In this document: in pieces, positions 1-59,759 of the stretch
How positions within the stretch are numbered: position 1 is the stretch's first letter
Layout: each line of letters starts with the position of its first letter
Assembly (NCBI GenBank): GCA_964514975.1
Contig: CAZESS010000014.1
Location: forward strand, 1 to 59,759
From: an uncultured Thermoplasmatales archaeon
Lineage (GTDB): Archaea > Thermoplasmatota > E2 > UBA202 > DSCA01
DNA: 59,759 nt
Reading direction: 5' to 3'
Position numbers and translations under genes: made by a program
The notes under the pieces: model-generated
The model's database searches: none
What the model was told of the DNA's origin: nothing
The model's input: the letters and a program-made list of their open reading frames with translations, nothing else

Positions 1-35
1 TACAGCCTGCTCTTTTTGTTGGAGTCCTTTGCCAT
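1..35 (-). CDS. secY: Probable preprotein translocase SecY, N-terminal fragment (runs off window)
   Basis: ATG at 35 preceded by a GAGGTG RBS, reads MAKDSNKKSRL; the gene directly after rpl15 is normally secY. Only 11 codons are visible. Confidence 0.55.
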   Translation of the reverse strand, partial: MAKDSNKKSRL

Positions 36-49
36 GCGGTTTACACCTC

Positions 50-415
50 TTACTCTGTTGTCACAGTGCCGCCTGCCGCCTCGATTTTTTCGATGGCTCT
101 GTCCGTCGCCTCGGGAACGGTGACGGTAAACGCTGCCGCGACACGTCCGCCGCCCAGCAGCTTGTCATAGCCCTCGCCGGCGAGATCGATTTCCTCGGCA
201 TCGAACTGCCAGAGGTCGCCGACGTTGATGGTCGTCTTGTCCTGCTTCTGACCGTGATAGGTAAAGCCCTTCTTGGCACCCCATCGACCCTTGAGATGCT
301 TGTGCGTGGTGCCGCTCAGGCCGCTGCCCCCCTTCTCGCCCCGGCCGCGTCCCTTTTTCATGCTGCCACGGCCATGCGTGGTCGAGCCTCGATATTTCTT
401 AGTCTTGTTTTTCAT
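50..415 (-). CDS. rpl15: 50S ribosomal protein uL15
   Basis: RGSTTHGRG..KKGRG.GE.GG.G and KLLGGG...A.EKIEAAGG motifs; operon context. Confidence 0.95.
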   Translation of the reverse strand: MKNKTKKYRGSTTHGRGSMKKGRGRGEKGGSGLSGTTHKHLKGRWGAKKGFTYHGQKQDKTTINVGDLWQFDAEEIDLAGEGYDKLLGGGRVAAAFTVTVPEATDRAIEKIEAAGGTVTTE

Positions 416-822
416 ATCATCCGCTCCAGCAGCTGGTTGATGTCGGTTCCACGGTAGCCCAGCGCGCCGCCGAGTCGATATGAACGCTTCAGGCCCTCAT
501 AGCCCTTGACAGGAGGATGCAGTCTGAGCCTGACCGGTGCGAGCTCGCCGAGCTTCGCGTCGCCGGACATGAGCCGGGTGACGGCCTGCTGCAGCTCGTC
601 GCCCTCCAGGTCGGTTTTCGCCGCCAGGAGCTGCTCGAGTATGGGCTCGCTGATTTCACCCCAGGTTACATAGTCCTTGACCTGCTGCAGCATGCCCCGG
701 TAGCTGTCCGTCTCGTGGACGAGCGTGCAGTTGTTGATCGCCGGCAGGTTGAGCATATGCAGGGTGTCACGGACCTTCGGCTTGGCGTTGACCGTGCCCC
801 GGACGCGAACGACCGCGAACAT
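412..822 (-). CDS. rpl30: 50S ribosomal protein uL30 (archaeal long form)
   Basis: AVVRVRG...TL.ML.L, GMLQ.VKDYVTWGE, RLHPP..GY, GALGYRG..IN.LL.RMI. Confidence 0.96.
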   Translation of the reverse strand: MFAVVRVRGTVNAKPKVRDTLHMLNLPAINNCTLVHETDSYRGMLQQVKDYVTWGEISEPILEQLLAAKTDLEGDELQQAVTRLMSGDAKLGELAPVRLRLHPPVKGYEGLKRSYRLGGALGYRGTDINQLLERMI

Positions 823-1475
823 CAGTCCATCCCTCCGACCGGCCCGGATACGATGTTCAGCCGCTGCTTTGTCTCATCGGTCATCTTCATCTTGTTGACG
901 TTTTTCAATGCCTCGAACACAGCATGCGCATAATTGGTGATGGTGTTGGTCCTGCCCTTCGCGAAGCCCCAGGCATCCTGCACGCCCGCGAGCTCCAGCA
1001 GGACCTTGGCCGTATCGCCGACCGCGAGCCCGACGCCGCGCGGCGCCGGCTTCAAAACAACCTGGACGGAGCCGCATTTCGCCTCGACCTTGAGGGGCAG
1101 CGTATGCGGCGTGCCGCATTCACAGACCCAGGAGCCACAGCCCCGGCTGACCTCGATGAGATTGAGTTTGCCGACCTCCACCGCCTTCCGTATCGACATG
1201 CCGACCTCCTTTCCACGGGAGACACCCAGACCGACGAAGCCGTCCTTGTTGCCCACGGCAACGACCACCCGGAAGTTGACCCTGCGGCCGGAATCGGTCA
1301 TCCGCTGCACCATGTTGACATCCAGAACCTCATCCTCGACGTCGTGCAACAGCGTATCCACAATCTCGACCTCCTTGAGCGGCAGGCCGGAATGCAGCGC
1401 CTGGCTCATCGACGTGATCTCGCCCTGCTGCACCAGCTTGCCCAGCCTCGTCTTCGGAACCCATTCGTTACTCAT
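822..1475 (-). CDS. rps5: 30S ribosomal protein uS5
   Basis: WVPKTRLG, VQRMTDSGRR, RGCGSW.C.CG.PH, LKPAPRG.GL. Confidence 0.97.
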   Translation of the reverse strand: MSNEWVPKTRLGKLVQQGEITSMSQALHSGLPLKEVEIVDTLLHDVEDEVLDVNMVQRMTDSGRRVNFRVVVAVGNKDGFVGLGVSRGKEVGMSIRKAVEVGKLNLIEVSRGCGSWVCECGTPHTLPLKVEAKCGSVQVVLKPAPRGVGLAVGDTAKVLLELAGVQDAWGFAKGRTNTITNYAHAVFEALKNVNKMKMTDETKQRLNIVSGPVGGMD

Positions 1476-1974
1476 AGTCTGCCTCGATTTTTTCCGCGGT
1501 TGCCTTTACCTGGTCCGGCATCGAATCCGAAATGTGCTCCCCGTATATGCGCTTTTCGTCGGGCAGCACCTCCTCGCCATGTGGCACCTCGACCCCTGCG
1601 TCCAGGACGCCCCGCAGGACGCCGAACACGTTGGAGCCGGGGATGGCAGGATGATGCCCGATGTCCAGCACCCCGTCCGCCACCTCATTGGCCAGGGCGC
1701 GCTTGCCTGCCAGCAGTCCGGCGAGATAGCAGGCAGGCATGTTGCCCATCGAGCCCTCCCAGCCATAGTCCTGGAGATGTGTGCCGGTGGCCGCCGCCAC
1801 GACCTCGTCGCCATTCTCGTCGTAGGTGACAAACTGGACGCGAATGTTTTTGTTCGAGCAGCGCACCACGATGCGCGGCTTGCCGGACTTCAGCAGGCGG
1901 AGACGCTGCCGGTAGTCGGTCTTGCCCTCGCGCCGTCGTTTGAAGGGCATCCGGTATCGCTTGTTGGTTTTCAT
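1468..1974 (-). CDS. rpl18: 50S ribosomal protein uL18
   Basis: RRREGKTDY..RLRLL, N.PA.YL.G, LDIG, G..DAG..VPH. Confidence 0.97.
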   Translation of the reverse strand: MKTNKRYRMPFKRRREGKTDYRQRLRLLKSGKPRIVVRCSNKNIRVQFVTYDENGDEVVAAATGTHLQDYGWEGSMGNMPACYLAGLLAGKRALANEVADGVLDIGHHPAIPGSNVFGVLRGVLDAGVEVPHGEEVLPDEKRIYGEHISDSMPDQVKATAEKIEADYE

Positions 1975-2429
1975 TGGTCCTCCTCCGGGATGGCGCCCTC
2001 CATTTTAAGATGTGTCCTGAGATGACGCACGCTGTGAAACTCGCCGCCCTTCGCACGCTGATAATAGCGGCGGTACTGCGAGCGGGTGATGGCATCGCCG
2101 TCGCGGAGCTCCCTGAGATAGCGCCTGATGGGACGGATGGTCTGTATCCATCGCTGCTTGCGTGACTGCCGGGCCGTCGCGGCACCCTTGCGTGAGCCAT
2201 GGCCACGCTGCCGGCCTTTTTTTCGCTGCGCGTCTCGCTGGCGGGCTCTGCCGCGTGAAATACCCTGTTTTTTCTTTGCCTTGATGATGCCCTGCTTGAC
2301 GAGGTTCCTGACGTCGCGACGAGTCACCGCTTTTTCGACCTCCTCGATTTCCTCAGGGTCTATCCAGACGCGATGCACACCGCATTTCAAGACCTCTGCC
2401 GCAAGGCGTCGCTGATTCCGTAAATCCAT
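1971..2429 (-). CDS. rpl19e: 50S ribosomal protein eL19
   Basis: QRRLAA..LKCG..RVWIDP, GHGSRKG, W...IR..RR.L..LRD, Y..AKGG.F. Confidence 0.97.
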   Translation of the reverse strand: MDLRNQRRLAAEVLKCGVHRVWIDPEEIEEVEKAVTRRDVRNLVKQGIIKAKKKQGISRGRARQRDAQRKKGRQRGHGSRKGAATARQSRKQRWIQTIRPIRRYLRELRDGDAITRSQYRRYYQRAKGGEFHSVRHLRTHLKMEGAIPEEDQ

Positions 2430-2430
2430 G

Positions 2431-2865
2431 TTATGTCCCTCTGTTCAACACACGTATGTCCATTTCGTCCGCTTTCTCGATGATGCGCTTCCGCTTCCGG
2501 CCGCCGACGGTCCCGGCGATACGGATTGCCTCCGTCGCCCCGTCGACATTGTCGACCTCGCCGGGCGTATGCACGAGCACCTCCCTGAAGCCGGATGGAT
2601 GCAGCCCGCGAACCTTTTTCGGCGTGCCGTAGCCGATCTTGGCGGTCGGGCGCTTGCATCTCCGCCCCTTGCGCATCTTGGAATGGATACCGCGGGGCTT
2701 GCGCCAGTTGCTGTCGATGCGCTTGTAGAGCTCTGCCTGCTGCCTGACGAAATCCGGCGTGTCCCGTTCCTGCAGCATGCGCCTGGTTTCCTCGTCCAGC
2801 TCCGGTTTTTTCTTGGAGGTGTATTCGCCCTCTTCAACTATCTGTACTTCTTCGTCGTCAGCCAT
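2431..2865 (-). CDS. rpl32e: 50S ribosomal protein eL32
   Basis: F.RQ, WRKPRGIHSKMR, IGYG.P..VRGLHPSG, I.VLN. Confidence 0.96.
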   Translation of the reverse strand: MADDEEVQIVEEGEYTSKKKPELDEETRRMLQERDTPDFVRQQAELYKRIDSNWRKPRGIHSKMRKGRRCKRPTAKIGYGTPKKVRGLHPSGFREVLVHTPGEVDNVDGATEAIRIAGTVGGRKRKRIIEKADEMDIRVLNRGT

Positions 2866-2867
2866 GG

Positions 2868-3404
2868 TTATGCACCCTTCTCCGTGATGTAGATGCCGTC
2901 CTGGAAGACGCGGATGTCCCTGCGCCGCACCCGAACGGCTCGTTCGATGTTCGCGGCGGTCTGCCCGACGTTTTCCTTGTTGGGACCCTCGAGCGTGACG
3001 TCGTCTCCCTTGACGGTGACGGTAACGTCGCCCAGGATGTCGGCGCTCCGGGGATACTGCTCGCCCAGGAAGTTGTCGATGAGCACGTGGTCGTCCTTGA
3101 CGGACACCTTGACCGGGAAATGCGAGTAGACGACCTTCATCCGGTAGGTGAAGCCCTCGGTGACGCCCTGGATCATGTTTTTGATGTGCGAGGCATAGGT
3201 GCCGACGAGCGCTTTTTCCCGTGACCGGGGAAACTCGGCGGAGACGCTGATAACGTCGTCATCCGTAACGATTTTGACGGCGGGATGGTCGAACGTGCGC
3301 TCCAGGCTGCCCTTGTCGCCGGATACCCTGACAACAGGGCCGTCAACCTCGACCTGCACGCCCTCCGGGATGTCGATTTCTGTTTCAGCAAGCGGTATTT
3401 TCAT
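2868..3404 (-). CDS. rpl6: 50S ribosomal protein uL6
   Basis: IPEGV.V, HIKNMI.GVT.GF.Y.MK..YSHFP, NFLGE, D.RVFQDGIY. Confidence 0.97.
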   Translation of the reverse strand: MKIPLAETEIDIPEGVQVEVDGPVVRVSGDKGSLERTFDHPAVKIVTDDDVISVSAEFPRSREKALVGTYASHIKNMIQGVTEGFTYRMKVVYSHFPVKVSVKDDHVLIDNFLGEQYPRSADILGDVTVTVKGDDVTLEGPNKENVGQTAANIERAVRVRRRDIRVFQDGIYITEKGA

Positions 3405-3412
3405 GGTATCTC

Positions 3413-3802
3413 TCAGTATACGTAGGCCAGCAGCCGGCCGCCGATGCCCTCCTCTTTCGCCTCATAATGGGACAGGATGCCCTCCGTCGTCGAGACGAGG
3501 AGCATACCGAAGTCCTCTGCCGGCAGATATTGGTATTCCCATTTGTCGAACTCGTCATGTTTGAGTGAATAACGGGGCTTGATGACGTTGCAGTCATTAA
3601 TGGCCCCCTTGAGCGTGACGTTGAACGTACCGGCTTTGCCGTCGTCCATCCATTCGAAAGAATGGATGTAGCCGTGGTCCTGCATGACCTTGAGCGACCG
3701 GCCGATGAGCTTGCTGGCGGGCGCTACCATGCATTCAGGCTTGCCGGCATGTTCGGCATTCTTTATTGTAGACAGTGCATTGGACAGAGTGTCATTCAGC
3801 AT
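3413..3802 (-). CDS. rps8: 30S ribosomal protein uS8
   Basis: True start is the ATG at 3802 ([17 protein letters not shown]); IKPR, YLPA..FG...[12 protein letters not shown]. Confidence 0.96.
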
Positions 3803-3950
3803 TTTACCGTGTCCCCCACAATGGACGTTATTTCTTAAATGTTTCGGGCTGGAACAGGGGTAAATCGTCAGCCCGTAACACCACAGCCTATTAAAAATGT
3901 TTTGCCAACGCCGCATTCGAGCGGAGAGCGGCATGCAGGCAGCCAGTTTT

Positions 3951-4346
3951 TCAGGCAGTGGTTTCAGATATGGATATCCAAATCTCTCCGTCCCTGTGAA
4001 GCGTGCTCACGCTGATGGAGGTAACGGTGTAGCCGACGAGCACGTTCCGGGTTTTGGTGACAGCGCCGTCGACGGTGACATTGACCCGGTAGCTCCCCCG
4101 GTCTTCGATGACCGGGGACGGCGACCTGTAGCTTCCACCCGGCTGGAGCGTCACCGTCTCGTTGAACAGGCGTTCGTCGTCTTCGGTGAAAACCTGGATG
4201 CTGAACGTGTGCGGGGCTTCATGGTCCGCGTTGGCTACATACACATCCACCTTCAGCGTCAGCTCGAGTATCGCCAGATAGCCGAGCAGAACCGCCGCGA
4301 CGGCGGCTATGACGACGAGGGCTATCTTTGTTTTTCTTTTCCTGAT
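3951..4346 (-). CDS. Hypothetical membrane-anchored protein with a small beta-rich domain; probable non-canonical (ATC) start
   Basis: The frame of ORF 3951..4250 stays open upstream as [29 protein letters not shown] (basic stretch plus hydrophobic anchor), with no ATG/GTG/TTG before an in-frame TAG. Confidence 0.55.
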
Positions 4347-4392
4347 ACCGCCCCCGTTACTTATTTGGACGGCCTAAAAATTCTTTTGGGTA

Positions 4393-6261
4393 TCATCGGC
4401 GCCAGAATTCCTTGACCGCTTCCACCACATCATCGGCCTCCTCCATGTCCATGTAGCGGCGGAATCTTTTGGCGCGGCGGTCCAGGATGACGGCGATGCC
4501 CCGGTCGCTTTCCTCCCGGATGAGCCGACCGATCGCCTGGAGCATCTTCCGCGTGGTCGGTGCCTCCACCGCATATTTCCAGCCGTTGCCGAACTTGGCG
4601 TCGTAGTAGCTGCGCAGCGCCTGCTGATGCGCCGACGGCGGCGGATACGGGATGCCGACGATGATGACCATCTCGAGCTCCTCGCTCGGAAAGTCCATGC
4701 CCTCGGAGATCCGGCCGCCTATGACCGACAGGAAGACGCCGCCGTTGCGCCGGAAGCTGTCTATCTCGGCCATGAGATGGCGCTGGCTCATGCCCTGCTG
4801 CTCGACGTAGATGCGGCGCTGTATGGAGTTGCGGAGCCCCCGCCGGAGGAACCGGTTGAGCCTCGCATATGATGAAAAAAAGACGGCGGTGTTGCGGTCG
4901 ACGGTGTTGCAGATGCCGACGATCTTGTATTCGAGCTGGTTGCGCATGTCGTCGTTCATGCCCTGGTAGCGGGTGCTCACGTCGCTGGTGTACAGGATTT
5001 TCCGGTTTTCCTTTGGAAAGGGCGACGGGAAGCTCCGGAGCTCGGGGTTGCTCAGCGACAGCGAATCGCGGTATTCCTCGAGCGGCTGCAGCGTCCCCGA
5101 CATGTGAATGGAGGCATGGAACTCGCTGATTATCGATGCGGCTATCGACGCATCGAGGCAGTAAAACTCCATCCGGGGATTGTCGCCGCCGTTGACGACG
5201 AGCTTCGCCCAGCGCTGGTCGAGGGACAGCCACGAGCTCAGGAACCGGCCGACGCTTCGCACAAACGAGCGGGGGAGGATGTCCTGCTGTTCCTTTGCAT
5301 CCAGCACGACCTCGCCGTATTCCATGCATCGCTCCGCAAATGCCTCGATGTCGGGACGGCGCAGTCCTGCGGCGCGAACGGCCCGGGCGAGCTTGCCCGG
5401 GGGGATGAAGCCATCGCTGTCGCCCTTTTCGACGTATGCGTCACGCATCGTATGGATGATGTCGGAGAGCAGGTTGCAGAGGCTGACGATGTCCCGGTTG
5501 CCCTCCAGGTAGTCGCGGGTTTCCCGCACCGCGGCGTCGAGCACGTATTCGGAGAGCTGCGGCGACAGGACGTGGCGGCAGAAGTCGGGAAGGTTGTGCG
5601 CCTCGTCGACGATGAGGATGTCCCGCTCGTAGGACGAAAAGCCCCACTGTGTGGTGAGCTGCTCACGGAGAAACGGGTCGAACAGGTAGATGTAGGGGGC
5701 GATGACCACCCTGGCCTCCTGCACGAGCTCCTTGTTGACCTCGTAGGGGCAGAGGTCGTGGACCTTGCAGTATTCCTGCACCGACTCCGCCGAATGCACC
5801 TTTTGCACCGTTAAATCCTCGGGGAGCTCGTTGCGCTGATAAAAGTGAGCGAAAAACCGGCAGCCGTTGTCCAGCCGCTTGCCCTTCCGGATGGCTTTGA
5901 CCGTCCGTTTTTTCCGGGTGGCGCAGAGCCGCGAGATGGCGCCGGAATCGCCGCCCTGGAAGGCTTCGTTTTCCTCGGCGAGCAGGCACATGTTGGCCCG
6001 GCCCTGGAATCCGATGGCCGTCACATCGCCGATGGCCCGGAGCTCGTTGATGGCCTGCCGCTGCTGCGAGTTGGTGCGCGTGAGGTACAGGATGCGCCGA
6101 TTATCTTTTTTGGCGGCTTCGACGCAGGGAACCAGTGCGCAGATGGTTTTCCCAGAGCCGGTGGACGCCTGCATGACCAATTGTTGTTGTTCATCGATAC
6201 AGTGCTGGACGGCCTGCATCATCTCCCGCTGGTGGGGACGTGGCTCATAGGGAAACCGCAT
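4393..6261 (-). CDS. XPD/Rad3/DinG-family FeS-cluster SF2 DNA helicase
   Basis: Q motif PR..Q, ASTGSGKT, four FeS cysteines (GRANMC, RLC, GC.F, CPYE), DEAHN, SGT, SEG.DF, QA.GRLIR. Confidence 0.93.
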   Translation of the reverse strand: MRFPYEPRPHQREMMQAVQHCIDEQQQLVMQASTGSGKTICALVPCVEAAKKDNRRILYLTRTNSQQRQAINELRAIGDVTAIGFQGRANMCLLAEENEAFQGGDSGAISRLCATRKKRTVKAIRKGKRLDNGCRFFAHFYQRNELPEDLTVQKVHSAESVQEYCKVHDLCPYEVNKELVQEARVVIAPYIYLFDPFLREQLTTQWGFSSYERDILIVDEAHNLPDFCRHVLSPQLSEYVLDAAVRETRDYLEGNRDIVSLCNLLSDIIHTMRDAYVEKGDSDGFIPPGKLARAVRAAGLRRPDIEAFAERCMEYGEVVLDAKEQQDILPRSFVRSVGRFLSSWLSLDQRWAKLVVNGGDNPRMEFYCLDASIAASIISEFHASIHMSGTLQPLEEYRDSLSLSNPELRSFPSPFPKENRKILYTSDVSTRYQGMNDDMRNQLEYKIVGICNTVDRNTAVFFSSYARLNRFLRRGLRNSIQRRIYVEQQGMSQRHLMAEIDSFRRNGGVFLSVIGGRISEGMDFPSEELEMVIIVGIPYPPPSAHQQALRSYYDAKFGNGWKYAVEAPTTRKMLQAIGRLIREESDRGIAVILDRRAKRFRRYMDMEEADDVVEAVKEFWRR

Positions 6262-6374
6262 TCGCCCGTAAATACCGCGGGCTACATTAAACCATCGATA
6301 GCGGGCTCACAGAACGACCAAAAAATCGACCTCAAGCCGGTCTCCAGCCGCCCGGTGACAGCTCCTATGGCCAG

Positions 6375-8150
6375 CTACCATCGCCGCCTGACGACGACGA
6401 GAAGCACGATGCCGGCTATGACAACACCGATGGCCACCGCCGCCAGGTCGTTCCGTCGCTCCTCCTCGGACACCCCATCATGGCCTGTATCCCCGTAGAG
6501 CGCCCGCTGCGCCATGTCATATGCCCCCAGGTAGTCTCGCATCGCATTATCATAGCTCCCGACGTCGGCATGGCGCTGTCCCTCCATGTAGCGCTCCATC
6601 GCCCCGTCATCCCCCGTGACCGTTATGGCGACCCAGGCTCCGGCCCGGGCGATACTGGCCGCGACGTCGACCAGGATGCGGTCTATGTCACCGGACGTGT
6701 GCTGCAGGGCGCTGCGAAAATTGCGGATGGTTGTGGCGTAGCTTGTGTTCCATGCACCGGCGGCGATGGCGCGTTCCTCCGGCCCGGCGATGAGGTACAG
6801 GCTCTGCATGAGGTAGGCCTGCCGCTGCATTTCGACGTCGGAGGTGGTGAGCACCGAGGCAGCCGCGCGGCTGTCCATCGTCCGGGCGATCGCTTCGACC
6901 GCCTCGTTTTCCCGAAGGAAGACGCATTCGACCCGGTGGCAGGCATCGGTGACGCCGCCGTGGCCGTGGCGGTCGAGGAGCTGCGCGGCGAGCGAGGCAG
7001 CGCTGCCGCTTCGATAGGGCTCGTAGATGGCGGTGTCGGCGATGTGCACAGGGACATAGATGGCGCTGCACTGGTCGGGGGCGAACCAGCCCATGCTGAA
7101 GGTTTCGTAGCCCTGCCGGGGTATCCGGTAGACCATGGCTCCTTTTTCCTGGTTTTCGCACATGCCCCGCATGCCATGCAGGTCGCTGCTGTGGAGCCGC
7201 GACCATGCCATCATGTCATGGGGGGTGATGTGGCCGTAGCTGGCCTGCACCCGCCGCGATATTTCGTCCTCCCAGGCCGCATAGCGGTAGCGAACGGTCA
7301 GCCGGGCGCTGTTGCCGCCGCATTCGTGCACATCGACACGGAAAAAGCCGACGGTTGCTCCCTCGCCCTCAGGTATCTCTACCCGCTCTCCGAGGGGTAT
7401 CTGACGGAGCGTGGCGCTGTCGTCGCCAATGCTGAGCAGGCGGACGCCGAGCAGGGAGCCCAGCCGGACGGCGCTGCCCCGACGGATGTCGCCCTCGTAG
7501 CTGCTGTCAAACGTGGGGGCGACAAACAGGCGTTTGAGAGTCATGCTGTCCCAGAGCTGGCGGGGGTAGTTGCTGCGCACCGCGATGCCGTGGACCTCCT
7601 GCACCTCGTAGTGGTAGGCGGTTCCCTCGATGAGATATGCGCTGCTCGGTCCGACGACGAACAGGTTTTCGGGGACCCCGGGGGCATGCATGTCCTCGAC
7701 GGCTCTGACGAGCATGTCGACGGCCTGCTGCTCCGTTGCGGCGGTCTGGCATGCGTAGCGTATCCAGTCGAAGTCGTCCCACGCATGGGGGCTGGGGTTG
7801 CGCCAGTTGGATGGCAGATCCGCGTCTCCGTACGCGATGCCGGCATCGCTCATCGCCATGCCGGGCTTGACGATGTCGGGGGGCACGTCGCCCTCAGTGG
7901 CAACGCCGATGTATTTGTGGTCGGTGGTGAACGCCATGTCCCGGCCAAGCCAGGGGGTATGATAGGTGTACCGGTAGCTCTCGTTGACCATGCAGAGCAC
8001 CTGGAGTCCGGGCCGCGAGGGGTCGCGCACCTTGAGCAGCAGGTTGTATTCGCCCGCGGTGGCGTCACCGGCGGCGATGATGTCCTTGCAGGCCGTCACG
8101 CCGGGAGCCAGGAAAAGAAACACGGCGAGGAACGCCAGCACCCGTTTCAT
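6375..8150 (-). CDS. Exported, C-terminally anchored Ntn-hydrolase (peptidase C45/C69-like)
   Basis: Start ATG 8150; signal peptide MKRVLAF...GVTA followed directly by CKDIIA.GDAT...LLKVRD (N-terminal Cys nucleophile pattern); C-terminal TM helix plus RRRW. Confidence 0.65.
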   Translation of the reverse strand: MKRVLAFLAVFLFLAPGVTACKDIIAAGDATAGEYNLLLKVRDPSRPGLQVLCMVNESYRYTYHTPWLGRDMAFTTDHKYIGVATEGDVPPDIVKPGMAMSDAGIAYGDADLPSNWRNPSPHAWDDFDWIRYACQTAATEQQAVDMLVRAVEDMHAPGVPENLFVVGPSSAYLIEGTAYHYEVQEVHGIAVRSNYPRQLWDSMTLKRLFVAPTFDSSYEGDIRRGSAVRLGSLLGVRLLSIGDDSATLRQIPLGERVEIPEGEGATVGFFRVDVHECGGNSARLTVRYRYAAWEDEISRRVQASYGHITPHDMMAWSRLHSSDLHGMRGMCENQEKGAMVYRIPRQGYETFSMGWFAPDQCSAIYVPVHIADTAIYEPYRSGSAASLAAQLLDRHGHGGVTDACHRVECVFLRENEAVEAIARTMDSRAAASVLTTSDVEMQRQAYLMQSLYLIAGPEERAIAAGAWNTSYATTIRNFRSALQHTSGDIDRILVDVAASIARAGAWVAITVTGDDGAMERYMEGQRHADVGSYDNAMRDYLGAYDMAQRALYGDTGHDGVSEEERRNDLAAVAIGVVIAGIVLLVVVRRRW

Positions 8151-8225
8151 AACAGGATAATAATACATGGGCATAAAAAGGTTGACATGAGAAAGTTTTT
8201 TAGCGATGCATCTCCATGTAGACAT

Positions 8226-9035
8226 GTGACACTGCTCGTTCGCTACGGGGAAATCGGGCTCAAGGGCCGTCCGATACGGCGGCAGTTCGAAAACATCCTG
8301 CTGGGAAACATCCACCGGGCACTCTCCTGGGCCGGCATCGAGCACCGCACGGACAGGCAGCGCGGGCGCCTGTATGTCGACGCCGATGACGAGGATGCAG
8401 CCCTCGCTGTCCTGCAGGATGTGTTCGGCATCGTGTCCGTCTCGCCGGCCATCGAAACATCGGCCGATCTGCCGGCCATTGCGAGCACCGCCGCGAGCTT
8501 CGCATCCCACATTCCCGCTGGAGAGAGTTTCGCTGTCAGGGCGACGCGGACGGGCAGCCATGATTTTACCAGCCAGGATGTCGGCGTTGCGGCGGGACAG
8601 GCCGTTGTCGATGCAACAGGCGCCCCGGTTGACCTGAACATCCCGGACGGGGAAATCGGCGTAGAGGTGCGAGACGATTACGCCTTTGTTTTCGACGTGT
8701 CCGTCGACGGGCCGGGCGGCCTTCCCTATGGGTCGCAGGGCTCCGTTGTCGCCGTCGTCCATGACGAGGACGACCTGCAGGCGGCCTGGCTCATGATGCG
8801 GCGCGGCTGCACCACCACCTTTGTCTGCCGGCCCGGAATGGAACAGGCGATACATGAGCAGTTACGATGGCGACCGGCCGACGTCGTAACGGAGAACGAC
8901 GACCTGCTCAGCCGGGCGGAAACGCTGGCAGTGCAGCGAAATGCGCAGGGGCTGGTCACCGGCGGGGAGCACTACGAAAAACGCCGCCTTCCCGTGTTTT
9001 ATCCATTGCTCGGCTACCGGGAGGTGACACGATAG
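8226..9035 (+). CDS. thiI: ThiI-like THUMP-domain protein with degenerate PP-loop domain
   Basis: GTG start; LVRYGEIGLKG..R..FE..L..NI, VFGI.S.S, SFAVR..R.G.H.FTS, VDL..PD, GPGGLP.GSQG, AAWLMM.RG, F.PL.G; the SGGxDS motif is absent. Confidence 0.8.
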   Translation: MTLLVRYGEIGLKGRPIRRQFENILLGNIHRALSWAGIEHRTDRQRGRLYVDADDEDAALAVLQDVFGIVSVSPAIETSADLPAIASTAASFASHIPAGESFAVRATRTGSHDFTSQDVGVAAGQAVVDATGAPVDLNIPDGEIGVEVRDDYAFVFDVSVDGPGGLPYGSQGSVVAVVHDEDDLQAAWLMMRRGCTTTFVCRPGMEQAIHEQLRWRPADVVTENDDLLSRAETLAVQRNAQGLVTGGEHYEKRRLPVFYPLLGYREVTR

Positions 9036-9952
9036 ACATCGTGGTATACGGGGCCGGGGCGCTCGGCTCCTTTGTGGGCGGCATGCTCTCGCAGCGGCAC
9101 GAGGTCACGCTGGTGGGGCGCCGCGAGCACATGACGGCCATCCGGCGCCATGGGCTCTGCATCTCCGGCGCGACGGAGCTGACCGTTCACCTCATGACCG
9201 CTGAAGCGCTGCCCGACCGAGACGTCGACCTCGTCGTCCTGACCGTCAAGGCCTATGACACCGCTGCGGCAGCCGAGAACATCGCCGCAACATGTGGCGC
9301 GCCGGTGCTCTCCCTGCAGAACGGGCTCGAGAACGAGTGGACATTGCAGGAAATGCTCGGCGAAGGGCGGGTCATCGGCGGGGTCACCTCCCACGGCGTC
9401 CGCTTCTTGGAACCCGGGCATGTCGAGCATACGGGCAATGGCGACACCGTCATCGGCGAGCTGGACGGCACCCTCAGCAGGCGGGTCGAAACCATCGCAG
9501 GCGCGTTAACCAGCTGTGATATCGCCACCACGCCAAGCGATGACATATGGCGGATGATATGGCGCAAGGCCGTCATCAACGCGGCCATCAACCCGCTGAC
9601 GGCGCTGCTCCGCTGCCGGAACGGTTTTCTGCTCGAAAACGAGGACACCCGACGGCTCATGCACGCCATCTGCAGGGAGGGCATCAGGGTCGCCGGCGCA
9701 TACGATGTCGATGTCAACGACATCGTGGAGCAAGCTGAACTGGTGGCACATCGCACCGCCCGCAACCATTCATCGATGCTGCAGTCCCTGGAGCATGAGC
9801 GGCCAACCGAGATAGACCACATCAACGGAGCCATCGCGGCACATGGAAAAAAACATGGCATTGCAGCGCCGGTCAACGAAACATTGACACGACTGGTCAG
9901 GGCGCTGGAAGAAAAGCCGCTGTTGCCCCCGGAGGGGCACCGGTCAGAGTAG
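9032..9952 (+). CDS. panE: 2-dehydropantoate 2-reductase (probable ATA start)
   Basis: IVVYGAGALG, VKAYD, LQNG, W.K..IN..INPLTAL, N.SSMLQ...R.TEID.ING. Confidence 0.92.
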   Translation: MDIVVYGAGALGSFVGGMLSQRHEVTLVGRREHMTAIRRHGLCISGATELTVHLMTAEALPDRDVDLVVLTVKAYDTAAAAENIAATCGAPVLSLQNGLENEWTLQEMLGEGRVIGGVTSHGVRFLEPGHVEHTGNGDTVIGELDGTLSRRVETIAGALTSCDIATTPSDDIWRMIWRKAVINAAINPLTALLRCRNGFLLENEDTRRLMHAICREGIRVAGAYDVDVNDIVEQAELVAHRTARNHSSMLQSLEHERPTEIDHINGAIAAHGKKHGIAAPVNETLTRLVRALEEKPLLPPEGHRSE

Positions 9953-9977
9953 AGCAGCAGAAGACCGATGGCGCGGC

Positions 9978-10108
9978 TGCTGTCCGGTATCCGGGTTGGC
10001 CTCACGTTCATCGATCGCGGAGGGACCCAGAGATACCGATTGTTATGTTGCTCTATGCTTGCACCCCCATTCATCGCGACGGCTCATGGAGGCCTTCGAA
10101 TAGAGCAC
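9978..10108 (-). ncRNA. Two-hairpin box H/ACA pseudouridylation guide RNA
   Basis: Hairpin 1: stem UGCUCUAU/AUAGAGCA, pocket UCGAAG/GCAAGC, upper stem GCCUCCAU/AUGGGGGU, GA..GAUGA K-loop, then ACA. Hairpin 2: stem UCGGUAUC/GAUACCGG, pocket, upper stem CCUC-CG/CG-U-GAGG, GA-UCGAU-GA K-loop, then ACA. TTTTAAAA TATA box just upstream. Confidence 0.85.
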
Positions 10109-10125
10109 ATGTCAAAGGAAAGCTC

Positions 10126-10133
10126 TTTTAAAA
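10126..10133 (-). promoter_or_regulatory. TATA box of the H/ACA RNA
   Basis: TTTTAAAA about 20 nt before hairpin 1, similar to the TTTAAA-to-ATG spacing at gene 37475. Confidence 0.55.
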
Positions 10134-10135
10134 CG

Positions 10136-10738
10136 TTATTGCTTTGTCGTGAGCAGCCCCGGCAGCTCTGCAATGGAGCCCACGGTCACGTCGGCCTCGA
10201 CCTGCACGCCAACCACGGTGCACCCGGCGGCTCTGCCCGCCCGGACGTCGCTGTCGGTATCGCCGACAAACACCGTCCAATCGGGGTCAACGCTGAGCCG
10301 CGTGCAGGCATGCAGCAGCATCTCCGGGTCTGGCTTGCCGTGCTCGACGTCATCCGGCGTCACAACCACGTCGAAAAAGGCGTCGATGTCGAAATGTGAC
10401 AGGATGCTGTCCACACACCGCTGCGGCGTGTTGGTCACCAGGGCCATCGGGTAGCCGTCGAGTTGCCCGAGCACCTCCCGGGTGGCGGGAAAAATCTCTA
10501 TGGCATCGGCGTAGTCGCCAAAAATGGTAAGGCAGAAGGCGCCAACCCTGTCGTCGATACCCAGACGGCGAAGGTTCTCGTACAGGTCATGTCCCCAGTA
10601 TGCATCGCGGAACTCCTGCTCGCTGATAGGCTCATGGCCGTAGCGGCGGAGCGCGGCGTTGAGCGCCCGCAGCCATGCATGAAAGGAGTCGACGAGCACG
10701 CCATCCATGTCGAACAGCAGCGCATGCGGTGAAAGCAT
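10136..10738 (-). CDS. HAD-family hydrolase (phosphoglycolate phosphatase-like)
   Basis: LFDMDGVLVDS, VTN, KPDP, VGD...DV.AG..AG. Confidence 0.88.
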   Translation of the reverse strand: MLSPHALLFDMDGVLVDSFHAWLRALNAALRRYGHEPISEQEFRDAYWGHDLYENLRRLGIDDRVGAFCLTIFGDYADAIEIFPATREVLGQLDGYPMALVTNTPQRCVDSILSHFDIDAFFDVVVTPDDVEHGKPDPEMLLHACTRLSVDPDWTVFVGDTDSDVRAGRAAGCTVVGVQVEADVTVGSIAELPGLLTTKQ

Positions 10739-10742
10739 CGCC

Positions 10743-11195
10743 CTATTCTCCATGCAGCCAGCAGTGGTCGGTCATCTCGTAGTCGACGATTTCATCGTCG
10801 TCGAACCAGAGCGCTATCTCATCCCTGGCCGTCTCCGGCGAATCGCTGGCGTGGACGATGTTCCGCCCGATGTCCTGCGCATAGTCGCCGCGGATGGTAC
10901 CCGGCTCTGCTTCCTGCGGATCGGTTGTGCCGACCATGTGCCGGACGCGCTCGATGACGCTGTCGCCTTCAAGGACCATCGCCAGGACGGGGCCTGATGT
11001 GATGTAGTCGATGAGGCCGTCATAGAATGGTTTTCCTTTGTGGACGGCATAGTGCCGCTGAGCGAGTTCGCAGGATACGGACATGAACTTCATGGCCGCG
11101 ATGGATATACCCGCCTGTTCGAAGCGCGCGATAATGCGGCCGGTGAGCCGGCGTTGCACCCCGTCGGGTTTCACCATGACGAAGGTGTGCTGCAT
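10743..11195 (-). CDS. ndk: Nucleoside diphosphate kinase
   Basis: TFVMVKPDGVQR, G.T.P..A.PGTIRGD, RN.VHASDS. Confidence 0.97.
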   Translation of the reverse strand: MQHTFVMVKPDGVQRRLTGRIIARFEQAGISIAAMKFMSVSCELAQRHYAVHKGKPFYDGLIDYITSGPVLAMVLEGDSVIERVRHMVGTTDPQEAEPGTIRGDYAQDIGRNIVHASDSPETARDEIALWFDDDEIVDYEMTDHCWLHGE

Positions 11196-11196
11196 G

Positions 11197-11376
11197 CTAC
11201 CGCCGCGAGTGCTTTGACCATTTAACGTAGCGGGGTACCCGGCCGAGGTCGAGATGGTTTTTGCGGCATTTGCTTGAGCAGAAATAAAAAATCTGGCCGT
11301 TCTTTTTGACGTACATCATGCCGGTGCCGGGCTCGATTTCGGTGCCGCAAAACGTGCATTCGTGTTTGGTTACCAT
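11197..11376 (-). CDS. rpl24e: 50S ribosomal protein eL24 (59 aa, missing from ORF track)
   Basis: Manual translation [40 protein letters not shown]...PRYVKWS; canonical position between rps28e and ndk. Confidence 0.96.
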
Positions 11377-11377
11377 C

Positions 11378-11584
11378 TTATTTCACGGATAATTTTTTCG
11401 CTTCTCGTTCTGCCTCGCGGAGCATCAAAATGTCGCCCTCACGGACAGGTCCCATGGCATTGCGGGTCAGCACCCGGTTTTGCTCGCTTCCCTCGAGTAT
11501 TTTGACGCGAACCTGGATGATCTCACCGCACATGCCGGACCGGCCGATGATTTCGACGACTTCTGCCGGGATGCCTTCGGTCAT
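11378..11584 (-). CDS. rps28e: 30S ribosomal protein eS28
   Basis: [35 protein letters not shown]. Confidence 0.96.
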
Positions 11585-11955
11585 GCTGCTCCCTTCAGGC
11601 CCTCGATTTCCTTGACGATTTCGTTGAGCAGGTCCTCGCCGTCGCCGGGCTGCGTGATGGCAACCGATGCGGTTGCAACGTTTTTGAGACCGGCCGCACG
11701 GCCAAGATCGTTTTGCGACGGGACATATGCATAGGGGACCTCCTTGTCCTCGCAGAGCAGGGGCATGTGCGCCAGGATTTCCTCGGGGGTGACATCGGTG
11801 GCCATAACCACGAGCTTGGCCTGCTTGCGCTCCGTCTGCTTGGTCACCTCGTTGGTGCCCTTGCGCACCTTGCCGCTGTCACGCGCCTTTTCCACGACCT
11901 CGTAGACCTTGTCGGTGAGCTCTTCCGGCATCTCGAATCTTACATACATTGGCAT
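11581..11955 (-). CDS. rpl7ae: Ribosomal protein L7Ae (eL8), K-turn-binding sRNP protein
   Basis: GK.RKGTNE.TK..ER..AKLV..A.DV.P.EI..H.P.LC..K..PY. Confidence 0.97.
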
Positions 11956-12053
11956 ATTGGTGCCTCCTTCTGGTTTAGACCATCATTATTCATAGGCGTA
12001 GCACGGAATAGAGACGGGATATATAAGCGTGGCGGTGGCCGCCGGCGGCGGGG

Positions 12054-12947
12054 CTAAAACTCGTATATCTCCGGTCCTATGGGGCTGAAGATGATCGCCC
12101 GCTTCGGCTTCTCCGCCTCGCCGAGCCGGCGGTGGACCATCGACAGCTTTTCCTCCCGCTCCCTGCGGATGTGGTCCTGCTCGTTCCCGGAATATTTTTT
12201 GGAGTAATGCGTCCCCCGGTTGAGGAGCATGCTCCGCATGGCAATGGCGATGAGATAGACGATCTGGCGGTCGGACCAGTTTTTGCTCACCGAGCCATTC
12301 TGGGCGTACATGAACGTGTTGTTGTCGAGCTTGGTGGGCAGCCACATATCCCCGTTGACGTAGCCCTTGCAGTGCCGCAGGATGACGTTGGCATTGGGCA
12401 GCTCCTTGAATTGGTCCCAGCCCTCATCGGTCAGCCATTGCGTCGAATAGTTTATCATAAAATAGACGGACAGCGCGTCCTCGCGGTCCCGCGTCAGCCG
12501 CTCGAATTCGTCGAGGGCGCCCCGGATGTCGGGCTGCTGTGCCGCGTCGGCCGGCGCGATCGACTCTCTGAAGTCGCCGACGAACGTCCATTTTATGTCG
12601 CTGTGTTTCATGGCGAAATCGCGGTAGCGGTCGACGAGACGGGTGAAACCCTCATAGATCTCCTGATAGTTCACCCGGTCCTTGTGCCGCTCGTGGATGA
12701 CATTGAGATACAGATGCCTGGCGCCGAGCGACTTCAAAAAATGCATGAAGCGAAGACAGTAGAGGCCGCCGTTGTAATAGGCCTCGGCACCGGTTTCCTC
12801 CATGGATGTCCTGGTGCCGTCGGTCATCTCGTAGATGATAAGGTCTTCGATGTCCTCCTGCGTTGGCTGGATGTCCAGCTCCTGACATACCTCGGCGAAC
12901 ATGTCCCTGATGGCGGATGCGTCGGGAAAGCCGCTGCGTTCTGACAT
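12054..12947 (-). CDS. Divergent cis-prenyltransferase (UppS-fold) family protein
   Basis: Ordered UppS-like motifs: MTDGTR (cf. IMDGNRR), L..LG..HL.L, FVGD (cf. IGD), FMINYS (cf. A.NYG), P..NVILRH.KG (cf. PD..IRTSG), NW; start ATG 12947. Confidence 0.6.
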   Translation of the reverse strand: MSERSGFPDASAIRDMFAEVCQELDIQPTQEDIEDLIIYEMTDGTRTSMEETGAEAYYNGGLYCLRFMHFLKSLGARHLYLNVIHERHKDRVNYQEIYEGFTRLVDRYRDFAMKHSDIKWTFVGDFRESIAPADAAQQPDIRGALDEFERLTRDREDALSVYFMINYSTQWLTDEGWDQFKELPNANVILRHCKGYVNGDMWLPTKLDNNTFMYAQNGSVSKNWSDRQIVYLIAIAMRSMLLNRGTHYSKKYSGNEQDHIRREREEKLSMVHRRLGEAEKPKRAIIFSPIGPEIYEF

Positions 12948-13081
12948 TTTCAGACAAAAAAGACATGGGCTATATATGCGTTGCCGTTTCCGTCGGCGGG
13001 CAACACCGCCGGAAAAAAGCAACGATTTTTAAGTACCGGCAGCCCCAGTATGAGGGATACCGTTCCATGGGGGATACAAGG

Positions 13082-13198
13082 ATGCAGCACCATTTTAAAA
13101 GCATCGGCTTTCATCTGCTGCTCGCAGGTGGCGTGCTGGCCAGCATCGCCTATCTGGTCGTGCTCTTCATCGGCTGGCTGCTCGTCGTGCAGCCATAG
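13082..13198 (+). CDS. Small single-helix membrane peptide (38 aa; alternative start 13067)
   Basis: MQHHFKSIGFHLLLAGGVLASIAYLVVLFIGWLLVVQP; TTTTTAAG TATA-like element and purine-rich RBS upstream. Confidence 0.45.
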   Translation: MQHHFKSIGFHLLLAGGVLASIAYLVVLFIGWLLVVQP

Positions 13199-13245
13199 CG
13201 TGATGAAAGCGACAATATAAAATAGCCCGGCCTTATTTAGCAGCC

Positions 13246-14916
13246 ATGCCGGTCATCACCGTTGACATCGACGACTTGCATGGCCTGCTCGGCGCCAGCA
13301 TCGAAAAAAAAACGTTGCTCGAGCGGATACCCATGCTGGGCGCCGACATCGAACGCGTCGACGACGCTGAGCTGTCAATCGAGTTTTTCCCCGACCGTCC
13401 CGACCTGCTGAGCGTCGAGGGGGTCGCCCGGGCGCTCCGCTCGTTTCTCGGCATCCAGCCGGGCATGACCCGGTACGACATGGCTCCGCCACAGGTGAAG
13501 CTGACGGTCGACGGGAGCGTCAAACAGGTCAGGCCATATATCGGCGGCGCGGTCGTCCGCGACGTTGCGATGAGCGAGGAGCTCGTCGCCTCGCTGATGG
13601 AGATGCAGGAAAAGCTGCATCTGTCCGTTGGCAAGGAGCGCAGCAAGATGGCCATCGGCATCCACAACCTCGACGCGGTCACCCCGCCGTTTACCTACCG
13701 GGCGGTCGAGCCACATGAGGTGTCCTTCATCCCGCTGGGCACCACCCGTGAGATGGACCTCGCCGAGATTCTCCGCAGCCATGAAAAGGGAAAAAAATAT
13801 GCGCATCTGCTTCAGGGACATGAACGCTACCCGGCTATCTTTGACCGGCATGACAATGTGCTCTCGTTTCCGCCCATCATCAACGGCGAGCTGACCGTCG
13901 TCGACCTGTTCACCGAAAACCTGTTCATCGACGTCACCGGCACCAGCCGGCAGGCCGTCAACACGGCGCTTTTGATCATCTCGGCGTCGCTGGCGGAGCG
14001 CGGCGGCAGCCTGGAACAGGTCACCATCGTTGACGAGGACAGCATGGCGACGCCGGATTTCACGCCCGGGGAGCGAGCGGTATCGCTTGACCGTGTGTCG
14101 CGGCTGCTCGGCCGGGACATGGAGGACAGCGCGGTCATTGCGGCGGAAAAGATGGGGCTGGACGCCCGGCTGGACGACGACATGCTCCATGTCACGGTGC
14201 CGGCCTGGCGGACCGATGTTCTGCATGACGTCGACGTGGTCGAGGACATCGCCATTGGGTATGGCTACAACGCCTTCACCGCCGCATTGCCCCGCTCGAT
14301 GACCTATGGCGGCTGCATCTCCTATGCGGCGCTGCATGAGACCATGATAGGGCTTGGCTTCAACGAGGTTGCGACGCTGTCGCTGTCGGGGATGGAGGAG
14401 CAGTTTGAGCGGATGCGCCTGCCACCACGGGAGCACGTAGCCATAGACAATCCCCTATCCTCGAGGCATTCCCTAGTGCGCGTGTCATTGCTGCCCTCGC
14501 TGCTGGAGATTTTGATGAAAAATCGGCATCATGACCTGCCACAGCAGCTCTACGAGGTCGGCCAGGTGGTGGGGATGGACGAGACGCCGCATAACAGGGT
14601 GATGCTCGCCGGCGTTAAAATCGCGGCCAGAGCCGGCTTTACCGAGTGCAAGTCAATCGTGCAGGCCATCCTGCGCAACCTGGGCATCGACGCCTCCGTC
14701 GTGCCTGCGGAACAGCCGTCGTTCACCGGGGGGCGATGTGCCGCCGTGACCTGCAACGATATCCAGCTCGGCGTGTTCGGCGAGATACACCCTGGCGTGA
14801 TAACCGCCTTCGACCTCGAATACCCGGTCATTGGGTTCGAGCTATCAACGGAGGCGTTAACGGCGGCGTCGCAGCAGGAGCATGACGGCGGCGAGCGCTC
14901 CCAGAGCAGCGAGTAG
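13246..14916 (+). CDS. pheT: Phenylalanine--tRNA ligase beta subunit (archaeal type)
   Basis: E.FPDRPDLLS.EG.ARAL, QEKLH...G..R.K.AIG.H, SFPPIING, P.WR.D.LH..D..ED.AIGYGY, GEIHP.V...F. Confidence 0.95.
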   Translation: MPVITVDIDDLHGLLGASIEKKTLLERIPMLGADIERVDDAELSIEFFPDRPDLLSVEGVARALRSFLGIQPGMTRYDMAPPQVKLTVDGSVKQVRPYIGGAVVRDVAMSEELVASLMEMQEKLHLSVGKERSKMAIGIHNLDAVTPPFTYRAVEPHEVSFIPLGTTREMDLAEILRSHEKGKKYAHLLQGHERYPAIFDRHDNVLSFPPIINGELTVVDLFTENLFIDVTGTSRQAVNTALLIISASLAERGGSLEQVTIVDEDSMATPDFTPGERAVSLDRVSRLLGRDMEDSAVIAAEKMGLDARLDDDMLHVTVPAWRTDVLHDVDVVEDIAIGYGYNAFTAALPRSMTYGGCISYAALHETMIGLGFNEVATLSLSGMEEQFERMRLPPREHVAIDNPLSSRHSLVRVSLLPSLLEILMKNRHHDLPQQLYEVGQVVGMDETPHNRVMLAGVKIAARAGFTECKSIVQAILRNLGIDASVVPAEQPSFTGGRCAAVTCNDIQLGVFGEIHPGVITAFDLEYPVIGFELSTEALTAASQQEHDGGERSQSSE

Positions 14917-15972
14917 CCCGAAGCCGGGGACACGCTCAAGCGGCCGTGGCCCGGGAAGGTTTTGCGGCGTCGGGACGTCCGTGTCGTCGCCGATGTCGTC
15001 GTCCGCCGTGGTGGTGATGTTGTAGCTGCCGCCCTTGATGATGTTTGTTGAGGGTGTCGCGACGCCCTCGAAGTAATGGATGACCTCGGCGTAGACGGTG
15101 ACCGTGTTGGTGGCGCTTTCGTTCCAGCCGCGGTAGCGGGGCGACATGGTGAACAGCGTGTAGGACCGGCCGGCGACTGTTTTTTCGCCTGACGCCGATG
15201 CGTTGACGACGGCGCCGTCAACCTCGTAGTAGAGCCTGAAGTTGTGCCGGCTGACGTTTTTGGGCACCTGGATCTCTATCTCCTCGTCGGCGTCCACCGG
15301 CTCATCCGGCACGTCGACCTGTATCACGTCGTCGACGACCTCGAACGAGCCATGACGGCGCTGCTGCCGCCTGTTTTCGTCGGTGGCCACCACGGTGTAG
15401 TGGACGGTGCCGGGCTCGGTACAGTGGTAAAGGTAGCTGTAGGTGCCGTTGGCCTGCTGCATTGGCCGAAGGCTGCCGTTGCCGTCGATGCTGAAGTTGA
15501 CCGCAACGTCTTTGACGCCGACGTTGTCGGTGACCCGGGCGGCGATCCGGACTGTACCGCCTGGATGCTGCACGCCGGGGAGCGACACGGTGTGTATCTC
15601 CGGGCCCGAGGCGTCATAGAATGGCGGGTTGACGGACAGGATGAAAATGGCGAGCCAGGTGAAAAAATAGAAGGCGATGGAGCCAAACCATTCCTTTTTC
15701 CCGAACTCCGAGATGTCGATGTCGAACAGCTGGAGCAGCTTGACCAAAAAGCCGATGGCGCAGATAGCAAGCACGAAGGTCAGCGCCCAGCGCAGCCCCG
15801 CATCGATGGAACGCCATGCAAGATGGCAGATAACGGCCATGAGGATGCCGAAGCCAAACGAGAGAAAATAGGTCTTCGCCTTTCGTTTCTCACTCGCGAT
15901 GAACTCCTCCTCGTCGAACTCGGGCATCTCGAACTCGTATTCGTCGTCGTCCTGCCGCTTCTTTGCGCTCAT
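14857..15972 (-). CDS. Membrane protein: N-terminal 3-TM (EMC6-like) domain, extracellular Ig-like domains and PGF-CTERM
   Basis: Acidic N-terminus, three hydrophobic helices ending D..EFGKKEW....F.FFTWL...IL, VTDNVGV Ig-like module, Thr/Asp-rich linker, VPGF + TM + RRRR; overlaps the pheT 3' end by 60 nt. Confidence 0.75.
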   Translation of the reverse strand: MSAKKRQDDDEYEFEMPEFDEEEFIASEKRKAKTYFLSFGFGILMAVICHLAWRSIDAGLRWALTFVLAICAIGFLVKLLQLFDIDISEFGKKEWFGSIAFYFFTWLAIFILSVNPPFYDASGPEIHTVSLPGVQHPGGTVRIAARVTDNVGVKDVAVNFSIDGNGSLRPMQQANGTYSYLYHCTEPGTVHYTVVATDENRRQQRRHGSFEVVDDVIQVDVPDEPVDADEEIEIQVPKNVSRHNFRLYYEVDGAVVNASASGEKTVAGRSYTLFTMSPRYRGWNESATNTVTVYAEVIHYFEGVATPSTNIIKGGSYNITTTADDDIGDDTDVPTPQNLPGPRPLERVPGFGLLAALGALAAVMLLLRRRR

Positions 15973-15996
15973 TGCCAATATGGATGACGGGATATA

Positions 15997-16932
15997 TTAA
16001 AGAGTTTTCCCCCTGTCCGTGAAGTGCTCGTAGCCGCGATGTTCAAGCGGCACCGTTGCGCCGTCCCGCCGGAGCAGCATGCTGTTCGAGGTGACCTCGC
16101 CGATGCGGGACACGGGGCAGCCGGTCCCACGCAGCGCCTCGCTCACCCGGCCATATGTCCCAGATGGCACGGTGAACAGGAGCTCGTAGTCGCCGCCGTG
16201 GTAGAGTCCGTGCTCGAGCGTCGCACGGGAGGCAAGCGGCACCTCATCTGCATCGATGGTGAAGCCGCACCGGCTGGCCCGGGCGAGCTGATACAGCGAT
16301 GCGGCCAGCCCGTCGGAGATGTCCATCGATGCATGGACGGCGCCGCTGTCGGCCAGCGCCCGCCCGGCAAAAATACGGGGCTCCACATGTAAAAGATCGT
16401 GCAACGCTGCCTCATCGGGGCCATCGGCGAGGTATTGTAGCGCGGCGCCGGCACGCCCCAGTCTGCCGGTCACGCAGACCAGGTCGCCCGGCTCGGCGGC
16501 GTCGCGGGGCATATAGCTATCCCTGCTCATACGGCCGAGGGCCATCCCGCAGAGGGTCACCGACGGCATTTCCTTGGTGTCGCCTCCGATGACCGCGGTG
16601 CCATATCTGTCGGTGCAGGCATGTGCTCCATCCGCGAAACCGTCGAGGAAGGCAGTGTCGAGCGATGCGGGCAGCCCGAGGGAGAGCAGCACGCCGAGCG
16701 GGCGCGCCCCCTTTCCGGCGAGGTCGCTCAGGTTGACAGCGACGACGAACCAGCCCATCTGCCACGGCGATGTCCCGGGCGGAAAATGCGATTGCTCGTT
16801 CACGATGTCGGAGGTGGCCAGGATGACATCGTCGCCGTCGTCGATGGCTGCGCAGTCGTCCAGGATAACGGTGCCGTACAGCTCGGCCATGCGGTCGATG
16901 GCCGCCCGCTCGCCGATGTCGCTGAGCTTCAT
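15997..16932 (-). CDS. thiL: Thiamine-monophosphate kinase
   Basis: IGER..I, DDCAA, HF, G......NLSDLA..GA.P, IGGDT, MDISDGL, GGDYELLFT, GY.HF. Confidence 0.95.
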   Translation of the reverse strand: MKLSDIGERAAIDRMAELYGTVILDDCAAIDDGDDVILATSDIVNEQSHFPPGTSPWQMGWFVVAVNLSDLAGKGARPLGVLLSLGLPASLDTAFLDGFADGAHACTDRYGTAVIGGDTKEMPSVTLCGMALGRMSRDSYMPRDAAEPGDLVCVTGRLGRAGAALQYLADGPDEAALHDLLHVEPRIFAGRALADSGAVHASMDISDGLAASLYQLARASRCGFTIDADEVPLASRATLEHGLYHGGDYELLFTVPSGTYGRVSEALRGTGCPVSRIGEVTSNSMLLRRDGATVPLEHRGYEHFTDRGKTL

Positions 16933-17005
16933 ACCATGACATCGGCATGGCCCGATATAAATGCTGGCGCTCCAAAACCTTTATTATGGACGATGGCTTG
17001 CCTGC

Positions 17006-18160
17006 ATGATGGACGAATGGCCGGCGTTTCCCCTGCAGGACAACACGGAGCACATACGCCGGATGGTTTCGCGCTATTTCACCATCTACGGCGAGCGGGA
17101 CAGCGAGGCCTACAGCTACTATGTGGACATGCCGCTGGATACGGACATGCTGCAGCAGCGGTTCGAGCAGCTCAGGCTCGAGCTCAGACAGGAGCGCTAT
17201 GTGCCGCTGCTGCGGCGGGAGCAGGGAGAATACGTGTTGCGGGTGGTCAAGCAGCCCCGGCAGAAAACGCGGCCCGAATGGCTCAACCTCGTGCTTTTCT
17301 TTGTCACCGTGGTCACCACGATGCTGTCCGGTTCCATGCTGTTCGTTGGGTATCTTACCGAGTTAACAATGAGCGAATTCCTGACTATTCCATTCTGGGA
17401 ACAGGTGTTTGTCGCAAAGCATCTCCTCTACGGTCTTGGCTTTTTTTCGTTCCCCCTGATGGCCATCCTGGGCATCCACGAGTACGGCCATTACTGGGTG
17501 TCACAGAAGCACAACGTGGCCGCCTCGCTGCCGTTCTTCATTCCCATTCCGCCCAACCCGTTTCTGCCCCTGGGGACGCTGGGCGCCGTGATATCCATGC
17601 GGGAGCCCATCCCCAACCGGAAGGCACTTATCGAGATCGGCATCGCCGGGCCCATCGCGGGCTTCCTCATGGCAATACCTGTATGTATAGCAGGATTATT
17701 ACTGATGCAAGAATACCCAGTTTTTGTAGACTCTGGCGGACTTCATCTTAATCCGCCGCTTTTATTTATCGGTCTGGAGCAATTATTTACATTTCCCACT
17801 CCTCCCGCCGGTAAAGAACTATTTGCTCACCCAACGGTATTCGCCGGCTGGGTCGGATTGCTCGTCACGGCCATCAACCTATTGCCGGCCGGCCAGCTCG
17901 ACGGCGGCCACATCGCCCGGGGAGCCCTGCGGGATAAGCACAAGTATGCCAGCTTCGGGGCCATCGGCCTGCTCATCGCCACCTCGTTCATGGGCGGCGG
18001 CTGGCTTTTCTTCGCTCTCTTTATCGTGTTCATCATCGGCGTCGGCCACCCGCCGGCCCTGAACGAATACGTGCCATTGTCACCCCGACTCAAGGGGCTG
18101 GCCGTCCTGGCGCTCGTCATTTTCGCGCTGAGCTTCGTACCCGTCCCCATCTCCGGCTGA
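17006..18160 (+). CDS. Site-2 protease (peptidase M50), intramembrane metalloprotease
   Basis: HEYGH, P.FIP..GT.GA.I, IG.AGP.AG, NLLP.GQLDGGH; likely start ATG 17006. Confidence 0.92.
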   Translation: MMDEWPAFPLQDNTEHIRRMVSRYFTIYGERDSEAYSYYVDMPLDTDMLQQRFEQLRLELRQERYVPLLRREQGEYVLRVVKQPRQKTRPEWLNLVLFFVTVVTTMLSGSMLFVGYLTELTMSEFLTIPFWEQVFVAKHLLYGLGFFSFPLMAILGIHEYGHYWVSQKHNVAASLPFFIPIPPNPFLPLGTLGAVISMREPIPNRKALIEIGIAGPIAGFLMAIPVCIAGLLLMQEYPVFVDSGGLHLNPPLLFIGLEQLFTFPTPPAGKELFAHPTVFAGWVGLLVTAINLLPAGQLDGGHIARGALRDKHKYASFGAIGLLIATSFMGGGWLFFALFIVFIIGVGHPPALNEYVPLSPRLKGLAVLALVIFALSFVPVPISG

Positions 18161-18210
18161 GCGGGAGAAAAGCAAAGCTATATATAGCAGGGATGTGCAA
18201 TAGTATAGGT

Positions 18211-18585
18211 ATGACCGTTGTTACGCTGGAGGACCTGGCTACCGCCATCGCCAACAGGGTCAAAATCGACGTGGAGGCAGCGATGGGCGACGCCAACTTC
18301 GTCATGGACCTGTTTGGCTACGAGGACCGCATCATCGACAACGTGCTGGAGCCCGAGGATCGCCAGCTCTTCTACATCCTGGAGGAGGAGGGCATGCTGA
18401 CCACGGAGCGCGAGGAAACCACCATCTATGACGGCCGGACATGGCGTACCCATTACTGGTTTCTCAACAAGGACACCATCCTGGGCTACAAGGAGGGACT
18501 CGAGACCGGCGAGACCGGCGAGCAGGACCAGGACATCGAGGAGGTCTACGATGACATCCCCGACGAGATGTGGTACATAGAATAA
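18211..18585 (+). CDS. Conserved acidic protein (DUF6015-like)
   Basis: FGY.DRIIDN.LEP.DR..FY.LEE.G.L.T..EE....DG..WR.HYW and VY..IP...W, recalled from conserved Thermoplasmata proteins. Confidence 0.65.
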   Translation: MTVVTLEDLATAIANRVKIDVEAAMGDANFVMDLFGYEDRIIDNVLEPEDRQLFYILEEEGMLTTEREETTIYDGRTWRTHYWFLNKDTILGYKEGLETGETGEQDQDIEEVYDDIPDEMWYIE

Positions 18586-18644
18586 GGCTGGCTGTCACCT
18601 GGCTACGTGAGTGTCACGGACTGACAAAAAATGGGGCAGCAGGG

Positions 18645-19028
18645 CTATATCTCTTCGCCTTTGAGGATACGGTCCACGATGTCGCGGAAACCCTCGAATC
18701 CGACGGGGCGAGCGATGACGCCCTTGGCGCCTGCCTCCCTGAGCTCCTTGGACCATTCGGTACCAAAGTAGGCGGTGAAGCCATAAATGTTCGCGTCGCT
18801 GTCGAGTTCCATGATGCGGCGCGTGGTTTTGACGCCGTCGATGCCGGGGAGCTTGAGGTCCATGACGACCAGGTCGGGCCGTGTGCCCTTGTCCATCAGC
18901 TCGCGGTACAGGGTCACGCCCTCCTCGCCGCTCCTGGCCTGGTAGATGTCCACCTTGAGCGGTGACAGGTATTCCTTGATGAGCTCCTGAATGGGCTCCT
19001 CGTCCTCGACCACCAATATCGCGCTCAC
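18645..19028 (-). CDS. Stand-alone CheY-like response regulator receiver
   Basis: ILVVEDE, PDLVVMDLKLPGIDG, TA, GA....RP (Arg in place of the usual Lys). Confidence 0.9.
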   Translation of the reverse strand: MSAILVVEDEEPIQELIKEYLSPLKVDIYQARSGEEGVTLYRELMDKGTRPDLVVMDLKLPGIDGVKTTRRIMELDSDANIYGFTAYFGTEWSKELREAGAKGVIARPVGFEGFRDIVDRILKGEEI

Positions 19029-19150
19029 GGTATCACGTCGGGCGTGATAACACTGGAAGATTTATAAATGTATGCGTTTTACCCCGGCAGTGCACGGCTG
19101 CCATATGTAGAATGATTTAAATATCCGGTGCAGGATTAAATGGCGCAGCC

Positions 19151-20251
19151 ATGAAGACACTGGTCCTGTGCATAGACCGAGATAACGACCTGGAACGAAA
19201 GACGGGTATTGCCTCCCCCGTCGTCGGGCGGGAAAACAACCGGGCGGCTGCGGAGGCACTGGCGCTCGCCGACCCCGAGGAATCGGATGTCAACTGCATG
19301 TTTTCAGCTATTTCCACCTACGACGGTCTTGAAAACGATGCCGAGGTGGCGACCATCTGCGGCAGCTCCGACGTCGGCCCGATATCGGACAAGCTCATCG
19401 CCGACCGGCTGGACCAGGTGCTCGACGAGGTGGAGCCCGACGGCGTCATCCTGGTGACCGACGGCGACGAGGACGAATACGTGCTCCCGTTGATACAGTC
19501 ACGGGCGAAAATCGACGCTGTCAAACGCGTGGTCGTCAAGCAGAGCGAAACACTGGAGGGCACCTATTATCTCATCTCCCGGTTCATGGAGGACGAAAAA
19601 ATGCAGCGGAAGTTCATGCTGCCGCTCGCGCTCGTCCTCGTCATCTGGGGGCTCTCGTCGGTGCTGGGCTCCCCGGCCTGGGGGTTCGCCACGGTGCTGC
19701 TCGTGCTGGGCGCCTACCTGCTCATCCGCGTGTTCCATCTCCAGGGGTTTTTCACCCGGCTGGGCAGAGAGATTTATTCGGGGCTGCGCAGCGGACGGAT
19801 ATCGCTGTTCGCCAACCTGCTGGCCGCCTTCATCCTGATAGCCGCCATGCTGTCCGCATACAACATGGTGACAACGATGGAGCCCGCGCCGGAGGGCGTC
19901 TTCGAGTCCAGCATCCGGTTTTTGCATGAGATTACCTGGTGGTTTGTCGTCGCGGCGCTGATATCCATCGCGGGACGGTTCACCGACACCTATTTCAAGG
20001 AAAAACGGGTGCTGTGGGGCTACGTCATTCTGCCGTTTTCGCTGCTGGCCTTTGGCCTCATTTTTTCGGCGTCGACCGACATGCTCATCAAGATCGCCAT
20101 CCAGTCGGAGCCATTGCGGTCGCTGCTCACGCTGCCGTTTTTGAGCCGCATCATCGAGGGGGTGCTCATCGGGTTCATCGGCACCGTCATCTATCATATC
20201 GCCGAGGACATGTACGGCACGAAGGAAGCTGAGAAACCGGAGAAGGATTAA
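19151..20251 (+). CDS. DUF373-family membrane protein
   Basis: LVLC.DRD.DL..K.G..SPV.GR, LAL.DPEESD.N, VTDG.EDE...P...SR, VVV.QS..LE.TYY, then several TM helices. Confidence 0.85.
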   Translation: MKTLVLCIDRDNDLERKTGIASPVVGRENNRAAAEALALADPEESDVNCMFSAISTYDGLENDAEVATICGSSDVGPISDKLIADRLDQVLDEVEPDGVILVTDGDEDEYVLPLIQSRAKIDAVKRVVVKQSETLEGTYYLISRFMEDEKMQRKFMLPLALVLVIWGLSSVLGSPAWGFATVLLVLGAYLLIRVFHLQGFFTRLGREIYSGLRSGRISLFANLLAAFILIAAMLSAYNMVTTMEPAPEGVFESSIRFLHEITWWFVVAALISIAGRFTDTYFKEKRVLWGYVILPFSLLAFGLIFSASTDMLIKIAIQSEPLRSLLTLPFLSRIIEGVLIGFIGTVIYHIAEDMYGTKEAEKPEKD

Positions 20252-20277
20252 TAAACAGATGGGGCATTAGGGCGGTG

Positions 20278-21777
20278 ATGTCGCCGCTGCTGATCGTTCT
20301 CATTCTCATCCTGGCATGGGTCGGAGTGCTCCTTGTCGCCTACCGCCTTGAAAACGAGGCGCTGTCGCTCTGGGGCCCGATTTTGATGTGGAAAACCGAG
20401 CGAGGAAAAAAGGTTATCAGCAGGATAGCCCGGCGCGACCGGTTCTGGAATCGGTATGCCGACATGGGCATCGTGCTGTGCCTGGCAGCCATGCTGGGCA
20501 TGTTCATCCTCATCCTGTGGAACGTCTACCTGACATTCCAGATAGCGCCCGAGCAGGCCCCGTCACCCGAGATGCTCCTCGGGCTCCCGGGCATCAACCC
20601 GGTGATACCGATCGGCTATGGCATCATCGCGCTCGTCGTCGCCATCGTCGTCCACGAGCTCTCCCATGGCATCCTGGCCATGGCCGGCAGGCTCAAGGTC
20701 AAGGCGCTCGGCGTCATCTTTCTCATCGTGCCCATCGGCGCGTTCGTCGAGCCGGACGAGGAGGAGCTTGAGAACACGACAGCGCGGAAGCGCTCCCGTG
20801 TCTTCGCGGCGGGGCCGACCACGAACATGGTCCTGGCGCTGGTCTGCCTGCTGATGCTCGCGTTCGTGCTTGCTCCATCGATTTCGCCGCATACCGACGG
20901 GGTCATCGTGAGCAACGACTACGCTGACATCGAGCCCTGGAGTGTCATCGCCGCGGCGAACGGCACATCCGTGGCGAACCGGTCTGCGTTCGGCGACCTC
21001 GCCGGTGCCTTTACCCCCGGCGACACGTATCCGATGCAGATAGCCCGGGATGGCGACCTGGCCGAGCGGCAGGTGCGCTATGGCCTCTACGTGGCACGCG
21101 TGGAGGAGGACGCACCGGCCGACGGAACGCTCCGGGAGGGCGACATCGTATGGCTGCTGCGGTACAACGACACCGACCTGCGGGTGGCGACGCAGGAGGC
21201 ATTCATCGACCTGATGGAGAACACGAGCGCCGGCCAGCCGCTCACTGTCCTGTTTCAGCGGAACGGAACGGAGCACAACGCCTCGCTCGTCCTGGCGGAC
21301 AAGGCCGGGTTTACCGATGAGGGCGACGATGCAGGCGTGGGCTATCTCGGCGTCGTCGCCTACGGGGTCACCGATGTCGTGCGGGGCACCGATTACTATC
21401 CCCGGTTGCTGCAGCCCTTTGAGGGTTCGTTTTTGCCGTATCTGGCGCTGCCGTTCATCGGCCTGTCACCGTTTCCCGGCGAGCTGGCCAGCATCTACAC
21501 GCCGTCGCAGGGGTTCTGGATGGTCTACAACATGGTCTACTGGTTGTTCTGGCTGAACTTTGCGCTGGGGACGTTCAACGTGCTGCCGGCGGTGCCGCTG
21601 GACGGCGGCTACATCTTCCGGGATGGCATCGCGGGTGTGATGCGCCGGCTGGGCATGCACGACGAAAAGCGACGGGAAAAAATCGCGTCTGGGATGACCA
21701 CCGCGTTTTCGGTGGTGGTGCTCGTGGCTATCCTGTCGATGGTGTTCGTCCCGCAGCTCCGGGGCCTCCTGCTATAA
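20278..21777 (+). CDS. Site-2 protease (M50) with PDZ-like inserts
   Basis: HELSHG, P.GAFVEPD, AAGP..N, PDZ-like region, N.LPA.PLDGG. Confidence 0.92.
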   Translation: MSPLLIVLILILAWVGVLLVAYRLENEALSLWGPILMWKTERGKKVISRIARRDRFWNRYADMGIVLCLAAMLGMFILILWNVYLTFQIAPEQAPSPEMLLGLPGINPVIPIGYGIIALVVAIVVHELSHGILAMAGRLKVKALGVIFLIVPIGAFVEPDEEELENTTARKRSRVFAAGPTTNMVLALVCLLMLAFVLAPSISPHTDGVIVSNDYADIEPWSVIAAANGTSVANRSAFGDLAGAFTPGDTYPMQIARDGDLAERQVRYGLYVARVEEDAPADGTLREGDIVWLLRYNDTDLRVATQEAFIDLMENTSAGQPLTVLFQRNGTEHNASLVLADKAGFTDEGDDAGVGYLGVVAYGVTDVVRGTDYYPRLLQPFEGSFLPYLALPFIGLSPFPGELASIYTPSQGFWMVYNMVYWLFWLNFALGTFNVLPAVPLDGGYIFRDGIAGVMRRLGMHDEKRREKIASGMTTAFSVVVLVAILSMVFVPQLRGLLL

Positions 21778-21797
21778 ACTGGCGATACAACGCCTGG

Positions 21798-24700
21798 CTA
21801 TGTTTTCGTCCGGATGAACACGAACATGATGCAGACCAGCGCGAACAGAATCGCCGCCGGGATCGCCCATATGACGCCGCCGATGCCCTGCTCCTGTGGC
21901 GGGCTGTATGTCCGGATGGCCTTGTTGTCCTCGTCGTAGTAGTGGTCGTATTCACCGTCGCCATTGGCGTCGAAGAGAATGACTGCGGCGCCGTCGATGA
22001 TGTCGGTTTTGACGCTGCGCAGCTGGCCGTCCTCGGCGTCCCAGTACACGTATTCCTCGGTGTCCATTTTCCAGAGAAGGTAGCCCATCGCGCCGGGAAC
22101 GGAGACGTTGACGTTGTCGCCCCGCTCCCGCGGGTTGGCGCCGGCCTCCCGCTCGATGGTGTCGGGGATGCCGTCGCTGTCGTAGTCGGTGGGAATGATA
22201 AACGTGACAGGGGTGTCGGCGGTGTCGTTTTTGTTGTGATTTGCGGAGGCGTCGACTGCCTCGACGTAGATGGTGTATTCGCCGGGCGTGTCATAGGCCC
22301 GGGAGTAATGATAGCTGCCGCCGGTTCCGGACATGTTGTAGGTGGCTGTGCCCGTGGGACCGGTGACATGGAGCAGCACCTTTTGCAGTGAATGCTCATC
22401 CTGTATCGCAGCCGAGATGTTGACGGGCTCGCCGACGACCTGTCGCTCGGGGACGGCGGCCACGCCTGCAATAACCGGCGGCGTGGTTTCGACGCCCTCG
22501 TAGACGATGCGGAAGGGAACGCTGTCGCTGACAGCCCGGTTGCGTCGGCCGGTGCCGTCGCCGCCGGTGTCATATGCGGTTATCTCAAAGGTATAGTAGC
22601 CGACGGTGCTGAAGCTCGTGTTGTAGTAGTAGATGTCGGTGTCGCCGACCCGGTTCATCCGATGGGGGTCGTCGTCCCCGGACAATATGACGGCTGCCTC
22701 GTCGATGGAGGTTTCGTTGTCGCGGATATACGCCGTGATGTTGACCGGGTCGCCCAGATAGCTGGTCGCATTTGATATCCTGATGTTAGTTATCGACGGC
22801 GGCGTTCCATCGTAGGGGCCGCCGACGCGGATGTCTTTGATAGCCCGGTTGTTGCCGGTGCGGGATTCATCCGGACAGCTCGCCACGACCCTGACGACAT
22901 AGGTCCCGTTGTCGGAGGGCGTCCAGGTGTTGAACACCGTTTCGTTGGCGCGCTTGCCGATGATCCGTTCGACGGTGCCGTTGGGGATGAGCGTGTACCG
23001 GCTCGCGCCCTTTTCCTTGACATAGAACTGGAGAGTGGCGGTGGTGTTCTGGTAGCCGGTGTTGTGGAGCAGCACGCTGAGGTTCACCGTCTCGTTGGCG
23101 TCTGGATGCAGCGGCGTGAAGCCGATGTCGTACATGTGGAGCTCCAGGTCGGGCCGCGGGATGACGTCTATGAACCTGACGTTCCAGTTGTCGCCCTTGT
23201 TGGGCTCGGGGATGACGTTGTCCCTGTTTGCCTCCGCCCGTATCTCCCATCTGCCCTGCTCGGCGGGCGTGCCATATGCGGCTCGCCAGGTGAACGTGAG
23301 CTCTTTGCTCTCACCCGCCGGGAGCGCACCCAGCCCTTTCACCATTTTGACGGGGGTGCCGCCCTGCGAAAGCGAAACGGAGACGTTGACGGGCGGGGAA
23401 GCAGCGACGTCCTTTCGGCCGATGTTGGACACGGTGACGGTGATGGACGCCTCCTGTCCCTCCTGGATGCTTGCGGGAGCGAAGATGTCGGCGACGTTGA
23501 GGTCTGCGGCCGGCTCAACCAGGATAGAGGTCACGTTGGTGACCCGGTATCCGGCACTGTCTGTCATGGTTACCGTGAGTGTCCACATCCCCGTCTCGGC
23601 GCCCATGGCGAACGTATAAAAGTCGGGGAGATGCCAGCTCCGGCGGTCGGTGCCGCCCTCGGCGGGCATAAACGCGTAGCCCAGGTCGTCTATATAGAGG
23701 GTGTTTTCCCCGCTCTCGGTGTTGGCGGTGAGCCGCATCTCGATGCCGGTAAGGGTGCCGGCTCCCGTGCGCCATTCGCCGAGCACGCTCTCGTTGATGA
23801 CATACCGGTGCCATCCGCCGTCGGCGGCGAGGTCGCTCATTGGTATCGTGTGTGTCCTGTCCGGGCTGCCCGCCGTCATGAGCGTGTAGTCAAGGGTGCT
23901 CTGCGCCGTGTACCCGTCGACCCGGTACCAGAACCACAGCGAGGGAAGATTGGATACGAGGATGGTCTGCGATATCTCCTGCCGGAACCCGACCATGTCG
24001 TCGGGGCTGACCGGCTGGTCGAACATCTTGTAGGTGCCATGGTAGTCGTTCATCAGCAGCTCGACGGCCTTATTCCCGGTATGGGAGACGCTGGAAAACG
24101 ACGTGCTCGTCGTCTGCTCATTTGAATAAAACGTGGTCGTGAAGGCGGAGCCATCCTCAAATCCGGCATCGGGCAGCGGCACCGACGACATCGCGATGGT
24201 GCTCCGGGGCGCCGGATGCTGCAGGACGGCCATGACCTCCCGTGGGGCGGCAACGGCGCTGACATTGATGTTGCTGATGGTCTTCCGGTCGGGAACGCCG
24301 GCGATATAGGTCGGGGGCTGATCCACGGGCATGCCATCGATTTCCCCGTTGGCTATCTGCCCCCACCAGCCATGCGCCCTCCCGGAGAGCACCGTGACAT
24401 TGGGGTTCGGCGTGACCTCGAGCCAGCAACTGTCGAGATAGGCGGCGACCTCCGCCGTCAGCTGCACGTCGAGCGCGGTGACGTACACCCGGAACGACAC
24501 CGTGGCGGTGCCCCTGTTTTCCAGGTAGGAGGTGACATCAGCGTCGATGGACTGCCATCCGCCGGTTGCCGCACCGCTTTCGACCACCTGGCCGTCCAGC
24601 GTGAGTTCCCATCCCACGCCGTCAAGCACGTTATCGTTGAAATAGACCTCTGCATGGAGCGTGTACCCTGCCGCGTCGCCGCCGTCGGGCACGGTGAAAT

Positions 24701-25778
24701 GCTGGTAGACCTTACCGTACCATCCCTCCTGCCAGATGATGCCACGGCGGTATATCCGGTAGACGGTGTCCCGGTAGTCGGTTGGGCTCGCCGTGGTGGA
24801 CAGCCGCCAGCTCGACAGGTCATCGAACCCGGGGATGGGCACCCCGACTGTCGGCTCGCTGTTGTTCTTCCATCCAGCGGCGCCGCCCTCGAACTCCGCG
24901 TTTTTAATCCCGGCCGCAATGTCAGCATAGCCGCCGGCCATGTCACCGTTACCCAGAGTATCCCAGTACACGTAGTAATGACGGACCTCATGCGGAGACG
25001 ACCGGCCCTCCATCACCCAGGAAACGGTCACGTTGGCGTTGTCCTCCGCGTCGTAGTCATCGCTGAAAACGATGTCGCATCCCACGTTCCCGTCGGGATA
25101 CCATGTGTCGTTCTCCCGGCTGTAGGCAACCACACGCACCGAGTCGGGGTCGAACGCCCCGTCGGGGAACACGCCGGTCTGGTTTGCGCTGATAGCGTCC
25201 ATAAGCCCGGTGAAATCAAACGTCCGCCGGACCATCTTGTCCTCATATACAAAGTCCTGGCTGTGGCCCTCCCGCCGCACGGTCACCGGCACCCGGTAAT
25301 GCCAGCCGGGCTGCCACCAGACCGCATCATGCGGAGCGGGCGGAAACGGCGGGTAGGTGGGCTCCCGGACGTCGACCGTCCGGCTGCCCATGTTGTTGTC
25401 CTCGTCGGATTCCGGTATTTTTTCTTGGTAGTCAACGATGACGAACAGGGTATGGTTGCCGAGCTCGTCGGCCACCCAGTACAACGTTATGTTGTCCCGT
25501 CCGCCGGTGGCAAGGTCAAACGTTTCCGTGTCAACCGGGTTGTCACGCGTGTCGACATACAGCGCAATCCCGACGTTTTCGAGATCGGTGTCACCCAGGT
25601 TTTCAACGGTGACGTTGACCAGCACCTGGTCATGCTGGAACACGTCCGCCGGGTCGAGGGTGATGCTGTCTCTGACCAGCGCCACGTCCGGGCCCTGCGC
25701 CGCCTGCGCCTCGAGCATGGAGAACGGGCTGCCGACCAGGACAGCGACGACGATAAACGTAAATAACCATTTTTTCAA
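21798..25778 (-). CDS. Large cell-surface protein with CARDB, CBM-like and Ig-like domains and C-terminal TM anchor
   Basis: Signal peptide (TTG 25778 or GTG 25805), three CARDB-like modules (V.N.G ... E....N(D)N), WW...W.YR.PV motif, N..FE/D..FE jelly-roll-like starts, DYDSDGIPD Ca-binding motif, terminal TM + RTKT. Confidence 0.8.
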   Translation of the reverse strand: MKKWLFTFIVVAVLVGSPFSMLEAQAAQGPDVALVRDSITLDPADVFQHDQVLVNVTVENLGDTDLENVGIALYVDTRDNPVDTETFDLATGGRDNITLYWVADELGNHTLFVIVDYQEKIPESDEDNNMGSRTVDVREPTYPPFPPAPHDAVWWQPGWHYRVPVTVRREGHSQDFVYEDKMVRRTFDFTGLMDAISANQTGVFPDGAFDPDSVRVVAYSRENDTWYPDGNVGCDIVFSDDYDAEDNANVTVSWVMEGRSSPHEVRHYYVYWDTLGNGDMAGGYADIAAGIKNAEFEGGAAGWKNNSEPTVGVPIPGFDDLSSWRLSTTASPTDYRDTVYRIYRRGIIWQEGWYGKVYQHFTVPDGGDAAGYTLHAEVYFNDNVLDGVGWELTLDGQVVESGAATGGWQSIDADVTSYLENRGTATVSFRVYVTALDVQLTAEVAAYLDSCWLEVTPNPNVTVLSGRAHGWWGQIANGEIDGMPVDQPPTYIAGVPDRKTISNINVSAVAAPREVMAVLQHPAPRSTIAMSSVPLPDAGFEDGSAFTTTFYSNEQTTSTSFSSVSHTGNKAVELLMNDYHGTYKMFDQPVSPDDMVGFRQEISQTILVSNLPSLWFWYRVDGYTAQSTLDYTLMTAGSPDRTHTIPMSDLAADGGWHRYVINESVLGEWRTGAGTLTGIEMRLTANTESGENTLYIDDLGYAFMPAEGGTDRRSWHLPDFYTFAMGAETGMWTLTVTMTDSAGYRVTNVTSILVEPAADLNVADIFAPASIQEGQEASITVTVSNIGRKDVAASPPVNVSVSLSQGGTPVKMVKGLGALPAGESKELTFTWRAAYGTPAEQGRWEIRAEANRDNVIPEPNKGDNWNVRFIDVIPRPDLELHMYDIGFTPLHPDANETVNLSVLLHNTGYQNTTATLQFYVKEKGASRYTLIPNGTVERIIGKRANETVFNTWTPSDNGTYVVRVVASCPDESRTGNNRAIKDIRVGGPYDGTPPSITNIRISNATSYLGDPVNITAYIRDNETSIDEAAVILSGDDDPHRMNRVGDTDIYYYNTSFSTVGYYTFEITAYDTGGDGTGRRNRAVSDSVPFRIVYEGVETTPPVIAGVAAVPERQVVGEPVNISAAIQDEHSLQKVLLHVTGPTGTATYNMSGTGGSYHYSRAYDTPGEYTIYVEAVDASANHNKNDTADTPVTFIIPTDYDSDGIPDTIEREAGANPRERGDNVNVSVPGAMGYLLWKMDTEEYVYWDAEDGQLRSVKTDIIDGAAVILFDANGDGEYDHYYDEDNKAIRTYSPPQEQGIGGVIWAIPAAILFALVCIMFVFIRTKT

Positions 25779-25883
25779 ACTACGAACGACTGAAGCGTGA
25801 GTCACTTTTATACCCCTGTGCCCTTAAATAAAATTTCGATTAAATAATTTGTGGTCACCACCGGGATGACGATATCCGGATGG

Positions 25884-26342
25884 TTACAGCGGCTCGGCGT
25901 CATCGTAGCCCTCGCGCTGGCCGGTGCCCGCCTGCCGCTCCAGTCGACCGGGATGAAACAGGAGGTTGATGACGTTGAGCGCGTGCTCGCGGCTTCGCCG
26001 ATCGGCCAGCCAGCGGAGCTCGGCATCGCTGTCGGCCTCGCTTTCATGGACGAAGACCTCGATGACGTGGACACCCGCCATAACCTGGAGCATGATGAGC
26101 CCCTGCGATGCCTGGTGCGCGCACTGCCGGTCTATCTCGGCGGGGCCGGGCATGCCCAGCGCGATGACGATGTCGCAGCCATTGTCGACGAGGTTTTTGG
26201 CGGCGCATGGCAAGTCCTTGATGCCTGGCACCGTGTACCGCTCTATCCTGAAGCCCGTCGCGTTGCTTTTCAGCTCGTCGATAGCCGCGGCGGCCATGTC
26301 ATACCGCGCAAACGTGGTATCGGCCACGCCAATGTGCTTCAT
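25884..26342 (-). CDS. ribC: Archaeal riboflavin synthase
   Basis: IGVADTTFAR.DM, RYTVPGIKDLP.A, ALGMPG, IEVFVHE.E, G.G.REG. Confidence 0.95.
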   Translation of the reverse strand: MKHIGVADTTFARYDMAAAAIDELKSNATGFRIERYTVPGIKDLPCAAKNLVDNGCDIVIALGMPGPAEIDRQCAHQASQGLIMLQVMAGVHVIEVFVHESEADSDAELRWLADRRSREHALNVINLLFHPGRLERQAGTGQREGYDDAEPL

Positions 26343-26429
26343 CGACCCCTTAAACCACGGCGGCCTTTTAGCATTTGCGCCACATAAAAAGGCGGTGACA
26401 GTAACGGAAAAATTCTGTAGGCGCTTTGG

Positions 26430-26876
26430 TTATTCCCGGTCGCCCGGGTAGAGCTCTTTTTTTTCGAGTTTTTCCTCGATGCGACCGATGATCTTGCGGG
26501 TGCCGTTGAGGTCGTAGTCCCGGTAGCGGGTGCACCGTCTGACCTCGATGTCGAGGTTTCGCTTCTGGAGCTCCCGGCGGAGGCCCTCCATTTCCTGGTC
26601 GTAGCCGAGCGCGATGATGTCCGGCCTGAGCTCCATGACGATACGATATGGGTCGCCGGTGTGGCCGACGACCGCGCTGTCGACCGGTTTGAGCGCCGCT
26701 ACCAGCTCGCGGCGCATGTCCTCGGGCATGATGGGTGAATGTTTCCGCTGCCGGACTGTTTCATCGGTGGCGACGACGACGACGAGCTCGTCGCCCATGT
26801 CGCGTGCCTCCTCCAGATAATGGAGATGACCGATGTGCAGCAGGTCGAAGACGCCGGAGGCCATCACCCGGACCAT
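26430..26876 (-). CDS. ribL: Archaeal FAD synthetase
   Basis: GVFDLLH.GH...L..A...GDEL.V..A.D, LKPVD, PD.I.LGYDQ; clustered with ribB/ribC. Confidence 0.88.
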   Translation of the reverse strand: MVRVMASGVFDLLHIGHLHYLEEARDMGDELVVVVATDETVRQRKHSPIMPEDMRRELVAALKPVDSAVVGHTGDPYRIVMELRPDIIALGYDQEMEGLRRELQKRNLDIEVRRCTRYRDYDLNGTRKIIGRIEEKLEKKELYPGDRE

Positions 26877-27568
26877 TGTGTCCAGGCCTCCACGATGTCC
26901 GCTCCCTCCAGGAAAACAATGTCGTGCTCTGTGGCATACGCCATCGCATCCCGGCGGGACAGCGCCGTGCCGTGGTCCATCATTTCGCAGCCCGCCATCA
27001 CCGGGGTAACGCCCGCCATGTCGGCCAGCGCGACCGAGAGCTCGGTGTGACCGCGCCGCTCACGGAGCAGTCCATTGGCTGCCCGGCAGACCGCCACGTG
27101 TCCGGGTGCCCGGTATCGCTCTCCAAACAATTGTCGTGCATCCTCTCCCTTCATGTCCGCTACGTTACGGGCGAGCCGGGCCATCTCCCGGATGGTCAGC
27201 GCTCTGTCGGTGTCGGTGATACCGGTGAAGGTCTCCCGGTGGTTGACGGGCAGGGAAAACGATGACTTGGTGTCATAGGGGATGTCGTCCGGGGCGAGCC
27301 GGGCCAGCGCGGGCCATCGGTCCGCGGCATGGGTGAACACCTCGGCCAGGAATGGAAGCCCGAGCTTCGCCGCTATGTCATGGTGCAGCATCATGAAAAC
27401 CAGGCCGCCACCGTCGTGCCGCATCCGGTAGACATGGTCGGGGGTGACATGCTCCGCCGCGACGATGAAATCAGTTTCCTCCTCGCGGCCCTTGGCGTCA
27501 TAGATGAGAATGAAGTCGCCGTTGCGGAGCGCGGTGAGCGCCCGTTCAAGCTTCGGGCTGAATGGCAT
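26864..27568 (-). CDS. ribB: 3,4-dihydroxy-2-butanone-4-phosphate synthase
   Basis: YD...REEETD, D.GGL, PYD.KSSFS..VNHR.TFTGITD.DRALT, PGHV, R.GHTEL, CEM. Confidence 0.95.
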   Translation of the reverse strand: MPFSPKLERALTALRNGDFILIYDAKGREEETDFIVAAEHVTPDHVYRMRHDGGGLVFMMLHHDIAAKLGLPFLAEVFTHAADRWPALARLAPDDIPYDTKSSFSLPVNHRETFTGITDTDRALTIREMARLARNVADMKGEDARQLFGERYRAPGHVAVCRAANGLLRERRGHTELSVALADMAGVTPVMAGCEMMDHGTALSRRDAMAYATEHDIVFLEGADIVEAWTQWSG

Positions 27569-27761
27569 GCTTCCGCTTTTTTTGTCCCATCATGGTGGAG
27601 ATGTAGCCGGCGACGCGGTTGCGCATCACCTTGCTACCGATGTTGGTGTACCGTTCGAGCAGTTCCTTGTTGGACTCGAAGTCCTCCGTGAACTGGTCTG
27701 GAAACTCGGCTACCAGCTTATCTGCGACACGCTTGATATAGGTCGGACGTACGTTACCCAC
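27546..27761 (-). CDS. rps17e: 30S ribosomal protein eS17
   Basis: GTG start at 27761 with GGTGA RBS; GNVRP.YIKR.A..L...FP..F..DFE.NK, SK..RNR.AGY. Confidence 0.95.
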   Translation of the reverse strand: MGNVRPTYIKRVADKLVAEFPDQFTEDFESNKELLERYTNIGSKVMRNRVAGYISTMMGQKKRKHAIQPEA

Positions 27762-27804
27762 TGAATCACCTGCAATGGGTATACGCTCATCCTTTAAAAA
27801 GCTT

Positions 27805-28974
27805 TTAGCCGGATTGGATGTCCTCGAGCGCCCTGTCGAGGTCATTGACGAGGTCGTCGACGTGTTCGACGCCGACGGACAGCCGGATGGTGCCCGGCAT
27901 GATGCCGATGGCCGCCCGTTCTTCAGCGCTGAGGTAGCTATGGGAGGTATTATAGGGCATGCTCACCAGGGTTTCGACGCCGCCCAGGCTCGCGGCCTCG
28001 GATGCCACCTCAAGGTTGCGCATGAATTGGAGGCCGTCCCCGTCATCCCCATGGATGCGGAACGTTACCATGCCTCCTGAGCCCTCCAGCATGTCGCCGG
28101 CGAGCACGTGTTGCGGATGCGACTCCAGGCCGGGATACCAGACCCGGTCCACCTGCTCATGGCCCTCCAGGAACCGGGCGACCGCCAGCGCGTTGCCATT
28201 GTGCGCGGCCATCCGGAGATGCAGCGTTTTCAGGCTCCTGAGCAGCAAAAACGCGGCATGCGGGTCGAGACATCCGCCATACCGGGTCATCGTCCCCCAG
28301 ATTGTGTCACAGGTACCCCGCGACGCGACGACCATGCCGCCTATGAGGTCGGAATGCCCGCCCAGGTATTTCGAGGTGCTGTGGACGACGATGTCCGCAC
28401 CCAGAGATATCGGTTGCTGGTTGATGGGCGACGCAAAGGTCGCGTCGATGGCCAGCGGCAGCTCGTGCTCGTGCGCAACAGCGGCTATCGCCGGGATGTC
28501 AACAATCCTGAGCAACGGGTTGGTGACGGATTCGAAAAACAGCAGCGCCGTGTCATCGGAGACAGCGGCGGCGACCTCGCGGGGAGACGTGCAGTCCACA
28601 TATTGTATCGAGATGCCGAGGCTGCGGAGCTCCCGCTCGATGAACGAAAACGTCCCGCCGTAGAGGTCGCGGCTCGTCACCAGTTCGTCGCCCGCCTCCA
28701 GAAACGTGAGCATGAGCGAGGCGACGGCGGCCATGCCCGACGAGGTGGCGATGGCGCTCTCCCCGTCCTCCAGCCGGGCCATTTTTTGTTCGAGCGCTGC
28801 CACGGTCGGATTCCGCCATCGGCTGTACACGTAGCTCCGGCGTCCCTCGCCCTCGGCGATTTTTTTGTAGGAGTCATCGCTGAGATGATAGGTCGAAGAA
28901 AAATAGGCCGGCACGTTTATCGGCCGGGATGGCTCATCTGTTTTTTCCATGACGCAGAGGGTTTCCCGTCTCAT
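27805..28974 (-). CDS. PLP-dependent Cys/Met metabolism enzyme (methionine gamma-lyase/cystathionine gamma-synthase family)
   Basis: YSR..NPT, SSGMAA, YGGT, ES..NP, D.TF.SP, HSTSKY.GGHSD, SLGGVE.L, IRLSVG.E. Confidence 0.92.
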   Translation of the reverse strand: MRRETLCVMEKTDEPSRPINVPAYFSSTYHLSDDSYKKIAEGEGRRSYVYSRWRNPTVAALEQKMARLEDGESAIATSSGMAAVASLMLTFLEAGDELVTSRDLYGGTFSFIERELRSLGISIQYVDCTSPREVAAAVSDDTALLFFESVTNPLLRIVDIPAIAAVAHEHELPLAIDATFASPINQQPISLGADIVVHSTSKYLGGHSDLIGGMVVASRGTCDTIWGTMTRYGGCLDPHAAFLLLRSLKTLHLRMAAHNGNALAVARFLEGHEQVDRVWYPGLESHPQHVLAGDMLEGSGGMVTFRIHGDDGDGLQFMRNLEVASEAASLGGVETLVSMPYNTSHSYLSAEERAAIGIMPGTIRLSVGVEHVDDLVNDLDRALEDIQSG

Positions 28975-29047
28975 GGGAACATATCACCCATGGATTTATG
29001 GCATTTGCGGAACAACAACGCTTTAAACCGCATGCCTTTCATAATCC

Positions 29048-29494
29048 ATGATTCTCTCCGACGCGGACATCGTCAGAGCCAGACAGCGCGACGACCTGTC
29101 CATCGAGCCCTTTGACGAGGAGCAGCTTACACCCAACGGCTACGACCTGTCCATCCAGGAAATCATGGTCGACGGAAAAACAGCAACACATGCAACGGTA
29201 CCGCCGATGACGTGGTTCGCAGTCGCCACCCGGGAATATCTCCGGCTGCCACGGCATGCAGCGCAGCTCTGGATACGCTCCAGCTATGCACGCCGCGGCG
29301 TCATGGCCTCCTTCGGCAAGGTCGACGTCGGCTTCGAGGGCACCCTCACGTTGGCGTGCTTCAACACCCGGCAGGAGCTCGAGCTCAGCAGGGATGACAC
29401 CGTCTGCCAGATCGTGTTCGAACAGATGACGTCGGCGCCCCGGCAGCGCTACGCGGGAAAGTATAAAGGACAGCAGAGCATTACACTTGGATAG
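29048..29494 (+). CDS. dcd: dCTP deaminase
   Basis: MILSD.DI, I.PF, PNGYDL, T.EY..LP, RSS.AR.G, VD.GF.G.LTL, Q..F, Y.GKY.GQ. Confidence 0.88.
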   Translation: MILSDADIVRARQRDDLSIEPFDEEQLTPNGYDLSIQEIMVDGKTATHATVPPMTWFAVATREYLRLPRHAAQLWIRSSYARRGVMASFGKVDVGFEGTLTLACFNTRQELELSRDDTVCQIVFEQMTSAPRQRYAGKYKGQQSITLG

Positions 29495-29495
29495 C

Positions 29496-29888
29496 ATGAA
29501 CAGCAAGGTGCGGGACCTGCTCCAGCCCGACACGGGCATCTGCCCCGACTGCGCTGACGGGCTCCTCGACGAGATGCGATGCGAGCGCTGCAAACGGCAG
29601 CTCTACGGCTACGCGGGACAGGTCTACGAGTGCCCGATGTGCGAATCCCTGTACTGCCATGAATGCTGGCTCGCCCTGGAGGGGCGGCAGCGCCATGTGG
29701 GCACCGTCAAGCGCTGGTTTGACGGCCGGAGCTACGGGTTCATCAGCGTCGCCAGGAGGGAGGATGACGTGTTCGTGCACCGTGACGACCTCGATTTCAC
29801 GCCGTCGGAGGGCCAGCGTCTCACCTTTGAGATAGAGGAGACGGAGAAGGGGCCGCGGGCGCGGAACGCAAAACGAGAAACAAGTTAG
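29496..29888 (+). CDS. Zinc-finger (4x CxxC) + cold-shock-domain protein
   Basis: CPDC, CERC, CPMC, CHEC, then GTVK.W....YGFI (RNP1), DVFVH (RNP2), EGQ...F......KGP.A.N. Confidence 0.85.
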   Translation: MNSKVRDLLQPDTGICPDCADGLLDEMRCERCKRQLYGYAGQVYECPMCESLYCHECWLALEGRQRHVGTVKRWFDGRSYGFISVARREDDVFVHRDDLDFTPSEGQRLTFEIEETEKGPRARNAKRETS

Positions 29889-31306
29889 CCGTGCTGTTCG
29901 ACGTGCTCCAGGATGCCGAGCAGGTAGTCCCAGAATTTTTGCACCGTTGAGATGTAGACGACCTCGTCGGGGCTGTGGGGATGCTCTATCTGCGGGCCGA
30001 CAGAGATGGTCTCCATCTGGCCCATGATGCTCTTGATGACCCCTGGTTCGAGGCCGGCGTGGATGGCTTTCACCGCGGGTTCCTCGTCATACATGTCCAT
30101 CCATACGTCCTTGGCTATCTGGAGGAGCTCCGAGTCAAGGTTGGGCTTCCATCCCGGGTAGCGGCCCTCGTCCTCGACCGCGGCATCGGCGAGCTCGGCA
30201 ACCGCCCGTATCTGATGCAGGGTCGCGTCGAGCTTTGATTCCACCGAGCTCCGGGAGCTCATCAGTACCTCGAGCGCATCGTCGACCCGCACCACGGCAA
30301 TGTTGGTCGATGTCTCAACGAGGCCGTCGACCTGCTGGTCCATCGCGAGCACGCCATGCGGCAGCCCCAGGAGCATGCGCAATGCCCTGCTATGGCTGTC
30401 CATGTCCATCATCTGGGCCGTCTCATGCCCGGAGGTTTCGATAGCCAGGTTGGGGTCTGTTTCCGCGTATTCGTTGCGGAGCGTGTCCTCGAATTTTTTG
30501 ATGAACGTTGTGGTGGTGTCGACATCCGCCGGTATCACCACGGCGGTTGCCTCGCGCGGAATCGCGTTGTGCTTGTCGCCGGCTTCGATGCTGCAGAGCC
30601 GGGCGTCAAGGTTGAACAGCAATCGAGCGAGCAGCTTTATCGAGTTCGCCCGCCCCTCATCGATGTCGGTGCCCGAATGGCCGCCGCTGAGCCCGCGGAG
30701 CTTGATCCGCAACCCCTGGCCGTCGGCTTTCTCGAACGAGACGGGAAGCCGGATGGTGGTGTTGGCGCCGCCGGCGCAGCCGATGTAGACGGAGCCGATT
30801 TCCTCGCTGTCGACGTTGATAAGCATGTCACCTTCCAGAGTACCCTCCTCGAGACCGAACGCGCCGGTCATCCCGGTTTCCTCGTCCACGGTCAGCAAAA
30901 ACTCAAGGGGGCCATGGGTGACATTTGTGGCTTCCATGAGGGCGAGCATCGCGGCGACGCCGACGCCGTTATCTGCTCCCAGCGTGGTCCCGCGGGCCTT
31001 GACCATGTCGCCGTCGACATAGACATCGAGGGGGTCGGATGAAAAATCATGGTCGACGTCGCTGTTTTTCTCGCAGACCATGTCGAGATGCGCCTGCACG
31101 GTTATCATCGGCACATCCGTGGCGCCGGTGGCCTCCTTCCGGACGATGACGTTGCCGACGTCGTCCTGCTCAACGGCACATCCGGCGTTCCGGGCGACCT
31201 CCATCACGTACTCGGCAACCTGTTCCTCGTGCTTGGAACAGCGCGGTATCCTGGTGAGCTCTTCAAAATGCTTCCAGACCTGTTTGGGCTCGAGGTCAAG
31301 CTTCAT
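29885..31306 (-). CDS. pepD: Aminoacyl-histidine dipeptidase (peptidase M20C)
   Basis: IPR.S..E, QAHLDMV.EK, GTTLGADNG.G, TVDEE.GM.GA, GGHSG, IHAGLE.G, HSPDE. Confidence 0.93.
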   Translation of the reverse strand: MKLDLEPKQVWKHFEELTRIPRCSKHEEQVAEYVMEVARNAGCAVEQDDVGNVIVRKEATGATDVPMITVQAHLDMVCEKNSDVDHDFSSDPLDVYVDGDMVKARGTTLGADNGVGVAAMLALMEATNVTHGPLEFLLTVDEETGMTGAFGLEEGTLEGDMLINVDSEEIGSVYIGCAGGANTTIRLPVSFEKADGQGLRIKLRGLSGGHSGTDIDEGRANSIKLLARLLFNLDARLCSIEAGDKHNAIPREATAVVIPADVDTTTTFIKKFEDTLRNEYAETDPNLAIETSGHETAQMMDMDSHSRALRMLLGLPHGVLAMDQQVDGLVETSTNIAVVRVDDALEVLMSSRSSVESKLDATLHQIRAVAELADAAVEDEGRYPGWKPNLDSELLQIAKDVWMDMYDEEPAVKAIHAGLEPGVIKSIMGQMETISVGPQIEHPHSPDEVVYISTVQKFWDYLLGILEHVEQHG

Positions 31307-31358
31307 GGCAATCAAAGGGTAATGTCGCCCGCGTTTAAATCTATTGCCCTACCCCGTC

Positions 31359-32531
31359 TCAGTCGGGCATGACGTCGATGGCCTTGAGGGTGTTGGTGCC
31401 CCCGAAATCCCAGTTGAAAAAACTGTCCTGCGAGGGCGGGCCAACCGGGGCGCCGCCGACGGGCAGGTTGCCGAGATAGAAGCCCGAGGTCAGACAGTCG
31501 GCCACCAGCCAGAAGCCCAGGTCGTCCTCGAGCACCGCGACATACAGGTCGGTGCCATAGAAGTCCTGGACAGCACGGGCGACCTCCCGTGCAAGGGGGG
31601 CGTTTCCGCCGATGAAAAGAGCGGGGAAGGCATGGGTGTCAGTGATGTAGACCCGGGATGTACCCCCGAGGCTGGTCGTCAGCGCCGAGAACAGCATGGC
31701 GTAGTCCTCGCAGTCGCCGCCCTGCTGCAATGTCGTCACCGGCCGCTGCCAGATGTTGTCCGGGTCGTCCCGGTAGGTATGGTTTTGCTGCAGGTAGTCA
31801 AAGATGGCGCAGACCATGGCCACGTTGTACTCCCCGGTGGCAGGTGAGCCATAGGCACCGGCGATCTCCCTCGCTTTGGTGAAAATCTGGAACCGGTCCG
31901 GGTCGACCAGGTCGTTCACCCTGTCGAAATCCCGGTAGTAGTTGTAGGACACCTTCGGGTTGCTGCTGCTGTTATAGGGCCGGACATGCAGGTTTGAAAG
32001 GTTGGAAAACGAGCTATAGGTACGGTCTCCGATGTCATACCAGTGATATGTCGGATACGGCAGTGTTCCCGCATGGTTGTTCGCCATGAACGAGAGCTCA
32101 AGCGAAAAATCATACAGGCCGGGCTGCGAGATGCCATCGCCCACGGCCATGTAGATGTCCCGGCTGCCGCCCGAGGGTATCTCAATACCCATGCTTCCAT
32201 CGGTCCACCGCCAGGTGTCATCGCCGATGCCCATGGCCGCATTGTAGACAAACAGGTCGTTGGCACCGCTGTTGGGCACCGACAGCCGCACGACGCCGCC
32301 GTAGCGCGCATAAAGGGGCGAAACCGTGATGGAGAGCGAGGGAGCGACGAAGCCCGGGCGGTGGGGCAGCTTCTCCTCCGGCCTGGGCTCCAAGCGCTCA
32401 TAGGAGGACACGTCCGGGATGACCAGATCTCCGGCGCTGAATCCCTCCCGCGTGGTGTCCTCGAAGGGCCACGAGGTGCAGCCGGCGAGGAGGACGGCAG
32501 CGAGCAGGATAGCAGCGACGGCCTTGCGCAT
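31359..32531 (-). CDS. Transglutaminase-like (Cys-His-Asp) lipoprotein
   Basis: Start ATG 32531, lipobox LAGC, Y..D...WQ.P..TL...GDCEDYA, HAFP, W...D. Confidence 0.8.
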   Translation of the reverse strand: MRKAVAAILLAAVLLAGCTSWPFEDTTREGFSAGDLVIPDVSSYERLEPRPEEKLPHRPGFVAPSLSITVSPLYARYGGVVRLSVPNSGANDLFVYNAAMGIGDDTWRWTDGSMGIEIPSGGSRDIYMAVGDGISQPGLYDFSLELSFMANNHAGTLPYPTYHWYDIGDRTYSSFSNLSNLHVRPYNSSSNPKVSYNYYRDFDRVNDLVDPDRFQIFTKAREIAGAYGSPATGEYNVAMVCAIFDYLQQNHTYRDDPDNIWQRPVTTLQQGGDCEDYAMLFSALTTSLGGTSRVYITDTHAFPALFIGGNAPLAREVARAVQDFYGTDLYVAVLEDDLGFWLVADCLTSGFYLGNLPVGGAPVGPPSQDSFFNWDFGGTNTLKAIDVMPD

Positions 32532-32630
32532 GAGATGGAAAAGCGGCCTGGATAAAAAGGTTTCCGGAGCGGGCAAGCCACAACACAAGCAATAAATAGG
32601 CAGGTCATGTTACAGCAATGGGAGGCATAT

Positions 32631-32855
32631 ATGCCCGAGTACAGCACCATCTCCGTGCGGAAAGCACTGCATGACGAGATAAAAAAAGCGGTGGGCAATC
32701 CTCGCAGGGGATATGACAGCATCTCCGAGTTCACCAAGGAGGCCATCCGGCTGCATCTCCACCGCGTGGTCAAGCCGAACATAGAGAACATCGCGCTGAC
32801 CCGGCTGCAGCGGGCCATCTACACCCGCCTGTTCCGGCAGGTGTTCCGTGAATGA
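32631..32855 (+). CDS. Ribbon-helix-helix small DNA-binding protein
   Basis: Y.TISV...L...I......GY.SISEF..EAIR pattern. Confidence 0.65.
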   Translation: MPEYSTISVRKALHDEIKKAVGNPRRGYDSISEFTKEAIRLHLHRVVKPNIENIALTRLQRAIYTRLFRQVFRE

Positions 32856-32910
32856 TACCGTGGTTACCAATATTTAAATAGGGGCTCATTCTTATGCCCC
32901 CAGATATACT

Positions 32911-34236
32911 ATGGATATAACGCTACATGCACTCGGCGGCTATGAAGAAGTCGGCCGGAACATGACCTGTCTGGAGGTCGGCAGCGAGGCTGTCATCCTG
33001 GACATGGGCATCTACATGGACCGGTACGTGCCGCTGCAGGACAAGATAGACGAGATGTCAACCAAGCGACTGATACAGGAAGACGCCATCCCCGACGACG
33101 GCCCCATCTCGAACATACGTGACAAGGTCAAAGCCATCGTGCTCAGCCACGCCCACCTCGACCACATCGGAGCGGCGAGACGCCTTGCCTCGCAGTATGA
33201 CTGCCCCATCTACACCACCCCCTATGTCACCGAGATTTTGCGGCAGAAAGAGGAAAACGACAACTTCAATCTGAAAAACAGGATCGTCAGCATCAGCCCC
33301 AACTCATCCTACCAGGTGTCGGACACCCTCGAGATAGAGTTCATCCTGACGACACATTCCATCATCCAGGCCTCGATGGTCAACATCATCACGCCGGCGG
33401 GCAACATCCTTTACTCGCTTGACTACAAGTTCGACAACCAGCCCACCATCGGGCAGACCACAAACAAGGAACGCCTCCGGCAGCTCGGCAAAGAAAACAC
33501 CGTGGCGCTCATCGTCGACGCCACCAACGCGGAAAAAGAAAACAAGACCTACTCTGAATCCGTGGCCCGTGAGATGCTCCGCGACGTCCTCCTCGGCATG
33601 GAAACCGAGGGACACGGCGTCATCGTCACCACGTTTTCGTCGCACACGCCGCGCCTTAAAAGCATATACGACGTCGGCAAGGCCATGGGCAGGGAGATCG
33701 TGTTCGTCGGCCGGTCGCTCCACAACTACATCAGCGCAGCCGAGCAGCTCGAATTCGTAAACTTTTCGGACAAGGCAGAGATCATCAAGAGCGCCTACTG
33801 GGAAAAAGGCCGGCTGGCCGAGATACAGAAAAACCGGGAGGACTACATGGTGATAGCGACGGGCAGCCAGGGCGAGCCCAACGCAACGCTGTCGCGATTT
33901 GCGAACGAGGAAGTCCCCTTTACCATCATGCCCGAGGACTTCGTCGTATTCGCCTGTGGGGTCATCCCCACGCCGACCATCCAGGGCAACCGGCAGATAC
34001 TCGAGCACAAGATACACAACAAGCGGGCCCGGATGTTCAAGGATCTGCATGTTTCTGGGCATGCCTCCCGGGAGGACATCCGCGACCTGATAAAAATCGT
34101 GCAGCCGAACTCCATCGTGCCGGCGCACGGCGACATGCAGAAGCTGGCGTCGGTTGCAGCGCTGGCCACCGAGATGGGCTACACCCTCGGCCGGGACGTC
34201 CACATCCTCCAGAACGGGCAGCACGTCGCCCTGTAG
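32911..34236 (+). CDS. rnj: Ribonuclease J (beta-CASP metallo-beta-lactamase)
   Basis: LGGY.EVGRNM, SHAHLDHIG, HS, D.KFD, TFSSH..R, TG.QGEP, HVSGHA, P.HG. Confidence 0.93.
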   Translation: MDITLHALGGYEEVGRNMTCLEVGSEAVILDMGIYMDRYVPLQDKIDEMSTKRLIQEDAIPDDGPISNIRDKVKAIVLSHAHLDHIGAARRLASQYDCPIYTTPYVTEILRQKEENDNFNLKNRIVSISPNSSYQVSDTLEIEFILTTHSIIQASMVNIITPAGNILYSLDYKFDNQPTIGQTTNKERLRQLGKENTVALIVDATNAEKENKTYSESVAREMLRDVLLGMETEGHGVIVTTFSSHTPRLKSIYDVGKAMGREIVFVGRSLHNYISAAEQLEFVNFSDKAEIIKSAYWEKGRLAEIQKNREDYMVIATGSQGEPNATLSRFANEEVPFTIMPEDFVVFACGVIPTPTIQGNRQILEHKIHNKRARMFKDLHVSGHASREDIRDLIKIVQPNSIVPAHGDMQKLASVAALATEMGYTLGRDVHILQNGQHVAL

Positions 34237-34237
34237 G

Positions 34238-35779
34238 CTATGCCGGGTGAACCGTCGCGGTCGCCGTCGTCCTGGCGTCGACGTCCGCCGTCACCACGAG
34301 ATGGAGCATACCGTTGGCGGCGCGCTGCATGACGATGGCGCCGTTGTCCACTGTGTAGCTCCCATCGGGGACATAGAACTGGAGATATGCCTGCACCGGC
34401 ATATCGAGATTGTTTTCCACGGATGCTTCCACCGTCTCCGTTGAGCCATCGTTGGTCGTGTAGCTGCAGTTGAGCCGGTAGAGCGGAATCGACTGAAAAC
34501 GCGAGGTGTAGTTTATATTGGCCAGCGAGCCGTTGTCCATTGACACCAGCCGGTAGCCCCAGTATGCGTCGCCGCTGGTGCCGCTTGACACCGTCGTCGT
34601 GGTAACAAAGGTCGTGTTGGTGCGAACGGTCACGTCGTCGTAATGGACATGGCCGGCGAAGCAGGCGTCCACGCCGTGCCGCTCGATGACCGAGAGCAGT
34701 TCCTCCCGGCCGAGGTAGCCGTTGCCGAGCAGCGAGTCGTTGACGGTCTCCCAGAGCGGGTTGTGATGCAGCATCACCGCGCTAAAACCATCGCTATGTC
34801 GCTCGAGGTCGTCCGTTATCCATGTCATCTGCTCCTCCTGGACATGGCCGCCCCAGTTGAACGCCACATACGAGACGGCGTGCCGGCTCCGGGTGGGCCA
34901 GTCATATGAGTTCACGCCGGTAAAATGGATGTCGCCGTAGTCAAAGGAATAATACGATGGGCCGAAAAACCGCTCCCAGAACCGGAGGCCGTCCTGCCCG
35001 GTCTGGATGTAGCCGTCATGGTTGCCCGGGACCATGTAGGTGGGCACGTCGAACTGCTGCAGGATGCCATAGCAGGTGCGATATTCAAAGGCATATTCGA
35101 AGGGGTAGAGCTGTCCGAACGTGAGGTCGCCGGTGATGACGACGAAGTCCGGACGAAGCAGGTTTATCTCCTCGATGCTCTTCTTCGCCGCCTTCCATCC
35201 CAGAGTCTCCCGGAAATTTTCCTTGAAGCCCCGGGGGTCTCCGATGTGGAAGTCGGTGAGATGCACGAAGGAAAACTGCTCCTCGTATCCAGAGACGACG
35301 CTTACCGCACGGGGCACCGAAAGATCGTATATCTCCCCCTGGCATTCCACCTCGACGGTGAGGTTGTACAGGTCGGACGGCAGCGACGCCGGTATCTGCG
35401 CCTCCACGTCCCAGCACCTGGTGGAATCGTTGAACGTCGTATCCTTCACCGTGAGCTTCTGCTCCGTCACAGCGGGGTCGTAGGCCGTTGCAAGGCTCGC
35501 CGTCCAGCCCGAGGGCGTTCCATCAACGCGAACGCTAGCCACGAAGGAATGATCCTGGCGAACGATCACCGGCATCGCAGACCGGGGGACAACAATCGCG
35601 GCATCGCCATCGGGCACCGGGTCAGCCGGAAAACGGATGCGAACCGGCGATACGGGCTCATCGGCACCGTCAGCGGGCACCGACGGCTCCGCCACGTCAG
35701 ATGTCTCATACAGGCCGATGGCCGGCACCACCATGGAAGCAAGGAAAACAAGCACGGCGCACAACGCCAGTTTTTTCAT
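34238..35779 (-). CDS. Exported calcineurin-like metallophosphoesterase
   Basis: Signal peptide; D.H, GD, GNHD, HH, GH.H motifs in order. Confidence 0.85.
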   Translation of the reverse strand: MKKLALCAVLVFLASMVVPAIGLYETSDVAEPSVPADGADEPVSPVRIRFPADPVPDGDAAIVVPRSAMPVIVRQDHSFVASVRVDGTPSGWTASLATAYDPAVTEQKLTVKDTTFNDSTRCWDVEAQIPASLPSDLYNLTVEVECQGEIYDLSVPRAVSVVSGYEEQFSFVHLTDFHIGDPRGFKENFRETLGWKAAKKSIEEINLLRPDFVVITGDLTFGQLYPFEYAFEYRTCYGILQQFDVPTYMVPGNHDGYIQTGQDGLRFWERFFGPSYYSFDYGDIHFTGVNSYDWPTRSRHAVSYVAFNWGGHVQEEQMTWITDDLERHSDGFSAVMLHHNPLWETVNDSLLGNGYLGREELLSVIERHGVDACFAGHVHYDDVTVRTNTTFVTTTTVSSGTSGDAYWGYRLVSMDNGSLANINYTSRFQSIPLYRLNCSYTTNDGSTETVEASVENNLDMPVQAYLQFYVPDGSYTVDNGAIVMQRAANGMLHLVVTADVDARTTATATVHPA

Positions 35780-35857
35780 CGCACATACATCGGCCGGCGT
35801 TTTTTAACCTTTTTCCGGCAGCAAACGCTTTTAACGCCCGGAGGGTTCATCATCATC

Positions 35858-36343
35858 ATGGCACGGGCAACCTACATGATGCCAGTCCTGTTCGTCGACG
35901 ACATCGGGACAGCAAAACAGTTCTATCAGAGCCTCTTCGACCTCGACATCGAGCACGACTTCGGAGAAAACATCGTGTTCAAAAACGCGTTTTCCCTCTG
36001 GCAGCGGAAACGCGCCATAACGGTCATCCACGGCACCACCCGGAAACAGGCACCCGCTACGGACAAGCCCGTCGAACTCTACTTTGAAACCACCGACATC
36101 CAAGAGCTATGGCGCCACATACAGCGGCACGACGTCGACGTCATCCACGAGCCCAGGGAGGAGCCATGGGGACAGCGCACCCTCCGCATCCATGACCCAG
36201 ACGGCTACATCATAGAAATCGCGGAGCCGATGAACGCCGTCGTCACACGGCTTGCCGCAGCGGGGATGCAGTCTGCAGACATCGCCCGGAAAACACAGAT
36301 GAGCAAAAGCACCATCGGGCAGATACTGACGGCACAACAATAA
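35858..36343 (+). CDS. VOC/glyoxalase-family protein with short C-terminal HTH-like tail
   Basis: Start ATG 35858; LFV.D...A..FY, ELYFE..D, E.PWGQR....DPDG..IEI.E. Confidence 0.85.
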   Translation: MARATYMMPVLFVDDIGTAKQFYQSLFDLDIEHDFGENIVFKNAFSLWQRKRAITVIHGTTRKQAPATDKPVELYFETTDIQELWRHIQRHDVDVIHEPREEPWGQRTLRIHDPDGYIIEIAEPMNAVVTRLAAAGMQSADIARKTQMSKSTIGQILTAQQ

Positions 36344-36367
36344 AAAACCAGGGCTGGTTGCACATCC

Positions 36368-37285
36368 ATGAAGGTCTGCCTGGGCGGCACGTTCAGCATC
36401 ATCCACGCCGGCCACAAGGCGCTGCTCCAGCGCGCCTGCACGGAGGGCGACGAGGTCATCGTCGGGCTGACAAGCGATCGGCTCACCCGGCAGCGCGGCA
36501 AAACGGTTCCATCATATGAAACGCGGAAACAGCGCCTGCAGTCGTTCGCCCGGCAGGTGTGCGGCAGAACGGTTGACATCGTGCCGCTCGAGGATGAATA
36601 CGGGCCGGCGGCCACTGGAGCCTGCGACGGCATCGTCGTCTCCCCTGAAACGGCTGCCATAGCAGAAAAAATAAACGACATCCGCCGCAGCAACGACATC
36701 GCACCGCTCCACATCTACGTCGTGCCATATGTGCTCGCCGACGACGGCATCCCGGTCAGCTCGTCCCGCATCGACCGGGGAGAAATAGAAAACGGGCACC
36801 GCATCATCCCGCTCCACGTCGCCGTGGGAACATCCAGCGAGCTGAAACACGCGGCAGCCGAGCATGCATTCCAGCAGCTCTACAGCCACCTGGGCATCCA
36901 GTGCAGCGCCGCCGAGGCGCCGTCCATGGAGTCCCCAACCGACGAGCAGACATGGCAGGGGGCACGCCAGCGGGCGAAGCACTGCATCGGCGGCGCCGAC
37001 TACGGCGTCGGCATCGAGGCGGGCATCGTCACCCGGCAGGACAGGGCGATGCTCGAGCATGTCTGCGCCATGGTGGACAGCGCCGGCTACCTGACCTGGG
37101 GAACCGCTCCCGCCTTCATGCTGCCGGCCGGGATGACCGAAAACGGAATGGACATCGCCGACCTGGTACCGGACGGCCATGCCAGCCTGGCGGAGTACCT
37201 CTCCAGCGGAACAGTTACACGGGAGCATCTCGTGGAGGAGGCAGTCACCATGGCGCTGCTGCCGCGGCTGCACGGCAGGCACTAA
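36368..37285 (+). CDS. coaD: Phosphopantetheine adenylyltransferase fused to a DUF84/YjjX ITPase-like domain
   Basis: GGTF...H.GH..LL, GLTSD, D.YGP, VS.ET, IN..R, SSSRI; then VAVG...K, GA..RA, GVGIEAG. Confidence 0.85.
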   Translation: MKVCLGGTFSIIHAGHKALLQRACTEGDEVIVGLTSDRLTRQRGKTVPSYETRKQRLQSFARQVCGRTVDIVPLEDEYGPAATGACDGIVVSPETAAIAEKINDIRRSNDIAPLHIYVVPYVLADDGIPVSSSRIDRGEIENGHRIIPLHVAVGTSSELKHAAAEHAFQQLYSHLGIQCSAAEAPSMESPTDEQTWQGARQRAKHCIGGADYGVGIEAGIVTRQDRAMLEHVCAMVDSAGYLTWGTAPAFMLPAGMTENGMDIADLVPDGHASLAEYLSSGTVTREHLVEEAVTMALLPRLHGRH

Positions 37286-37322
37286 CTTTTTATGTCGCCG
37301 CCATATTCCAGTTTGACCTGCT

Positions 37323-37406
37323 GCGGGGATGGCCCAGCCTGGTAAGGCGCAGGATTGCTAATCCTGTGGGCGTTAGCCCTCGCGAGTTCGAATCTCGCTC
37401 CCCGCG
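37323..37406 (+). tRNA. tRNA-Ser (anticodon GCT)
   Basis: Acceptor stem GCGGGGA/TCCCCGC, anticodon arm CAGGA-TTGCTAA-TCCTG, long variable arm GGGC/GCCC, T-arm GCGAG-TTCGAAT-CTCGC, discriminator G; no intron, CCA not encoded. Confidence 0.96.
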
Positions 37407-37474
37407 CTCCCATTTTTTGTCCGGCGTGTTACCAGGGTGAAGAAAGCATTTAAACCACCTGGCGTTGTCCGTCC

Positions 37475-38923
37475 ATGCAATCACGTGTCCTGTTGAAGGG
37501 TCTCGCATGCATGATGGTAGCGGTGCTGTTTGTTGTACCCGCGGCGCATGACCTGTTCGCCGATGTGGAACAGGTGCACTATGTCTCCGTTGGGGAGATG
37601 CAGGGCCGGGGGCGTGGCTGTATTTCCATCGACGCCTACGACGTTGAGATAGCAGCCAATGGAATCGATGTCCCTGGTGCCGGGACGGCGCCGCCGGCAT
37701 GGGACTGGCGGGATGCCTCGCTGGACAACGTGTCCGGAGACTGGATGACCACGGTGAAATCGCAGGGCGCATGTGGCAGCTGCTGGGGGTTCGCCGCGCT
37801 GGGCGCGCTGGAGGCCATGGTGAACATTCGGGCGGGCAGCCCGTCCGTCGACGTTGACCTGTCGGAGCAGTATCTGCTCTCCTGCCCCAATGGCGGCGGC
37901 TGCAGCGGATGGAACGCCTGGTGGGCCTACCGGTACCTCCGGGATAACGGGGGCGCTATAACCGAGAGCTGTTTCCCCTATGAAGCGGATGACCGTGTTC
38001 CCTGCTCGGATAAATGCGACGGCTGGCGGGACACCCTGTTTCCTGTCACGGGGTATGACGGGATGCGGACGCCGCCGCGGCAGGAAATAAAGGCTGCGCT
38101 GGTCGAGCATGGCCCGCTGGTCGCGGAGATGGCGGTGATGGAGGGCTTCGGCGGCTACACCGGCGGCGTGTACGAGCATCCCGGGAAGGAATCCGCCCGG
38201 GATATCAACCATCAGGTGGTCATCGTTGGCTATGATGACATGCAGGGCTGCTGGATCGTCCGGAACAGCTGGGGGGAGAACTGGGGTGAAAACGGGTATT
38301 TCAGGATCGCCTACGGCGACTGCATGATGGAGCATTTTCTCATCGCCGTGGACACGTCTCCGCTCATCGCGCGGGCCGGCGGCCCCTACATCGCCGATGT
38401 CGGCCAGCCCGTCGCCTTCGACGGCCGGGAGAGCATCAGCTCCGGCGCGCAGATTGTCTCCTATATGTGGGATTTCGGTGACGGCAGCAGCGGCACCGGG
38501 GCAACGGTCTCCCATGTCTATGACGAGGAGGGAACCTATCATGTACGGCTTACCATTACCGACAGCACGGGGGACAGCGCATCGGATACCACCAGGGTAT
38601 CCGTCGACGGGAGCGCCCCCGCGGTCAACATCACCCGGCCACGACATCGGAGTTTTTATTTCTTCGACGAGGAAAGCCAGATTCCGCTGGGCGTCGTCAT
38701 TATCGGCAGGGTCACCGTGGAGGCAACGGCCGCTGATACGCTGTCGGGTCTCGACAGGCTTGAATGGTATCTGGACGGCGAGCGCATGACGTCGACGCCG
38801 GAGGCATCGTTCAGGCAGGAGTGGACGGACGCCGGGTTCGGCCTGCATCTGCTCGAGGCACGTGCGTACGATGACGCGGGCAACATGGGCACGGACAAAA
38901 TGTGGGTGTTCACCTGGATGTAA
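37475..38923 (+). CDS. Exported papain-family (C1A) cysteine peptidase with PKD and Ig-like domains
   Basis: WDWR, Q..CGSCW.F, LSEQ, NH.V..VGY, W..RNSWG..WG..GY; WDFGDG PKD; AYD.AGN terminal Ig. Confidence 0.92.
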   Translation: MQSRVLLKGLACMMVAVLFVVPAAHDLFADVEQVHYVSVGEMQGRGRGCISIDAYDVEIAANGIDVPGAGTAPPAWDWRDASLDNVSGDWMTTVKSQGACGSCWGFAALGALEAMVNIRAGSPSVDVDLSEQYLLSCPNGGGCSGWNAWWAYRYLRDNGGAITESCFPYEADDRVPCSDKCDGWRDTLFPVTGYDGMRTPPRQEIKAALVEHGPLVAEMAVMEGFGGYTGGVYEHPGKESARDINHQVVIVGYDDMQGCWIVRNSWGENWGENGYFRIAYGDCMMEHFLIAVDTSPLIARAGGPYIADVGQPVAFDGRESISSGAQIVSYMWDFGDGSSGTGATVSHVYDEEGTYHVRLTITDSTGDSASDTTRVSVDGSAPAVNITRPRHRSFYFFDEESQIPLGVVIIGRVTVEATAADTLSGLDRLEWYLDGERMTSTPEASFRQEWTDAGFGLHLLEARAYDDAGNMGTDKMWVFTWM

Positions 38924-38990
38924 CCGGAATGCCGCTGCGTGCCGGCACGGGACATTTTTTAAAACCGCCCGGTGTTGCAGACCTGACACC

Positions 38991-40325
38991 ATGAACGGCA
39001 GAGGCACCACCCGGCTGCTGCTCGGACTTGCTCTGGCAGCGCTGCTGACCGCGCCGTCCCTGGGCATGGATGCGATGTTGCCGCTCTCCGGGAGCGAGCA
39101 TGCCGTGGATGCTCCGGCGCATGGCGGATGGCTCGAAACCCGCGGCGACGTGTCCGTGTTGCATCTCAACGGCTCCTATTACGAGATGGGGTATCAGCAC
39201 GGCATGCTGCTCGACGAGCGTATCGCCATCGCGATGCGGGCGCAGCTCGACGCCTTCGAATCGCATGGCTACAGCTATGACGACATCCTCGCGGTGTGGC
39301 ATGTTATGCAGCCGTATCTGCCCGGCTGCTACCTGGAGGAAATGCAGGGGATGGCGGACGGCTCCTCGCTGTCATTTGAGCAGGTAGCCGTGCTGAACAC
39401 GATGCCGGCGCTGTTCAACCACATGATATCCTGCTGCGAGATGTCGCTCTGGGGAAACGCGACCGCGTCCGGTGACCTCTATCACGTCCGGAGCTTTGAC
39501 TGGTCGCTCGACGTCGCCGACCCGGAGACGAGGACGCCCCTGCAGGACACTCTGGTCGTGATGGTGCGCGATCCCGCCAGTGCACATGCGTCATTGTACC
39601 CCGAGTTCGCGGGCAACATCGGCTGCTGGAGCGGGTTCAACGAAAAAGGTATCGCCATTGGCGAGGATACCTGCCTGACCAACGACACCACGTTCCAGGG
39701 CATCAGCGCCTTCTTCCGGATGCGGATGGTGCTCGACCGGGCGGACAGCGCCGACGAAGCAGTCGACATCATGACGGGCAACCGGACGTGCGGCTGGAAC
39801 TTCGTCATCTCTGATGCAGGCAAGCCGGCGGGCTACGCCCTCGAGCAGACCGCGAACATTTCCTATGTCGGCACTTGGGACAGCGAGATGGAGGGCGTGG
39901 CGCCGTTCTGGCGGATAGAGGACGTGGTGCGGCGGACGCCGATGTTTGTCACGCCTGCATGCGCCGAGGTGGAGCTCGACCGGGTGCGCTATGACCCGAG
40001 CGGCCCCCTGAGCTTTTTCTGGGCGCTCTCCGGCAAAACCTCCATGTTTGTTCCCTGGACGCATTACCGTGCGCTGAGCGAGGAGGTCGAGCGCCGCTAT
40101 GGCACGCTTGACCTGAACGGGACGATGGACCTGCTGCGTGACGAGTACACCGGAAAGACTGACCTCGTGTTTGGCGTGGCGGTCCGGGTGAGCGACATCT
40201 ACCGGTCGCTGTTCCAGTGGGTGGCCTGCCCGTCCACCGGTGAGATGGTGGTGTCGTTCGCCGGTGAGGATACCCGCGCCTGTTCTATGCCGGTGCATTA
40301 TTTCCGGCTTGACATGCTGCTGTAA
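38991..40325 (+). CDS. Exported peptidase C45-like (Ntn-hydrolase) proenzyme
   Basis: Signal peptide; L.GS.YEMG.QHG, EE..G.A.G, C....WG.AT..G.....R..DW, G.NE.G. Confidence 0.8.
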   Translation: MNGRGTTRLLLGLALAALLTAPSLGMDAMLPLSGSEHAVDAPAHGGWLETRGDVSVLHLNGSYYEMGYQHGMLLDERIAIAMRAQLDAFESHGYSYDDILAVWHVMQPYLPGCYLEEMQGMADGSSLSFEQVAVLNTMPALFNHMISCCEMSLWGNATASGDLYHVRSFDWSLDVADPETRTPLQDTLVVMVRDPASAHASLYPEFAGNIGCWSGFNEKGIAIGEDTCLTNDTTFQGISAFFRMRMVLDRADSADEAVDIMTGNRTCGWNFVISDAGKPAGYALEQTANISYVGTWDSEMEGVAPFWRIEDVVRRTPMFVTPACAEVELDRVRYDPSGPLSFFWALSGKTSMFVPWTHYRALSEEVERRYGTLDLNGTMDLLRDEYTGKTDLVFGVAVRVSDIYRSLFQWVACPSTGEMVVSFAGEDTRACSMPVHYFRLDMLL

Positions 40326-40330
40326 CGTGG

Positions 40331-40945
40331 TTATCTGAAAAGCGCGAGCAGTTCCGCCGGCGTGTGGACGAGATGGTCTGGCGCTGCCCGGCGGAGACGC
40401 TGCATGGTGTGCCACCCCCAGGTGACCGCGATGGTGACGACGTTGGCTTTTGTGCCCTCGCGGATGTCGCCGACGGTGTCGCCGATGTAGTAGCAGGTGG
40501 CGTGGTGCTGCCGGCGGAGATACTGGAGCTTTGCCTGTTTGCTGGGCTCACAGTCGGAGCCGAGGATGTCGGTGAAGCAGTCCATGTCATATGTTTCGAG
40601 GAAATGCCGGACCACCTGGGTGTCGTTCGAGGTTACAACGGCCAGGATGCTGGTTTCGGCGAGCTCGTGCACCACGTCCCGGATGCCAGGGAAGGGCTCG
40701 ATGGCGTCCTGTTCCTGTATGATGCCGTCTCGCACCGTGAGGACGATGCGGAGTATCTGGTCGCGGGACAGCCCCTGCTGCGTCATGCGCTCGTAGAGGT
40801 TGCCGTCGAACAGGGACAGGAAGTCATGTTCGCTGCTGATGCTGTCGATGTTTTCCTCCTGGCATGCCATGAGAAAATAGCGCTTGAAAACGGCGTAGCT
40901 GTCGACGAGGACGCCGTCGTAGTCGAACGCCAGCACACGGGTCAT
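40331..40945 (-). CDS. HAD-family hydrolase
   Basis: FDYDG.LVDS, TSN, K, YIGDT.GDI.EG, VTWG.H. Confidence 0.88.
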   Translation of the reverse strand: MTRVLAFDYDGVLVDSYAVFKRYFLMACQEENIDSISSEHDFLSLFDGNLYERMTQQGLSRDQILRIVLTVRDGIIQEQDAIEPFPGIRDVVHELAETSILAVVTSNDTQVVRHFLETYDMDCFTDILGSDCEPSKQAKLQYLRRQHHATCYYIGDTVGDIREGTKANVVTIAVTWGWHTMQRLRRAAPDHLVHTPAELLALFR

Positions 40946-41026
40946 GCAGGTATATCGACGGGCATATATATCTTGGCACTCGCTGGAAACAGTAACCTTT
41001 TTACCTACCCTGCATTATGGCGATAG

Positions 41027-41965
41027 ATGGCTGTCGCATCGGTTCCGGGAAAGATCATTCTGCTCGGCGAGCACGGGGTTATCTACGGGCAGCCCTGCCT
41101 CTCGACGGCGATCGACCTCCGCGTCGGCGTGGAGATGCGGCCCGGGGAGGTGCACGAGGTCAACGGGTATCCCCTGGACGGCTACCGGCATACCTACATC
41201 AAGCATGCCATCGAGACCCTGTGGAACGGGCCGCCATTGCAGACGACGACGTTTTCCAATCTTCCCTCGGCCAGCGGGCTTGGCTCCTCGGCAGCCATTA
41301 CAACGGCGTCGGTTGCCTGCATCCTCAGCCTCAGCAACGATTTTTCACATGAAATGGTGGCGCGGCGGAGCTTCGACGTCGAATACGAGGTGCAGGACGG
41401 CGGCAGCCCCAACGACACCTCGGCCTGCACTCACGGCGGCGCTATCTTGCTCGCCCGGGAGCGCCGGGACGGCTTCCTCTGGAAGATAAGCCGGGATGAG
41501 AAAACCTGGTATGTCCACGAGGTCGACATCCCCGCCATGCGGGACGTGCACATCGTGGTCGGCATGACCGGCATCAAGTCGAAGACGCCGCGGCAGGTCA
41601 AAAAGGTCCGGCGCTTCGTCACCCATTCCGGGTTCGGCCGGGAGCTCACCGAGCGCATCGGGGAGCTGGTCATCGAGGGCATCGAGGCATTGCAGCGGCG
41701 TGACTATGTCGCCCTGGGGGAGACGATGAACGAGGCACAGAAAAACCTGCATACCCTGGGCGCGAGCTCCGATGCGCTGGAAAAGCTGATTGCGGCGGCG
41801 CGGCGGGCGGGCGCCTATGGAGCCAAGCTGACGGGTGCCGGGGGCGGCGGGAGCATCATCGCGCTGACCGATGAGCCGGAGCGTGTCGCCATCGCGATTG
41901 AGAAGGCCGGCGGGCGGGCGCTGGTGACCTCGGTGTCGGACGACGGCGTCAAGATGTGGGAGTAA
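41027..41965 (+). CDS. mvk: Mevalonate kinase (GHMP kinase)
   Basis: PGK.IL.GEH.V.YG, P..SGLGSSAA, S..DT, GAKLTGAGGGG. Confidence 0.9.
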   Translation: MAVASVPGKIILLGEHGVIYGQPCLSTAIDLRVGVEMRPGEVHEVNGYPLDGYRHTYIKHAIETLWNGPPLQTTTFSNLPSASGLGSSAAITTASVACILSLSNDFSHEMVARRSFDVEYEVQDGGSPNDTSACTHGGAILLARERRDGFLWKISRDEKTWYVHEVDIPAMRDVHIVVGMTGIKSKTPRQVKKVRRFVTHSGFGRELTERIGELVIEGIEALQRRDYVALGETMNEAQKNLHTLGASSDALEKLIAAARRAGAYGAKLTGAGGGGSIIALTDEPERVAIAIEKAGGRALVTSVSDDGVKMWE

Positions 41966-41974
41966 CCGTTTTTG

Positions 41975-43120
41975 TTACCGCAGTGAATGGAACACGAGCC
42001 CGGTAAGCAGCTTGGGGTCGAACCATGTTGACTTTGGCGGCATGTTGCGCCCTGCGTCGGCGACGGCTTCGAGGTCGCTGACGCTCGTGGGATGGAGGTA
42101 GAACACGGCGTCGTTGCCCTCATTGTCGACCAGGCGCTCGTAGTGGCTGCGTGGCAGGTCGCCGCCCTCGAAAAAGATGTTCGGGTCGCTGCGGACGTCG
42201 GTGATATCGAGCACGGGCTCGAGGAGATGGTTTTGCAGGATGCTGACATCGAGCGATGCGACGAGGTCGTCGGGTATCTCGCGGGGCAGGAGCTGCCACC
42301 ATGCACCCCGGTAGTAGAGCTGTATCTCGTGTTCGTCGGGCTCCCCGGGGGTGTCGAGCCGCGTGACCGTGAAATGCTGCTCGATGTCCTCGATGAAGGT
42401 GTCGCTGTCCACGTCGCGTATCACCCGGTTGTAGGGAAGGATGCGCATTTCGTCGTCGCTGGCCACGAACAGCATGACATACCCTGCTTCTGTTTCGTCA
42501 TGGCTCCGGCTATATTCGTAGGCCGCCCGGATGCGATGATGGCCGTCGGCGATGTAGAGCGGCAGGTCTCTGAACGCATCGCGGATGATCTCGATGAGGG
42601 TGCTGTCGGACAGGCGCCACAGGGTGTGCCGGTAGCCGTATTTGTCGAAATCGGCGACGGGCTCATCTTTGGCCGTCTGGTCCATCAGCTGTTTGAGCGT
42701 GTCGCTGCTGCGGAACACCGTCCAGACGAGGCCCGTGTTGGCCCGGGTGGCCTCGATGTGGCGAATGCGGTCTTCCAGCGGCTTTTCCCGCGTTTCCTCA
42801 TGTTTTTTTATCGCGCCGGCTGCGTAGTCCTCGAGCGAGGCGGTGAGGATGAAGCCGCGCTGCGTGAAAGTTTCGCTGCTTTCCCGGTAGAGATAGATGG
42901 ATGGCTCATCCCGGGTCATGTCCTGCATCGCCTGCTGGAATGCCCGGCGGGCGTTTTCGTAGACCTCGTCGCCATTTCCCTCGGGGAGGATGATGTGGAT
43001 GGCGCTGTCACCCTGCCTGAGCTCCCGGAGCTCTTTGTCGCCGATGACGTCGTAGGGCCGGATGCAAAAGGACGCCGGGTCCGTTGGCCTGATGCCTTCG
43101 AATGGTTTTATGTCGACCAT
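41975..43120 (-). CDS. DUF1015-family protein
   Basis: I.PF.G.RP, PYDVI, IKKHE.T, YIADGHHR, MPPKSTWF.PKL..GL. Confidence 0.88.
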   Translation of the reverse strand: MVDIKPFEGIRPTDPASFCIRPYDVIGDKELRELRQGDSAIHIILPEGNGDEVYENARRAFQQAMQDMTRDEPSIYLYRESSETFTQRGFILTASLEDYAAGAIKKHEETREKPLEDRIRHIEATRANTGLVWTVFRSSDTLKQLMDQTAKDEPVADFDKYGYRHTLWRLSDSTLIEIIRDAFRDLPLYIADGHHRIRAAYEYSRSHDETEAGYVMLFVASDDEMRILPYNRVIRDVDSDTFIEDIEQHFTVTRLDTPGEPDEHEIQLYYRGAWWQLLPREIPDDLVASLDVSILQNHLLEPVLDITDVRSDPNIFFEGGDLPRSHYERLVDNEGNDAVFYLHPTSVSDLEAVADAGRNMPPKSTWFDPKLLTGLVFHSLR

Positions 43121-43205
43121 GGTGTTCACCAGTGCACCCTGATGGCGCAGGCGTTTAAAAACCTATGGCGGAAGCGATAAAAAACGGTGCGGGATGGGAT
43201 GATGC

Positions 43206-44042
43206 ATGGTGCTCAACGTGTTCGACCCCTGGAACAGCAGCCGGTGCACCTGCCCGCCGAAGTACTCGTTTTGCGCCTATACCGGGTGCCCGCACGGATG
43301 CCTGTACTGCTACATCACCGCCTACGTTCCCCGTCCCTTCGAGGCACGTGCCAAGGAAAACGTGCTCCGGCGGCTCGCCCGGGCGCTCCACGGCGCCGAC
43401 CGGGGGCGCTATGTCAGCATGGCGAACAGCTCCGACCCATATCCGCCGGTGGAGCGAGAGATGGAGCTCACGAGGCAATGCTTAGAGCTGTTCCGCGAGC
43501 GGGGGATGCCGGTGCTGGTTGTCACCAAGTCGGACCTGGTTGCCCGTGATGCGGCGCTGCTCGCCGACATGCGGGCGGCGGTCAGCATGACGGTGACGTC
43601 GCTCCGGGAGGACATGGCTGCACGTGTCGAGGCGGGTGCGCCGTCGCCGGGCCGGCGGCTGGAGGCGCTCCGCGAGCTGGCCGATGCGGGTGTCCCGTGT
43701 TCGGTGCGGCTCGACCCCGTCATCCCCGGGGTGAACGATGATGAAATCGAGGATGTCGTAGCGGCGGTGGCCCCGCTGTGCCGGCATGTGGTCTCGTCGA
43801 CGGTGAAGCCCCGGAGCGATGGGCTGCAGCGGCTGGGTGAGGCGCTGCCCGGGGTGATGGAGGAGCTACGGTTTGTCAGGCGGGGGAACACGTACTGGCT
43901 GCCGGTGGAGCAGCGGCGGCGGCTGATGCGCCGGGTGAGCAGCGCATGCGAAAAACATGGGCTAACATGGGCCACCTGCCGGGAGGGGTTCGCCATTGAT
44001 GCGCCGTCCTGCGATGGCGGTCACCTGATATCCATGAGATAA
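43206..44042 (+). CDS. Radical SAM protein (SPL-like archaeal family)
   Basis: CTCP.KY, CxxxCxxC (CPHGCLYC), SSDPYP..E, TKS, R.DP..P, C.EG...CDG. Confidence 0.88.
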   Translation: MVLNVFDPWNSSRCTCPPKYSFCAYTGCPHGCLYCYITAYVPRPFEARAKENVLRRLARALHGADRGRYVSMANSSDPYPPVEREMELTRQCLELFRERGMPVLVVTKSDLVARDAALLADMRAAVSMTVTSLREDMAARVEAGAPSPGRRLEALRELADAGVPCSVRLDPVIPGVNDDEIEDVVAAVAPLCRHVVSSTVKPRSDGLQRLGEALPGVMEELRFVRRGNTYWLPVEQRRRLMRRVSSACEKHGLTWATCREGFAIDAPSCDGGHLISMR

Positions 44043-44115
44043 AAGGCTGCAAGCAGTGTGCCAGCATCTCCCCGAAAAAATCGACAGGTTAATAAGGAAC
44101 CTGCCACATGTAGTT

Positions 44116-44195
44116 GTGAGGGGATTGGGAAGACCGGATAGTGTTTATGCCTCCACCACCCATATTTTCTCTTTTTGGTCTTCCCCCCTCTTTTT
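44116..44195 (+). ncRNA. Candidate small RNA: long terminal stem with C/U-rich loop, U-tract terminated
   Basis: GAGGGG-ATT-GGGAAGACC pairs with GGTCTTCCC-CCCTC, followed by TTTTT; TTAATAA lies 20 nt upstream in otherwise non-coding DNA. Confidence 0.45.
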
Positions 44196-44284
44196 GGCCA
44201 GAAACATCGCCCGCTATATAACCGTGTCGATTTTTTGTCGGCCGGCTCGAAAAACACTTATGCCCGCGGGCGTATGCAGTCTGC

Positions 44285-45571
44285 ATGAAACTGAAACTCG
44301 TCATCGTTGGCTGCGGGGCCGCCGGGGCGACGGCAGCCCAGTTCGCCCGGAAACAGAACCGGAACATCGACATCGTCGTGCTTGAAAAGGGCCCATATCC
44401 GCAGTACTCGAAATGCGCGCTTCCCTGGGTGATATCCGGCGAGCTCGAGCCCGAGGACACCATCGAGTTCAGCCGGGAATGGTTCGACAGGGCCGGCATC
44501 GACCTCCGCCTCGACACGGCGGTCACCGACATCGACTACGACAGCAAAACGGTGCACGTGGACAACGGCAACGAAACATATGACCGGCTCATCCTGGCCA
44601 CGGGCGCCTCGCCCTGGTCGCCGGTCGACCTGCACGGCAACGCGTTTTTCCTCCGCACGCTCGACGACGCAGCAGCCGTCAAGGAACATGCCACGGCGGG
44701 CAGCACCGCCGTCGTGGTCGGCGCCGGGCTCATCGGGCTCGAGGCCGCGGAGGCGCTCCGCGAGCGGGACGTCGACGTTACCGTCATCGAGTATCTGCCC
44801 GACCTGCTGCTCACCATGCTGGACGAGGACATGGCCCGCACGGCCCGACATGGCATGCCTGATGACATCTCTTTCCGGTTCGACAGCGCGGTGACCGCCA
44901 TCGAGCAGGGCCATCCCATGCAGGTTTCGATGGAACATGACGGCGACATGGAAACAACCGAGGCTGACTTCGTGCTCGTCGCCACCGGCAACCGGCCCAA
45001 CATTGGGCTGGCCGAAACCATCGCCGACCGGGCCATCCCGGTGGACGAGCGCTGCCGGACGAGCGCCCCGGAGGTCTACGCGGTCGGTGACTGCACCATG
45101 TACAGGGATATTGCGGGCTCAGATGTCGTCGTCGGGCTGGGAAGCACCGCGGTGCGGCAGGCCGTGGTCGCCGGCCGGAACGCCGCCGGCGGCGACGCCG
45201 TGATGCCGCCGCTGCTGAACGCCCGGACCACCCGGCTGTTCGGCATGGAAATCGCCGCGGTTGGCCCCACGAGCAACAAGCTTCCATCATCGCCCGTCAC
45301 CGGAAAGTTCACGGGGAGCACCCTGCCCGAGTACATGAACGGCGAGGAGTTGCTGATCAAGGTACTCGCCGACAGCGATGGACGGCTGATGGGTGCGCAG
45401 GCCATCGGGCCGGGGGCGACACAGCATGTCAACCGCTTCGCGGTGGCCATCCAGCATGGGCTGACGCTGGAGCAGTTCGCGGACGTGGAAACCGCGTATG
45501 CGCCGCTGGTGGCCCCGGTGTTCGACGCCTCGACGGTGGCCTGTAACATCGCCCGGCGCCGGATACGGTAA
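44285..45571 (+). CDS. FAD-dependent pyridine nucleotide-disulfide oxidoreductase (CoA-disulfide reductase/NADH oxidase type)
   Basis: G.GAAG..AA, YS.C.LP redox Cys, LILATG, G.G.IGLE, YA.GDC, AYAP. Confidence 0.9.
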   Translation: MKLKLVIVGCGAAGATAAQFARKQNRNIDIVVLEKGPYPQYSKCALPWVISGELEPEDTIEFSREWFDRAGIDLRLDTAVTDIDYDSKTVHVDNGNETYDRLILATGASPWSPVDLHGNAFFLRTLDDAAAVKEHATAGSTAVVVGAGLIGLEAAEALRERDVDVTVIEYLPDLLLTMLDEDMARTARHGMPDDISFRFDSAVTAIEQGHPMQVSMEHDGDMETTEADFVLVATGNRPNIGLAETIADRAIPVDERCRTSAPEVYAVGDCTMYRDIAGSDVVVGLGSTAVRQAVVAGRNAAGGDAVMPPLLNARTTRLFGMEIAAVGPTSNKLPSSPVTGKFTGSTLPEYMNGEELLIKVLADSDGRLMGAQAIGPGATQHVNRFAVAIQHGLTLEQFADVETAYAPLVAPVFDASTVACNIARRRIR

Positions 45572-45573
45572 CC

Positions 45574-46224
45574 ATGGAGCAGCTCTTTCCCGGCGTCTAC
45601 CGGCATGACGGCCGGCTGTACACCCGAAACCTGCATCCCGGGGTGGCGGTGTACGGCGAGCGCCTTCGCTCCATCAATGGCAGCGAATACCGCTCGTGGA
45701 ATCCCTACAAGAGCAAGCTGGCGGCCGCCGTCATGAACGGGCTCGAGGAGGTCCCGCTAACCAAGGGCGGCAGGGTGCTGTATCTCGGGGCGGCAACCGG
45801 CACCACCGTCTCACATGTATCAGACATCGCCTCCCCAGGCATGGTCTACGCGGTCGAGAAATCCGAGGAGGCAATGCGGAAGCTGGTGGCGCTCAGCCGC
45901 CGGCGGGACAACGTCGTGCCCATCCTGGGTGATGCCCGTCATCCGCGATGTTACATGCATTATCTCGACGGTCTGCCCGGCCTTGTCTACCAGGATATAT
46001 CACAGCAGGACCAGGTCGACATTTTTTTGAAAAACATGGCATGTTTTGCCCCGCCGCATGGTCTGCTCATGGTGAAAGCCCGGAGCATCGACGTTGCTGC
46101 ATCGCCGCATGAGGTTTTCGCTGCGGTGCGGCAGCGCATCGAAAAACAGTATGTCATCCGTCAGCAGATATCCCTGTCGCCGTATTCCCGGGACCACGTG
46201 GCGCTGCACGTCAGTGACGGCTAG
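45574..46224 (+). CDS. flpA: Fibrillarin-like rRNA/tRNA 2'-O-methyltransferase
   Basis: VYGE, EYR.WNP..SKLAAA, VLYLGAA.GTTVSHVSD, YAVE, DA..P, QD..Q..Q, KA.SID, L.PY..DH. Confidence 0.95.
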   Translation: MEQLFPGVYRHDGRLYTRNLHPGVAVYGERLRSINGSEYRSWNPYKSKLAAAVMNGLEEVPLTKGGRVLYLGAATGTTVSHVSDIASPGMVYAVEKSEEAMRKLVALSRRRDNVVPILGDARHPRCYMHYLDGLPGLVYQDISQQDQVDIFLKNMACFAPPHGLLMVKARSIDVAASPHEVFAAVRQRIEKQYVIRQQISLSPYSRDHVALHVSDG

Positions 46225-46225
46225 C

Positions 46226-47392
46226 CTATCTGAGGTATATCTGCGGGAGCATGCCTGCCAGCCAGGTATATATCCGCTCGAGCAGTGACATCGGACGCTG
46301 CCAGGGCATGCTGACCGGCAGGGGTTCCGACCAGTTTCCGTCCAGGCCGTGTCTGTCCTCGGCTTTGACCCGGACGTTGTATGTCCCCTTTTGCGCCCAG
46401 GTGTAGTTGACCTGTATCTCCGTCCCGGGGGCGGCGTAACGCGTCCGCGTGGTGTTGCCGTCGCCCCAGTCAAAGGTGTAGCGGACGTCGTCGTTGTCCA
46501 TGTCATCCGTGACCGCCCGGTAGGTATAGGCGTCTCCCGGCCTGCCCCGGGTGGCACCCTCCGGCTGCGCCGGCTGCCCCGGTGGATGGTTCGGCCCCGT
46601 GTAGTAGTAGACGCTCTGCTGGATGCCGCATTCCCCGTATGCGATGCGGAACCAGCCGTCCTCGCCCCAGTCGGTACCCCAGCTGTTCTTGACGATCCAG
46701 TAGCCCCTCCCGCTGTTCCAGGTGCTGTCGTAGCCGACGATGGTGACGCAGTGCCCAAACACGTATTCGTCGGACTGCTGCACGTAGACGCCTCCGTCGA
46801 ACTCGGGATAGAGGTCGGCGTAGACGTCCATGGTCGCGGGAAGCGGGCCATGTTCGACGAGCGCGTTCTGTATCGACGCAGGGTCCGACGCAATGGCATG
46901 GTAGCCGTCGATGCCGACGAGGTGGTCATGCCAGTCGGCGCATTTCGCATCGCAGGGAACGGTGTCATTTGCCCGGTAGGGCATACAGGTCTCCGGTATC
47001 GCCCCGTTGTTCCGCAGCCAGTTCAGGGTGCTAAACCAGTACCAGCCGTCGCAGCCGCCGGGCGAGCAGGAAAGCATGTACTGCTCCGACAGGTCAACCA
47101 CCATGGCGGGGTCACCGTTCCATATCTTGAGTGTTGCCTCGAGACCGGCGAGCGCGCCAAATGCCCAGCATGAACCGCAGGTGTCCTGCAGCTGATCCCG
47201 GATGGGCGTTGTCCAGTCGTCACCGTCCACGTTCCGCCAGTCCCATCGCTCGGGCGTGTCACCCGTCATGACCGTTACATCGTGCTGTCCATCATGCCAT
47301 GCAACCGCCCGGTCGTCCTGAACGCCCTGCAGGGGAACGAAAAGCGCAGCTACCGCCAGACATATCACAACCGTCCGGATATCTCCCTTCAT
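46226..47392 (-). CDS. Exported papain-family (C1A) cysteine peptidase with PKD-like domain
   Basis: WDWR, Q...CGSCWAF, LSEQ, H...IVGY, WI.KNSWG..WG..G.F; FDWGDG; amphipathic C-terminal tail. Confidence 0.92.
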   Translation of the reverse strand: MKGDIRTVVICLAVAALFVPLQGVQDDRAVAWHDGQHDVTVMTGDTPERWDWRNVDGDDWTTPIRDQLQDTCGSCWAFGALAGLEATLKIWNGDPAMVVDLSEQYMLSCSPGGCDGWYWFSTLNWLRNNGAIPETCMPYRANDTVPCDAKCADWHDHLVGIDGYHAIASDPASIQNALVEHGPLPATMDVYADLYPEFDGGVYVQQSDEYVFGHCVTIVGYDSTWNSGRGYWIVKNSWGTDWGEDGWFRIAYGECGIQQSVYYYTGPNHPPGQPAQPEGATRGRPGDAYTYRAVTDDMDNDDVRYTFDWGDGNTTRTRYAAPGTEIQVNYTWAQKGTYNVRVKAEDRHGLDGNWSEPLPVSMPWQRPMSLLERIYTWLAGMLPQIYLR

Positions 47393-47432
47393 GGTGCCTC
47401 CGGTTATACATATCCGGCGTGGCTATTTGAAC

Positions 47433-49835
47433 CTACTGCTGCTCCGCCCGTGTCCGTTTGAGATGAAGGACGACGATTGTTCCATGTGGCTCGTTGTCCT
47501 CGATGGCGACGGAGCCGCCGTAGCGCTCCACGGTCTTTTTGACGATGTAGAGACCGAGCCCGCTGCCGGCGCTCCCGCCGTGACTGAACCGTTCCTCGAA
47601 CACCCGCTCCTTGACGTCGTCGGGGATGCCCGTGCCCTCGTCGGCGATACGTACCTCGCACTGGTCATCCATGGCGCTGATGGACATGTCGATATGGTCG
47701 GTGTCGCCGTGGACGACGGCGTTCCGCACGATGTTGTCGATGACGGGATGGAGCGCCGCATCAGCCAGGACAGTAGCATCGCCCGCTGTAGATATGGGGA
47801 TGTCATACTGCCCGGCCACGTCCTCAATGGTCGCCTTCAGGTCATGGGGCTGCAGCGCTTCGCCGGAGGCCACCAGCGCCTCGAGCTCGCGCATCCGCTT
47901 GATGAGTTCAACGCTCTGCTCTATCCTGCTGAACGCCTTGTCGAACAGTTCCTCCTCGGGCTCCTCGCTATACAGCTCAAGGGCACCCCTGATGATGTTC
48001 AGATGGTTGACCATGTCGTGGCGCATGATCTTGTTGGTGAGCTTGAGCACGTCGTTGAGCTGCGACAGCGCGTCCTGCATGTGTTTCCGCTCGGTGATAT
48101 CTGCGACGATGCCGTCAAAATACTGTACCTCGCCGCTGGCGTCGGTGACCGCGACCGCGGACACCGAGCCGGTGAAACGGGTGCCGTCTTTTTTCCGCAG
48201 CTCCAGCTCCCAGTCCCTGACCTCTCCCTCAGCATGCATTTTTTCGTTGAATGCCCGTCGTTCCTCCGGATGACGGTAGAGCGCCGAGACGGGCTGGTCC
48301 ATGAGTTTCTCACGGCTATCGTAGCCGAACATGTCGACCATGGCCGGGTTGACCTCGACGAACATGCCGTCCGGGCCGGGGGTGGTGCGGTAGACGCCGA
48401 GGTTGACGTTTTCGGTAAGCGTCCGATATTTTTCCTCGCTTCGCTGCAATGCCTGCCGCTGCCGTTTTTCCTCGAGCTTGGCACGCAGCAATGGGGCGAC
48501 ATAGCCGGCGATGCGCTCCAGCACCTGGACGTCGTCTTCGCCGTAGCCATCGGGCGTGTCCCCCACCGCTATCTGGCCGACGATGTCGCCGTGGTCGACG
48601 AGGGGCACCGCGAGCGCGTTCTTTAGCTTGATGTGTCCCTCCGGCAGATTGAGCGAGCTGTTTTTCCACCTGGTTTCCTTCGTTTTCAGGGATTCTCCCC
48701 ACAGGCCACCCCAGCTGTCGCGGGGAAACACGATGTCCTTGTCGGGCACGTCGCATTTCTCCCAGACGTCGCGGGTCATCGAGGGGCAGACCAGGTCGCC
48801 GTCCTCGTTGATGTAGCCGAAAAAACCAAAGCGGCTGTCCATGGCCTCCCGGACGATGTCGAGCACGTCGGCGTACATGTCGGCCTCGGACTCGGTGAGA
48901 AAAATCGTCGCCACCCGGTTCAGAAGGGAGAGCTGCCACCGGGAGCGCTCGAGCTGCTGTTCCGCCTGCATCCGGTCGGTGATGTCGATGATGATGCCGG
49001 TGACCAGCAGTGGGTTTCCCTCCTCGTCTCTTTTAGTGACGGCGCCCCTGTCCTGGAACCAGCGATATGTGCCGGCAGCGGTGCGAACGCGGTATTCGAC
49101 CTCGTATACGTCGGTGGCGCCCGAAAGATGGTCCCGCATCGCCTGCATCGCCGCCGGGCGGTCGTCGGGGTGGAGGAGATCCGTCCATGCCGTGTAGGAT
49201 GCACCGGCGAAGTCCGCGGGGTTATACCCCAGCATGCGAGCCTTCTGCTCGTCGAAGGCAACCGTGCCGCTCTCGACGTCCATTTCCCACCAGGCCAGGC
49301 GCCCCGTCTCCAGAGCGTCTTCCAGCCGCCGCCGCGTGGTCCGCAGATGCTCCTGTGTTTCCTTCAGCGACGTGATGTCGCGGCCGACGGCCAGGAGGCT
49401 GATAACGGCGCCGTCGTCGTCCTGCACGGGCTGCAGATAAAAATCCACCATCATCCGTTCCCCGTCGGGGCCATAGTGCTCCGCCTCGAAGCGGACGTGT
49501 TCTCCCCGTGCCGCCAGCTTGATGTTCTCCCGCAGCTTGTCCTGCAGCTCGGATGAATGCGTCCACCAGGGCGTCTTCCAGAACAACTGTCCCTCGACGT
49601 CCGCCGGGGACGCGTCGATGAAGTCGAGGGAGCGCTGGTTCGCCTCGAGTAGCCGCCCGTCGAGGTCGAGGATGCCGACGAAGGAGCGTGGATGGTTGAA
49701 CACCGCCTCGAACTGATGTTTTTTGCGGGTGAGCACTGCGACACGTTGTTCCAGCCGGTGCAGGCGCTGCCGCAGCTCGTCCCGTGTTTCCCGCCCTCCA
49801 TTCTTTTGGTCGTCAGGTGTGCTGCTCATCGTCAT
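47433..49835 (-). CDS. Cytoplasmic PAS-PAS-GAF-PAS sensor histidine kinase
   Basis: PAS/PAC motifs, GAF region, H-box RHDM.N.L, N-box N...NA..H, D.G.GI, G.GLGL.IV; no TM helix. Confidence 0.92.
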   Translation of the reverse strand: MTMSSTPDDQKNGGRETRDELRQRLHRLEQRVAVLTRKKHQFEAVFNHPRSFVGILDLDGRLLEANQRSLDFIDASPADVEGQLFWKTPWWTHSSELQDKLRENIKLAARGEHVRFEAEHYGPDGERMMVDFYLQPVQDDDGAVISLLAVGRDITSLKETQEHLRTTRRRLEDALETGRLAWWEMDVESGTVAFDEQKARMLGYNPADFAGASYTAWTDLLHPDDRPAAMQAMRDHLSGATDVYEVEYRVRTAAGTYRWFQDRGAVTKRDEEGNPLLVTGIIIDITDRMQAEQQLERSRWQLSLLNRVATIFLTESEADMYADVLDIVREAMDSRFGFFGYINEDGDLVCPSMTRDVWEKCDVPDKDIVFPRDSWGGLWGESLKTKETRWKNSSLNLPEGHIKLKNALAVPLVDHGDIVGQIAVGDTPDGYGEDDVQVLERIAGYVAPLLRAKLEEKRQRQALQRSEEKYRTLTENVNLGVYRTTPGPDGMFVEVNPAMVDMFGYDSREKLMDQPVSALYRHPEERRAFNEKMHAEGEVRDWELELRKKDGTRFTGSVSAVAVTDASGEVQYFDGIVADITERKHMQDALSQLNDVLKLTNKIMRHDMVNHLNIIRGALELYSEEPEEELFDKAFSRIEQSVELIKRMRELEALVASGEALQPHDLKATIEDVAGQYDIPISTAGDATVLADAALHPVIDNIVRNAVVHGDTDHIDMSISAMDDQCEVRIADEGTGIPDDVKERVFEERFSHGGSAGSGLGLYIVKKTVERYGGSVAIEDNEPHGTIVVLHLKRTRAEQQ

Positions 49836-49866
49836 CCCTGCTAACAATGAGGGATATATAAATCCT

Positions 49867-51039
49867 TTAATCGGTGAGATATTTTTTGGCGAGACCGAGC
49901 AGCGAGGGGCGCTTCAGCATTTTTTTGATGAAAAACGAGATGCGGGCCTGGCTGAGCTCGAAGATGTCCTCGCCCTCCAAAATGTCGGCCAGCAGCTCGA
50001 AGTCCTTGTCCTCCAATTTCTCCAGGAACGCGCGGAGCTTCAGCAGCTTCGCCGTTTTTTCCTCGTATATCTCGTTCCATCGCCGCACATACCCGGACAG
50101 GCATCCCCGTGAGAGGTCATCGTTGGTCAGCGCCGGCTCGGCTATCTCGGCTGCAATCTGCGAGGAATGCATCGCCCGGATGATACCGCCGCCGTGGATG
50201 GGGTTGACGAGCTGCGCCGCGTCGCCGACAAGCATGACGCCGTCGCCGACCATCTCGGTGAAATGGTCGACGGGGACACCGCCCGCGTTTATCTCGATGG
50301 GACTCGCCCCGGCGAAGATGTCCGGGTTGCTGTCGATGAACCGCCGGAGATACCCATGGGCGCTCATCTCGGCGTTGCGCTCGAGCACGCCGAGGCCGAC
50401 GTTGGCCGAAAACCGCTTCGGGAAAATCCATGCGTAGCCCAGCGGCGCCACACCGGTACCGAAAAACAGGTGGATGTGACCGGGGTTGACGTTGACGTTG
50501 GCCATCTCGTACTGGATGCCGGAATGATAGTCGGTCAGCCGGTTGACGCTCTGGAAGCCCGCCCATCGGCCGACCTTGGACTCGACGCCGTCGGCACCGA
50601 TGACCAGCCGCGCATGTACCTCGCGCTCTCCCTCCAGGCCCCGCAGCCTGACGAGCCAGCGACCGTTGCTTCGATGCATGTCAAGCGCCTGCGTGTCAAC
50701 CAGGCAGGATGCGCCGGCGTTTATCGCCTGCGATACAAGCTGCTTCTCGAACACCTTGCGCTCCAGCACGTAGCCGAACATGTCGCCGCCCGTCATGTCC
50801 ACGCGTTTGCCCGACGGTGCATACAGCGAGGCGCCCTCGATGCGGTGATGGACGTCCATGTCGATATCAAGGCCGACCGTGTCCAGCCCGTTCTGGGAGA
50901 CACCCTCGGCGCAGCGCTTCGGCGGCCCGATCTCCTGCTTTTTCTCGACGACAAGGGTATCGAAACCGCGGCGGGCGAACTCCATGGCAGCTATGCTCCC
51001 CGCAGGCCCGGCGCCGACGACCAAAACATCACGGTTCAT
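49867..51039 (-). CDS. Digeranylgeranylglycerophospholipid reductase (geranylgeranyl reductase family)
   Basis: Start ATG 51039; VVGAGPAGS, KRCAEG, R..F, GADG, P.GY.WIFP, GDAA...NP.HGGGI. Confidence 0.9.
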   Translation of the reverse strand: MNRDVLVVGAGPAGSIAAMEFARRGFDTLVVEKKQEIGPPKRCAEGVSQNGLDTVGLDIDMDVHHRIEGASLYAPSGKRVDMTGGDMFGYVLERKVFEKQLVSQAINAGASCLVDTQALDMHRSNGRWLVRLRGLEGEREVHARLVIGADGVESKVGRWAGFQSVNRLTDYHSGIQYEMANVNVNPGHIHLFFGTGVAPLGYAWIFPKRFSANVGLGVLERNAEMSAHGYLRRFIDSNPDIFAGASPIEINAGGVPVDHFTEMVGDGVMLVGDAAQLVNPIHGGGIIRAMHSSQIAAEIAEPALTNDDLSRGCLSGYVRRWNEIYEEKTAKLLKLRAFLEKLEDKDFELLADILEGEDIFELSQARISFFIKKMLKRPSLLGLAKKYLTD

Positions 51040-51206
51040 TGTGGTACCTCCAGCGCCTCGACCGGGCAAAACCGGACGCAGATGCCGCATTCGGTACATG
51101 CCCCGGATACCTCCAGGCGTTTGCCGTACAGGGTGAGCGCGTCCACCGGGCAAAGGCCGACGCAGCCGCCGCAGTGCAGACAGCGCTCCCGGTCAATCCG
51201 TATCAT
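51036..51206 (-). CDS. 2x[4Fe-4S] ferredoxin (56 aa, missing from ORF track)
   Basis: Manual translation MIRIDRERCLHCGGCVGLCPVDAL...CTECGICVRFCPVEAL; ATGA overlap with the reductase gene, suggesting its electron donor. Confidence 0.93.
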   Translation of the reverse strand: MIRIDRERCLHCGGCVGLCPVDALTLYGKRLEVSGACTECGICVRFCPVEALEVPQ

Positions 51207-51471
51207 GTGGCTCCCTCAACGGGCCTACATATGACACCCCATATTTAAAGATAGAGATTTCGTCCATGTCGCTCTTCTCCTCGCCAGGGAAATCGTCGAA
51301 ACAGCGTTCCAGCCCTCGTTCGATGCGCTGCCCCCGCCCATACATAGTGTCGGTTTCAGGGAGCAGCTGTCCGCACCCTCCACATCCACGACCGTAGCCG
51401 CATCATCACCGATAGCCGGGATGAACCCCATATCGTGCTTCCCCGGCGGTACATCCGGGCAGGACACAAAA

Positions 51472-52119
51472 TCATGATGGCACGGTGACGTTGACGGCGG
51501 TGCGGATGCCCCGGAGCATCACATCAAACGGCATCCCGGAGGGATCCTGCGAAGGCAACGGTGGCACATGGATAAAACCGGCGCTGATGTCACGCCGTAC
51601 CGCATCACCAAGCAGCCGGTAAAACACATGGTTGCAGACATACAGCCCGGCGAACCATGACTGACGGGCGTCAACCCCATCGTCGTGCAACGCTGCAACG
51701 ATGTCCCCCGTCGGCAGCCGCGTATGACGGACAAATGGACCCGAGCCGTTAACGAACGAAAACCCAAACATGGCGGGATGCTGAAGGTTGACCGCCATCC
51801 GCTCCACCTCGATGACCCGCGCAGACCCATCCAGGCCGAGGGCGATAACCGCCGATGGGCTGTACCGGTCGAAAGCCATCCGCAGCCGGGGATACGCATC
51901 CTCGAAGGACACGGGAAGCACCACGCCCACGACATGGACACCGCCAAGCATTGTATCGTTCAACGCATGTGCCAGCTCCCCCGAGGGATTGCTGTCCCAC
52001 CGGTCAAAGGGCTCAAACCCGGAGACCAGCACGACGTCCTCCGACTGGGAGGACGACGCCGAAAAAAGCGGCACCGGAAGCGCAAGGAGCAGCACCACGG
52101 CGAGCGCCAGTGCTTTCAT
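51472..52119 (-). CDS. pcp: Pyroglutamyl-peptidase I (C15) with N-terminal signal peptide
   Basis: GFEPF....NPS, LPV.F, ER.A.N (Glu), AG.YVCN (Cys), GFIHVP (His). Confidence 0.88.
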   Translation of the reverse strand: MKALALAVVLLLALPVPLFSASSSQSEDVVLVSGFEPFDRWDSNPSGELAHALNDTMLGGVHVVGVVLPVSFEDAYPRLRMAFDRYSPSAVIALGLDGSARVIEVERMAVNLQHPAMFGFSFVNGSGPFVRHTRLPTGDIVAALHDDGVDARQSWFAGLYVCNHVFYRLLGDAVRRDISAGFIHVPPLPSQDPSGMPFDVMLRGIRTAVNVTVPS

Positions 52120-52158
52120 AGGGAGACAACGGCTGGCGCTATAAAACGGCTGCGGCTG

Positions 52159-53538
52159 CTACTGCAATGGCACCTCAGAGATGACCACGTGCGGCGGGGT
52201 GTCCACCCGGTCGCTCTGCCTGATATGGTCGACCTCTTTGACCACGACCTCGACGCTGTCACCGAACGTCCGCTCATACCGCCGCCTTATTTCATCAAAA
52301 ATATTGTCCACCGATGGACCGACATCGCGCAGGCGGTCATCTATGACCAGATGAATCTCGATGAGGTCCAGCCGCCGCTGGATGATCTGGAACTGCTGTA
52401 TCTTGTCAGTGCCGAGCTCGTGCATAACCTTGCCGGGTACCCCGGTGATGGCCGACGGCGGAATGATTCTGTCGTCCCGCAGCCGGATCGAGTCCACCTT
52501 GCGGCCGCCGACGATGCCGAGCAGCGGGGTCTGGATGCCGCAGCCACATGTGTCGTCGCGGGGGATGATGTAGTCCTTCATGCCCGTGTACCGTATGACA
52601 GGGGTCCCCCAGCCGTAAAGCTTGGTGACCACCACGTGTCCGGGCTCACCCGCAGCCACGTCGTCGCCGTCGTCATCCAAAAACTCGAGGTGAACGAGAT
52701 CGGAATGGATGTGATAGTTGCCCCGGCGGCATTCAAAGGCAGCCGGACCCGCCTCAGTCGAGCCGTACACGTCATAGATGGGAGCACCAAACGTGTCCTC
52801 GATATATCCCCGCGTGTACCGGTCGAGCACCGCACCCGACGAGGACATCACCCGCGGCGAAATATTGTCGCCATGTCCCTTCCGCTTCAACACCGCCAGG
52901 GCGCGCAGCACGCCCGGGTAGCCTCCCAGAAACTCGGGCTGAAAGCCGTTGATGCTGCGGAGCAAATCCTCTGGCGAATCCCCGACATGCAAAATCTGCA
53001 TGTTGTCAAACGAAAACAGTTTCCCCAGATAGGGCATGACCGTCCGGCTGAGATATGCCTCCTCAGCGCTCTCCGGCGTCAGGTCGACGATGACGCTCAT
53101 CCTGGTTTTACGCCAGTCGACGCCGTATTCGCGGAGCTCCCTGATGAAGCCGAATAGGGCCTTGATGATGGTGTAGATGTCCGTGTACAGTGACACGGGC
53201 TGCCCCGTCGAGCCAGAGGTGCTGACCACATGTGCATTGTTTTTGTTGAAATGGGGATGCACGATGCCGTCGGGAAAGTGCCGGCGGAGGTCGTCCTTGG
53301 TGACACATGGCAGCTTTTTGATATCTGCGATGCCGCCGATGTCGTCGGGATGCACCCCTGCATCGCGGTACAGGTGCCGGTATACCGGGATGTCATATGC
53401 ATAGCGAACCATGCTCCGCAGCGCCCTGTCCCGGTACCGCTGCAGCTGCTCCGGCGACATCCTCCACACCCGGTCGACGTCGGTGAGATATCCCTTCGCC
53501 ACCCGGAGCAGAAAGAGCGGGTTAAGGAACGGATTCAT
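52159..53538 (-). CDS. Phenylacetate--CoA ligase/CapK-like adenylate-forming enzyme
   Basis: LP..TK.DL, STSGSTG.P, GYP, YGSTE, IRY...D, GR..D, QFQ..Q. Confidence 0.85.
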   Translation of the reverse strand: MNPFLNPLFLLRVAKGYLTDVDRVWRMSPEQLQRYRDRALRSMVRYAYDIPVYRHLYRDAGVHPDDIGGIADIKKLPCVTKDDLRRHFPDGIVHPHFNKNNAHVVSTSGSTGQPVSLYTDIYTIIKALFGFIRELREYGVDWRKTRMSVIVDLTPESAEEAYLSRTVMPYLGKLFSFDNMQILHVGDSPEDLLRSINGFQPEFLGGYPGVLRALAVLKRKGHGDNISPRVMSSSGAVLDRYTRGYIEDTFGAPIYDVYGSTEAGPAAFECRRGNYHIHSDLVHLEFLDDDGDDVAAGEPGHVVVTKLYGWGTPVIRYTGMKDYIIPRDDTCGCGIQTPLLGIVGGRKVDSIRLRDDRIIPPSAITGVPGKVMHELGTDKIQQFQIIQRRLDLIEIHLVIDDRLRDVGPSVDNIFDEIRRRYERTFGDSVEVVVKEVDHIRQSDRVDTPPHVVISEVPLQ

Positions 53539-53640
53539 AGTGCTGTTGTGCAATATCCCCCGAGATTTATATTTTTTGGCACGGCATCATGGCATATCCG
53601 ATGGGATACATGCCGGATGGCTCACCTGTGAGCCAGGTTA

Positions 53641-56600
53641 TCAAGATGGCGTCTCTGACCGTTCGTGCAGCCGTGAACCCTCTCCATGCCACGTGCCGGC
53701 TTTTGTCATGTACACAAAGATACCCATGCCCTGCCGGACGGGGAAATCATAGGATGGAGGACTGACACCGATTAGGTATGATGAAAACGTGTCGCTCGAT
53801 GCATTCCACGTCGACACGATGGTGCAGTTGTCGAGCGCTGTGCCAAGCGAGCTCGCGTTCGTCGCCGTTGCATTATACCATCCAATCGTGTTCCAGCCGG
53901 CATAAAGGTCAACGGAGACATCGGATATCGGGGTGTCCACGACGCTGAATATCTGCCGGCAGTTCATGTACACGAAATATCCGACTCCGTCGGCTACGGC
54001 AAAGTCGAGCGAGGGCGGCGATGTGCCGATGACATATGACTGAAATGCGCCGGTTGATGCGTTGTAGTAGGATACAATGGAGCACCCGGAAATGTTTTCG
54101 CCCAGTGTTTTCGCCGTGTAATCGTGTTCAACCGGCACGGTGATAAGATTCCATCCCTGATAGAGCATGCGGCTGCAGTAGTTGGCGTTGATGGTGAAGG
54201 AGGCAGAATCATGTGTCCGGCCGACGGCATCTATTGAAAGCTGCGAGGTGCCGTTCAATGTCCCCGAGTTGAAGAGCACGCTTCTCCCGGTTGTGGTGTT
54301 CAGGTTGGCGTTGCTACCCGAGTTGAGCAGGCTCCAGCTGGCATTGACAAAGCAAAGGAAGCCATAGGTGTCGTTGAACGCCGATGCATAGGCGGAGAGC
54401 GTGAACTCGGTGGTGAGGTTTCCATCTTGTATCTCGTTATGCGTGCTATGAGTTATCCTGACAGTGTCTATCGAGGCAACGATGACAGTATGCCAGGTGG
54501 TATCAACCGCTCCGTCGTCATCGGTAACGGTCAGCGTGACATTGTAAACACCCGTTGCAGCGTACTGGTGGTCCGGATGCTGCACGGTGGATGTAGCCCC
54601 GTCTCCGAACGTCCACTGCCAGCTCACAATATATCCATCGATGTCCGAGGACAGGTCGGTAAACTGGACGGTCTGGTTGGAAATGCATACCGCGGGACTA
54701 ACGGAGAAATTGGCGGCAGGCGGCCGGTTATCGACCGTCACCATGTCAGAGGCGATATCCGTGTCACCATCGTCATCGGTTACCGTCAATGTCACGGTAA
54801 AGCTGCCGTCATCGGCATAGCTATGTGTTATCTCTTCGCCGTACAATGTGGTGCCATCGCCCATGTTCCATGTCCAGTTCACAATGGAGCCATCCGGGTC
54901 ATTGGAGGTGCTGTTGAAATAGACGGTATCCGAGGTCAATGGCGTGGCTGGCTCATAGATGAAGCTCGCCGACGGATCGACGTTACCCACCGAAACTGTC
55001 TGAGATACAGCATCTGTCGCTCCATCATCATCGGTCACCGTCAATGTCACGGTAAAGCTGCCGTCATCGGCATAGCTATATGTCACCCGTTCGCCATACA
55101 ATGTGGTGCCATCGCCCATGTCCCATGTCCAGTTCACGATGCTGCCGTCGCTGTCTATGGATGTGCTGTTAAAGTAAATCAAATCCGTGGCGCTGGGACT
55201 CGCAGGCTCAAACGTGAAGCTCGCCGACGGAGCAACATTGGACACCATAACAACCTGGCTTGCACTATCGGTGGCACCGTCATCATCGGTGACCGTCAAC
55301 GTCACCGTGTAGCTGCCGTCGTCGGCGTAGCTATGCGATGGGTTCTGCACCGTGCTCGTCCCGCCGTCACCGAAGCTCCAGCTCCACGAAACAATGCTTC
55401 CGTCGCTATCGGATGACAGATCCGTAAACTGTACGGTATCAGCCGTTGATGGAGAGATGGGACTATAATCGAAATCAGCAGACGGCCCAACATTGGACAC
55501 AGACACCACCTGTGATACAACATCGGTTGCACCGTCATCATCGGTCACCGTCAAGATAACCGTGTAGCTGCCATCATCGGCATAGCTATGCGTTATCTCT
55601 TCGCCGTACAATGTCGCGCCGTCACCCATCGTCCACGTCCAGTTGACGATGGAGCCATCAGGGTCATTGGAGGTGCTGTTGAAGTACATGGTATCCGATG
55701 TTGATGGCGCTGTCGGCTCATAGGTAAAGCTCGCCGATGGCGGGATATTCGCCACCGTGGTAAACGTATATGTTTCGTTTGTCCAGCCGCCTCTTCCGCC
55801 GTAATCGGTTGCATTGACATACCAGGTGTAGGTTGTATCGTGAGCCAGGCCCGAAATCGCACATGTCTTGATGCCATCATTTTCATTGGTTCCAGTTGCG
55901 TCACCGATATCTGGATGGGTTTCAATTGTCCAGTCAAAGGCGTCTCCCTCGGGGTCTGCAATGTCTACGCTCAACTGGTCGAGGGAGAGAGCTACATCTA
56001 TCTCTCCACCGGAAGGATTTACATCGGATAGCACGGGGGACTGGTTTTGTGGCGATAAAACGATTGCGTAATCTATGACCGCATGGATGTTTCCCCCGAC
56101 AAACGGTTGCGATATGCCTCCTCCGTCAAGCTGCAGTATATCAACCGAGTTTATCGGGTAGTTTTGAACTGCTAACGCAGTGCCCCCGGGAATACTTACA
56201 GGTATAACGCTGTAAAAATCCTGTGATACATGCGCGGGATTGTTATGGTCTGTTCCTCCATGTGAAAAACAGGTATGCCCGAGTGGAAGCACGCGTCCTG
56301 GTCCATTACCCGACCCTGCATTATCATAGAATGGGTCGCTGAACGCCAGCTGCTGCTGGACGGTGTTGGTCCCGGCACAGGTCACATAGTGGCCGCTGTA
56401 ACGGTCGTAGTATCCATCGCCGTAGAACCCAAGCAGTAAAATGACGTCCTGGCTTCGATGTATCTCTCCGTCAATCCACTGGAAGCCAGGTGTCTGGTTC
56501 ACATGGACATAAAACTCGTCGTCTAGGCCTTGGTCGATGAGCCATTGATTCATCGCGTTTTGCATGTTGGTAACATTGGTTGTCCCCTGGCTACTGGTAC

Positions 56601-59103
56601 TCATGTTTTCTGCAAGCGCATCTATCAAAAGCGGCGGGTTTTCAAGGGATGCGGGAACCAGGTTGTCATATCCCGGGACATTGTCGTACCACCAAAAGCA
56701 GTTGGCAACCGCCGTCGGCCCGCAATACGACCATTTCGCTACATCGTCGCCGGCCGGGGGGAGTGAATCGAGCGCGTTGTTCCCGCCAGGAGCGATAAGT
56801 GGAGCGGGGTCGAAAACATCGTCGCCGGCAACACCGGTGTTAATAATGCCGTCTGGTCCCGGACGCATTGTTTTCCAAGTGTTCTGTTTTTGGTCAAAAT
56901 CGGGTACACCGGCTGGAACGCCTGAATAATTAGCCTTGAAAAACCAGTTTGAGATGTCAAGTGTGGTGAACTCCCATGTCATCGATGTGTTTTGCAGCTG
57001 GCCATCATGTACCGTGACATACCATGTATACGTGGTGTTATGGGCAAGGCTGCCCCAGAGAACCGACGTGGTGGTACCGTTAGAGACACCACTATGTGAA
57101 CCTATCAGGCTGCCATCGCTGGCATCATAGAAGGAGACCGTCATACTGTCGTCATCAGGGTCGGTAACGGTGACGCTTAACGTAGGGACCGTTAGAACGC
57201 CGGTAGATCCATTGGCTGGAACTGGATTGCTTGCACTTGGTGGACGGTTTGCTACGGTAACCGTTATAGATGCCATTGTGGTGTCTGTTGCTCCGTCGTC
57301 GTCGGTCACCGTCAACGTCACAGTAAAGGTGCCGTCGTCGGCGTAGCTATGCGATGGGTTCTGCACCGTGCTCGTATTCCCGTCACCGAAGCTCCAGCTC
57401 CACGAAACAATGCTCCCGTCGCTATCGGATGACAGATCCGTAAACTGTATGGTGTCAGCCGTCGATGGAGACATGGGACTATAATCGAAATCAGCAGACG
57501 GCCCAACATTGGACACAGACACCACCTGTGATACAACATCGGTTGCACCGTCATCATCGGTCACCGTCAAGATAACCGTGTAGCTGCCATCATCGGCATA
57601 GCTATGCGTTATCTCTTCGCCGTACAATGTCGCGCCGTCACCCATCGTCCATGTCCAGTTAACGATGGTGCCATCAGGGTCGCCTGAAGTGCTGTTGAAA
57701 TAGACAAGGTCACTCGTGTTTGGCGTTGCAGGTTCTACGGTGAACGACGCTGATGGTGCTGCGTTGATTTCAAACGTGTAAGACGATGACATCTGGCTGT
57801 TGCCGCTCGTGTCATTTGCCCAGATGAAATACGTGTACGTGCCAGCCATGGTGTAGGTCTGGTTGTAGTAGTAGCTGCCACTGTTCATCGTCACATTCAT
57901 CGTGGAGCCATCCGGAAATGTGACGTTGACCGTTACGCTGCCGACCTGCACGTTGTCGGTGACGGTGCACGTGATGTTCACCGGGCCGCCCGACACCTGC
58001 GGGTCAGGAGCTGCCGATATGTCGCTGACAGCCGGCGGGTCGTTATCGGTAACGGGGACATCGCCGCTCGTGTTGTTCCAGTTGTCGCTGGTGTCGTTCG
58101 CCGCTATTATGTAATGCAGGGTGTCCAACGTGTCCATCACCGTTATGGTCTGTTCCCAATAGCTGCCGGCCACGTTGTCCATGCTCACATTTGCATGGCT
58201 CCCCGAGCCATACCAGTATTCAACCCATACACTGTCAACAGCGACATTGTCGGTAACCGAGACATTGAACGTAAAGCTGTCGCCCGTGGTAGCAACCCCG
58301 GGCGTGCTGTCGGTGAGCACCGGCGGGTCATCGTCCGTGATGGTGACATCACCCGTGATGCTGTTCCAGTTGCCGGACGTATCCCGGGCAGCAATACTAT
58401 AATGCAGGGTGTCCAACGTGTCCATCACCGTTATGGTCTGTTCCCAATAGCTGCCGGCCACGTTGTCCATGCTCACATTTGCATGGCTCCCCGAGCCATA
58501 CCAGTATTCAACCCATACACTGTCAACAGCGACATTGTCGGTAACCGAGACATTGAACGTAAAGCTGTCGCCCGTCGACGCCGCTCCCGGCGTATGATCG
58601 GTAATCCCGGGGGATGTTACATCCGGGATGGTGAACGTTCCATTGTCAGGGGTGGACGGCAAAATGACATCGCTTTCGTTGATGAGCTCCACCTTCACAA
58701 AGTCAAGCGGCGACATATCTCCCTCGCTGCCCATCGCCTCAAGGGTCACCGTCGCCAGCGTCACGTTGCCGCTCATCGGCTGACTTGAAAACTGCCAGCC
58801 CGCAATCCGGGTGTACCCGCTCGCGTTCTGCATGTTCACGGTCAACATGTCGAAATCGCTGTCCTGCACCGATGCCACATGGACAACCGACTGGTCATAG
58901 GAAAGGTTGACCTCACCGGTCATAATATCGGAAACATTGTGAATCATAATGGGCACCGTCACCGTTGTCCCGGGTGCGGCGCTGCAGTCCTCGATGGAGA
59001 CAACGATGGCATCACGGTTAGCCGCGGTGTTCATACATCCAATGCCAATCAGTGCTATAGCGATCCCGATAGTTATCCATGTAATCCATGTGTTTGTTTT
59101 CAT
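53641..59103 (-). CDS. 1820-aa exported modular protein: cohesin, Ig-like repeats, 7 PKD domains, internal papain-fold cysteine protease domain, C-terminal duplicated GWN domain
   Basis: True start ATG 59103 (signal peptide); cohesin-like about 58627-59010; W.FGDG/W.MGDG and TVTDDDG PKD repeats; YCGPTAVANC...GHYVT...SDP protease about 56050-56950; LYQGWNLI and LYAGWNTI repeats; no C-terminal TM. Confidence 0.88.
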   Translation of the reverse strand: MKTNTWITWITIGIAIALIGIGCMNTAANRDAIVVSIEDCSAAPGTTVTVPIMIHNVSDIMTGEVNLSYDQSVVHVASVQDSDFDMLTVNMQNASGYTRIAGWQFSSQPMSGNVTLATVTLEAMGSEGDMSPLDFVKVELINESDVILPSTPDNGTFTIPDVTSPGITDHTPGAASTGDSFTFNVSVTDNVAVDSVWVEYWYGSGSHANVSMDNVAGSYWEQTITVMDTLDTLHYSIAARDTSGNWNSITGDVTITDDDPPVLTDSTPGVATTGDSFTFNVSVTDNVAVDSVWVEYWYGSGSHANVSMDNVAGSYWEQTITVMDTLDTLHYIIAANDTSDNWNNTSGDVPVTDNDPPAVSDISAAPDPQVSGGPVNITCTVTDNVQVGSVTVNVTFPDGSTMNVTMNSGSYYYNQTYTMAGTYTYFIWANDTSGNSQMSSSYTFEINAAPSASFTVEPATPNTSDLVYFNSTSGDPDGTIVNWTWTMGDGATLYGEEITHSYADDGSYTVILTVTDDDGATDVVSQVVSVSNVGPSADFDYSPMSPSTADTIQFTDLSSDSDGSIVSWSWSFGDGNTSTVQNPSHSYADDGTFTVTLTVTDDDGATDTTMASITVTVANRPPSASNPVPANGSTGVLTVPTLSVTVTDPDDDSMTVSFYDASDGSLIGSHSGVSNGTTTSVLWGSLAHNTTYTWYVTVHDGQLQNTSMTWEFTTLDISNWFFKANYSGVPAGVPDFDQKQNTWKTMRPGPDGIINTGVAGDDVFDPAPLIAPGGNNALDSLPPAGDDVAKWSYCGPTAVANCFWWYDNVPGYDNLVPASLENPPLLIDALAENMSTSSQGTTNVTNMQNAMNQWLIDQGLDDEFYVHVNQTPGFQWIDGEIHRSQDVILLLGFYGDGYYDRYSGHYVTCAGTNTVQQQLAFSDPFYDNAGSGNGPGRVLPLGHTCFSHGGTDHNNPAHVSQDFYSVIPVSIPGGTALAVQNYPINSVDILQLDGGGISQPFVGGNIHAVIDYAIVLSPQNQSPVLSDVNPSGGEIDVALSLDQLSVDIADPEGDAFDWTIETHPDIGDATGTNENDGIKTCAISGLAHDTTYTWYVNATDYGGRGGWTNETYTFTTVANIPPSASFTYEPTAPSTSDTMYFNSTSNDPDGSIVNWTWTMGDGATLYGEEITHSYADDGSYTVILTVTDDDGATDVVSQVVSVSNVGPSADFDYSPISPSTADTVQFTDLSSDSDGSIVSWSWSFGDGGTSTVQNPSHSYADDGSYTVTLTVTDDDGATDSASQVVMVSNVAPSASFTFEPASPSATDLIYFNSTSIDSDGSIVNWTWDMGDGTTLYGERVTYSYADDGSFTVTLTVTDDDGATDAVSQTVSVGNVDPSASFIYEPATPLTSDTVYFNSTSNDPDGSIVNWTWNMGDGTTLYGEEITHSYADDGSFTVTLTVTDDDGDTDIASDMVTVDNRPPAANFSVSPAVCISNQTVQFTDLSSDIDGYIVSWQWTFGDGATSTVQHPDHQYAATGVYNVTLTVTDDDGAVDTTWHTVIVASIDTVRITHSTHNEIQDGNLTTEFTLSAYASAFNDTYGFLCFVNASWSLLNSGSNANLNTTTGRSVLFNSGTLNGTSQLSIDAVGRTHDSASFTINANYCSRMLYQGWNLITVPVEHDYTAKTLGENISGCSIVSYYNASTGAFQSYVIGTSPPSLDFAVADGVGYFVYMNCRQIFSVVDTPISDVSVDLYAGWNTIGWYNATATNASSLGTALDNCTIVSTWNASSDTFSSYLIGVSPPSYDFPVRQGMGIFVYMTKAGTWHGEGSRLHERSETPS
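55314..57676. repeat. Near-identical direct repeats of about 350 bp (about 55314-55660 and 57330-57676), offset 2016 bp
   Basis: 55457-55635 matches 57473-57651 with no mismatch seen, and the flanks differ at scattered positions; they encode a PKD-PKD pair. Confidence 0.85.
58112..58575. repeat. Two identical 176-bp direct repeats (58112-58287 and 58400-58575), period 288 bp
   Basis: Base-by-base comparison by eye found no mismatch; they encode tandem Ig-like modules. Confidence 0.9.
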
Positions 59104-59134
59104 GGTTTCATCTCGTGTTGTATATATTGAAATC

Positions 59135-59759
59135 TCATTGTAATACCTCGTATCCTTCTTTTTTGAGGAGATATTTTGCGAGATAGGAGGCATCGTTGTC
59201 GTTGACGATGCCATTGCCGCTGACATCCGCTATGCCTGCGATGACACCGGTATATCCCGTTTTGCCAAGGAGATATTTTGCGAGATAGGAGGCGTCATAG
59301 AGGTTGACGATGCCATTGCCGCTGACGTCGCCGTTTTTCCAGATGGTGAGGGCAACGCTGGTGGTGTTCCAGTTGCCGGCGGTGTCGGTTGCGTTGATTT
59401 CGAGCATGCGGGGGAGATATGTGCTCGTGGTGTTGTCGTAGACGGCGTTTCCCACCGGGGCACTAACCCGGATGTACCAGGTGTCGGTGCCAGCCATGTG
59501 ATGCATCGTGTCGATGGAGCCACCGAGAGCGGTGAGATCGATTGTGACCCCGGCGATGGTGCTGCAGTCGGTCACCGTTATGGATATGTTGGCGGTTTCG
59601 TTGAAGGTTGGATTGTTGTCTGTATCCTCGGGGATGACAGCGGGAGCGGCGGAGGCGGCAAGCCGGGGGCCGTCGTTGTCGCTGATGGCAACATCACCAG
59701 TTGCGTTGTTCCAGTTGTCGCTGGTGTCGTTCGCCGCTATTATGTAATGCAGGGTGTCC
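59135..59759 (-). CDS. C-terminal part of a probable exported Ig-repeat protein ending in a dockerin domain (5' end outside window)
   Basis: Frame open to the window edge; ends in GDVSGNGIVNLYDASYLAKYLL and ADVSGNGIVNDNDASYLAKYLL, the duplicated Ca-loop/helix of dockerins. Confidence 0.85.
   Translation of the reverse strand, partial: DTLHYIIAANDTSDNWNNATGDVAISDNDGPRLAASAAPAVIPEDTDNNPTFNETANISITVTDCSTIAGVTIDLTALGGSIDTMHHMAGTDTWYIRVSAPVGNAVYDNTTSTYLPRMLEINATDTAGNWNTTSVALTIWKNGDVSGNGIVNLYDASYLAKYLLGKTGYTGVIAGIADVSGNGIVNDNDASYLAKYLLKKEGYEVLQ
59705..59759. repeat. 55-bp exact repeat of 58072-58126, shared between two adjacent genes (runs off window)
   Basis: GTTGTTCCAGTTGTCGCTGGTGTCGTTCGCCGCTATTATGTAATGCAGGGTGTCC occurs at both sites. 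Confidence 0.9.

Follow-up and report, generated by a model that had tools for sequence, protein, structure and literature searches.

A probable two-hairpin box H/ACA guide RNA in Thermoplasmatota with two predicted target uridines at the 23S peptidyl-transferase centre

The DNA analysed here, which we refer to as the window, is a single stretch of 59,759 nt that has been recorded in five sequencing runs, all of them DNA metagenomes. Within it, a gap of 183 nt separates two convergent genes: a ketopantoate-reductase-like gene (PanE/ApbA) on the plus strand (9062-9952), which matches the Pfam families ApbA and ApbA_C, and a gene for a HAD-type hydrolase on the minus strand (10753-10136). The gap holds, on the minus strand, an H/ACA-type RNA of ~126 nt (10106-9981) that is composed of two tandem hairpins. 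The hydrolase gene belongs to an operon that lies upstream of the RNA on the same strand, where the minus-strand genes of the window follow each other as L7Ae, S28e, L24e, ndk and HAD. The gene for L7Ae (11955-11581, minus strand; Pfam Ribosomal_L7Ae, 102.5 bits) is the first of this upstream operon in the window’s genus. Ahead of the RNA is a TATA-like box, UUUUAAAA (10133-10126, minus strand), which occupies positions -27 to -20, counted from the nucleotide with which hairpin 1 begins. At the same place (-27/-29 to -20/-22) a script picked an A/T-rich 8-mer in 19 of 20 homologues from the window’s order; in the twentieth the sequence GTTTTTAT is seen there by eye, although the script chose another 8-mer.

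Both hairpins are built from a lower stem, an internal pocket, an upper stem, a K-loop and an ACA box, all on the minus strand. Hairpin 1 (10106-10050), which aligns to motif 1 of HgcG, is made up of the lower stem GCUCUAU/AUAGAGC (7 bp, 10106-10100 with 10056-10050), a 5’ pocket UCGAAG (10099-10094), a 3’ pocket GCAAGC (10062-10057), an upper stem (10093-10086 with 10070-10063) and a K-loop (10085-10071) with GA at 10085-84 and UGA at 10073-71; a single A precedes its ACA box (10048-10046), and 14 nt separate this box from the G.U pair that closes the upper stem. A linker of 7 nt on the same strand connects this box to hairpin 2 (10038-9985), which aligns to motif 2 of HgcG. Here the lower stem is CGGUAUC/GAUACCG (7 bp, 10038-10032 with 9991-9985), the 5’ pocket is UCUGGGUC (10031-10024), the 3’ pocket is CCAACCCG (9999-9992), and the upper stem (10023-10017 with 10007-10000) contains one bulged U and one C.A beside the G.A pairs. 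The K-loop of hairpin 2 (10016-10008) opens with GA and closes with UGA, and its ACA box (9983-9981) is preceded by a single G. The internal loops measure 6+6 nt in hairpin 1 and 8+8 nt in hairpin 2. Every element that the original prediction had listed for a double-hairpin H/ACA guide (stems, pockets, K-loops, ACA boxes and TATA box) is therefore present, on the minus strand.

Relatives of the window were used to examine the fold. A DNA search of 41 related genomes produced matches in 20, and these 20 homologues, all from the window’s own order, were aligned. Over the four stems, 94.6% of the stem cells are paired, and 16 of the 29 pairs have changed on both sides, a result that was matched by none of 500 column shuffles; when the 3’ partners are shifted by one to three columns, pairing falls to 33-43%. 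The two-sided changes occur in each of the four helices: three of 7 pairs in helix 1 (in which 100% of the cells are paired), five of 7 in helix 2, four of 8 in helix 3 and four of 7 in helix 4. RNAalifold, unaided, recovers the same four stems. The folding energy of the minus strand gives z = -2.0 (4 of 200 shuffles equal or better), as compared to z = -0.17 for the plus strand (84 of 200). No variation is seen among the 20/20 homologues in the pocket cores or in the GA and UGA of either K-loop; in hairpin 2 these cores are AACCC and GGG, which are also recognisable in most of the class-level homologues shown. Beside the G.A pairs, non-Watson-Crick combinations are frequent (8/19 and 6/19 distinct rows), as is usual in K-turns. 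The box of hairpin 1 is ACA in all 20 homologues, and that of hairpin 2 is ACA in 15, AAA in 4 and AUA in 1, consistent with the ANA rule.

The two hairpins were compared with the published geometry of archaeal H/ACA RNAs. In the excerpts of PMC4652768 used here, the canonical lower stem has 7-9 bp and is closed on its 3’ side by an ANA box, and the GA stem comprises 10 stacked layers, counted from the pocket-closing pair to the second G.A pair. Both hairpins have a lower stem of 7 bp followed by one nucleotide and ACA, with an ANA box in 20/20 homologues at either position, and the invariant 5’ GA and 3’ UGA of each K-loop form a predicted L7Ae site. In hairpin 1, the GA stem has eight pairs, including the closing G.U, and two G.A pairs, which together make 10 layers, and the 14 nt from the closing pair to ACA fall within the rule for this distance (14-15 nt to the ANA box). 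With its 3’ guide of 6 nt, hairpin 1 is a textbook case by the rules contained in the excerpts of PMC2377435 and PMC4652768. Hairpin 2 is slightly off: its GA stem has seven pairs (one C.A, one bulge) and two G.A pairs, giving 9 layers; a tenth would require stacking of the C.C above the pocket. Pocket 2 had been predicted as GGUC/AACCCG at 14 nt from ACA, which holds if the two top C’s of the 3’ pocket are unpaired, but measured from the last Watson-Crick pair of the upper stem the spacing comes to 16 nt, and from the C.C layer to 15 nt. Counted from the first guide-target pair the distance is 14 nt, and the first guide pair stands 14 nt from ACA in both hairpins. In addition, the pocket of hairpin 2 is able to close on itself via GGG/CCC.

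The genome encodes protein components with which such an RNA would act. Cbf5 is present as a protein of 323 aa with DKCLD, TruB_N, TruB_C_2 and PUA domains, and genes for Nop10 and L7Ae are also found. A Pfam search for Gar1 (PF04410) found no match in the genome even at E = 10. In control genomes, the same search detected Gar1 in three of four archaea at E <= 0.001 (not in Sulfolobus), and at E <= 10 it matched all four archaea, plus three bacteria.

At gathering thresholds, Rfam assigns the locus to no family. Under relaxed thresholds the window aligns to HgcG (RF00064; Pab40/Pf7) at 16.4 bits (E = 0.012), short of the gathering threshold of 77 bits, with both pockets in register, and 8 of 20 class-level homologues match the same model at 18.5-42.6 bits (best E = 3.9e-9), with the third hairpin as the sole large deletion. 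In every alignment shown, motif 3 is represented by 59-72 deleted model positions, and the sub-threshold scores arise because this third hairpin is missing. Since it neither reaches the score nor has three motifs, we file the RNA as a two-hairpin relative of HgcG and not as a member of the family in the Rfam sense. Searching the whole genome with HgcG gave no match, and no separate stem III-like gene was found that way. The RNA is similar to Pf7 of P. furiosus, Pab40 of P. abyssi, Pho40 and Afu-4 of A. fulgidus in that tandem H/ACA hairpins are carried on one molecule; hairpin 1 resembles HgcG motif 1 in its 7-bp H2, its GA...AUGA K-loop, its pockets (xCGAxG/UGCxAx) and its ACA, and hairpin 2 aligns to HgcG motif 2. 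It differs from Pf7 and Afu-4 in having two hairpins instead of three, as the alignments show a deletion of motif 3, which guides helix 69; in scoring 16-43 bits against a gathering threshold of 77; in coming from a different phylum-level lineage; and in that some families here are almost without a linker, whereas the window’s family has an extra conserved 3’ tail.

The predicted targets were sought in 23S rRNA. No 23S was found in the window’s own assembly (98.9% complete by markers) when it was searched with the target patterns, conserved 23S motifs and domain V DNA of relatives; target pattern 1 has four 1-mismatch matches in the genome (contigs C6, C8, C14 and C21), the number expected by chance. 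Pairing was therefore assessed on the 23S rRNA of relatives, including two species of the same genus. A scan for the sarcin-ricin motif matched only 2 of 41 relatives’ genomes, since the first base of this motif differs in the order. The relatives’ 23S does contain both predicted target strings, as G(C/U)UUGC-U-A-CUUCGA and UGGGUU-U-A-GACC, 90 nt apart, and the two-sided complementarity characteristic of H/ACA guides, flanking an unpaired 5’-UN-3’, is found there for both hairpins. In the same-genus 23S the strings read GUUUGC-U-A-CUUCGA, which leaves one G.U pair in the 3’ duplex of hairpin 1, and UGGGUU-U-A-GACC; genome G003 has two G.U pairs in this duplex. Alignment to E. coli 23S confirms that the predicted uridines are equivalent to position 2496, where E. 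coli has a C, and position 2586, as originally proposed; the numbering was anchored at what we take to be the position of the sarcin-ricin loop. In the same-genus 23S these uridines are 2530 and 2620.

To rank these sites, all uridines of 16S, 23S and 5S rRNA in three genomes were scored for two-sided complementarity at the right distance from ACA. The site of hairpin 1 ranks first in all three, with a score of 24-29 as compared to 15-21 for the runner-up, and this score was reached by 0, 1, 0 and 0 of 200 shuffled rRNAs. In the 7/7 genomes with both genes, the 3’ guide is fully paired (6/6) and the 5’ guide is paired at 4-6 of 6 positions, and the window’s own hairpin 1 guide forms 6+6 pairs on the same-genus 23S, one of them G.U. 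Guide and target have also changed together: G023 combines GCAAAC with GUUUGC, whereas G009 and G037 combine GCAAGC with GCUUGC. The prediction, made on relatives’ 23S, that hairpin 1 targets the E. coli-equivalent of 2496 is thus computationally well supported. For hairpin 2, which pairs over 6+4 bp, the predicted site is the top site in 2/3 genomes, and its score was reached by 7, 7, 34 and 38 of 200 shuffled rRNAs; in the same-genus rRNA, position 69 of 16S outscores it (27 vs 25), and in the sister family the 5’ guide contains a mismatch in either register. Consequently, of the two targets that had been proposed, the first is by far the best in rRNA, but the second is not unique by pairing alone.

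The two predicted uridines coincide with sites that have been assigned to HgcG-type RNAs. According to the excerpts of PMC2377435, motif 1 of Pab40 makes pseudouridine 2588 of P. abyssi 23S, as established by CMCT mapping and in vitro, and this residue is stated to be conserved as a pseudouridine in eukaryotes; it corresponds to E. coli 2496, so that the predicted target of hairpin 1 is the one verified for Pab40 motif 1 in P. abyssi. For motif 2 of Afu-4, Pf7 and Pho40, the rules in the same excerpts give the equivalent of P. abyssi 2678 as target. This is also hairpin 2’s predicted site, and in H. marismortui it is a pseudouridine (2621). The original prediction had equated E. coli 2586 with pseudouridine 2621 of Haloarcula, and this equivalence is also given in the part of PMC2584109 consulted. 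Targets at the equivalents of E. coli 2496 and 2586 thus lie 90 nt apart like P. abyssi 2588 and 2678, and the offset is 90 in all cases (2678-2588, 2586-2496 and, in the same-genus 23S, 2620-2530). Because these offsets agree, the sRNA would work like stems I and II of Pf7 and Afu-4, to which it is most simply homologous. The suggestion that one RNA guiding both sites might be undescribed does not hold, as in Pyrococcus and Archaeoglobus both sites have already been attributed to a single RNA, Pf7/Afu-4, through its stems I and II (PMC2377435; PMC2584109, both in excerpt).

The second target is where the main alternative arises, namely that the RNA is a genuine H/ACA sRNA in which only hairpin 1 is productive, hairpin 2 being inactive, directed at some other uridine (e.g. 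16S position 69 in the genus), or serving RNP assembly or stability. We consider this unlikely. The target score of hairpin 2 lies within the range of shuffled rRNAs and is exceeded by the 16S site in G003, its pocket can self-pair, its GA stem and ACA distance depart from the ideal values (rules from PMC4652768, in excerpt), and there is a precedent for loss of the same target, as P. abyssi 2678 itself is unmodified owing to a single point mutation within the K-turn of Pab40 motif 2 (PMC2377435, in excerpt). On the other hand, the pocket cores of hairpin 2 do not vary among the 20 homologues, and the 23S site is invariant in all 11 pieces of 23S that cover it, whereas the 16S site belongs to a helix that is variable, and G003 is the one genome in which it ranks first. 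Moreover, the first guide pair of hairpin 2 is 14 nt from ACA exactly as in hairpin 1, and the validated stem-loop 1 of Haloferax likewise has two unpaired nucleotides atop its 3’ pocket (PMC7075261, in excerpt). The assignment of hairpin 2 to the 2586-equivalent uridine therefore remains our preferred prediction; it rests on pocket conservation, invariance of the 23S site, equal ACA spacing (14 nt) and homology, and mainly on homology.

This Haloferax hairpin belongs to sR-h45 (HP1/HP2 of Grosjean et al. 2008), which is also a double-hairpin H/ACA sRNA. In the excerpts of PMC7075261, deletion and complementation show that stem-loop 1 of sR-h45 of Haloferax volcanii makes pseudouridine 2605 in vivo. 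Position 2605 equals H. marismortui 2621 and E. coli 2586, and is thus the site predicted for hairpin 2 (PMC7075261; PMC2584109, in excerpt), and unpaired nucleotides atop the 3’ pocket are common to both hairpins, numbering two in sR-h45. The haloarchaeal hairpin HP1 is called a homologue of Pf7 stem II, and haloarchaea are said to be without stem I, in the part of PMC2584109 consulted. The two RNAs, likened here by published description, differ in that sR-h45 contains modules II and III, separated by a 56-nt linker, whereas the window’s RNA contains I and II, and in that the order of the hairpins is not the same.

Hairpin 1 is also similar to a eukaryotic guide. It matches the trypanosomatid snoRNA TB11Cs5H3 (RF01544) over its whole length at 22.8 bits (E = 0.006), below the gathering threshold of 50, and the 5’ pocket of TB11Cs5H3, CGAAGGCC, is nearly identical to its own. 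Unlike hairpin 1, both TB11Cs5H3 and the guide of yeast 25S pseudouridine 2865, presumably snR46, are eukaryotic RNAs without a K-loop. That hairpin 1 and TB11Cs5H3 are alike may be due simply to pairing with one and the same conserved stretch of rRNA. Yeast position 2865 is obtained by adding to E. coli 2496 the offset of 369 found in a table of PMC2584109 (seen in excerpt); PMC7991803 contains no mention of snR46, 2865 or Pf7.

Taken together, the original observation is confirmed and its interpretation holds in the main: the locus is most likely a real small guide RNA with two predicted pseudouridines at the catalytic centre of 23S rRNA. More specifically, it is probably a two-hairpin box H/ACA sRNA that has its own TATA-type promoter, guides modification at the equivalents of E. 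coli 2496 and 2586, and is a counterpart of stems I and II of Pf7, Afu-4 and Pab40 without stem III. We infer transcription, RNP assembly and the actual pseudouridines from these features, and the sequence of events would be as follows. The sRNA would be transcribed from its own TATA-type promoter; in each hairpin the K-loop would bind L7Ae, and the lower stem and ACA would bind Cbf5-Nop10. The open pocket would then pair with pre-23S rRNA on either side of an unpaired U-A dinucleotide, and Cbf5 would isomerise the selected U to pseudouridine, with hairpin 1 selecting the U at the equivalent of E. coli 2496 and hairpin 2 selecting U2586. Both sites belong to domain V, where they fall within its central loop region at the peptidyl-transferase centre. 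The two pseudouridines are predicted for the ribosomes of those Thermoplasmatota that carry the sRNA.

Descriptions from other archaea already cover both this kind of RNA and the placement of the two sites on a single molecule, and no new kind of biology is opened by this locus; it is useful for annotation and holds no surprise. What it provides is a checked annotation for an RNA gene that falls below Rfam thresholds, across a large and mostly uncultured archaeal phylum. In the literature searched we found no description of H/ACA guides in Thermoplasma-type archaea, and neither the presence of this RNA in Thermoplasmatota nor the I+II module set. The Pf7 family would be modular across archaea, in that Thermococcales and Archaeoglobus have I+II+III, haloarchaea II+III and Thermoplasmatota I+II, which we regard as a safer novelty than the tail function considered below. 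The locus indicates that multi-hairpin guides of the Pf7 type have a greater age and modularity than was suggested by the small number of cultured examples.

Beyond the second ACA box lies a conserved, putative 3’ tail of 28 nt, GCAGCCGCGCCAUCGGUCUUCUGCUGCU (9980-9953, minus strand), which reaches as far as the convergent panE-like gene’s stop codon. Two blocks of the tail, GCCG..AUCGGUYU and CUGCUGC, are conserved in all ten loci of the window’s family and absent from the sister family. The ideas that the tail is left over from stem III, or that it forms a conserved hairpin, were rejected, because its outer stem pairs only in the window’s genus and no ANA box follows; a reading as panE coding sequence was also rejected as a general explanation, since it is true only at loci L002-L004. 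The tail block AUCGGUCU is complementary to GAGACCGAUAG in domain I of 23S, and the block CUGCUGC is complementary to GCAGCAG in helix 91’s loop, which has one target uridine on either side of it. These complementarities are short and were reached by shuffled sequences in 280, 12, 81 and 92 of 300 trials. The tail could conceivably be an accessory tether that keeps the RNP attached to nascent 23S and thereby lets the two hairpins act during a single encounter, but we consider such a role improbable. We know of no such tail add-on for archaeal H/ACA RNAs.

A related proposal is that, besides or instead of guiding, the RNA is a folding chaperone of domain V that holds segments 90 nt apart and, in the window’s family, makes extra contacts through the tail. 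A single stretch of 90 nt does contain both targets, the tail blocks could pair with conserved segments of rRNA, and chaperone roles of archaeal sRNPs are discussed in the excerpts of PMC3608112; yet the tail complementarities are no longer than shuffling can produce at the frequencies just given, the sister family does without the tail, and the rRNA partners of the tail are invariant, which makes covariation uninformative. We therefore give this proposal very little credence and retain the guide function set out above.

The distribution of the sRNA was determined with a covariance model that was built from the alignment of the 20 homologues and run on genome samples of the class and the phylum. 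In each positive genome it detects a single full-length copy. The sRNA is present in 102 of the 151 class genomes sampled, in 63 of the 76 class genomes that are at least 90% complete, and in 34 of 38 genomes of the window’s own order, as compared to just one of 32 genomes in one family of the class; it occurs in 59 of 151 sampled genomes of the phylum (uncultured Thermoplasmatota). Within the order, its conserved neighbour is the convergent panE-like gene, which adjoins it at 20/20 loci. The original prediction had placed the RNA downstream of the operon encoding L7Ae, and this is correct for the window, but not as a conserved context: L7Ae-S28e-L24e-ndk lies upstream at 6 of 20 order loci, which belong to two genera, while the flanking sequence available at the other 14 measures 98 to ~1500 nt. 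Linkage to the L7Ae operon was accordingly rejected as a general rule, the link being local.

The gene neighbourhood also bears on whether there is an RNA gene at all. That the hairpins are instead terminator or 3’-UTR structures in the gap that separates the panE-like gene from the convergent HAD gene, or coding sequence (ORFs 9968-10399, plus strand, and 9253-10074, minus strand), is scarcely credible, for although the region does lie between convergent genes, mechanical ORFs do cover the hairpins and the panE stop codon falls within hairpin 2 in the sister family, the notion is already contradicted by covariation, with pocket and K-loop residues conserved while the stems covary, and it sits badly with a TATA-like box at a fixed distance from hairpin 1, with loop indels of 4-6 nt that break the reading frame, with the lack of a T-run 3’ of the hairpins in the window, and with the conservation of the sRNA in lineages that are without a panE-type neighbourhood. 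At panE loci of public genomes, the sRNA was found in 25 of 80 cases, and all 25 score at least 97 bits, which is the range of the window’s own order.

Directly after the second ACA box of the predicted two-hairpin H/ACA guide, a 28-nt 3' tail extends on the minus strand (window 9953-9980), and two blocks within it, GCCG..AUCGGUYU and CUGCUGC, are kept in all 10 of the 10 loci of the window's family. These blocks are complementary to GAGACCGAUAG in 23S rRNA (at approximately position 474-484) and to GCAGCAG, which is located within the helix 91 loop of 23S (~2562), between the guide's two predicted target uridines (E. coli-equivalent 2496 and 2586). The 7-mer GCAGCAG also occurs at position 329 of 16S rRNA, and the complementarities between tail and rRNA were mostly without significance in shuffle tests.

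The guide is convergent with a gene resembling ketopantoate reductase (panE-like), and in the sister family (L008, L010, L015, L016, L018, L019 and L020) the end of this ORF is contained in hairpin 2. The overlap is ~20 nt in L015, L016, L018, L019 and L020, where the encoded protein terminates in ...ESVRHLG, and ~50 nt in L008 and L010. Because the ORF ends inside the hairpin, a single stretch of DNA in the sister family specifies both the protein's C-terminus and the stem and pocket of the guide. At the other end of the gene in the window, the mechanically called ORF begins 65 codons upstream (8867-9061) of the portion shared with the relatives and recognised by Pfam ApbA; the gene's true start is probably near 9062.

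The source organism's own assembly encodes Cbf5, Nop10 and L7Ae; no match to Gar1 (PF04410) was obtained in it, even at E = 10, and the HgcG model found no separate helix 69 pseudouridine guide equivalent to Pf7 stem III there. Several of its 66 contigs (C6, C34, C41-C43 and others) have a G+C content of 0.35-0.46, far under the bulk value of ~0.58-0.62, and may represent foreign or mis-binned DNA, or islands.

Among the relatives' 23S pieces, the sarcin-ricin loop context in the window's order (L023-L031) reads GGUACGAGAGGAAC instead of AGUACGAGAGGAAC in 9 of the 9 that cover it, and the two other class members (L021 and L022) carry the A form.
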